Positions 1 through 36,484 of a stretch of 36,484 nt of DNA are shown one piece after another (the first letter of the stretch is position 1; each line of letters begins with the position of its first letter). The notes below the pieces were generated by a model. It saw only the letters and a program-made list of their open reading frames with translations, did not search any database and was not told the origin of the DNA. The position numbers were made by a program, and so were the translations under genes. The DNA comes from Bacteroidota bacterium (GTDB lineage Bacteria > Bacteroidota > Bacteroidia > AKYH767-A > JABDAW01). The DNA lies in NCBI GenBank assembly GCA_023251595.1, contig JAHEYM010000001.1, positions 8,675 to 45,158 on the forward strand, in the 5' to 3' direction.

Positions 1-227
1 CGATATTTTTTTAATTCATAATAAGCTATGCCAAGACGAAGTCGCAAATAATAGTAGTCAAAATTCTGAGCAACAGCCTCGTTTCCGAATTGAATCAATT
101 CTTTCCAGTTTTTATCCGTATACAGTTTATAGGATTTAGACTCTACAGTGGCGGAGGTCAATTTCTCCTGCGCATGTGCAGGAAGGAAATAACAAACGAA
201 GAAAACGACAACTATTAGTCTATACAT
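1..227 (-). CDS. Partial CDS (N-terminus only, continues past window start): secreted protein, possibly TPR-like
   Basis: Absent from the ORF track because it runs off the window. Reverse complement from the ATG at 227 reads MYRLIVVVFFVCYFLPAHAQEKLTSATVESKSYKLYTDKNWKELIQFGNEAVAQNFDYYYLRLRLGIAYYELKKY with no stop to position 1. Signal-peptide-like N-terminus. Start overlaps the stop of the upstream gene by 13 nt. Confidence 0.4.
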   Translation of the reverse strand, partial: MYRLIVVVFFVCYFLPAHAQEKLTSATVESKSYKLYTDKNWKELIQFGNEAVAQNFDYYYLRLRLGIAYYELKKY

Positions 228-2413
228 TCTGCTACTATTTTTTGATTTTTACCTGTTATTGTGATTTTTTCGATCCGACCTTTTTTCAAAACAAAATCGA
301 ATTCTCTTTTCTCCAAAACACGGTTTCCACTAAATGATTCAGCACTTGATTTTAAAGTGATTTGCTGTGGATTTGCAATATCATCTATTGAGGTATGAAC
401 AGCATTAAATTTCGCCCTGAGAAATATATGAAATGGTGCGATAAAATCGTGGAAGAACCGGATCACTCCACCAAAATAATTATGAACCGGTAGTACATCC
501 GATACATCCATTCCGCCATAATAACCTAAAATAATTTTATGCGCACCTGAATAGAAATGAAACAACAGTGAATTCTGATCACCATAAAAGTCAGTGAAAT
601 AATGAAGTGTTTCGTTATTGGTGAAGTATGCCGAAGACTTGGTTGTGGGACAATATATATAAGCTCTGTTGTATGCATCAGAATAAATTTCCCATTTCAG
701 TTCCTGATCTCCGCCCTTCATTCCCGTAACTTTAAATTGCATCGTCTCACCGGGAATAAAATTAAATGCCTCGCGAATAAGTTTTGTCGTTGCTACCCGG
801 GATACATATTCCCCCTCGTCAGGATATTCAAATGAATGAAAACTATATTTATCTAAATCCCTCGAAATATAATAACTCAGGGGATATTGCAGTGTTTTAG
901 ATCCGATAGAAGGCGTTGCCTGAATCTGGAAATGAATATGCGGTTCGGGGGAACGACCTGAATTACCACAGTTTGCGATGATATCTCCTTTACTGACATA
1001 ATCACCAATCTTCACCCTAAAACTCCCTTTCTTAATGTGTGAAATTTTTGTAAATAATAAATCTGCATGTTTAATCACAATGGTATTTCCCCAATTATGT
1101 TGCAAATCAACATTGCCAATTTCATTATCTTCTACGTCATCATTAAGCGCAATAACATAACCGCCGGCAGGAGAAAGAACGGGAAGATTATAACAGTAAA
1201 AATCGGTTGTTGAGGTCCCCGGCAAACGAAAAGTTTTAGACATTTCATCAACGACAACAAAATCCCATGCATATTTCCAATCATCTTTATGCGTGATTTT
1301 CCCGTCAATTCCTTGCGAAACAAACCATTCACCAAAAAAAGGAAGATTTATATGAAAGTAAGTTTCGTTTTTATAGCGCTCCATCCGATAATGATGGAGA
1401 TATAAATTTTTCTCGGGTGAATATAATTGAACGCTCACAAGATCCGGTCGTTTAGGAACAGCTCTTAAATTAAGCACATATAATATCAACATCACCAGAA
1501 AATTAAAAGGTAAAGAATAAAGAGGTAGTTGATAAATGGAGAGAAGTCCGCCTAGCGCAGATATTAAAATTCCTGTAAGCGGGGTACAGACGACGACCAA
1601 TAAATAAGATCGGAATGATGGCACCAAAAAGAATCCGCCCAACGCAATCGCCGTGAGAATAAAATTAAATCCGATATAACTATATTGAAGTTCTGTGAAA
1701 TTTCCCTGAATAAGATAGTAAAAAAGATATCCGGTTGAAAATCCCAAAAGAGAAAGGGAGAATGCAATTCGCGAACAGAATAGGAGTCCAACTGCAATTA
1801 AAACCCCTGAAATAATATTATATTGAAATAAAATAGCGCCGAGTGATTTAAGATACACCTCAATAAACCGTGGAATGGGAATTGTATTTATATCGTTATA
1901 AAACTTCACAAGCCGCGGTCCACCCCAGCTCCACAATTCATTATATGTATATATACCTCGTTCACTTAAATGCAATGCACCGTAGTTCCTGGCGCTAAGA
2001 ATTACAAGCCAGATTCCAATCATAAACGGAATACTAAGAAAGGGTATGCCGTGTCGCGAGGTTAAAGCAGAAACTGAAACCGTGATGAGTAACGTAAGAA
2101 CGGAAACCAGGACAAGAAACAAGAAAAATTCGGGATTAAATTGATAAAATATCCCCATCACCATTCCCATCATCAGGGAATTATATCCATACGTTCCGTT
2201 CCGCGTTAAGGCAGGATTAAATCCAAACCACCGACTGAACAAAATTGAGATCAATACAGCGAGTAAGCCACTAAGACCGGCGAAAGGATCTACAAATGAA
2301 GCTAGCAATAAAAGCCAGGCGAATCGTTTATTATCCGAAAAAAATATCTGTGAATAGCTGTTAATCGAGCCTTCATAATAATTTTTCGATATGTCGATGA
2401 TTCGTCCCTTCAC
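215..2413 (-). CDS. Fusion protein: N-terminal urea-transporter (UT) family membrane domain plus C-terminal M23 (LytM-type) metallopeptidase domain
   Basis: The N-terminal ~330 aa shows the internally duplicated UT signature: SQIFFSDN...YGYNSLMMG...IPFLSIPF, then ILFQYN...IGFNFILTAIALGG...LPLYSLPF. The C-terminal part carries the M23 motif GNSGRSPEPHIHFQI preceded by a WDFVVVD-type segment. Confidence 0.8.
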   Translation of the reverse strand: MKGRIIDISKNYYEGSINSYSQIFFSDNKRFAWLLLLASFVDPFAGLSGLLAVLISILFSRWFGFNPALTRNGTYGYNSLMMGMVMGIFYQFNPEFFLFLVLVSVLTLLITVSVSALTSRHGIPFLSIPFMIGIWLVILSARNYGALHLSERGIYTYNELWSWGGPRLVKFYNDINTIPIPRFIEVYLKSLGAILFQYNIISGVLIAVGLLFCSRIAFSLSLLGFSTGYLFYYLIQGNFTELQYSYIGFNFILTAIALGGFFLVPSFRSYLLVVVCTPLTGILISALGGLLSIYQLPLYSLPFNFLVMLILYVLNLRAVPKRPDLVSVQLYSPEKNLYLHHYRMERYKNETYFHINLPFFGEWFVSQGIDGKITHKDDWKYAWDFVVVDEMSKTFRLPGTSTTDFYCYNLPVLSPAGGYVIALNDDVEDNEIGNVDLQHNWGNTIVIKHADLLFTKISHIKKGSFRVKIGDYVSKGDIIANCGNSGRSPEPHIHFQIQATPSIGSKTLQYPLSYYISRDLDKYSFHSFEYPDEGEYVSRVATTKLIREAFNFIPGETMQFKVTGMKGGDQELKWEIYSDAYNRAYIYCPTTKSSAYFTNNETLHYFTDFYGDQNSLLFHFYSGAHKIILGYYGGMDVSDVLPVHNYFGGVIRFFHDFIAPFHIFLRAKFNAVHTSIDDIANPQQITLKSSAESFSGNRVLEKREFDFVLKKGRIEKITITGKNQKIVAECID

Positions 2414-2420
2414 ACAGCAA

Positions 2421-3779
2421 TTATAGTTTTATTTCTTTCAGATAAGCAGGAAGAACTTCTTCGGACTCTATAGTTTGAAGGGTTTCTCTTTTACGAATAA
2501 CGTGTGCTTTTTCTTCCAGATCGATTAATACAATTGCCGGGCGAAGTGAAATAAATTGCATCCACTGTGTCATATTATAAGCACCAACACAATGCACGAC
2601 TACCTGATCATTTCGTTTCAGAGGAGGCAAAGTTACATTTTCGCGAATCACGTCGATATTCATACAAAGAGGTCCGTATAAAACAGCATCTTCGGTGTAT
2701 TGCGAGAATTCTTGTGCAGGCGAAATTTTATGATCGTACCAGAATGAAGTAAACATAATATTAACACCAAAATCCATAATAGTTGCCCTTCTGCCGTCGG
2801 CCAAACGTTTATTTGAAATTACAGATCCGAGAAGATAACCCGCATCATCTACCAACGCACGTCCGGTTTCAAGAATCAGCAAAGGTAAGTCAGATTCTCC
2901 AAATCCTGCATTTAAAATTGCAGTAGTAATCGCCTCTGCAAACTGATCGAATGAAGGAGAAGAATCGGCACCTTGCAAATACGAACCTTTCAGTGTGTTT
3001 TTAGATGCAAACCCACCACCAAGATCGATATATTGGATATTTTTCTTATATTTCAGTTTCACCCCCAGCGCGAGGTCTGATAGCTTGGTCGCGGCGACAG
3101 CATAAGCGCTTGGGGCAAGCATGAAAGTGCCTATGTGTGCGTGAAGTCCGACGAGATCCATTTTATCGTTTAACATAATTTTATTGATGGCATCCCATGC
3201 TTGTCCGTTTTCATAATTGAAACCGAATCGATCCCACATCGGATAAATTCCGGTATCCATATTCACTCTGATCGCGACTCTGGGCCTTTTATTCATCTCG
3301 GTCGCAAGCTCTTTAATTAAATATAATTCATCGAGGTGATCGATATGAATCATCGAATTATTATATATAGCGGCCCTCAGTTCCGACTCGGTTTTGTCGG
3401 GACCATTAAATATAATTTTATTTCCGGGCACTCCGTTCTTCAATGCTTTCTGGTATTCAAAACCCGAAACTGCCTCGGCCCAGGAGCCTTCCTGATGATA
3501 AACATTGCACACGGCATTCATATAGTTTGTTTTATATGACCATGCAAATTGAACTTTCGGATAGCGGTTTTTAAAAGCCCTGTTCGCATCCTTATAATTC
3601 TGACGCATTGTTTTTTCCGACAAAACAAAAAGTGGCGAACCGAATTTCGTGATCAGATCTTTCACACGGTTTCCATCGATTTCAGTAACGGGTGCATATT
3701 CGGTTTTTGTTCCGAATTTATTCATCACTCCGGCATTCAGTCTCTGAATTACCGGTCTTTCATATTGGATTTTTTTCAT
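2421..3779 (-). CDS. PLP-dependent decarboxylase, fold type III (Orn/DAP/Arg decarboxylase family 2); substrate unknown
   Basis: Family motifs in the canonical order: PLP-lysine segment FAWSYKTNY, GLHAHIGT, IDLGGGF, ETGRALV, GPLCMNID, VGAYN. Confidence 0.85.
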   Translation of the reverse strand: MKKIQYERPVIQRLNAGVMNKFGTKTEYAPVTEIDGNRVKDLITKFGSPLFVLSEKTMRQNYKDANRAFKNRYPKVQFAWSYKTNYMNAVCNVYHQEGSWAEAVSGFEYQKALKNGVPGNKIIFNGPDKTESELRAAIYNNSMIHIDHLDELYLIKELATEMNKRPRVAIRVNMDTGIYPMWDRFGFNYENGQAWDAINKIMLNDKMDLVGLHAHIGTFMLAPSAYAVAATKLSDLALGVKLKYKKNIQYIDLGGGFASKNTLKGSYLQGADSSPSFDQFAEAITTAILNAGFGESDLPLLILETGRALVDDAGYLLGSVISNKRLADGRRATIMDFGVNIMFTSFWYDHKISPAQEFSQYTEDAVLYGPLCMNIDVIRENVTLPPLKRNDQVVVHCVGAYNMTQWMQFISLRPAIVLIDLEEKAHVIRKRETLQTIESEEVLPAYLKEIKL

Positions 3780-3809
3780 ATCTTGAAGTTCAGGTGTTTT
3801 GTGGTATTA

Positions 3810-3911
3810 GGTTGAAGGGTTGAAGGGTTGAAGGGTTGAAGGGTTTTTGCATGAATAGACATTTAATTAATTATTTTTATTTTCAACTCTTCAACCTTTC
3901 AACTTTTCAAC
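3810..3911. repeat. Inverted pair of octamer tandem arrays: (GGTTGAAG)x4 at 3810-3841 and (TTCAACNN)x4 at 3882-3911, able to form a long interrupted hairpin
   Basis: Read directly. Four 6-bp GTTGAA/TTCAAC blocks can pair, separated by 2-nt partly mismatched positions, around an AT-rich ~40-nt loop. It fills the gap between the ATP-grasp stop and the decarboxylase start. Confidence 0.75.
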
Positions 3912-3917
3912 TATTTA

Positions 3918-4967
3918 TTAAAGCTCTCCTAGCGTTGATATCTTTTCAAATTCTGATAATTCAACAATCATATCATAGGCATACCGGATAAACATTTTTC
4001 CGACATCGAATTTTTTCCAGGGTTTGACAGGCATTCCCATTGCCATTTTTACCAATGCTTCAGGATGATTTTGTCCGCAACCGACCGCAAGATAAACCCA
4101 AGCCGGAAATCGCGGATTAATTTCAATTAAATAATAATCTCCTTCCCTTGTTTTAATTATTTCGAGTTCCATTCCACCTCTCCACTTTGTCGATTTAATT
4201 AACTTTCTTGTAGTCTTCATCAATTCATCGTCATCGAGAGAAATACCCGCCCAAGCTTTTCCTTTATCCGTTATATACTGTTTTCGCATTGGTACTGCAC
4301 CGATTGTATTTCCTTTGCCATCGCCCAGAGCGGTAACATTCACCTCCGAACCATATACATATTGTTGAACGATGATTGGCAATCCCCATTTCGCTGAAAT
4401 TTTATTGAAATAGGTCACAGCTTGTTCGGGTGTGTAAGCAACGGAAGCATCGTAATATTGACCTTTTACGACAAGCGGGTAAGTAAATTCTGCGCGCAAA
4501 CCGGGAATATCATGAATCGAAAATATTTTTTTGCTGTGTGGAACTTTAATCCCATGTTTAATTCCATATTCATTTAAACAATGTTTTTGACGCGCTTCGA
4601 ATTGTTCTGATGTCGGGAGGAATGTTTTTATTCCAAGATCATCACGTAGGGTTTCTTCCAATTTTATGAAGTTGAATAATTCGGCATCAAAATTCGGAAT
4701 TAACACATCAATATTTTCGATGGAATTAATATATCTCAATCTTGTAAGAAGACTCGCAACGCCCGAAGAAGGAAAAGGAATCTGATAGGTTTTATCGACC
4801 AGATCGTGCATATATATACCTGGCTCGAGCGTCTCGTACGAAAGTCCGATGATCCGGACATCAAAGTCCTTACTGTCGCGAAGTGCACGTATCACAGGTA
4901 CCCCGGGGCCCGGACTATCGATGGCATTAAGTCCCGTTACCGCGACGTTAATTAGTGGCTTTTTCAT
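3918..4967 (-). CDS. ATP-grasp family ligase (carboxylate-amine/peptide ligase type); substrate unknown
   Basis: 349 aa with a pre-ATP-grasp Rossmann-like N-terminus (VAVTGLNA..PG), a central YPLVVKG segment and the C-terminal Mg/ATP motif LIEINPRFPAW typical of ATP-grasp enzymes. Start overlaps the upstream PqqD-like gene by 20 nt. Confidence 0.8.
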   Translation of the reverse strand: MKKPLINVAVTGLNAIDSPGPGVPVIRALRDSKDFDVRIIGLSYETLEPGIYMHDLVDKTYQIPFPSSGVASLLTRLRYINSIENIDVLIPNFDAELFNFIKLEETLRDDLGIKTFLPTSEQFEARQKHCLNEYGIKHGIKVPHSKKIFSIHDIPGLRAEFTYPLVVKGQYYDASVAYTPEQAVTYFNKISAKWGLPIIVQQYVYGSEVNVTALGDGKGNTIGAVPMRKQYITDKGKAWAGISLDDDELMKTTRKLIKSTKWRGGMELEIIKTREGDYYLIEINPRFPAWVYLAVGCGQNHPEALVKMAMGMPVKPWKKFDVGKMFIRYAYDMIVELSEFEKISTLGEL

Positions 4968-5217
4968 CTTTTTCTTCGGTTTCCATAAGATTGAACCTGT
5001 TCAGCATGTTCACGAAATCGTAAAAGTCTTTTTCGAAGGTGGCATCATCGGTAAGATATTGAGCCAGGATCGCTTTTTTGACTTGTTCCGCGGTTTTCAT
5101 TTCTTGTAATAACCGAATGATTTCCAGTCCGATAGGATTTGTAGAGAAGGAGTCGCCGGTTGACGGATTGAAAACGAATCCGGAGTCGCTGAGTGCAATG
5201 TTTCGCTTGATGTTCAT
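4948..5217 (-). CDS. PqqD-family small protein (RiPP-recognition-element / peptide chaperone fold) with an acidic C-terminal tail
   Basis: 89 aa. The pattern FVFNPSTGDSFSTNPIGLEIIRLLQEMKTAEQVKKAILAQY...FEKDFYDFVNMLNRFNL matches the PqqD consensus (NP.TG....LN..G..I...L....t..ei...l...Y.v......D...F...L...gl). Tail is METEEKDEKATN. Confidence 0.75.
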   Translation of the reverse strand: MNIKRNIALSDSGFVFNPSTGDSFSTNPIGLEIIRLLQEMKTAEQVKKAILAQYLTDDATFEKDFYDFVNMLNRFNLMETEEKDEKATN

Positions 5218-5231
5218 GGTTTTATGTGTTT

Positions 5232-5279
5232 GTCGATAGGTTGATAGGTTGATGGGTTGAAGGGTTGAAGGGTTGATGG
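5232..5279. repeat. Six-unit octamer tandem array GTCGATAG GTTGATAG GTTGATGG GTTGAAGG GTTGAAGG GTTGATGG
   Basis: Read directly. Begins 15 nt upstream of the PqqD-like start codon. Same word family as 3810-3911. Confidence 0.8.
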
Positions 5280-5397
5280 TGTAATGTGCTTACAAAGGTG
5301 GGACTGGAACAAAGCAAGGTCGTTACAGTTTAAAATGAAAATGTTATAAAATTAGGTTTTTGACTGCTCTTGGCTGTTTTTGTAACTCTTTGCATCG

Positions 5398-5440
5398 TGA
5401 CCCCATCCCCGACCCTTCCCCAAAAAGGGAAGGGAGGAAA
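5398..5440. repeat. GC-rich hairpin element TGACCCCATCCCCGACCCTTCCCCAAAAAGGGAAGGGAGGAAA (copy 1 of 2)
   Basis: Near-identical copy at 31575-31616. Core palindrome is CCCTTCCC-CAAAAA-GGGAAGGG. Confidence 0.8.
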
Positions 5441-5466
5441 GAATTCATTCTTTGCGAAAAACATTT

Positions 5467-5508
5467 TCTTTGTGCCTTTGCGTCTTCGCAGCCAAATTAG
5501 TATTTTTG
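5467..5508 (+). promoter_or_regulatory. Dispersed repeat copy containing a full Bacteroidota-type promoter (-33 TTTG 5477-5480, 20-nt spacer, -7 TATTTTTG 5501-5508)
   Basis: Matches TTTG-N20-TAnnTTTG, with the -7 box 20 nt upstream of the ATG at 5529. The 5467-5499 part is ~85% identical to 22997-23030. Confidence 0.5.
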
Positions 5509-5528
5509 TTTCTAAATTTATAAATGAC

Positions 5529-5903
5529 ATGAGTGAAACGCTTGAATCCGTTTTCAAAGCAGTTAAACCACTCTTAATTCCATATGGAAAAAAGTTGGAT
5601 GTGCGTGGCGATGGGGAGAAAAATTATGCTATATATACAGTTAAGCCCGTCACGATGTTTGGAAGGGAATTTCCAAATCTGTTTTTTGCATCTGTTCAGA
5701 TTCAAAAGAATTTTGTCGGACTTTATTTCTTTCCTATATATACAAACCCTGATAAATTTACTGATCTACCGCCAGAATTAAAAAAATGTCTGAAAGGGAA
5801 ATCCTGTTTCCACATTAAAAAAAGCGATCCGGTTTTAATGAAACAAATTGCAGATCTATTGAAAAAAGGGGCAGAACTATATAAGAAGGGAGGGATTATT
5901 TGA
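5529..5903 (+). CDS. Small conserved protein, DUF1801/YdhG-like (tentative)
   Basis: The ORF track starts at 5370, but the first 53 codons translate repeat elements. I chose the internal ATG at 5529 (MSETLESVFKAV...), which sits behind the predicted promoter. The domain call rests only on general resemblance. Confidence 0.45.
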   Translation: MSETLESVFKAVKPLLIPYGKKLDVRGDGEKNYAIYTVKPVTMFGREFPNLFFASVQIQKNFVGLYFFPIYTNPDKFTDLPPELKKCLKGKSCFHIKKSDPVLMKQIADLLKKGAELYKKGGII

Positions 5904-5905
5904 GA

Positions 5906-6478
5906 TCACTTATAAAAGTGCATTTCCTTCACATACTCCCAAACTTTTTCCGTCAGCATATAACGCACATCTTTTTTATTCTTAATTGCATCTCGGATAA
6001 ATGTGGAAGAAATTTCCATCAAAGGAGCTTCAATTAATTTTACGTGAGGGTGGGTGATGAATTTTCCACCGGAAGAATTTTTTCTGGGATAAACATAAAT
6101 CTCATATTGCTCCAGAATCTGTTCGTAATTCTTCCATTTATCAAACGTATCTAAAATATCGGTGCCCGCAATCAACACAAATTTATCGTCGGGATGTTGT
6201 TCTTGTATATATGTAAGCGTGTTGATCGTGTATGAGGGTATAGGTAGGGAGAATTCAATATTCGATGCTTTTAATTTCAAATTATATTCGATCGACATTC
6301 TCACCATCATTAATCTTTGAACATCGGGTAGGAGTGTATGCCTTATCTTCAAAGGATTCTGGGGACTCACCACAAACCACACCTGATCGAGATCTGTGAA
6401 TTCTGACATGTAACTGCCAATCACCAGATGACCGATGTGAAATGGATTAAATGTACCGAAAAACAAACCGATTTTCAT
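5906..6478 (-). CDS. nadD: Nicotinate-nucleotide adenylyltransferase
   Basis: 190 aa with the N-terminal GTFNPFHIGH nucleotidyltransferase motif and a C-terminal ISSTFIRD motif. Confidence 0.9.
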   Translation of the reverse strand: MKIGLFFGTFNPFHIGHLVIGSYMSEFTDLDQVWFVVSPQNPLKIRHTLLPDVQRLMMVRMSIEYNLKLKASNIEFSLPIPSYTINTLTYIQEQHPDDKFVLIAGTDILDTFDKWKNYEQILEQYEIYVYPRKNSSGGKFITHPHVKLIEAPLMEISSTFIRDAIKNKKDVRYMLTEKVWEYVKEMHFYK

Positions 6479-6496
6479 GTGTTAGTGTTGAGGTAG

Positions 6497-6516
6497 GGGC
6501 AATTCATGAATTGCCC
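6497..6516. repeat. Perfect 20-bp palindrome GGGCAATTCATGAATTGCCC
   Basis: Read directly. Abuts the gmk stop codon (6517-6519). A sister palindrome lies at 19866-19885. Confidence 0.85.
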
Positions 6517-7083
6517 TTACGATTTCAAGAATTTATCTACCATTTGTTCTGCCTTCATTAACGTTTCGTGCAGATCCTGATTGATGATTACATGATCGAA
6601 TAATTTCGCATATCCTAATTCCTGTTTTGCTTTATCCATACGTTGCTGAAGACTGGCAGGATTCTCCGTTCTTCTTGCGTATAATCTTTCTTCGAGCGCT
6701 TCAATCGAAGGGGGCATCACAAATACTGCCAATGCCTTTTCTCCGAATTGTTTTTTGAGAGCGAGTCCGCCACGAACATCTACATCAAAAATTACTGTTT
6801 TATTTTGCGCCCACAATTTTTCGAGTTCAGATTTTAAGGTTCCGTAATAAACACCATTATAAACTTCTTCCCATTCAATAAACTCATTCTCTTTTATTTT
6901 GTGAAGAAAATCTTTTTCCGAAATAAATTGATAATCAACCCCATCTTTTTCAATGCCCCGCAACTTCCGGGTCGTTGCAGAAACCGAAAATCCCAACGCT
7001 GAATTTCTCGCCAAAAGATGTTTGGTGACGGTAGTCTTACCAGAACCCGACGGACCACAAAAGAGAATTATTTTTCCTTGCAT
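6517..7083 (-). CDS. gmk: Guanylate kinase
   Basis: 188 aa with P-loop GPSGSGKTT and an SATTR..R..E.DG.DY.F segment. Confidence 0.93.
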   Translation of the reverse strand: MQGKIILFCGPSGSGKTTVTKHLLARNSALGFSVSATTRKLRGIEKDGVDYQFISEKDFLHKIKENEFIEWEEVYNGVYYGTLKSELEKLWAQNKTVIFDVDVRGGLALKKQFGEKALAVFVMPPSIEALEERLYARRTENPASLQQRMDKAKQELGYAKLFDHVIINQDLHETLMKAEQMVDKFLKS

Positions 7084-7085
7084 TA

Positions 7086-7955
7086 TTATAAAATATTTAA
7101 AAGTTGTTCTTTAATTTTTTCGATTCCGTCTTTCATCTGAACAACGATTTTCTGAATTTGCGCATCATTCGCTTTCGATCCGATCGTATTTACTTCTCTT
7201 CCCATTTCCTGAGTAATAAAACCGAGCTTTTTTCCCGTGTTTTCACTCGCACCAAGCATTTCATCAAAATATTTTATATGCGCGCGTAAACGAACTTTTT
7301 CTTCTGTGACATCTAATTTTTCAACATAAAAAATAAGCTCCTGTTCCAAACGATTTTCATCCAAACGATTTTTAGAAATGACATCAGCCAAACCATCCAT
7401 GAGTCTGGCACGCATTCTTTCCATACGGTCGGGATCGATTAATTCAATTTCATCGGCAAATTTCGCCAATTCCGCCGAACGGATTTTTAATTCTTTTTCA
7501 AGCTGTTTTCCTTCAATTCTCCTGAATTCATCGCAATTATCTATGGCGGTATCAATCGCACCTCTGAGAATAAAATATTCATCATCAGAAATTTCGGATC
7601 TTCCACCCGAAGTAATTTCCGGAAATTTCATCACCAAATTAAATATATCTGTATCCTTCGCTCCTAATTCATTTGCTAGAGAGGATAATTCATCATAATA
7701 ACTTTTTGCGACATCGCGATTAATATTGGCAGTTTTATTTCCACCGGTATCGCTTCCCATTGTCAGATCAATTTTTCCACGTTCCATACGTGTTGTAATA
7801 TCTTTCCGAACTTCAATATCTTTCTCTTTCAAACTAAAAGGAATCCGCATATTAAGATCAAGAAATTTACTATTGAGTGTTTTCACTTCAACCGTATAAA
7901 CTTTATCTCCAATACGGCAGGAAGACTTGCCGTAACCTGTCATCGATTTTATCAT
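7086..7955 (-). CDS. yicC: YicC-family stress-induced protein
   Basis: 289 aa with the SMTGYG N-terminus and the C-terminal DUF1732-like EMGREVNTIGSKAND segment. Confidence 0.85.
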   Translation of the reverse strand: MIKSMTGYGKSSCRIGDKVYTVEVKTLNSKFLDLNMRIPFSLKEKDIEVRKDITTRMERGKIDLTMGSDTGGNKTANINRDVAKSYYDELSSLANELGAKDTDIFNLVMKFPEITSGGRSEISDDEYFILRGAIDTAIDNCDEFRRIEGKQLEKELKIRSAELAKFADEIELIDPDRMERMRARLMDGLADVISKNRLDENRLEQELIFYVEKLDVTEEKVRLRAHIKYFDEMLGASENTGKKLGFITQEMGREVNTIGSKANDAQIQKIVVQMKDGIEKIKEQLLNIL

Positions 7956-8151
7956 AGAGTTTTTGCTTTATTGTTCACAAAGATAGGATTTGTACAATTG
8001 CTTAGACTAGTTTCGCTAAAAAGCAAGCTCCCCGTATGATGTGAACTTACCTCTAAATATAGTTAGACCGTTCTCGTAAATTTATTTTTCTATCTAACTG
8101 AAGTCTCCTTTCAAGAATTTAACAATGTGAGCAGCACTTTTTAAGAATGTT

Positions 8152-8193
8152 ACTTATAGTCTTTGATTTATAGTCAACAAGTTCTCACTTTTG
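8152..8193 (+). promoter_or_regulatory. C-box operator (ACTTATAGTC-TTTG-ATTTATAGTC, 8152-8175) interleaved with the C/R operon promoter (-33 TTTG 8162-8165; -7-like CACTTTTG 8186-8193)
   Basis: Two direct 10-nt copies, each containing the AnTnATAGTC-type half-site pattern of controller-protein operators. The spacer TTTG lies exactly 20 nt from a near-consensus -7 box that ends 4 nt before the GTG start, implying a near-leaderless mRNA. Confidence 0.65.
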
Positions 8194-8197
8194 TTTC

Positions 8198-8437
8198 GTG
8201 GATGTAAAACTAAAAATAGGGCAAAGAATAAAGGATCTCAGAGAGAAATCAAGTATGTCTCAGAAGGATTTGGCTTTTGCTGCCGATTTGGACAGAAGTT
8301 ACATTGCAAGTATCGAAAATGGGCAACGAAATGTATCAATTGTCAACATTGAAAAGATTGCGCTCGCCTTAAGTGTAACTCTGAAAGAATTTTTTAATGA
8401 TGGCGAATTTAATAGGTATTCAAGAAGCGGTAAATAA
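8198..8437 (+). CDS. Controller (C) protein of the restriction-modification system, XRE-type HTH
   Basis: 79 aa with a GTG start. IGQRIKDLREKSSMSQKDLAFAADLDRSYIASIENGQRNVSIVNIEKIALALSV is a typical C-protein HTH. It sits immediately upstream of, and overlaps, the endonuclease gene. Confidence 0.8.
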   Translation: MDVKLKIGQRIKDLREKSSMSQKDLAFAADLDRSYIASIENGQRNVSIVNIEKIALALSVTLKEFFNDGEFNRYSRSGK

Positions 8438-9215
8438 TTTTAAAAAATTGATTGAAGATTCAATACTTCAAGGAGGTATTGAGGCTAAGGAAGCAATGAT
8501 AAGGTCTTCACGTCCTATCAGTTGTATTCACGAAGCCGTAAAGTCCGCATTGATATCTGCTGGCGTGAGTAGACTAAGAATCTTTCCTCCTCTAGGAGCT
8601 ACAAGTCCTGAGCTTAAATTGGCTGGTTTTATTAAGCATAAACATCAGGATGTTTGTGTTGCGCCGGAAGGTTTTACTCCGGAAAGCGAAATAATGAAAG
8701 AGGGTTTATTACAAGAAGTTAGTGACTATTATGGAAAAGCATACACCGAACGTACATTATCGATAAATGTAAGAAGTCAAATGAGCAGTTTAGCAAAGAA
8801 CTTTGATACACTTTATGAACGGACGATAGCAGAGGCGCAGAATTTACATGTGAGATGTCCCAAAATGGTTCTTGGAGAAGTCTACATGATTGCGGTGAAA
8901 GAGTATAATCCAATCGCGATGAAACATAACAAAGTAGAGTTCATTAATAAGGTCGGAGCTGTTCAAAAATACATTAAGTCTTTTCAAGCAATAAACGGAA
9001 GACCAGATTTTACCAAGCAGGATTATAAGTACGAAAAGGTTTGTTTGCTGATTGTTGACTTTGGTAAAACGCCTGCAAAAATATACAGTACAAATGAGGA
9101 ATTAATTGTAGATAGTCTAATGCCTGCGGACTCGCAGGCAAACATTGTTGAGTTAAATTGGGAGTCATTTATCCCCTCTATTCTTAAAACTTACGAATTG
9201 AGGTTCGGAAAATAA
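8397..9215 (+). CDS. Putative restriction endonuclease subunit 1 (family not recognised)
   Basis: Position in a C-R operon opposite a methyltransferase. 41-nt overlap with the C gene. Paralogous over its full length to the next ORF (shared LAGF.K.K.QD, LSINVRSQ.SS..KNFDTLYERT.AE..NLH.R.P.MVLGEVY, KYE..CLL.V.F). No textbook PD-(D/E)XK triad could be assigned by eye. Confidence 0.5.
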   Translation: MMANLIGIQEAVNNFKKLIEDSILQGGIEAKEAMIRSSRPISCIHEAVKSALISAGVSRLRIFPPLGATSPELKLAGFIKHKHQDVCVAPEGFTPESEIMKEGLLQEVSDYYGKAYTERTLSINVRSQMSSLAKNFDTLYERTIAEAQNLHVRCPKMVLGEVYMIAVKEYNPIAMKHNKVEFINKVGAVQKYIKSFQAINGRPDFTKQDYKYEKVCLLIVDFGKTPAKIYSTNEELIVDSLMPADSQANIVELNWESFIPSILKTYELRFGK

Positions 9216-9225
9216 TTACTTAAAG

Positions 9226-10125
9226 ATGCCAAATATTATTGCAAACCATTTAGGAATACCTTTTACTCAATTAAGCATTCAAGATGCTGTTAATCAAATT
9301 AAGTTAGATTATGAACAGGCTATTGCAGCAGGAACGACAGCTAAAATGATTAGAACTGGAAAGTTAATTAAACTTATCCATCAGGCTGTGAAACATGATT
9401 TTATTAATATTAATATTCATCCGAGCTTAGTCAATCCTTCACCCAGGTATTTACAAAGAGTTGTAAATCCAAAAGCGAAGCGGTATAATAAAGCCAGAAA
9501 ACTTGGAGATCAGGAGTTGCAGTTGGCAGGGTTTCTTAAAACAAAAAAACAAGATATTGCGATAATTCCCGACAATATTCACATCAGGCCGGAAAAATTG
9601 AATTTATCTTCTATGCTACATGGGGTTACAGATATTTATGGATACAATTTTACTGAATCAATACTGAGTATAAATGTTAGGAGCCAATTAAGTAGTGTAG
9701 ATAAAAATTTTGACACTTTATACGAAAGAACTTTTGCTGAAAGTTTAAATTTACATTTGAGGTTTCCAAACATGGTTCTTGGAGAAGTTTATCTTATTCC
9801 CACCGGAGAATATACGGAAGCCTCAACCCGGGAAAATATGGTTTTCAAAAAGGTAAATCTTGCGAAGTATATTCAGGCATTTAGGGCCATTAATTTGAGA
9901 ACAGGTAAAAATGATGAAAAGTATAAATACGAAAGATGTTGTTTGCTTGTTGTAAATTTTGAAAGGAACGACCCCAAAATCTACAACTCAACGGATGAGT
10001 TAATTCAGGATGGATTTTTGCCTCAAGGTTCAACAGCATCTATGGCAGGACTGGACTATTTAAACTTTGTGAATGATATTTGGCAGATTTACACGGCAAG
10101 ATTTCCTAATAATACTTTTATTTGA
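9226..10125 (+). CDS. Putative restriction endonuclease subunit 2 (paralog of 8397-9215)
   Basis: 299 aa. Same conserved blocks as the preceding ORF, with a ~25-aa insertion near the N-terminus. 10-nt gap from the previous gene. Confidence 0.5.
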   Translation: MPNIIANHLGIPFTQLSIQDAVNQIKLDYEQAIAAGTTAKMIRTGKLIKLIHQAVKHDFININIHPSLVNPSPRYLQRVVNPKAKRYNKARKLGDQELQLAGFLKTKKQDIAIIPDNIHIRPEKLNLSSMLHGVTDIYGYNFTESILSINVRSQLSSVDKNFDTLYERTFAESLNLHLRFPNMVLGEVYLIPTGEYTEASTRENMVFKKVNLAKYIQAFRAINLRTGKNDEKYKYERCCLLVVNFERNDPKIYNSTDELIQDGFLPQGSTASMAGLDYLNFVNDIWQIYTARFPNNTFI

Positions 10126-11963
10126 TATTTTTCAATCAGATACTGATCAATCTCGTGAGAGTCATTCAAACTTCTGATAGTTTCGATTTCTTTTTCTGTT
10201 AGTTCGGGAATTGTAAATTTTTCGATAAAGTTTTTTTGATAGCAAGGATAACCACCTTCAATCGCAATACTCGTCTTGCTTACATAGTAATCCATAATGT
10301 ACGAGTTCAAAATTTTCTGAACGACATCAATGTTTTCAAGTTTTGTTATCGGGTTGATTAATTCGTTGAACATTCCGTTAGTATCAGCATCCCGAAAATA
10401 AAGTCCGTATCCATTTGTGAAAAAGCCATCTTCTTCCTTTACAAATAAAAATCGGGGATGCTGACTAAAAGTTGGGTTCAGAATTTTTTTTCCTTCTCTT
10501 GTAAGTCCTTGAGTTCTACCCCAGACATAAAAAGGATCAAATTTTACTTTGCCTTTATCCCGCGCTAAAAGAGATTCTTTTTCCGAAAGAAAATATGCGT
10601 AACATTTAGGAAATTTGTTTTTGAAATCAGTCTCTTTGATTGGGGTTGCTATTCCATTTTGAATATTGTAAGGACAAATAATCTTTCGTGTGTTCCGTTC
10701 AACTTCCTCTTGAGATTTGAAATCGGAAATTTTATATACTGATTTTACGATTTCTTTTTCTATTTCAAAACTACCTTTATCAGTGTTTTTAATGTAGTAA
10801 CCATTTTTCTTGCTTTGCCCGTCAATAAAAAATATTTCGTCTTTCAGTGTTGCGATACCAACACAAATGTCGAACAATTTACCGATTGGTAAACCAATTG
10901 TTTCAATTGTTTTAATATTTTGTTGTTCATCGATTTTCAGCAATCGCCACTTTTTTACATTCAAATTTTCGAGGTAGTTAGGTGACCCATTGGCATTTAT
11001 TAAAAAGGTTTCAGGCGTTTGGTATTCTTTAATTCTGTCATATTCAATTGCCTCATTTTGTTTTTTATTCAAGAAGGTGATAGCCGTATATGTCTGCGCA
11101 TCGAACACTTTCTTGTGGCTGAAATCAATTATTCGGGTCACACATTTTAGCTTCTGAAAATAGTTACGTAAAGCTTCACCGGCTAACGACGTGAAATAAT
11201 TATTTGGTGTTATATAACCAAGTTTTCCTGTTGGTTTCAAAAGTTTGTAACCAAGTTCGAAAAATGCGAAGTAAAGATTAAAAGTTCCGCCTTCAACTGT
11301 CGTCCAACGTTTTGTTAAATAGTTTCGCGTTTCGTCTGTCAGGTCTTGAAACTTTACATAAGGAGGATTACCCACAACGTTGTCAAAACAGATTTCCCAG
11401 TTTGCTCGCAAACTGTCTTGGTGATATAAATTGAAATCTTCTGCTAAAAGTTCTTCGCCGTATTGTAAAGCATAAATAGTAAGAATTAGTTTTGTTCTGT
11501 GAATGTTGTATCCAAGTATGTCTGAACCAAATATGTTTTCTTTTATTATATTCCGAATGGATTTGTTGAAAGTTCTCCTGTAATAGTCAGTCAATCCAAC
11601 TAAAAAGGCACCACAACCACAACTTGTATCAAGATTAGTATCATTTTCTTTAGGTTGAATCACATTGATGATGAAGTCGATTATATAATCAGGTGTGAAA
11701 AAAGCGCCATTAAATTTTCTGTCTCCAACAGGAATTATCTGTTCCAAATGATGTTCAAGTTCCTTGATGTTCGAAAGATTCAGAGAAGAAATATCAAAGT
11801 AGAGTTTTGGGTTTTGTTCAAAGTCCTTAAAATAATTCGTAAGAATTCTGCTTTTAGAAAAATCAATTTTATTCTCAGTTAAGTATGAGCAAATCAAGTG
11901 TTGCTCAAGACTTGAAACTTCGTAAGTTTGAATCAGTTGATTTAGAAAACCTTTCTTTACCAT
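10089..11963 (-). CDS. N6-adenine DNA methyltransferase, gamma-class (Eco57I/TaqI-like) with a large C-terminal target-recognition region
   Basis: FFTPDYIIDF, motif I DTSCGCGAFLVG and motif IV GNPPYVKF appear in that order. 624 aa. Convergent with the R genes and overlaps them by 37 nt at the 3' ends. Confidence 0.85.
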   Translation of the reverse strand: MVKKGFLNQLIQTYEVSSLEQHLICSYLTENKIDFSKSRILTNYFKDFEQNPKLYFDISSLNLSNIKELEHHLEQIIPVGDRKFNGAFFTPDYIIDFIINVIQPKENDTNLDTSCGCGAFLVGLTDYYRRTFNKSIRNIIKENIFGSDILGYNIHRTKLILTIYALQYGEELLAEDFNLYHQDSLRANWEICFDNVVGNPPYVKFQDLTDETRNYLTKRWTTVEGGTFNLYFAFFELGYKLLKPTGKLGYITPNNYFTSLAGEALRNYFQKLKCVTRIIDFSHKKVFDAQTYTAITFLNKKQNEAIEYDRIKEYQTPETFLINANGSPNYLENLNVKKWRLLKIDEQQNIKTIETIGLPIGKLFDICVGIATLKDEIFFIDGQSKKNGYYIKNTDKGSFEIEKEIVKSVYKISDFKSQEEVERNTRKIICPYNIQNGIATPIKETDFKNKFPKCYAYFLSEKESLLARDKGKVKFDPFYVWGRTQGLTREGKKILNPTFSQHPRFLFVKEEDGFFTNGYGLYFRDADTNGMFNELINPITKLENIDVVQKILNSYIMDYYVSKTSIAIEGGYPCYQKNFIEKFTIPELTEKEIETIRSLNDSHEIDQYLIEKYQIKVLLGNLAV

Positions 11964-12107
11964 TTGTTGTGTTGATATTAAGGAGTTAAAAACTGGTAAT
12001 ACGATTATCTCATTTACTACAAACGAAAACTCGGTTCAAATATAATAAAAAAACAGATCAAAGTTTGAGTTGGGAATTAAAATAATGAACAAAAATTCTT
12101 ATTAACA

Positions 12108-12986
12108 TTATTCTCTCTTACTCACCAAATAAACTCCACCAAAAATCAGAAAGGTCGAAACAACCTGTGTGAGCGAAAGTCGTTCGTGATTTGCAATGAA
12201 AGTGATGAGCATCGCAACAACGGGCTGCACGTATATATAGGCGCTCACGATCGACGGACTTAATTCTCTTAATGCAAAAATGTTGAGCAAATACGCGGCG
12301 AATGTGCTTCCGATGACCACGAAAAACATCGCCGTCCATACAGTTGAGTCGAATTCGTTCCATTTCACTTCACCAAAATCGCGAAAACCAGCGAGCACCA
12401 CGAAGGGCAGTCCAAACGCGAAACACCAACGAATCACAGTCAATGGGTGATACTTTTTCATCAGGGGCTTCACCATAACCAGATACAAAGCGTATGAAAG
12501 TGCATTCAGAAAAATGCAAAGATCGCCCAGCATCGCTGAGTCTTTTTCTTCGCCGGCGTGACTCATCAATATGAGTATTGCGGCGCCACCCGCTCCCAAT
12601 AGAATACCGGTCGTCTTTGTTAATGTGATACGTTCGCGGATGATGATCGCCGCGCCGATGAGCACCAGCGCGGGATTACACGTCATGATGAGCGACGCGT
12701 TGACCGTGCTCGTGAGATCAAGTCCCTTGAAAAACAAAAGCTGATTGATCGCGATGCCAAAAATTCCGCAGATCAAAAGTTTCACCCAGTCGTTCTTTGC
12801 AATTTTTTCTTTGATGAAGAAAACGGAAGTGATGAAAAACAGAATCGTTGTCACCACTACTCTGACCATGATGAACCCAAAAGGCTTGATATGAGTGGGC
12901 ATTAGCGATTTCGCGACCGAATAATTTGCACCATAAATGAGATTTGTTGCAAGAAGGGCGAGGTGCGCGAAAACCGTTTTGTTCAT
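12108..12986 (-). CDS. EamA/DMT-family transporter
   Basis: 292 aa, about 10 TM helices arranged as two EamA-like halves. Confidence 0.8.
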   Translation of the reverse strand: MNKTVFAHLALLATNLIYGANYSVAKSLMPTHIKPFGFIMVRVVVTTILFFITSVFFIKEKIAKNDWVKLLICGIFGIAINQLLFFKGLDLTSTVNASLIMTCNPALVLIGAAIIIRERITLTKTTGILLGAGGAAILILMSHAGEEKDSAMLGDLCIFLNALSYALYLVMVKPLMKKYHPLTVIRWCFAFGLPFVVLAGFRDFGEVKWNEFDSTVWTAMFFVVIGSTFAAYLLNIFALRELSPSIVSAYIYVQPVVAMLITFIANHERLSLTQVVSTFLIFGGVYLVSKRE

Positions 12987-13000
12987 GAATTATCTGGTCG

Positions 13001-13036
13001 GGTTGAATATTTTGTACAGGTTGAATATTTTCAACC
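13001..13036. repeat. Direct repeat GGTTGAATATTTT x2 (13001-13013, 13019-13031), the second forming the hairpin GGTTGAA-TATT-TTCAACC
   Basis: Read directly. Lies in the divergent region between eamA-like and scpA. Same GGTTGAA/TTCAACC word as the other arrays. Confidence 0.75.
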
Positions 13037-13119
13037 CCTACTGCAACAAATTTACATTTTTAAATCAAAATCGTAGCGAAATCGGTTTATTTTTATTTTC
13101 TTTGCTGACACCCATTCAC

Positions 13120-13866
13120 ATGAGCTCCGAAGAAAGACTTTTCGCCATACACCTGCCTCAGTTCGAGGGTCCGTTCGACCTTCTTCTCTTTTTTATTGAG
13201 AGGGATGAGCTTGATATCCACGATATTCCGATTGCTTCGATCACTCGCGAATTTCTGGAATACATCCACGCCATGACCGATCTGAACATCGAAGTGGCCA
13301 GCGAATTTATTCTCGTTGCCGCGACATTGATGAAGATTAAAGCGAGAATGTTGCTGCCTCGTATCGAAGTCGACGAGTCGGGAAATGAAATCGATCCGCG
13401 TCAGGATTTGGTTGAAAGGCTTCTGATCTACAAAAGTTTTAAGGAGACGACCGAAATACTTTCGACACGTGAAGACGAACGCAAAATGATCGAACGTCGT
13501 GGCAATGTGCAACAAGAACTCGCGATGATGGCTGCCGATAATTCGCATGCCGAGGAGTTGAATAACCTGACGATGTTTAAATTGCTCACTACCTTCGAAA
13601 AAGTAATGTCGCAGTTTAAAGCAGAGGCGAATAAACCGGTTCACAAAGTAGTTCAATATGCATATACGATCGAGGGACAACGAATTTTTGTACGCGATCT
13701 TCTCACCACAAAAAGTGAAGTTCCTTTTGTAGATATATTAATTCAATGTAAAAATCGTTTGCATGCAATTTTTACTTTTCTCGCGATTTTAGAACTTCTG
13801 CAGGAACATCTCATTAAACTTATTTTGGGAGAAGGAATGAATAATTTCTGGCTTTGTTCGAACTAG
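13120..13866 (+). CDS. scpA: Segregation and condensation protein A
   Basis: FEGPFDLLLFFIERDELDIHDIPIASITREFLEYI is the ScpA N-terminal signature. The track start (12937) overlaps the eamA-like gene and translates intergenic repeats, so I chose the ATG at 13120 (MSSEERLF...). Confidence 0.85.
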   Translation: MSSEERLFAIHLPQFEGPFDLLLFFIERDELDIHDIPIASITREFLEYIHAMTDLNIEVASEFILVAATLMKIKARMLLPRIEVDESGNEIDPRQDLVERLLIYKSFKETTEILSTREDERKMIERRGNVQQELAMMAADNSHAEELNNLTMFKLLTTFEKVMSQFKAEANKPVHKVVQYAYTIEGQRIFVRDLLTTKSEVPFVDILIQCKNRLHAIFTFLAILELLQEHLIKLILGEGMNNFWLCSN

Positions 13867-13872
13867 GTCGGC

Positions 13873-15126
13873 ATGGAGCTACAGCCTAAAGAAGTTCTTA
13901 AAGCTTTCAGACTGCGGCGCGTTATGTTGCCTGTTTTTCTGGGACTTGGCGTTACATTTTATCTTATATTTTCCGGATTTTCAAAACCTATATTTTTAAA
14001 ATCTGTTCCTGGAAAAGGTGAATATGTTTGGCAGGATAATAATCATAATAAAAGACAGGAAGCAGATGAATTTGTGAAGTCGCCCGACAACACCGGCGAT
14101 TATATGAAACAGAATTATTTGGAATCAATTAAATCGATAAATTGGACATGGATTTCGACATTCTGGATTTGTATTACTTTGCTGATGATGGTGGTTCGCG
14201 ATTTTGCATATATGGTGCGAATCCGTGTCCTCACTGAGAGTCAGATAACCTGGGGACGAAGTTTTATTGTGATCATGGTCTGGGAATTTGCATCGGCTGT
14301 TGTTCCCGCATTACTTGGGGGCGGATTTGTTTTCGCTGTATTTATATTAAATCGCGAAAAAGTTAATATGGGGAAAAGTATTACCGCGGTGATGCTTTCT
14401 TCTTTTTTAGACGGATTGTTTTTCGCTATCGTTGCCCCGCTTACTTATTACATGGCAGGGAAGGACAATCTTTTTTCATCGGTCGATCCGAATAGTATTA
14501 ATGCGGTCTCTTTCGGAAAGGGATTATTTTATTTTTTCTGGCTGGTTTATTTCTGTGTCCTCGCATACAAAGTACTAATCGCTTATGCATTATTTATTAA
14601 TCCGAATTCTGTAAAACGTTTATTAATCCGTATTTTCTCGATCCGTTTTTTGAGAAAATGGCGACTCGGCGCACTCGATACAGGTAATCAATTATTGATT
14701 GCTTCAAGCGAATTAAAAAATAAGCATGTTAAATTTTGGTTGGGCGCATTCGGTGCTACCGTTGTTTCCTGGACTGCCAGATTTACAATTGTGAATTGTT
14801 TAATACTTGCCTTTCATGATGTGAAAATCGATAATGCAATGGCAGCAACAACACAGGTAATTCCGATCAATGATTTTATTGTATATGCACGACAGGTGGT
14901 GATGGGAATTATTATGTTGGGTTCGCCAACGCCCGGTGGCAGCGGTGTTGCAGAATTTATGTTTACCGATTTTCTGAGCGAATTTATTCCGATGGGTCTC
15001 GCGAGCACGCTCGGATTTATCTGGCGTTTGGTGAGTTATTATCCATATTTAATTATCGGGGCGATTATTTTACCAAGGTGGATAAAAAGAGTTTTTCTGA
15101 CACCCCCGGTTAAAACCGGAGGCTAG
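13873..15126 (+). CDS. Flippase-like / lysylphosphatidylglycerol-synthase-TM-type (UPF0104) membrane protein
   Basis: 417 aa, polytopic, with the SPTPGGSGVAEF motif typical of this family. Confidence 0.65.
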   Translation: MELQPKEVLKAFRLRRVMLPVFLGLGVTFYLIFSGFSKPIFLKSVPGKGEYVWQDNNHNKRQEADEFVKSPDNTGDYMKQNYLESIKSINWTWISTFWICITLLMMVVRDFAYMVRIRVLTESQITWGRSFIVIMVWEFASAVVPALLGGGFVFAVFILNREKVNMGKSITAVMLSSFLDGLFFAIVAPLTYYMAGKDNLFSSVDPNSINAVSFGKGLFYFFWLVYFCVLAYKVLIAYALFINPNSVKRLLIRIFSIRFLRKWRLGALDTGNQLLIASSELKNKHVKFWLGAFGATVVSWTARFTIVNCLILAFHDVKIDNAMAATTQVIPINDFIVYARQVVMGIIMLGSPTPGGSGVAEFMFTDFLSEFIPMGLASTLGFIWRLVSYYPYLIIGAIILPRWIKRVFLTPPVKTGG

Positions 15127-15282
15127 GGATTCGGGAATTCCAAAATTTCGCGCGGATCATACAGAAAAGCACAGATCATTTTTATTGAGATCAACCCGGA
15201 AATAATTTTCAATTTTAAATTGCCGGTATGACCTTCTGTTTCATGAGTTAGGAATTTCGTTTTGTATCCGATTTGTTTGGGA

Positions 15283-16035
15283 TTATATTTTAGTGTATTG
15301 CTCTTCATAATAGTTCAAATTACCTACTAATTCATTATCTGTACTGTACCACCCGGTTGAAAAAGAAACATACAATACATGTGTACTGATATTTAATTGA
15401 CAGCTTCCATTAATTACCCATTGGTATTTGCGAGTATCGAATGATCCATTATACCAAAAAATGCCGTCACTAGTCGAATTTTTGAGCAGTAGGGCATGGT
15501 CTCCGAAAAAACCCTGCAATACGATTACGTTATTTAGCTGATTATTATAATATATCTGAGCAGGAAAAATTTTCCCAAGCGAATCACCTGGCGCATCGAG
15601 AGGATAAGCGCTTGATCTAAGATAATCTCCATAAAGAAATTCCGCATGTAGGCTAGGCGGAAGACCGGTCGTGTCATCTCCAACGTGTATAGTGCGAACC
15701 TGTTCACCCAAATTATTCGCCTGGTCGCGAACATCGTAATAATACTGGTACCTCCCAGGTATCTGCGTATTCAGGCTTCCAAACCTTTGAATTTTATTTG
15801 TAATATTTCCATCAACGTTATCAGTAGCAGTCGCTCCCGGATCAATAAAAATACCATCAACGTTTAACCATATTTCCGCGTTTCCATTTAGCTCGACAAT
15901 GGGACAAATATTATCTGCAGGCTTAATAACGTCTTCTATCGCCGCCGACTTTTTACAACCGGTAAAAAAAATAAAATTGAGGACTATAACTGCGCCCGCA
16001 ATTAAATTAGTAGTTGAAAATTTTGATTTCTTCAT
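15283..16035 (-). CDS. Lipoprotein with DUF5011-type Ig-like domain (paralog A)
   Basis: Lipobox FFTGC. IDPGATATDNVDGNITNKI is the DUF5011 signature. Start moved from 16059 to the ATG at 16035 (MKKSKFSTTNL...) because it aligns with the paralog's N-terminus and with the shared upstream sequence. Confidence 0.6.
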   Translation of the reverse strand: MKKSKFSTTNLIAGAVIVLNFIFFTGCKKSAAIEDVIKPADNICPIVELNGNAEIWLNVDGIFIDPGATATDNVDGNITNKIQRFGSLNTQIPGRYQYYYDVRDQANNLGEQVRTIHVGDDTTGLPPSLHAEFLYGDYLRSSAYPLDAPGDSLGKIFPAQIYYNNQLNNVIVLQGFFGDHALLLKNSTSDGIFWYNGSFDTRKYQWVINGSCQLNISTHVLYVSFSTGWYSTDNELVGNLNYYEEQYTKI

Positions 16036-16076
16036 CAGGAATGTGAGGGTTTTGCGCAATTAACGCCGGGTTTACC

Positions 16077-16817
16077 TTATTGGAGTTTAATATAGGTTTC
16101 CTCGAAATAATCTAATCCATCAAGAAAACCATAGTGACCCCAACCAACATAAAAATTTAGATGAAGTTCATTTGTCACGTTATTAAGTTTACAAGTTCCC
16201 GTGATAATCCATTCTCCTTTGCGATGGTTAGACGAATAAGAAAATTTGAAAGTGCTGTCTGCTGTTGAACTTTCTATGAAAGCGAATGTCGATTGTATGC
16301 CACCAAAAAAATGATTAAGTACAACAGAAGAAAAATTTTGATTATATTCGATTTTTCCGATTGAATCTCCCGGAGCGTCGGGCGATCCACTGACAAAACG
16401 GTAAACTCCGCATAGAAAATCCTGAGATACTGGAGGGACTATGGTCGAACTATCAATTCCAACGTAAACAGCTCTTTTTCTCTCATCAATATTATTTGCC
16501 TCGTCATGAACATCATAATAGATCAAATATCTTCCTGTAATATGGGTGTTAACATTTCCAAAGACCTTAACCTTTGATGTAATATCACCCTCGATATTGT
16601 CTAATGCCGTGTATCCGGGGTCGACCCAAACACTATTAAAACCCAAATTGATATCATTATCTCCGATAAGGGTTATCACCGGAGAAATTGTGTCTTTAAG
16701 TGTTATGATGGATTCCTCCGAAATCTGCTTTTTACAACTGGTTAATACCAAAAAATTGAATACTATGATCGAACCAGGAATTAAATTAATGATTGAAAAT
16801 ATTGATTTCTGCTTCAT
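16077..16817 (-). CDS. Lipoprotein with DUF5011-type Ig-like domain (paralog B)
   Basis: Lipobox LTSC and VDPGYTALDNIEGDITSKV. Collinear similarity to 15283-16035, including the 5' leader (TTTTGCGCRATTAACG). Confidence 0.6.
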   Translation of the reverse strand: MKQKSIFSIINLIPGSIIVFNFLVLTSCKKQISEESIITLKDTISPVITLIGDNDINLGFNSVWVDPGYTALDNIEGDITSKVKVFGNVNTHITGRYLIYYDVHDEANNIDERKRAVYVGIDSSTIVPPVSQDFLCGVYRFVSGSPDAPGDSIGKIEYNQNFSSVVLNHFFGGIQSTFAFIESSTADSTFKFSYSSNHRKGEWIITGTCKLNNVTNELHLNFYVGWGHYGFLDGLDYFEETYIKLQ

Positions 16818-16911
16818 GAGGGAGAGGATTTTGCGCGATTAACGTCAGGTATGCATACTTATTGCCCGAAATAACCGATTATATATATCCCTCTCAGATC
16901 CAGCAAACAAT

Positions 16912-16990
16912 AATTCGTGAAAATTCGTGAAATTCGTGTTTCAATCCTTCGTGAAACTTAGCGTCTTCGCGACTTAGTGGCTACAAAACC
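16912..16990. repeat. ATTCGTGAA-type tandem repeats followed by a CTTAGCGTCTTCGCGACTTAGTGGC element
   Basis: Read directly: aATTCGTGAAaATTCGTGAAATTCGTGtttcaatcCTTCGTGAAa..., immediately downstream of the paaD stop. Confidence 0.75.
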
Positions 16991-16992
16991 TT

Positions 16993-17490
16993 TCAATGAC
17001 ACTTAAAATAATCGAACGGCTCTGTGCAATCTTTGCATTTATATAATGCTTTGCAAGGAGTAGAACCAAATTGACTAATTAAAATTGTATTAATCGATTT
17101 GCAATGCGGACAGGTTATATTTTTTGTTTTTCCTAAAAGAAAATTTTTGTCACCGCTTTTTTCTTCAGGAGGTGCAATTCCGTATTCACGAAGTTTATTT
17201 CTTCCTTCGGCTGAAATCCAATCTGTCGTCCATGCCGGTGAAATAATATTTTTAATACGGAAATTATTTATTCCTTTCTCTCGTAATTTTGCAGCGATGT
17301 CATCTTCAATCACCTTCATCGCGGGACAACCCGAGTATGTGGGCGTGATATCAACTTCAACAAAATTATTATGCTCCCTTATATCGCGGATAATTCCCAG
17401 ATCAACAATATTCAAAACCGGAATCTCCGGATCGGGAACTTCGCGTAGAAATTCAAGAATTTTATTTTTGATATTTGTTTCTGAAATCAT
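16993..17490 (-). CDS. paaD: 1,2-phenylacetyl-CoA epoxidase subunit D
   Basis: 165 aa. VPDPEIPVLNIVDLGIIRD...ITPTYSGCPA plus a C-terminal CPHC...CKDC zinc-ribbon. Last gene of paaABCD. Confidence 0.85.
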   Translation of the reverse strand: MISETNIKNKILEFLREVPDPEIPVLNIVDLGIIRDIREHNNFVEVDITPTYSGCPAMKVIEDDIAAKLREKGINNFRIKNIISPAWTTDWISAEGRNKLREYGIAPPEEKSGDKNFLLGKTKNITCPHCKSINTILISQFGSTPCKALYKCKDCTEPFDYFKCH

Positions 17491-17588
17491 CCTTCGTTTT
17501 TCTAAGTTTAAAGTTTCTCAATAAGTCTTTTAGTTTTGCTCCAAAGACACGAAGGCGCCAGGGTTTTTTCGGCGGGTTATACACCCTT

Positions 17589-17628
17589 TAAACTTATCAA
17601 CTTATCAACTCTTCAACTCATCAACTTC
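17589..17628. repeat. Five-unit octamer array AACTTATC AACTTATC AACTCTTC AACTCATC AACTTCTT
   Basis: Read directly. Begins immediately after the paaC stop, in the paaC-paaD gap. Confidence 0.8.
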
Positions 17629-17630
17629 TT

Positions 17631-18389
17631 TCACCATTTCGCATCCGGGTAGGCACGGGGAAGCGATTGCATTTCTGCCAACATAAATCCAAGATGTTCT
17701 GTGTGAATTCCTTTTCGTGATCCGCGAATCATCCATTCACCCTGTGGAATAATTAACGTTGCTTCATCGAAAGTTTTTTTTACTATTTCAAACCAAACCG
17801 GTTTCAACAAAGAAAGATCTGTAGCTATTCCTAATTTAGTGAGTTCAGCATCTACTTCATCCCCATCAAAAAGATCGTCAGTAAAACGCCAAAGTTGATT
17901 TAATACATTCTGTGCACGCTCATGACTTTCTGCTGTTCCATCTCCCAAACGTAAAATCCATTTGCTGCTGTGACGAACATGATATATAACTTCTTTCATA
18001 GATTTTTCGGCAAACGCAGCTATTGTTTTGTCTTTCGAATATTGTAGTTTTTCATACAAAAGCAATTGATACGAACTAAAAAGAAACTGACGTATCATCG
18101 TCATCGCGAAATCACCATTCGGTTGTTCAACCAATAATAAATTCCGGTAACCACGTTCATCACGATAATACGCGAGACTGTCTTCCGTGCGATCATTTTC
18201 TTCCACTTCACCCGCATAAGTGAGAATGGTACGCGCCTGTCCCACCAGATCGAGTGCGAGATTTGTCATCGCGATATCTTCTTCCAGAATCGGACCATGT
18301 CCACACCACTCCGATAACCGGTGACCAATCACCAAGCTCGAATCACCAAGTCGTAATGAATAATTAAATATTAAATCTTTTATCTCCAT
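17631..18389 (-). CDS. paaC: 1,2-phenylacetyl-CoA epoxidase subunit C
   Basis: 252 aa. LGDSSLVIGHRLSEWCGHGPILEEDIAMTNLALDLVGQAR is the PaaC/PaaI signature. Confidence 0.85.
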   Translation of the reverse strand: MEIKDLIFNYSLRLGDSSLVIGHRLSEWCGHGPILEEDIAMTNLALDLVGQARTILTYAGEVEENDRTEDSLAYYRDERGYRNLLLVEQPNGDFAMTMIRQFLFSSYQLLLYEKLQYSKDKTIAAFAEKSMKEVIYHVRHSSKWILRLGDGTAESHERAQNVLNQLWRFTDDLFDGDEVDAELTKLGIATDLSLLKPVWFEIVKKTFDEATLIIPQGEWMIRGSRKGIHTEHLGFMLAEMQSLPRAYPDAKW

Positions 18390-18396
18390 GTTAAGC

Positions 18397-18461
18397 CAAT
18401 CAACTTATAAACTTTTAAACTCATCAACCCTCACCCTCGATCCCTCTCCCACGGGAGAGGG
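18397..18461. repeat. 8-nt periodic AACTNNTN tract (18397-18438) followed by the GC-rich hairpin CCCTCTCCC-AC-GGGAGAGGG (18442-18461)
   Basis: Read directly. Fills the paaB-paaC gap. Confidence 0.7.
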
Positions 18462-18468
18462 AAGATGG

Positions 18469-18753
18469 TTACAGTTTCACTCCATCCGGTGTTTTATAAA
18501 AATTCGGATGACGGTATGCTTTATCATTTCCGGGATCAAAGAAAGCACCCTGATCTTCGGGTGTTGAGGCTGTAATATATTCTGTAGGCACTACCCATAA
18601 ATTCACGGCCTCACCTCTGCGTGCATATACATCGCGCGCATTCTGCAGAGCGATCTCTGCATCGGGTGCACGTACGGAACCTGCGTGTACATGCGGATCA
18701 CCGGGGCTTTCCTGTGTGAACACCTCCCATAAATTCCATTGTGTCGTCTCCAT
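18469..18753 (-). CDS. paaB: 1,2-phenylacetyl-CoA epoxidase subunit B
   Basis: 94 aa. WNLWEVF...HVHAGSVRAPDAEIALQNARDVYARRGE is the PaaB signature. Confidence 0.9.
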   Translation of the reverse strand: METTQWNLWEVFTQESPGDPHVHAGSVRAPDAEIALQNARDVYARRGEAVNLWVVPTEYITASTPEDQGAFFDPGNDKAYRHPNFYKTPDGVKL

Positions 18754-18787
18754 TAGTCGTAAGTCGTAAGTAATAAGTCGTAAGTGG
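18754..18787. repeat. Heptamer tandem array TCGTAAG TCGTAAG TAATAAG TCGTAAG
   Basis: Read directly. Begins right at the paaB start codon boundary, in the paaA-paaB gap. Confidence 0.8.
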
Positions 18788-18851
18788 GAGGCTTAATTAG
18801 TAACTATATATATATAATTTCATCTCGTAATTCACTTTTCTCCTTTAATTG

Positions 18852-19790
18852 TTAACTGTTCATTGTTAATTTTTTCTTCGCGTAAGCTTCCGCCGCTTCT
18901 CTCACCCACAACCCTTTTTCATCGGCATCTTTTCGGGCGTGAACTCTTTCATAATTGCAAGGACCATTTCCTTTTATCACTTGATTAAATTCTTCCCAAT
19001 TAATTTCACCAAATTCATAATGACGGGTGGTCTCATTATATTTTAAATCGGGATCTGGCATAGTGAGTCCAATATGTTCTGCCTGCGGAATAGTCCGGTC
19101 AATAAATCGTTGACGAAGTTCATCGTTCGTATATCTTTTCACTTTCCAACGCATGAGTTCTTCGCTGTTTGGTGAGGCACCATCCGACGGACCAAACATC
19201 ATCAAACAAGGCCACCACCAACGATTAATGGAATCCTGAGCCATTTTTTGCTGTTCCGGCGGGCCTTTCATCAATGAAGCCAAAATTTCGTAACCCTGTT
19301 TATTGTGAAAACTTTCCTCTTTACAAATGCGGATCATTGCTCGGGCGTAGGGACCGTATGAACATTTTGCAAGCGCAGTCTGATTAACGATAGCGGCACC
19401 ATCTACAAGCCAACCAATAGCACCGATATCTGCCCAGGTGAGTGTGGGATAGTTGAAAATGCTCGAGTATTTCGCTTTTCCTGTATGCAAATCATCCACC
19501 AATTTCGCACGATCTGCACCAAGCGTTTCGGTGGCACTATAAATATATAGACCGTGTCCTGCTTCGTCCTGCACCTTCGCGAGGAGTCCGACTTTACGAC
19601 GCAGACTTGGAGCCCGCGTAACCCAATTTCCTTCGGGCAACATGCCGACCACCTCCGAGTGAGCGTGTTGCGACATCATCCGGATGAGCTGTTTCCTGTA
19701 ACGTTCGGGCATCCAATCTTTGGGCTCAATAACGATTCCTGAAGCGATTTTTTCTTCAAATTTTTTTTCGAGGGCTGGGATATCTTCCAT
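18852..19790 (-). CDS. paaA: 1,2-phenylacetyl-CoA epoxidase catalytic subunit A
   Basis: 312 aa. Di-iron ligand segments [15 protein letters not shown] and KEESFHN, in a size and order typical of PaaA. Confidence 0.92.
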
Positions 19791-19865
19791 ACCGTAAAGT
19801 TAGCAGATTTTGTCGGAATGATCAAAACAGGACAGAATCTGGGGATTTCGGTCTTCATGCAAATT

Positions 19866-19885
19866 GGGCATTTCATGAAATGCCC
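19866..19885. repeat. Perfect 20-bp palindrome GGGCATTTCATGAAATGCCC
   Basis: Read directly. Differs from the 6497-6516 palindrome only at one symmetric pair (A/T swap). Confidence 0.85.
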
Positions 19886-19905
19886 CTACTATTTTATCTC
19901 ACAAA

Positions 19906-19937
19906 TTTGCTGATTCCTGAATAAATACCTAACTTTG
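19906..19937 (+). promoter_or_regulatory. Bacteroidota-type promoter (-33 TTTG 19906-19909, 20-nt spacer, -7 TAACTTTG 19930-19937)
   Basis: Exact match to TTTG-N20-TAnnTTTG, 25 nt upstream of the ATG at 19963. Confidence 0.5.
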
Positions 19938-19962
19938 AGTCTGTTATCTAAACCCCATCTTC

Positions 19963-20898
19963 ATGAAAAAAACCTTACTTCCCCTATGTCTATTCTTTGC
20001 TTTAAATATTTCGCTATACGCCCAGAACGCGATCCCCAACTTCGGATACGAGAACTGGACGGCTGCAGGATCACACGAAAACCCCGATAATTGGGGCAAT
20101 ACAAATGTTACAATTCCGCTTCTCGGAGACATTACTCCGGCAACCAAAACGACCGATCATCACGGCGTTAATTATGCGCTGAAATTACAGGCAATTCCGG
20201 TAACAATTCCGTTGGTCGGCGCGCTTACGATTCCGGGCGTTGTCGGTAGTGGGACGATCAGTTTCAATTTTACAAACCCAACATTGGTGGGATTTACAGG
20301 TGGAATTCCTATAAATTTCAAACCCCTTGAGTTAACCGGTTGGTACAAATACGACAACACTGCCGGTCCGGATACAGCCAGAATTTTTGTGTATTTCACA
20401 CATTGGAATACAACAACGATGCACACCGATACACTCGCGGGTGGTTTTCAACAGTGGACAGGAGGTCAAAGTGCGTGGACTGCTTTTACTATATTTGTCC
20501 TACCGCCATTATTACTCACTGCGACTCCCGACACTACTTTTATTGAGGTCTTCTCGGGTGGATTGACAAATCCGACCCCAGGTGCCTTATATTTAGATGA
20601 TCTTGCATTCAATCCGATCAATTCAGGAATCGAGGATCCGGGTTTACTCGCACATCGATTTAATATGTTCCCTGTTCCTGCTTCAACAATTACCCACATC
20701 TCTTCCGATTTCAACGAATCAGAAAATGCAACGCTGAACATTTATGATGTTACCGGTCGATTTATTGAAGCAGTTGATCTCAATAGAAATGATCTGGATT
20801 TAAGTGTTACAGATTATCATTCAGGCACTTATCTTTTCCGAGTCACCGACCGGAGCAATTCTGTGATTGGTAATGGAAGATTTGCTGTTATTCATTAA
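19963..20898 (+). CDS. T9SS-sorted secreted protein with an N-terminal PCMD-like beta-sandwich domain (tentative)
   Basis: Signal peptide. NFGYENW...ELTGWYKY...LDDLAF blocks are shared with the next gene. The C-terminal ~80 aa is a Por sorting domain (MFPVPAS...GTYLFRV...GRFAV). Confidence 0.65.
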   Translation: MKKTLLPLCLFFALNISLYAQNAIPNFGYENWTAAGSHENPDNWGNTNVTIPLLGDITPATKTTDHHGVNYALKLQAIPVTIPLVGALTIPGVVGSGTISFNFTNPTLVGFTGGIPINFKPLELTGWYKYDNTAGPDTARIFVYFTHWNTTTMHTDTLAGGFQQWTGGQSAWTAFTIFVLPPLLLTATPDTTFIEVFSGGLTNPTPGALYLDDLAFNPINSGIEDPGLLAHRFNMFPVPASTITHISSDFNESENATLNIYDVTGRFIEAVDLNRNDLDLSVTDYHSGTYLFRVTDRSNSVIGNGRFAVIH

Positions 20899-20931
20899 TT
20901 CAACTAACCCTTAAATATATACATATAAATT

Positions 20932-21831
20932 ATGAAAAAAACGCTACTATTCACCTTCGTAGCACTTGCTTTGGCAAGTGTCAGTTATGCTCAGATTCCT
21001 AATTCCGATTTCGAACAATGGGATTCTTCTGCAACGTATCATTATAATGAACCTCATTTTTGGGGAACATTAAATTCAAACCCACTCGCTCAACTTCTGA
21101 ACGTTGTTTTTGTGTCGAAAAGCACCGATGCCCACAGCGGTCAATACGCGATGCAGATTCAAAGCAAATTAGTTTCGACTACGGTAGCACCGGGTGCAGC
21201 GGCATCAGGAAAAATTCACATTAATCTTTCCCCAATTTCTTTCTGGGCTGATAGCGGGTTTACAACTTCTGTATTACCTGCAAGCATAACGGGTTGGTAT
21301 AAATATACACCTATCGGAGTAGACAGTGCATTCATTCATGTATTTTACACGCACTGGAATGGTTCCGCCCGTGACACGGTTGGTCGTGGATCGGATACAA
21401 TTCTGACTGCAGCAAGCACATATACAATGTTTACTGTTCCGATCATGCCGGGTGTCGCTGCCGGTCCGGATTCTGCTTTGGTTGAATTTATCTCAAGCTC
21501 TGTCGATTCTGCACGTAACGGATCTACCCTGTTAATTGATGATCTCGCAATCGTGATGGGAACGAACGATCTTTCTTTCGATGAAAATAATATTTCTGTT
21601 TACCCGAATCCATCCCATGGTCGTATATATATAGAAAACAAAAAACCGAATAATACGGAATCCAGAATCGAAATATATAATGTCCTGGGATCAAAAATAA
21701 AATCGTTTGAATTAACACCTGTCAGCACCGAAATAAAAACGGGAAGTATTCCTGCAGGTATATACTTATATCAGATCGTTGAAGGAGAGAATCACATACT
21801 GAAAACGGGGAGACTTAATATTCAAAAATAA
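20932..21831 (+). CDS. T9SS-sorted secreted protein, paralog of 19963-20898
   Basis: NSDFEQW...ITGWYKY...IDDLAI, plus the C-terminal sorting domain VYPNPSHGRIYIE...GIYLYQI. Confidence 0.65.
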   Translation: MKKTLLFTFVALALASVSYAQIPNSDFEQWDSSATYHYNEPHFWGTLNSNPLAQLLNVVFVSKSTDAHSGQYAMQIQSKLVSTTVAPGAAASGKIHINLSPISFWADSGFTTSVLPASITGWYKYTPIGVDSAFIHVFYTHWNGSARDTVGRGSDTILTAASTYTMFTVPIMPGVAAGPDSALVEFISSSVDSARNGSTLLIDDLAIVMGTNDLSFDENNISVYPNPSHGRIYIENKKPNNTESRIEIYNVLGSKIKSFELTPVSTEIKTGSIPAGIYLYQIVEGENHILKTGRLNIQK

Positions 21832-21853
21832 TCATTCACTAAAACTTTTATTC

Positions 21854-22930
21854 ATGAAAAAAATTAATTTTATTCTTAGTTTGATTATAAGCGTTGGAAT
21901 CATCAACATTCTGAAGGCTCAGATCACGATTACCCGAACAGATTTCGGAAACGTCGGCTATGTTCAGGCACAGGCTCAAGATACACTGCCTGCAGGTATT
22001 GCACCCGGTTCCGCAGGTACAAATCAAACATGGAATCTGGCTGCCATGCATGAGCATTATGATGACACAATTCATTTTGTTTCGCCCGCTTCTACACCAT
22101 TCGCAGCCAATTTCCCTGCGTCTAATATCGCGATCGCAATGACTTACTCCCCCGGTTTTTTCACCTATCTCAATGCGACAACAAACTCAATAAAAGCACT
22201 TGGAATTGGTATTCCCGCTGGAGCAATTACAAATAATTCACTCACCGCGAATTATAACCCTGTGTTGAAAGTTGACAGTTTCCCATGCAATTATCTTCTT
22301 GCATTTAATGGAAACACACAATACACTTTGCAGTGGGATACCGCAATAACTGTCCCCTTTACTTTCGACTCGATCAGGGTTCGGGTACATATTGCGGATA
22401 GTACAGCTTTCGATGGCTGGGGAAATGTTACAACCCCAATGGGTACCTTTGCCTCACTTAGGGCAAATAACAGACAACACGAAATTGACAGTATATTTGT
22501 TCATTCCCCACCGAGTACTTGGGTTTCCGCCGGAGCGCCCACATTAAAATTCACACAGAAATATGCGTGGTACACAAATTCTATGGGATATGCTCTTTGT
22601 GAATTGACAATGGATACAACGTCTTCCACTGTTAAAAGTGCTACATGGCTGAAGGTTTCACCGCTCTCTGTTGCAAATTCTATTATACGTGAGGACAGGA
22701 ATATTTATCCGAATCCTGCTCAGAATGAAATTTCATATATGAATAATGATGAACAGGTTTCGAAACTAAATATATATGATGCTTCGGGAAGAGAAATTTA
22801 TTCTTGTGAAGTGTTATCGGGTTTGAATAAATTGAATACTTCCACCTTCAAAAACGGACTATATATATACCGTATGTTAAAATCTGATGGAAATGTAGCC
22901 CAATCCGGAAGATTTATGGTGAATCGATAA
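21854..22930 (+). CDS. T9SS-sorted secreted protein of unknown function
   Basis: Signal peptide and a C-terminal IYPNPAQNEISY...GLYIYRM...GRFMV sorting domain. Confidence 0.6.
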   Translation: MKKINFILSLIISVGIINILKAQITITRTDFGNVGYVQAQAQDTLPAGIAPGSAGTNQTWNLAAMHEHYDDTIHFVSPASTPFAANFPASNIAIAMTYSPGFFTYLNATTNSIKALGIGIPAGAITNNSLTANYNPVLKVDSFPCNYLLAFNGNTQYTLQWDTAITVPFTFDSIRVRVHIADSTAFDGWGNVTTPMGTFASLRANNRQHEIDSIFVHSPPSTWVSAGAPTLKFTQKYAWYTNSMGYALCELTMDTTSSTVKSATWLKVSPLSVANSIIREDRNIYPNPAQNEISYMNNDEQVSKLNIYDASGREIYSCEVLSGLNKLNTSTFKNGLYIYRMLKSDGNVAQSGRFMVNR

Positions 22931-22947
22931 TCGAAAAACACAAATTT

Positions 22948-22986
22948 AAAATCCCGTCTTGTATAAAACGAGACGGGATTTTTTTT
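22948..22986. terminator. Bidirectional intrinsic terminator: 12-bp perfect stem AAAATCCCGTCT / AGACGGGATTTT, 11-nt loop, T-run
   Basis: Read directly. Lies between convergent genes. A-run before and T-run after the stem. Confidence 0.8.
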
Positions 22987-22996
22987 GCCAGATTAT

Positions 22997-23030
22997 TTCT
23001 TAGCGCCTTCGTGTCTTCGCAGCCAAATTA
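22997..23030. repeat. Second copy of the dispersed element TTCTTAGCGCCTTCGTGTCTTCGCAGCCAAATTA
   Basis: About 85% identical to 5467-5499. Here the -33 and -7 positions are degenerate (TTCG, TAAATTCC) and no downstream plus-strand gene follows. Confidence 0.7.
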
Positions 23031-23042
23031 TAAATTCCGGAG

Positions 23043-23627
23043 TTAATAAACATACTTCGGTGACCATTTCCCTGCACCACCCGGTAGCAAATCAAATAAA
23101 TCCCATGCATTGCAAAAATTATCACCAGGTCCGAAACCTGCTTTTGTGTGAAGAAATATTTTGCCTTCATCATCTATTGTGAAAACACAAACGCCCGGAA
23201 AAAAATCTCCTTTTTCACCTTCGAAATTTAAATCCTTTTTAAAGGTGTTGTTTTTGGATGAAACCATTTTAAATTTCCATCCTCGTGAATCAGCAAATGC
23301 TTTTTGTGTTTTCACCTCATCGGATGAAACCAAAACAAATGCTGCCCGATTTTCCAGATGATCCGTTAGACCATTAAACCCATCTGCCCATAAAGTACAA
23401 TAAGGACAAGCTTTCCCCATGTTCTGTATCAGAATCATTTCTTTCTTCTTGCCGAAGAGTTTGGAGAATTTTATTTTCTTTCCATTACGGTCTTCAAATA
23501 TATAATCGGGCATTTCTTCTTGTGGAATAGTTTTTCTTAGCGCGGAAAGTTGTTCTTTCTTTTTCGTTAATTCTTCCTCCAGTTTCCTGATTTTTTTGTC
23601 TGGCGGGGTATTGACTTTTGTGTACAT
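23043..23627 (-). CDS. DUF899 thioredoxin-like family protein
   Basis: 194 aa. N-terminal coiled segment, then MPDYIFED...LFGKKKEMILIQNMGKACPYCTLWADGFNG...SRGWKF, typical of DUF899. Confidence 0.75.
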   Translation of the reverse strand: MYTKVNTPPDKKIRKLEEELTKKKEQLSALRKTIPQEEMPDYIFEDRNGKKIKFSKLFGKKKEMILIQNMGKACPYCTLWADGFNGLTDHLENRAAFVLVSSDEVKTQKAFADSRGWKFKMVSSKNNTFKKDLNFEGEKGDFFPGVCVFTIDDEGKIFLHTKAGFGPGDNFCNAWDLFDLLPGGAGKWSPKYVY

Positions 23628-23782
23628 GAGATGATTGTTTTATTAAACAAAATTAAGAATTGTGTTCGAAATATATATAAAATAGTTCCGTTTTCTTTGC
23701 CGCATCCATAATTCTCTTTTTGTAACAAATGTAAAATTTCCTACGTATGTACTAGCGTCAGTGGGGTTTAAAGAGCAAGCGT

Positions 23783-26710
23783 ATGTGGAGAATTTTACAA
23801 TTACTACCTTTTTATTTTATTTTCTCTGACTCAAAAGCACAACCTGGTGAATGGGTTTGGATGAATGGAAGTAATAATTTAAATGCTTCGGGAAATTATG
23901 GAACACAAGGCGTTTTTAATTCGAATAATTCCCCTCCCTCGCGTTACGAAGCCTGTGAATGGACGGACCATAATGGTAACTTCTGGCTTTTTGGCGGACG
24001 ATCTTCTCAGTTCGGTCTTCTCGATGAATTATGGGAATTCGATCCGGCAATAAATCAATGGGCATGGATCAGAGGTTCCTCAAGTGGAAGTGTTCCCGGG
24101 CACTATGGATCACAGGGCGTCTCTTCACCGCAAAATTATCCGGGCTCACGTGCCTATGGCTGCGCTACGTGGACGGATACTACTGGAAATTTATGGTTGT
24201 TCGGAGGGCTGGGGATTGACGGAATGGGATATTTTGGTAATTTAAATGATTTATGGAAATATGATGTTTCTTTAAATGAATGGACATGGATGGAAGGTAA
24301 CGCAACTGTAAATTCCATCGGTTATTATGGCGTGCAGGGAGTGTCTTCACCCTTGAATAATCCGCCTTCCCGATGCGAGACCGATGCCACGTGGACGGAT
24401 GTCGATAATAATCTCTGGCTCTTCGGTGGCAAAGGCAATGGTGGATTAATGAATGATCTTTGGAAATATAATATATTTACGAATGAGTGGACTTGGATGA
24501 AAGGTGACAATTCACCAAACCACCTTCCATACTATGGTTCAATCGGGGTTTCTGCGCCATCCAACAGTCCCGGTTCCCGACTCGCGTATACGCATTGGGT
24601 TGATTATTCCGGGAAATTCTGGCTTTTCGGTGGAGAAACAAATTCGAATGCGTTCCGGAATGATTTATGGCGCTATGATCCCACGCAGAATGAATGGACC
24701 TGGATGAGCGGCGATGATGTACCGGCTAATTTAAATGGTTTCAGCTCCGGTATTTGTCTTTCATCGAATAGCGATGTGCCTTCTGCACGTTTCGAGAACA
24801 GGGCATGCTGGACAAGAGATAGTCATAATTTTCAAATGTTCGGCGGACTCTCAGGTCCCGGATATTATTCAGCATTGAGCGATTTATGGAATTATAATAT
24901 TGATTGTAATATATGGACTTTATTGAGCGGTTCTCTGGCAGCGAATCTGTCTCCAAATTATGGCACGCAAAATATTCCGGCGCCATTAAATAATCCCGGC
25001 TCACGCGCGGGTGTTTCTTCATGGAAAGATATACATGGAAATTTATGGCTATTCGGAGGTTGTATGCATAATACATACAATGACAGAAATGATCTTTGGA
25101 AATTTATTCCAAGTATATTATGCAGTTCAGGAACAGCTATGTCAATTGCATCTTTCAATGCAACTCCCACATCCGGTTGTGCACCCCTGATGGTTTCATT
25201 CACCAACACTTCGACAAACGCTGTTTCAGTTTTCTGGAGCTTTGGTGATGGCGACACGTCCACGTTATTAAATCCATTACATCTATATTCACTTCCCGGA
25301 GACTATTCCGTTATGCTCATCATAAGCGCTCCTTGCGGAGGTGCACCCGATACTCTGATATATAATTATATTCAAATATTTGATCTTCCGGTTCCGGTCT
25401 TGACACTTATTGGTGATACCGTTTTTTGCTCCGGAGATAGCGTGATCGTCTCATCCTCTGCGGCTGCTTCATATCAATGGAATACCGGCGATACCACACA
25501 GAATATTACGATTTATAGTACCGGGATATATAGTGTGACCGTCACCGATTCGTCTGGATGTCAGGGAACAGTCTTCCAGAATGTACTTGTAAATCCAAAT
25601 CCCGTTCCCCAAATCACTTCATCAGGCCCGCTGATTTTCTGTCAGGGAGGAAGTGTAACATTAACTTCTAATAATCAAATTTCAAATTCCTGGAATGTCG
25701 GTTTTTCAACCTCATCTATAACTGTATATATGTCGGGATACTATTCAGTAACAGTAATTGATTCAAATGGGTGTACCGGTATCTCAACCGTTTCTGTAAA
25801 TGTGAATCCGAATCCGATACCGGTAATTAGTGCTGCAGGACCTTTCATATTCTGTAGCGGAGACAGTCTTCTTCTCAACTGCTCTCTGGCAAGTTCTTAT
25901 ATCTGGAATACGGGCGATACAACACAAAGTACATTTGCTGATACTGCAGGTACATATATAGTTACTGTGATCGATTCAAACGGTTGCGTCGGCACTTCAT
26001 CACAAACTGTTCTTGTTAATCCATTGCCTGTTCCAATGATTGCTGCCTCGGGTTCTTTGATATTTTGCGAAGGTGATTCTGTAGTCTTAACGTCCACTCC
26101 AGCTAATAACTATACCTGGAATACCGGTAACACCACCCAAAGCATCGTTGCAGATACTTCAGGTAATTATTATGTAACAGTGATAGATGCGAATGGCTGC
26201 ACCGGAACTTCTGCAATTACTATTGTCTTAGTTAACCCTCTGCCACCCGTTCCAATTATTATGACAGTCGGAGGAAATTTATTTTCAAGTGCAAATAGCG
26301 GAAATCAATGGTATTTAAATCATACGATGATTAATAATGCAACGGATTCTGTATATTCTTTCTCACAACCTGGATGTTATACGGTTGTGGTAACGGATTC
26401 TAATGGCTGCTCAGCAATGTCTGATTCAGTTTGTATAATATTTACCGGTATTTCGGAAAAGAATGGTTCAGATAAAATTCGCATTTCACCAAATCCAAAT
26501 GGCGGTGTCTTCACAATTTATTTTGGTGAAGTGATCTCTGAAATGTACGATGTTATGATTTATGATGCAATCGGCCGATTAAGTTTTCAGGAATCCAAAC
26601 TTACTGAGCGCTCAGTTCGCATTGATTTAGAGAATCTTGCTACAGGTATATACATAGTCAGAATGAATAATGGTGAAAATATATATAGCAACAAATTAGT
26701 GCTGAAATAA
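23783..26710 (+). CDS. Large T9SS-sorted protein: Kelch beta-propeller, PKD domain, tandem ~72-aa Cys-containing Ig-like repeats, Por sorting domain
   Basis: Kelch blades occur about every 50 aa (NLWLFGG...NDLWKY...NEWTWM). PKD motif is SFTNTS...WSFGDGDTS. There are four clear repeats plus one degenerate repeat, each (FC.GDSV.L....Y.WNTGDTTQ.I...GIYSVTV.DSNGC.G....V.VNP.P). The tail is ISPNPNGGVFTIYF...GIYIVRM. Confidence 0.8.
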   Translation: MWRILQLLPFYFIFSDSKAQPGEWVWMNGSNNLNASGNYGTQGVFNSNNSPPSRYEACEWTDHNGNFWLFGGRSSQFGLLDELWEFDPAINQWAWIRGSSSGSVPGHYGSQGVSSPQNYPGSRAYGCATWTDTTGNLWLFGGLGIDGMGYFGNLNDLWKYDVSLNEWTWMEGNATVNSIGYYGVQGVSSPLNNPPSRCETDATWTDVDNNLWLFGGKGNGGLMNDLWKYNIFTNEWTWMKGDNSPNHLPYYGSIGVSAPSNSPGSRLAYTHWVDYSGKFWLFGGETNSNAFRNDLWRYDPTQNEWTWMSGDDVPANLNGFSSGICLSSNSDVPSARFENRACWTRDSHNFQMFGGLSGPGYYSALSDLWNYNIDCNIWTLLSGSLAANLSPNYGTQNIPAPLNNPGSRAGVSSWKDIHGNLWLFGGCMHNTYNDRNDLWKFIPSILCSSGTAMSIASFNATPTSGCAPLMVSFTNTSTNAVSVFWSFGDGDTSTLLNPLHLYSLPGDYSVMLIISAPCGGAPDTLIYNYIQIFDLPVPVLTLIGDTVFCSGDSVIVSSSAAASYQWNTGDTTQNITIYSTGIYSVTVTDSSGCQGTVFQNVLVNPNPVPQITSSGPLIFCQGGSVTLTSNNQISNSWNVGFSTSSITVYMSGYYSVTVIDSNGCTGISTVSVNVNPNPIPVISAAGPFIFCSGDSLLLNCSLASSYIWNTGDTTQSTFADTAGTYIVTVIDSNGCVGTSSQTVLVNPLPVPMIAASGSLIFCEGDSVVLTSTPANNYTWNTGNTTQSIVADTSGNYYVTVIDANGCTGTSAITIVLVNPLPPVPIIMTVGGNLFSSANSGNQWYLNHTMINNATDSVYSFSQPGCYTVVVTDSNGCSAMSDSVCIIFTGISEKNGSDKIRISPNPNGGVFTIYFGEVISEMYDVMIYDAIGRLSFQESKLTERSVRIDLENLATGIYIVRMNNGENIYSNKLVLK

Positions 26711-26738
26711 TTCGTGTTAATTAGTGAAATTTGTGTCT

Positions 26739-27782
26739 TTATAACTTTTGAAATTCAAATTTCGGATTTCCTTTTTGTCCCACATTATTATAGAAATCAA
26801 TGAAATGCAATTTGTAATAAAATCCTTCACCATCGCGAATAATATAATTTTTTTGTGGAAATACTTCATAACTTGAAGTGGTAAAGTTATACTCTTTCCA
26901 ACTATATCCGATCGCGTCTAAGGAATCTGTAAATATATAGTTTGAAAGATCGGATGAACTAATGTCACTGAATTTTTTGACGCTGTCCCTTGCAACGGTA
27001 ACTCCTGTTTTATTCAGCAGAACACCGGTAACGATGTACGGCATATACGGATCGAAGAAAAAATAAGTGTACTGAGTGAAACACAAATCAAATTGATTTT
27101 TAAGCGGTTCAATAAGCAACGGTGTGTTTTCGGTGAATGAAAATGCGATGCTGTTATAGTCAGGATCTTTAACAACGGTTGAAATATGATCGTCGCTGCC
27201 ATCGAGATTTGAATAATGAAATGAATAAGTATTTCCGGAAATTCCTGCAAATAGAATTTTTTTATACCCAAGTTGTGTTCCTGCAGCGTTGTAACCCATG
27301 TCGATCACATATACCTTTGAATTTGAAACCCAGTCTCCGACTGCAATACTGTCAATGTTTCTGCCTGGATGTTCAGCTTTGAAATCCAATCCACTTTTTG
27401 AATGTACGGAATCTAAAGATGAATATTCAGTAACAGCAGCTTTCATTAATCGGGCAGAATTGAGATAAATCCAATGTGTTGAATCTGAGCAATCGAGTGC
27501 AAGATCCCAATCGGTTTTAAGATTTGTTTTTATAACTGAATTAGTTCCAAGATCGAACCACAACTGATATCTGTAATCATCTGAAAGAGATAATTGAGTT
27601 GTCGTAACACTACCTCTGTCATATTTGGCAATAGGTAATTCTTCTTTTTGACAGGATGACAATGATACAATGAATAAGATCGAAAGAATTGAAATATAAA
27701 CATGTTTCCCGCAAAGCTGCAAAGTCGTAAAGTTTGTTTCTTCGTGTCTTCGTGCCTTCGTGGCTATTTTATTTTTTTTCAT
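26739..27782 (-). CDS. HmuY-like lipoprotein (putative ligand-binding partner of the TonB-dependent receptor)
   Basis: Lipobox LSSC. Blocks DWDLALD, LCFTQYTYFF..PYMPYIVTGVLLNK and IGYSWKEY are shared with 30053-31306. ATGA overlap with the receptor stop. The first ~20 codons translate a dispersed repeat, so the start is uncertain (a TTG at about 27710 is possible). Confidence 0.55.
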   Translation of the reverse strand: MKKNKIATKARRHEETNFTTLQLCGKHVYISILSILFIVSLSSCQKEELPIAKYDRGSVTTTQLSLSDDYRYQLWFDLGTNSVIKTNLKTDWDLALDCSDSTHWIYLNSARLMKAAVTEYSSLDSVHSKSGLDFKAEHPGRNIDSIAVGDWVSNSKVYVIDMGYNAAGTQLGYKKILFAGISGNTYSFHYSNLDGSDDHISTVVKDPDYNSIAFSFTENTPLLIEPLKNQFDLCFTQYTYFFFDPYMPYIVTGVLLNKTGVTVARDSVKKFSDISSSDLSNYIFTDSLDAIGYSWKEYNFTTSSYEVFPQKNYIIRDGEGFYYKLHFIDFYNNVGQKGNPKFEFQKL

Positions 27783-30052
27783 TTTGAAAAACTAAAACTG
27801 ATTTTAGTGAATACAAATCTACCCGTTGCCAAAGGAACCATCGCATCGCCCGAACTATGCGCTCCACCTGATGCCCCGCCGGAATTAATATTTTGAACAT
27901 TAAAGATGTTTTTCACACCACAGGCCAATATAATTCTTTTTTTGCTGAGTGATTTCGAAATTGTTGCATCTGCTAATTGATAACTTTCAGAGAAAGAGGT
28001 TTTAACGTTCCCGACAGCATCTGATGTGAATACGGGAATTCTTCCCAGAAATGAATAAAAAACAGAAATTGAAACGGATGAGTGAGGGGAGTAGGTCACA
28101 TTGAATTTTGCCTCGGGTGAAAATCCAAATCGCCCCGAAAAACTATTTTCTTCATTCTGATCATAAGTACCACTGTAACCTATTCCTGCATTGGTTTTTA
28201 TAGTTTTGAAAATAAGGGATTCATTTATTCCACATCCGATTGTTTTATGCCTCCCGATATTAATGTAAGAATATTCTGCCCCTGTTGTCTGAGCAAGTGT
28301 AATCAGATTGCTGATATCGTTATAAAATAAATTTAATTCACTTTGCGAAATGGTTTCACCAAAAAGTTTTTTAAAATTAAGATTTGCTGTATAATTATTG
28401 GAATACTCAGCTTTCAAATCCGGATTACCAAGAATATGATGATTGATGTCTACAAAATAAAAATCCAGTTCTTTAAGTGACGGAGCTCTGAATCCTTTGG
28501 CATAAGACATTCTTAGGGTGAAATTTTTCTTGATCAACTTAATATTCAATGAAGGAATGATCGGCGAATTGTACATCGAATTGTATCCGTAACGCACACC
28601 GGGTCTGATCAATAAATGTTTTTCCGGATTAATTTCAGTAGAAATAAATCCCGCGTAATCTCCCATCTGCTGATGTTCGTTTTGAATGCGTTTTCCTTCG
28701 GCGGTTTCGAAATTTATATCATATCCCATCTCATAATTGATGAAAGCGTTCTGTGCGGATTTCGAAAATGATCCTCTCGACATATATTGTTGAAACCGGC
28801 TTGTATCCTGATCCCCTTCCGTTGTAGTCAACGTTTTTTCTAAAGTTGTAAGGTCTTTGTAAAAGGTGTTTTTCACCCATAAATAATCATTAAAAGCAGC
28901 CACAAAATTTATGTTTTTATTTTTTGAAACTTGACCGTTTCCATATACCGAATGATCTTTTCGATTGGTGAAATAATAATCATCGAATGCTGTTTCCAGA
29001 TATGGCGCTCTGGGATAGCCGTAATTCGTAATTTTTTCGTTGAAGATTTCACCCTTATATCCAAACAGAATGTTTTTGAAAGTGTAGTTATATTGCATTC
29101 TTCCGAAATACTGTTCACGGGGTTTCCAACTTTTGAAACGCGAGCTGTCAGCATAATGTCGTGCAAAATCGGTGTTGAATTTATCGGTGGAATTCCACCC
29201 ATCAAAAAAATTTCTTCCGCCCGATGCACTTATTCTGCTTAAACCGAATCGCATCGATGCCGTTCCATCAAAATCAAAAGTGCCAATACTTTCTGCATAA
29301 GAATTTATAGAGAGGTCTATTCTCTTTTCCTGTGATTTCTTCGTAACTATATTGACGGTTCCTGCAAGCGCATTTGTGCCATAGTTAACCGAAAGCGGAC
29401 CTTCCACAATTTCAATTCTCTCGACATCATTTAAATTAATCTGACTTAAATCAATATTACCGTTTTGCCGTCCGATCACCGGAACACCATCTATCATAAT
29501 CTTTACATTCTCGCCACTAATACCCTGCATACTCATACCGCTCCCAAGAATCTGATCTTGTGAGATTCGAATATTCATTTGATTATTCAAAACATCTTTC
29601 AAATTGGTCGCAGCCATCGCGTCAATCTTTTCCCGATCAATAACTTCAATCTTATAAACACTTTTTTCAATACTTCCGGGCGCGTACTGTGCCGTGATGA
29701 CTTTTTCATTCAACATTACTGATTTGGGAGTCAGTAAATATGTTTTATTATTGCTGTTGAAAATAGTATCATTAATTTTCTCAAACCCAATGTAAGAAAT
29801 AATGATCGCAACCGGGAAAGTAAAATCGTTTTTTGAATCTGCTTGATTAAAAAGGGAAGCCAATGACAGCTTCCCTTCTATATCACTGATAAGTACCAGT
29901 TCTTTGTTGTCAGCACAATTACGCAGAATAACGGTGGCTGAGGGTACGGGACTTTTATCATCCAGAGAGAGGACAGTAATTTCCTGTGCCTTTCCTTTTC
30001 CGGAGACAAAGATCAAACAACAAATAAGAAGGCACTCAAGTGAACGCAACAT
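27779..30052 (-). CDS. TonB-dependent outer-membrane receptor with N-terminal CarboxypepD_reg-like domain
   Basis: 757 aa. Plug motifs IDGVPV and ERIEIVEGPLSVNYGTNALAGTVNIVTK, followed by a long beta-barrel region. Confidence 0.88.
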   Translation of the reverse strand: MLRSLECLLICCLIFVSGKGKAQEITVLSLDDKSPVPSATVILRNCADNKELVLISDIEGKLSLASLFNQADSKNDFTFPVAIIISYIGFEKINDTIFNSNNKTYLLTPKSVMLNEKVITAQYAPGSIEKSVYKIEVIDREKIDAMAATNLKDVLNNQMNIRISQDQILGSGMSMQGISGENVKIMIDGVPVIGRQNGNIDLSQINLNDVERIEIVEGPLSVNYGTNALAGTVNIVTKKSQEKRIDLSINSYAESIGTFDFDGTASMRFGLSRISASGGRNFFDGWNSTDKFNTDFARHYADSSRFKSWKPREQYFGRMQYNYTFKNILFGYKGEIFNEKITNYGYPRAPYLETAFDDYYFTNRKDHSVYGNGQVSKNKNINFVAAFNDYLWVKNTFYKDLTTLEKTLTTTEGDQDTSRFQQYMSRGSFSKSAQNAFINYEMGYDINFETAEGKRIQNEHQQMGDYAGFISTEINPEKHLLIRPGVRYGYNSMYNSPIIPSLNIKLIKKNFTLRMSYAKGFRAPSLKELDFYFVDINHHILGNPDLKAEYSNNYTANLNFKKLFGETISQSELNLFYNDISNLITLAQTTGAEYSYINIGRHKTIGCGINESLIFKTIKTNAGIGYSGTYDQNEENSFSGRFGFSPEAKFNVTYSPHSSVSISVFYSFLGRIPVFTSDAVGNVKTSFSESYQLADATISKSLSKKRIILACGVKNIFNVQNINSGGASGGAHSSGDAMVPLATGRFVFTKISFSFSK

Positions 30053-31306
30053 TTACTGTACGATTAATTTTTGTTGAATTGTCTTTCCATTCACGGTTAA
30101 TTTAACTATATACAAACCTGTATTTAATCCGGAGGTAAATATGTTGTGATTGTAGAAACCTTCACCCGAATTCAATTCTTCGCCCCGAACAATTTTCCCG
30201 GTCATATCATATATTTCCACATTCACTTTTGATGCCGGACGATCTATCGAGTATAGTAAATTAACGTTTCCGTTTGTGGATGGATTTGGGTAAAGTGACA
30301 TATTTATTGCAGGCGTCGTAGTTGAGGAAGCTATCCCTGTGGTGCTTAGTTTTTCTTTGGTAAATATATAGTTACCATTCGCTGATCCGCCAAACCCGGT
30401 AAATAATAATTTCCAGATATCACCTTGTTCTGATTGAATAAAATAAACAACAGAATCGCGGATATCGTAACCTGTTCCATTGAAGCTTTTCCAGTTATAC
30501 CCAATCTCATTTATCAATGGACTAAAACTCCAGGAGGTCCAGTCTGTATAAGTACTTACGTCAGCGATCAAATCTGCTTTTGCAACTGTCACTCCTTTGT
30601 TAAAGAGCACACCCGAAACTGTATAGGGTTGAGGTATAAAAGCTGTATATTGTGTGAAGAGCAGATCCCAAAGCGTATCGACAGGTTCACGATCGATGGC
30701 AGTATTATTTTGCAGTGAATAATAACCGAAATTTTTGTTCGTGTAATTTGCTTTTACAAGATTGCTGCTCAAATCATTTGTTCCATCAAGATGTGCAAAT
30801 CTGAAATCATATTCTCCATTGGCAAGTGTCTGAATCCAAAGTTTGCGATAAGAATTATCTGACAATTTAATGATATATAGACTGTCACCAATGACTGAAT
30901 GCGTGATCATGCTATATACACCCCAACCAACATCAAACGGATCAACCGTATTCATTGTGGCATCAAATGCAGAGTATTTCCAGGAAGTGTCTGAGTTGTA
31001 AAGCGGCGTCCAGGTGGTTAATCCTGCCGTATCCATCGTACTCCATGCAGAAGTATCTCCGTTCGGATAAAGCCATAATTGCGTACCGGTAACGGAGTTA
31101 ATGTAAATGGAAGAACCCATACCTGAAACATCGAATGAGAGATCCCAGTTATTCTTAGGGGCAGTTCCCTGTTCGCCATTTTGCAGACTGTACCAGGTCT
31201 GATTTGCGTAACCTGTGCCGATCGAAACGGTGTCGGTTACAACGGTTTGCGCTTGCGTTACAAGTGTTAAAACCAGCGATGTGATTGATAGTAGAATAGT
31301 TTTCAT
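30053..31306 (-). CDS. HmuY-like protein carrying a T9SS C-terminal sorting domain
   Basis: Signal peptide. NWDLSFD, LLFTQYTAFIPQPYTVSGVLFNKG and IGYNWKSF blocks are paralogous to 26739-27782. The tail is LYPNPSTNGNVNLLY...GLYIVKL. The stop abuts the receptor start. Confidence 0.6.
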   Translation of the reverse strand: MKTILLSITSLVLTLVTQAQTVVTDTVSIGTGYANQTWYSLQNGEQGTAPKNNWDLSFDVSGMGSSIYINSVTGTQLWLYPNGDTSAWSTMDTAGLTTWTPLYNSDTSWKYSAFDATMNTVDPFDVGWGVYSMITHSVIGDSLYIIKLSDNSYRKLWIQTLANGEYDFRFAHLDGTNDLSSNLVKANYTNKNFGYYSLQNNTAIDREPVDTLWDLLFTQYTAFIPQPYTVSGVLFNKGVTVAKADLIADVSTYTDWTSWSFSPLINEIGYNWKSFNGTGYDIRDSVVYFIQSEQGDIWKLLFTGFGGSANGNYIFTKEKLSTTGIASSTTTPAINMSLYPNPSTNGNVNLLYSIDRPASKVNVEIYDMTGKIVRGEELNSGEGFYNHNIFTSGLNTGLYIVKLTVNGKTIQQKLIVQ

Positions 31307-31381
31307 TTATCTGTATATTTAATAATGTGTGAATATGTATTTTAATTTCGCAGCAAAAGTATCCCGCCACTGAAAGCGGAA

Positions 31382-31447
31382 ATATGACATTTGTCATATT
31401 GTGTCATGGCATTGTCATGAACAGAGATGAATGACATAAATGTGACA
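31382..31447. promoter_or_regulatory. Array of six TGTCAT/ATGACA hexamers, including the inverted repeat ATATGACA-TT-TGTCATAT (31382-31399)
   Basis: Read directly. Lies 76-141 nt upstream of the operon start (31306) and just upstream of a TACTTTTG -7-like box on the minus strand (31354-31361). Confidence 0.45.
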
Positions 31448-31457
31448 AATACCGACT

Positions 31458-31550
31458 CCCTTCTCCCTTGGGAGAAGGGCTGGGGTTGAGGGCAGAGTTA
31501 GTACAACTCTCATGGGAGAAGGGCCGGGGGTGAGGGCAGAGTTAGCACAA
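31458..31550. repeat. Two tandem ~45-nt GC-rich units GGGAGAAGGGCYGGGGKTGAGGGCAGAGTTAGYACAA, the first preceded by its own inverted arm CCCTTCTCCC
   Basis: Read directly. The ORF-track entry 31415-31633(-) is just a translation of these repeats. Confidence 0.8.
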
Positions 31551-31574
31551 ACCTCTTCGCCAAATGGTGGCTTC

Positions 31575-31616
31575 TGACCCCATCCCCGTCCCTTCCCCAA
31601 AAAGGGAAGGGGGAAA
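31575..31616. repeat. GC-rich hairpin element TGACCCCATCCCCGTCCCTTCCCCAAAAAGGGAAGGGGGAAA (copy 2 of 2)
   Basis: Differs at only a couple of positions (2-3, depending on alignment at the 3' end) from 5398-5440. Confidence 0.8.
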
Positions 31617-31677
31617 TAAATGCTCCGTATCAAAAAATGTTTTTGTTTTGTATCTTTACAAATAAATAATTCCCCCC

Positions 31678-32265
31678 ATGAAACTCACCGAAAAAATTCT
31701 TGTCTGCATCGCATTACTCGGAATTATCTTCAAAATATTCCTACTTCCAGGGGGTGGACTTCTGATAGTGATCTCCACTGGTATTCTTTCAATGCTATAC
31801 TTTTTCCTTGGACTTTCGATCTTTAATAATATTCCCTTGAAGAAAATGTTTACCGAAAAAACATTTGAGAACGTTTCGGCATTAAAAATCGTCGGTTCGA
31901 TCGGATTTGGATTTTCCCTTTCAACATTGGTAATCGGCATTATGTTCAATATTCAATTCTGGGCGGGTGCAACGTTGATGTTGATCACCGGATTAATTTC
32001 ATCCTTCTTATGCTTCATCATAATACTTATTCGCTCAGATGAAAACAAAACGACATTCTACAAAAACGTATTTATCAGAACTGCGATTTTCGGCTTGTTT
32101 GGCCTTATGATGTTCTCCGTTCCTAAAATGACTTTATTCGAATTCTTTCACCGTGATCAGCCCGCGTACGTGCAGGCAGTGAGAAATTTAAACGCCGATC
32201 CCACAAACAAAGCACTTCAGGAGGAACTAAAAAAACAATGGGATCTTATACATGCAAAACATTAA
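31678..32265 (+). CDS. Small polytopic membrane protein, unknown function
   Basis: 195 aa, about 5 predicted TM helices and a hydrophilic C-terminal tail. No motif recognised. Confidence 0.55.
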   Translation: MKLTEKILVCIALLGIIFKIFLLPGGGLLIVISTGILSMLYFFLGLSIFNNIPLKKMFTEKTFENVSALKIVGSIGFGFSLSTLVIGIMFNIQFWAGATLMLITGLISSFLCFIIILIRSDENKTTFYKNVFIRTAIFGLFGLMMFSVPKMTLFEFFHRDQPAYVQAVRNLNADPTNKALQEELKKQWDLIHAKH

Positions 32266-32280
32266 TTTTCAATTCCCAAA

Positions 32281-32838
32281 ATGACTCTTGCTTTCTTTTC
32301 TTCCCAATCCGGTTTCCGAAAATGGTTATCCAAAAATCATTTGAAAGAGAAGGAATTGGTGGTTGGATTTTATAAATTAAGCACCGGCAAGCCATGCATG
32401 ACCTGGTCGGAATCTGTTGATCAGGCGATTTGTTTTGGATGGATTGATGGCATCCGTAAATCGGTTGACAAGGATAGTTATTCGATCCGGTTCACCCCAA
32501 GAAAAAAAACAAGTATCTGGAGTGCCATCAACATCAAAAAAGTTGAAAGGCTTCTTGAACAAAATTTAATCCAACCTGCCGGACTCGAAATTTTCAAACA
32601 TCGGAAAGAGGATAAATCGAGAATATATAGTTACGAAAATGAGCCGGTAAAACTCTCCGCTCATTTCGAGAAAAAATTTAAAGCAAATAAAAAAGCGTGG
32701 ACATTTTTTAATAAACAAGCTACAGGGTACAAAAAAGTGATCATATACAGAATCATGAACGCGAAGAGAGTAGAAACTCAATTATCACGATTGGATCAGA
32801 TTATCATCCTCTGCGAAGAGCAAAAAAGGCTTTTATAG
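32281..32838 (+). CDS. YdeI/OmpD-associated (OmdA) family protein
   Basis: 185 aa. WRKWLSKNH...VDQAICFGWIDGIRKSVDKDSYSIRFTPRKKTSIWSAINIKKVERL is typical of the family. Confidence 0.7.
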   Translation: MTLAFFSSQSGFRKWLSKNHLKEKELVVGFYKLSTGKPCMTWSESVDQAICFGWIDGIRKSVDKDSYSIRFTPRKKTSIWSAINIKKVERLLEQNLIQPAGLEIFKHRKEDKSRIYSYENEPVKLSAHFEKKFKANKKAWTFFNKQATGYKKVIIYRIMNAKRVETQLSRLDQIIILCEEQKRLL

Positions 32839-32860
32839 AGGGAACTTTCCTTTCTGTTTT

Positions 32861-32974
32861 GGAAAATATTTGTCAACAAAAACCTCTTTCTGGAAAATAT
32901 TTAACAAAAAAGGTTGTTTTGTGGAAAATATTTGCAGTTTTAGTCAAAACAAACATATTTAATGGAAAATATTT
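32861..32974 (+). promoter_or_regulatory. Four exact direct copies of GGAAAATATTT at 32861, 32892, 32923 and 32964 (spacing 31, 31, 41 nt)
   Basis: Read directly. Located 97-210 nt upstream of the PAS sensor gene. A partial inverted copy GAAAATTTCC lies at about 32997. Confidence 0.6.
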
Positions 32975-33070
32975 TTCGAAGATTGTCAGAACGATAGAAA
33001 ATTTCCTATATCTTCGCATTATTCAGTCCATCATTCGATTTTTTTCTTCCTTCACTTAAAAAATACTTTC

Positions 33071-35200
33071 ATGTCTAAAGACAACCAAACACCTGTATTG
33101 AAATCAGCCTATCTGATTATTGCAATTCTTACGCTGTTAGTGTTTGTGATAGAATGTTTGATGATGGTTTTATTTGGCTATGTTTTTTCGGTTTCGAAAC
33201 TCTGGAGTTCAATTTTAGATCCCGTATTTTTAGCTATATTGATATTTCCGTTTTTTTATTTCCTCGTGTATAAACCGTTTAAGCGCCACATGATTGATAA
33301 AGAAAAAACCAATGAATACTTGCAGATAAGTTTAAAAGAATTAGCTGACCATAAATATGAATTAGAACAGTATAAAGCGGAGCTTGAACAAAAAGTGAAA
33401 GAACGAAACCACGAACTCTCTAAAATAAATGAAGAACTAACAGAAAGAGATTATTTTCTTCAGGAATCGCAACGGGTCGGGAATATCGGTTCGTATAGAA
33501 CAAATTTTATCACCGGATATTGGCAATCATCAGAAACACTTGACAGCATATTTGCTATTGATAAAAGCTACGACAGAAGTCTCGCGGGATGGTTGGAAAT
33601 AGTGCATCCTGAAGATAAACAAAAATTGGATGATTATCTCCGTTTGGAAGTTATAGCTAAACAAAAACGATTTGACAAAGAATATAGAATTATAGGAATT
33701 AAAGACAAACTAATTAAGTGGGTGCAAGGTTTTGGCGATGTGAAATTTGATAACTCCGGTAATATAACGGAAATGATTGGGACGATCCAGGATATTACTG
33801 ATCGCAAAAAAGCAGAGGAAAAACTTTTCTTAAGAGTGAAAGAACTGCGTGACTATCAGTATGCAATCGACCAGTCTTCAACCGTGGAAATAACGGACAG
33901 CGAAGGAAAAATAGTTTTTGCAAATGAAAACTTCTGTAAACTCTCAAAATATACTTTGGATGAATTAATCGGACAAGATCACAGGATAATGAATTCGGGT
34001 TATCACCCAAAGAGTTTTTTTGCAAACCTTTGGGATACAATTCAATCGGGTAAAACCTTCAAAGGCGAAGTTAAAAACAAAGCTAAAGACGGGAGTTTTT
34101 TCTGGGTAAATTCAGTTATCATTCCCTTTCTGGATGAAAATCAGAAACCCCATCAATATATGATTTTCAGAGAAGACATCACCGATCGCAAACAGGCAGA
34201 GGAGGCTCTGGCGGAATCAAACGAATTTAATAAACAAATTATCCAAAACGCACAGGATGGAATTATTGTTTACGACCGGAATTTGCGCTATTTGGTTTGG
34301 AACTCTTTTATGGAAAAATTTACCGGCGTACCGGCTTCGCAGGTCTTGGGTAAGTATCCATCTGAGATATTTCCATTTTTAGAAAAGACAAATGTTATAA
34401 ACAATATTAAGAGAGCATTGACCGGTGAAATTGTGATTACACCTGATTTTAATTTTCATATACCCAATTCCGAAATAGATGGCTGGGCGTTGGATACTAA
34501 CTCTCCTTTAAAAAATTTAAAAGGTGAAATAATTGGTGTCATTGGGATTGTGCATGATATTACCGAACGGAAACAAGCGGAAGAGGCATTGCAAAAATCA
34601 GAAAGAAACCTTCAGGCAATCTTTGAAAACACTACTATTGGTTTTCTTTTACTTGATACGGATTTAAACATTCGTTCATTCAACAAACGTGGTTATGATT
34701 TGACGATACTTGCCTTCGGAAAAAAGTTGGAAAAGAACACCAACATGCTAACAACACTTCCTCCCGAACGACAGCAACCGTTCGCTGACAAACAAAGACA
34801 GGTCTTACAAGGCAAAATATTTAAATATGAAGTTCAATACCCGCAAGAAGCTGGTAGTTCGGTTTGGTTGATCATCAATATAAGACCCATATTCAACCAT
34901 ACAAATCTGGTCGGTGAAATATTAATCTCGATCACTGATATAACCGAAATAAAAATTGCGGAACAAAAATTGGCTCATCACGTCAAGACCCTTACCGAAA
35001 TCGCCAATATGCAATCTCATCAGGTACGTGCGCCGATCGCGAGTCTTCTCGGCCTTATCAGTCTCTTCAATTTTGAGAATCCAAACGATCCGATGAATGC
35101 AGAAATATTGTTAAAAGTAGAAACAGCTACCCGGGCGTTCGATAAAGTGATTTATGATATCAATCAGAAAATCTCTGAAATAAAACCGTCCCGCGATTAA
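33071..35200 (+). CDS. Membrane-anchored multi-PAS sensor ending in a histidine-kinase DHp (H-box) domain, with no HATPase domain
   Basis: Two N-terminal TM helices and a coiled coil. Four PAS modules each end in DIT(D/E)RK(K/Q)AEE(K/A)L or DITEIKIAEQKL. H-box is MQSHQVRAPIASLLGL. Only ~59 aa follow before the stop. Confidence 0.8.
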   Translation: MSKDNQTPVLKSAYLIIAILTLLVFVIECLMMVLFGYVFSVSKLWSSILDPVFLAILIFPFFYFLVYKPFKRHMIDKEKTNEYLQISLKELADHKYELEQYKAELEQKVKERNHELSKINEELTERDYFLQESQRVGNIGSYRTNFITGYWQSSETLDSIFAIDKSYDRSLAGWLEIVHPEDKQKLDDYLRLEVIAKQKRFDKEYRIIGIKDKLIKWVQGFGDVKFDNSGNITEMIGTIQDITDRKKAEEKLFLRVKELRDYQYAIDQSSTVEITDSEGKIVFANENFCKLSKYTLDELIGQDHRIMNSGYHPKSFFANLWDTIQSGKTFKGEVKNKAKDGSFFWVNSVIIPFLDENQKPHQYMIFREDITDRKQAEEALAESNEFNKQIIQNAQDGIIVYDRNLRYLVWNSFMEKFTGVPASQVLGKYPSEIFPFLEKTNVINNIKRALTGEIVITPDFNFHIPNSEIDGWALDTNSPLKNLKGEIIGVIGIVHDITERKQAEEALQKSERNLQAIFENTTIGFLLLDTDLNIRSFNKRGYDLTILAFGKKLEKNTNMLTTLPPERQQPFADKQRQVLQGKIFKYEVQYPQEAGSSVWLIINIRPIFNHTNLVGEILISITDITEIKIAEQKLAHHVKTLTEIANMQSHQVRAPIASLLGLISLFNFENPNDPMNAEILLKVETATRAFDKVIYDINQKISEIKPSRD

Positions 35201-35215
35201 CGGGACGGTTTTTTT
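35186..35215 (+). terminator. Intrinsic terminator CCGTCCCG-cgattaa-CGGGACGG followed by T7
   Basis: Read directly. The TAA stop (35198-35200) lies in the loop. Confidence 0.8.
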
Positions 35216-35216
35216 A

Positions 35217-35305
35217 CCCCACCTAAATCCTCCCCAAATGGGGAGGACTTTTAGTGAAGTTGAAGAATAAAATTACTCCTCCCCATTTGGGGAGGTTGGG
35301 TGGGG
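35217..35305. repeat. Composite inverted-repeat element: two ~30-nt arms (CCCCACC..CCTCCCCAAATGGGGAGG and CCTCCCCATTTGGGGAGG..GGTGGGG) around a ~31-nt spacer
   Basis: Read directly. Each arm is itself a hairpin. Lies between convergent genes. Confidence 0.75.
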
Positions 35306-35311
35306 AAAGGA

Positions 35312-36484
35312 TTAATGGGTGATCGTAATTTTAGAAGTTTTCACACTTGTGCTGTTTGTTGCTTTAACAGTGTAAACACCATTTGCAAGTTGACTCACAT
35401 TAACTCTATATAAATTTCCGGTGAAGTTTCCTTTCATTACTTCATTTCCCAACATATCAACCACCGTGAAATCGGTTGTACCAGTGTTTCCATGAACTTC
35501 AATCGCAAGTTCTCTGACTGCAGGATTAGGATATAAATTCATCACGTCATTTTCCATATATATAGATGGCGTAGAAAGAAATACATCGATCGTATTGAGT
35601 GTTGTATTCGTAACTACAGCGGAATTAAAGTCGAAATAAATTCCTGCTACATTATTAATGATTGACCCATTTGCAACACCTGTATTTGGTTTAACTCTAT
35701 ATGCAACATAACCATTAGATCTCGCCTGATTTGCACCTGAATCGGGTAACATTATATTATAGAAACCAAACTTCACCACACGACCCGGAAGAATATCAAC
35801 AGTTACCTGCGAGCTGCTCGAAACAACCTGGAATGTATTAAGATCTAAATGTGTGTCGAGTGTATCGAGAATAAACACATTATACGCGGTATCGGTTCCG
35901 GTATTTTGGAAATGAATGGTGTAATCAAGGGTTGTTGTCGGAAGAATTCTTCCGGTTGCACCAACACCTTCTTCTCTTGTTTTCTCATTCGGATCGATCG
36001 CGTTCGTGAACACACGACAAACAGTAGAAGTATTGTTGGTTGCATCGAAATCGCCGACAATTGGGTCAACTGAGAAGGTGTTACAAAGAGAATCACCGAT
36101 CACGGCGGAGGGAGAAACAGCAACTTCAACCCAAGTGTACCACGCATTGTACCAGTACCAATAATTTACGTTGTTCAGATTCGAGAAATTCCATGTAATC
36201 ACATTTCCTGCAACAGAAGTTGGTGCAAGATTGGAACTCACATAAGTAAGACGTGAATCCAAAGTTAATGTTGCTGTTCCACTTGTTGGCAAACAATGGG
36301 TGTTGTATGCATCCACATATATATATCTGTTGAAACCGGGGCGGAAATTCCCTGTCCATAAATAAGCTTCGAGATCAAAACCACCCATACAGGTAGTTCC
36401 GAAATCGTTATTCGCTGATGGAAGTGAAGAAACGGTGTAAGAGCCGGAAACCGGTGAAGTTACAGTATAACCATATTGAGTAAT
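35312..36484 (-). CDS. Partial T9SS-sorted protein with a DUF11-like conserved repeat domain (N-terminus outside the window)
   Basis: The frame stays open from 36388 to the window end (…ITQYGYTVTSPVSGSYTVSSLPSANNDFGTTCMGGFDLE). LDYTIHFQNTGTDTAYNVFILDTLD resembles the DUF11 repeat. The tail is LYPNPAVRELAIEV...GVYTVKA. Confidence 0.65.
   Translation of the reverse strand: MTQYGYTVTSPVSGSYTVSSLPSANNDFGTTCMGGFDLEAYLWTGNFRPGFNRYIYVDAYNTHCLPTSGTATLTLDSRLTYVSSNLAPTSVAGNVITWNFSNLNNVNYWYWYNAWYTWVEVAVSPSAVIGDSLCNTFSVDPIVGDFDATNNTSTVCRVFTNAIDPNEKTREEGVGATGRILPTTTLDYTIHFQNTGTDTAYNVFILDTLDTHLDLNTFQVVSSSSQVTVDILPGRVVKFGFYNIMLPDSGANQARSNGYVAYRVKPNTGVANGSIINNVAGIYFDFNSAVVTNTTLNTIDVFLSTPSIYMENDVMNLYPNPAVRELAIEVHGNTGTTDFTVVDMLGNEVMKGNFTGNLYRVNVSQLANGVYTVKATNSTSVKTSKITITH

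Follow-up and report, generated by a model that had tools for sequence, protein, structure and literature searches.

A conserved orphan unit of six genes, found in several bacterial phyla, reaches into the window (the whole stretch of 36,484 nucleotides that was analysed). Tentatively, we read the copy in the window as part of an envelope-spanning make-and-release system, which would ligate, decarboxylate, cleave an amide and export. A search of the literature gave no account of the operon, in line with an earlier note on this DNA in which the pathway had not been recognised as a described one; the fusion of a UT-type channel with an M23 peptidase alone was mentioned in passing.

Four ORFs lie on the minus strand, at positions 4948-5217 (89 aa), 3918-4967 (349 aa), 2421-3779 (452 aa) and 215-2413 (732 aa). 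They encode a PqqD-fold protein (an RRE-like chaperone), an ATP-grasp ligase, a PLP decarboxylase and the UT-M23 fusion. The first two genes overlap by 20 nt, a 138-nt gap separates the ligase from the decarboxylase, and 7 nt separate the decarboxylase from the fusion. These ORFs, coordinates and spacings, all given in the earlier note, were reproduced, and each family named there (PqqD, ATP-grasp, decarboxylase, UT, M23) was recovered in Pfam profile searches. All four genes of the operon described there are real, but its end at position 215 was wrong. The ATG of a fifth gene is at 227-225; this gene shares 13 nt with the end of the fusion gene and continues past the window start. Its part inside the window (1-227, minus strand; cluster c5) encodes a signal peptide and a TPR-like region (translation MYRLIVVVFFVCYFLPAHAQ...). 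In alignment A2, the TPR of full-length homologues is N-terminal and their C-termini (GLKF, for example) are typical of outer-membrane proteins; by these sequence features they probably end in an outer-membrane beta-barrel. Related loci add a sixth gene, for a TPR protein. The PqqD, ATP-grasp, decarboxylase and UT-M23 genes form a tight operon with translational coupling. The two envelope genes, a conserved promoter-proximal direct repeat and the spread over several phyla had been missing from the earlier description.

The ATP-grasp gene was carried by ~589 loci in a collection with one genome per species, and gene order was read in 80 of them, from Bacteroidota. The order was PqqD, ATP-grasp, decarboxylase, UT-M23, TPR/probable outer-membrane barrel and TPR protein. 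PqqD was directly upstream of the ATP-grasp gene in 79/79 loci, and the decarboxylase was downstream of it in 70/70. UT-M23 was present in 58 of the 61 loci with room, and the barrel gene in 48/52. The TPR gene was downstream in 43/52 loci, and upstream in several of the remainder. The adjacency of the first four genes, whose co-conservation had been proposed as a check, is far beyond chance and supports a co-conserved functional unit. Three exceptions count against our preferred reading: L037 and L061 (two of the 61 loci with room) had PqqD, ATP-grasp and decarboxylase without UT-M23 or envelope genes, and L030 had two genes inserted between these three and the UT gene at the contig end. The ATP-grasp was 67-81% identical among the 80 Bacteroidota loci. 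Divergent metagenome loci kept the gene order with an ATP-grasp only 38-46% identical, and in one of them (L096) the fusion was again followed by genes for a barrel-like and a TPR protein. Natural fusions joined PqqD with ATP-grasp (P0327) and ATP-grasp with decarboxylase (P0287, P0450).

The 89-aa protein matched PF05402 (E 2.4e-8), which answers the earlier question of whether it belongs to PqqD. Among solved structures, TbiB1 (5v1u, E 6.8e-7), which binds lasso leaders, was its best relative. The N-terminal half was highly conserved, and the acidic C-terminal tail varied in length and sequence, with no invariant acceptor residue across phyla. The tail, earlier offered as an attachment site, was therefore rejected as a carrier. 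Nor was a conserved small, scaffold or precursor ORF found within ~10 kb in the 80 loci, which argues against the scaffold-peptide idea of the same note. Its finding that 5218-5350 has no minus-strand ATG was reproduced, and we agree that the usual RRE partners are missing from the locus. The ATP-grasp ligase (PF15632 and PF02655) scored under every NCBIfam cut-off; the best model was PRK12767 ('CPS-like'), with 84.7 bits against a cut-off of 390. The sole match among PDB sequences was 2pn1 (E 4.5e-7). A search of representatives gave 217 clusters at E<=1e-30, tandem double ATP-grasps among them.

The decarboxylase has an alanine-racemase (AR) fold (PF02784 and PF00278) and falls into the FigC/DAPDC/BtrK clade. 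With 238 bits for FslC and 222 for lysA, it stayed under the NCBIfam cut-offs of 500 and 298. PDB matches were FigC (7kh2, 202 bits), DAPDC (1twi, 145 bits) and BtrK (79 bits). By sequence it is nearest to FigC/FslC and shares a clade with BtrK, as the BtrK likeness noticed earlier implied; substrates in this clade are often conjugated or tethered amino acids (PMC7857480). The PLP lysine is K83 (motif SYKTN), and the Cys loop GPLCMNIDV was kept in at least 95% of 69 homologues.

The fusion protein (PF03253, 199 bits; PF01551, 52.6 bits) has three parts, and its AF2 model reached a pLDDT of 88.9. The UT-type channel (residues 1-315, nt 1469-2413) matched dvUT (3k3g) in Foldseek (E 1e-15, TMt 0.81-0.85). 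For the M23 metallopeptidase (residues ~355-500, nt 914-1351), DipM, ShyA and lysostaphin were among the Foldseek matches (E 1e-6 to 1e-5), and the catalytic and zinc residues H375, D384, H449, H459, H492 and H494 were invariant in 51 homologues. The all-beta C-terminal domain (residues 505-732, nt 218-901), modelled separately (pLDDT 90.8), had a single, weakly LolA-like match (E 1e-3, TM ~0.3). In Rokubacteria, Nitrospinota and one more metagenome contig, the operon instead encoded a secreted TPR protein, PqqD, a double ATP-grasp, the decarboxylase and UT fused to SIR2. This SIR2 part is CobB-type, with canonical GAGxS, TQNxD, HG and CxxC...CxxC motifs and a match to NAD-dependent protein deacylase (E 2e-58). 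A sirtuin works only with NAD+, which should place the domain behind the UT pore in the cytoplasm, and we infer the same location for M23. M23 and sirtuin are alternative partners of the UT pore, and both are amide-cleaving. This swap in other phyla lends support to one element of the release step suggested earlier, an amide-cleaving domain at the pore. At the positions of the pore threonines in the canonical UT motif, M23-type proteins had Ser and SIR2-type proteins Ala/Val, so any passage through the pore is putative, a point against the preferred reading given below.

In our preferred reading, the PqqD-fold protein would be an adaptor in the cytoplasm that serves the ATP-grasp ligase without covalent attachment. 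The ligase would join a carboxylate and an amino acid as an amide. The FigC/BtrK-clade decarboxylase would then strip the free alpha-carboxylate from the conjugated amino acid. The conjugate would be cut by the amide-cleaving domain tethered at the cytoplasmic face of the UT-type pore (M23 here, the CobB-type sirtuin in other phyla). A small nitrogenous product, freed at the pore mouth, could leave through the pore, the periplasmic TPR protein and the small outer-membrane barrel. We observed which genes are present and how they are ordered, that they are co-conserved and at times fused, their folds and the integrity of the catalytic residues; the order of reactions, the direction of transport and the nature of substrate and product are what we infer. 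The tight, translationally coupled operon, co-conservation, the constant order in divergent metagenome loci, the fusions, the M23-to-sirtuin swap, the decarboxylase relatives, the invariant M23 residues and the UT fold support this reading. Against it count the missing precursor or carrier ORF near the operon, the non-conserved PqqD tail, the reading of gene 5 as a barrel from its sequence features, and the narrowness of UT pores, for which we know of urea-like solutes only. It would also seem pointless to make an amide and then cut it, unless the acyl part serves for protection, as a prodrug group or as a carrier.

A rather unlikely variant turns on the N-terminal extension of the decarboxylase (residues 1-33, nt 3681-3779, minus strand; YERPxI...NKFG), whose role we can only suggest. 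PqqD might be a protein-protein adaptor without a separate peptide substrate, binding the YxxPx(I/L)...NKF of this extension, so that the decarboxylase docks on the ATP-grasp and the two form a metabolon for free small molecules, with the remainder as in our preferred reading. The pattern Y..P.[ILVM] was kept in 67/68 Bacteroidota homologues, variants (YSKP, WSKP, YEPM...SKY) were found in distant M23-type and SIR2-type loci, and one was recognisable in the linker of the ATP-grasp-decarboxylase fusion P0287. The extension occurred in no PDB sequence. It resembles the YxxPxL motif documented at positions -17 to -12 of lasso leaders (PMC10368454), and both the relation of PqqD to TbiB1 and the lack of a precursor ORF fit such docking. 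However, the argument is one of motif resemblance, and the extension may be a structural lid of the decarboxylase family. L089 and P0287 lack the NKF lysine, which weakens a covalent 'built-in carrier' version.

A RiPP-type pathway with its precursor encoded elsewhere in the genome is unlikely. Here the RRE would show the leader, the ATP-grasp would make a lactam or amidate a side chain or the C-terminus, for which the decarboxylase might supply an amine, M23 would remove the leader, and the peptide would be exported by pore, TPR protein and barrel. The PqqD protein passes the Pfam threshold and is most like a lasso B1 protein, RRE, protease and ATP-dependent amide former together parallel lasso peptide synthesis, and MccE is a precedent for an AR-fold decarboxylase in a RiPP pathway (PMC7857480). 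Yet no conserved small ORF was present upstream of PqqD in the 80 loci or in SIR2-type operons, where the TPR gene abuts PqqD. A peptide is far too large for a UT-type pore, and a sirtuin is no leader peptidase. ATP-grasp and decarboxylase were 70-87% identical across orders, unusual for tailoring enzymes that track a variable peptide.

Reversible protein modification is improbable. The ATP-grasp would be the writer, the decarboxylase an editor of the added residue and M23 or sirtuin the eraser, and the system would regulate either the UT channel or some other protein. In its favour, sirtuins of the CobB type remove acyl groups from protein lysines, proteins are modified by some ATP-grasp enzymes (RimK, the TTL family), and the eraser-type domain was always fused to the channel. 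However, no conserved target was seen, this reading does not account for the secreted TPR and barrel genes, and the nearest relatives of the decarboxylase use small-molecule or carrier-bound intermediates (PMC7857480). Least credible by far is a chance cluster of housekeeping and cell-wall genes (urea transporter, lysA-type DAP decarboxylase, Ddl-like ligase, periplasmic M23 peptidoglycan endopeptidase), which agrees with the database names ('urea transporter', 'murein DD-endopeptidase MepM', 'carbamoyl-phosphate synthase large subunit', 'diaminopimelate decarboxylase') and with the M23 fold matches to peptidoglycan hydrolases, but not with the failure of all equivalog models (lysA 222 vs 298; Yut 124 vs 275; Ddl 18-20 vs ~245 bits), the NAD-dependent sirtuin at the M23 position in other phyla, implying a cytoplasmic location, the strictly conserved gene order or the natural fusions.

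Several known systems share parts of this logic. In butirosin synthesis (BtrI/BtrJ/BtrK), an ATP-grasp loads an amino acid and a same-clade AR-fold decarboxylase acts on the tethered residue (PMC7857480), whereas the system described here has a PqqD-fold protein with no invariant acceptor in place of an acyl-carrier protein or phosphopantetheine site; the butirosin pathway itself has no channel-fused amidase or envelope genes. The citryl-amino-acid decarboxylases of NIS siderophores (FigC/FslC, SbnH, AcsE) are the closest characterised decarboxylase relatives, and likewise decarboxylate after amide or ester linking of an amino acid to another acid. Unlike there, the Cys loop reads CMNID instead of CMQHD, the score is under the FslC family cut-off, and the ligase is an ATP-grasp, with no IucA/IucC synthetase nearby. 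In LysW/LysX, an ATP-grasp puts the intermediate on a carrier, where other enzymes alter it before a metallohydrolase sets it free; our system differs in lacking a zinc-ribbon carrier with an invariant C-terminal Glu, in release by a pore-fused M23 or sirtuin instead of a soluble M20 enzyme, and in having a decarboxylase in place of the kinase, reductase and aminotransferase steps. The lasso B1/B2/C set shares the features named above, but its YxxPx(I/L) motif is here on the decarboxylase, and a precursor gene, a transglutaminase-fold B2 and an Asn-synthetase-like cyclase are missing. In prodrug activation coupled to export, as for colibactin (ClbP/ClbM) and xenocoumacin (XcnG), an amidase anchored in the membrane removes an acyl group from the intermediate. 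There the amidase is a periplasmic S12 peptidase, paired with a MATE or ABC exporter in an NRPS/PKS cluster; a membrane-bound amidase coupled to export would be common to both, but the one here is presumably cytoplasmic, comes from the M23 or sirtuin family and is joined to a UT-type channel. In methanofuran synthesis, MfnA/MfnD also combine a decarboxylase with an ATP-grasp amide ligase (weak MfnD match, E 1e-3), but the decarboxylase fold differs, and RRE, channel and envelope components are absent.

Two kinds of non-coding elements were found on the minus strand. Arrays of the 8-mer CTTCAACC form an intergenic hairpin at 3780-3917 (-29.6 kcal/mol, z -6.3), and a second array lies at 5237-5282, just upstream of the PqqD start codon; the repeat occurred nowhere else in the window. 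Other loci lacked it or had unrelated repeats instead. The structured repeat reported earlier for the 138-nt gap is thus a real, long hairpin, but lineage-specific and no conserved part of the system. A direct repeat, TTATAACA-N13-CTGTAACG, lies at 5321-5349, ~130 nt upstream of the PqqD ATG, and is probably an operator. The motif TTATAACA-N13-yTATAACr was present in the window and in 35/79 related loci, 60-200 nt (mostly 70-130) upstream of PqqD. It was carried by 18/26 loci next to an AraC-type gene, and by 17/53 of the others.

The ORF listing placed four genes on the minus strand at the start of the window, in exact agreement with the positions and spacings read from the sequence in the earlier note. 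They encode a PqqD-fold protein of 89 aa (4948-5217), an ATP-grasp protein of 349 aa (3918-4967), a decarboxylase of 452 aa (2421-3779) and a 732-aa fusion of a UT channel, an M23 peptidase and a C-terminal domain (215-2413). Every family name proposed for them was confirmed by the Pfam scan: PF05402 for the PqqD protein (34.6 bits, cut-off 23.4), PF15632 and PF02655 for the ATP-grasp, PF02784 and PF00278 for the decarboxylase, PF03253 (199 bits) and PF01551 for the fusion. The PqqD and ATP-grasp genes overlap by 20 nt, the decarboxylase gene follows after 138 nt, and the fusion gene after a further 7 nt. The four genes are present as described, but the unit is larger. A fifth gene, whose translated ORF starts with a signal peptide and a TPR-like region (ATG at 227-225, minus strand), follows directly downstream, overlaps the end of the fusion gene by 13 nt and runs off the window. 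Upstream of the operon lie a divergent small gene (5370-5903, plus strand) and nadD-like, guanylate-kinase-like and YicC-like ORFs (5906-7955, minus strand), housekeeping by the look of their sequence.

Because none of the operon proteins reached the cut-off of a curated NCBIfam equivalog, they are, as judged by sequence, clear superfamily members but not members of any named functional family. The current automatic names of the genes are 'urea transporter', 'CPS large subunit' and 'DAP decarboxylase'. No description of the operon was found by full-text search of the literature, and no annotated plasmid-borne copies were found. UT–M23 fusions are listed, without function, in one 2026 paper (PMC12998343).

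ATP-grasp homologues were aligned, and a collection with one genome per species was then scanned, giving at least 589 loci with a relative. The best 80 of these were read, and their ORFs called and clustered. All were from Bacteroidota-type MAGs, with ATP-grasp identities of 67-81%, and the gene order was PqqD, ATP-grasp, decarboxylase, UT–M23, c5 (the cluster of the fifth gene) and c4 (the cluster of a sixth, TPR-encoding gene). Counting only loci with enough sequence, PqqD was found upstream in 79/79, the decarboxylase in 70/70 and the fusion in 58/61, so that the four genes first noticed are co-conserved in relatives. The c5 gene was present in 48 of 52 loci; c4 lay downstream in 43 of 52 and upstream instead in several of the remainder. 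The enzymes are 70-87% identical among relatives, a level usual for core metabolism. One Cyclobacteriaceae MAG (CTOTU1241) had PqqD, ATP-grasp and decarboxylase genes on each of two contigs (L019 and L021), which could reflect two paralogous operons in one genome or a mixed bin. In locus L030 (6243-8576), multicopper-oxidase-like and thioredoxin-like genes were inserted ahead of the UT gene. Loci L037 and L061 had the PqqD, ATP-grasp and decarboxylase genes, yet no UT–M23 or envelope genes nearby.

In a search of 50%-identity representatives, the ATP-grasp family comprised 217 clusters at E<=1e-30. Two natural fusions were among the homologues, PqqD with ATP-grasp (P0327) and ATP-grasp with a decarboxylase half that keeps its family motifs (P0287), which ties the PqqD-fold protein (RRE), the ligase and the decarboxylase together. 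Double ATP-grasps of ~710 aa came from Rokubacteria/Methylomirabilota, Nitrospinota and Terriglobales MAGs, with both modules in tandem on one polypeptide (L082 10001-12136, L083 10001-12139, L085 10001-12124). They hint at two ligation steps; the Bacteroidota protein is a single module. The order at these loci was secreted TPR protein, PqqD, double ATP-grasp, decarboxylase and a UT pore fused to a CobB-type sirtuin (L082 13541-15229, L083 13541-15256, L085 13487-15130). The SIR2 domain has all canonical sirtuin motifs and matched an NAD-dependent protein deacylase with E 2e-58. The UT–sirtuin architecture was not found in the 2026 paper on UT evolution, whose listed partners are ankyrin, EF-hand and M23 (PMC12998343). 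Metagenome loci with an ATP-grasp only 38-46% identical to that of the window again had PqqD, ATP-grasp, decarboxylase and UT–M23 genes; in one of them (L096), the fusion was followed by a barrel-like protein of 284 aa and by a TPR protein. Because Rokubacteria/Methylomirabilota, Nitrospinota and these metagenome contigs repeat the gene set, the system is, by its gene content, old and widespread. At its core it invariably has a secreted TPR protein, an RRE, one or two ATP-grasps, a decarboxylase and a UT pore with a C-terminal amide-cleaving enzyme.

The AlphaFold model of the window's fusion was confident, with a pLDDT of 88.9. Residues 1-315 superposed on urea channels (dvUT, Foldseek E 1e-15, TMt 0.81-0.85). 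The fusion shares the UT fold and Pfam domain with Yut, but scored only 124 bits with TIGR03441 (cut-off 274.6). At the two positions that match the pore-motif threonines of the canonical UT motif, the window's fusion has Ser and the SIR2 type has Ala and Val. Residues ~355-500 superposed on the M23 enzymes DipM, ShyA and lysostaphin (Foldseek), and the zinc and catalytic residues H375, D384, H449, H459, H492 and H494 were invariant in 51 homologues. The last 228 residues, modelled separately, form an all-beta domain with no structural relative that convinces; the Foldseek matches, to the LolA superfamily, were weak (E ~1e-3, TM ~0.3).

Sirtuins require NAD+, and the domain after the UT pore should therefore be cytoplasmic. 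Since a sirtuin occupies the same position in other phyla, the termini of known UT proteins are intracellular, and basic residues flank the UT domain, the M23 domain of the fusion most likely sits in the cytoplasm rather than acting as a cell-wall hydrolase. It shares its fold, zinc ligands and catalytic histidines with M23 peptidoglycan endopeptidases, which work from a periplasmic or extracellular site with access to peptidoglycan. The trait common to M23 enzymes and sirtuins is amide cleavage: sirtuins act on N-epsilon-acyl-lysine, and many M23 enzymes on bonds to the epsilon-amino group of a DAP/Lys bridge.

The sole PDB sequence relative of the ATP-grasp protein was 2pn1, a remote one, and the protein scored 85 bits with the CPS-like PRK12767 (cut-off 390). 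By PDB match scores, the decarboxylase was closest to the FigC/FslC N-citrylornithine decarboxylase (FigC, 202 bits), followed by archaeal DAPDC (145 bits) and BtrK (79 bits). These three, together with SbnH, AcsE and MccE, have been assigned to a polyamine-unrelated clade, many members of which decarboxylate already conjugated or tethered amino acids (PMC7857480); their membership is that of the cited paper, and the operon enzyme was placed next to them by its match scores. The decarboxylase retains its PLP lysine (K83) and the catalytic Cys loop, whose sequence, GPLCMNIDV, is specific to this decarboxylase family. The enzyme differs from LysA in score (TIGR01048, 221.8 bits, cut-off 297.9) and in its Cys loop (CMNID versus CESSD), and from FslC/FigC in score (NF041039, 238 bits, cut-off 500) and in a conserved neighbourhood without an NIS synthetase gene (IucA/IucC). 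An AR-fold decarboxylase from the BtrK/FigC/DAPDC clade is shared with BtrI/J/K-type pathways, but these use a phosphopantetheinyl carrier, and Pfam and NCBIfam found no PP-binding domain in the operon proteins.

An N-terminal extension of the decarboxylase, YERPxI..LN.G..NKFG, was kept in 67/68 Bacteroidota homologues. It could still be recognised in distant loci of both the M23 and the SIR2 type, as well as in the linker that joins ATP-grasp and decarboxylase in their fusion, and was absent from PDB sequences. It is similar to YxxPxL, the leader motif that lasso B1 proteins read (PMC10368454), and may be a ligand of the PqqD protein. The idea that a Lys-acylated decarboxylase tail is a built-in carrier was weakened, as the Lys is missing in locus L089 and in P0287.

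The natural fusions, the kinship of the decarboxylase and the probably cytoplasmic amide-cleaving domain on the pore favour an order in which a substrate would be ligated, then decarboxylated and then cleaved at the pore, with the envelope proteins completing export. We propose this order tentatively. Against it speak the lack of a conserved carrier or precursor gene nearby, a PqqD tail that is not a carrier, the narrowness of UT pores and the replaced pore-motif threonines.

In the alignment, the N-terminal two-thirds of the PqqD protein were very conserved, and across phyla only F16, G21, N27, D64 and F68 were invariant. The acidic tail, which the earlier note had considered as an attachment site, varied in length and sequence and had no invariant acceptor residue, and a LysW-like carrier role was rejected; in LysW/LysX systems, the C-terminal acceptor residue of the small carrier is acidic and invariant. 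The absence of a minus-strand ATG in 5218-5350 was confirmed. The possibility that a small conserved ORF might travel with the operon did not hold: in the 500 nt ahead of PqqD, clustering gave no conserved ORF of 12-90 aa (79 loci), and it gave none of 18-75 aa anywhere in the 80 loci. A co-located precursor peptide was rejected on the basis of these two screens. The usual PqqD partners were absent, as had been noted, with Pfam and NCBIfam showing only ATP-grasp, AR-fold decarboxylase, UT, M23 and TPR domains in the operon proteins.

The best solved relative of the PqqD protein was the lasso leader-binding protein TbiB1 (E 6.8e-7). The operon shares this fold with RRE-dependent RiPP clusters, but lacks both their precursor peptide and a class-defining enzyme (radical SAM, YcaO, lasso cyclase or LanB). 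The B2 transglutaminase-fold protease and Asn-synthetase-like cyclase of lasso pathways were found neither in the operon nor among its conserved neighbours. Graspetide pathways have a repeated-core precursor adjoining the ATP-grasp, and no such precursor is found at the operon; a graspetide survey does not mention a decarboxylase or M23 context (PMC8939145). The operon shows an RRE/PqqD protein at work without a nearby precursor peptide or classical RiPP enzyme. A RiPP pathway with its precursor encoded in trans would account for the RRE, but is unlikely, as the missing precursor, the narrow pore and the sirtuin do not fit it.

In the c5 proteins (~400 aa), a signal peptide and a short TPR region are joined by a barrel-like C-terminal part, with termini such as GLKF, that is probably an outer-membrane beta-barrel; in a profile search against the PDB, only the TPR part was matched. 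The c4 proteins (~205 aa) combine TPR repeats with a signal peptide. Synthase-dependent exopolymer secretion (BcsC, PgaA, AlgK/AlgE type) likewise pairs a TPR protein with an outer-membrane barrel, but depends on an inner-membrane glycosyltransferase synthase, and the conserved set of the operon is without a glycosyltransferase. A further-reaching reading, which we consider speculative and rather unlikely, is a multi-phylum class of envelope-spanning machine not recognised before. Here, a protecting group, acyl or peptidyl, would carry the small amine or amide that the RRE adaptor, ATP-grasp and decarboxylase build, and might be presented via the leader-like YxxPx(I/L) tail of the decarboxylase. 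The pore-fused amidase, M23 or sirtuin interchangeably, would carry out the final step, release straight into the pore. This would couple catalysis to secretion, the metabolite being one for signalling, osmoprotection or metal binding. A writer/eraser system for protein modification would explain the sirtuin, but it leaves the envelope genes unexplained and seems improbable. Housekeeping or cell-wall genes are a very improbable reading, contradicted by scores below the equivalog cut-offs, by the sirtuin swap and by the natural fusions. An anti-phage defence system was rejected, as none of the four proteins matched a PADLOC model.

That the locus matches no characterised pathway, as first supposed, held for the systems compared. 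We take the operon to be new as a system, with a chemistry that we infer; it falls outside lasso, graspetide, LysW, BtrIJK, NIS-siderophore, LysA, Yut and exopolymer secretion systems by the defining tests of each. It may yet prove to belong to carrier or prodrug-type biosynthesis, as an unusual branch. It gives bacterial UT-domain fusions a first functional context, and an amide-cleaving enzyme wired to a channel suggests a new principle. Once identified, the product could turn out to be a metabolite that is widespread among Bacteroidota of water and soil, and its identity would correct the automatic names.

The 138-nt gap between the ATP-grasp and decarboxylase genes is a strong hairpin of CTTCAACC 8-mers (-29.6 kcal/mol, z -6.3), with no T run after it. 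Tandem arrays of this 8-mer lie at 3808-3845, 3881-3904 and 5237-5282, the last just upstream of the PqqD start codon, and within the window they occur only in these two intergenic spots of the operon. Different 8-mer arrays, GGGTATAG and TTTATTGT, fill the same gap in locus L002, which suggests recurrent short-tandem-repeat expansion there. The hairpin was rejected as a conserved regulatory part, being confined to its lineage; elsewhere the gap is 11-40 nt long or holds unrelated repeats.

A direct repeat, TTATAACA-N13-yTATAACr, was found 60-200 nt (mostly 70-130 nt) upstream of PqqD in the window and in 35/79 related loci. In the window, it reads TTATAACA-N13-CTGTAACG (5321-5349, minus strand), upstream of the operon. 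Regulators vary between loci: some have an AraC-type protein whose N-domain is weakly HMA-like, others LytTR two-component pairs. The repeat was enriched beside the AraC-type gene (18 of 26 such loci); this gene is absent from the window's 36 kb, though the repeat site is present. At the SIR2-type loci L083 (4579-7424) and L085 (5387-8205), a sigma-54-dependent response regulator and a histidine kinase lie divergently just upstream, in contrast to the AraC or LytTR regulators of Bacteroidota.
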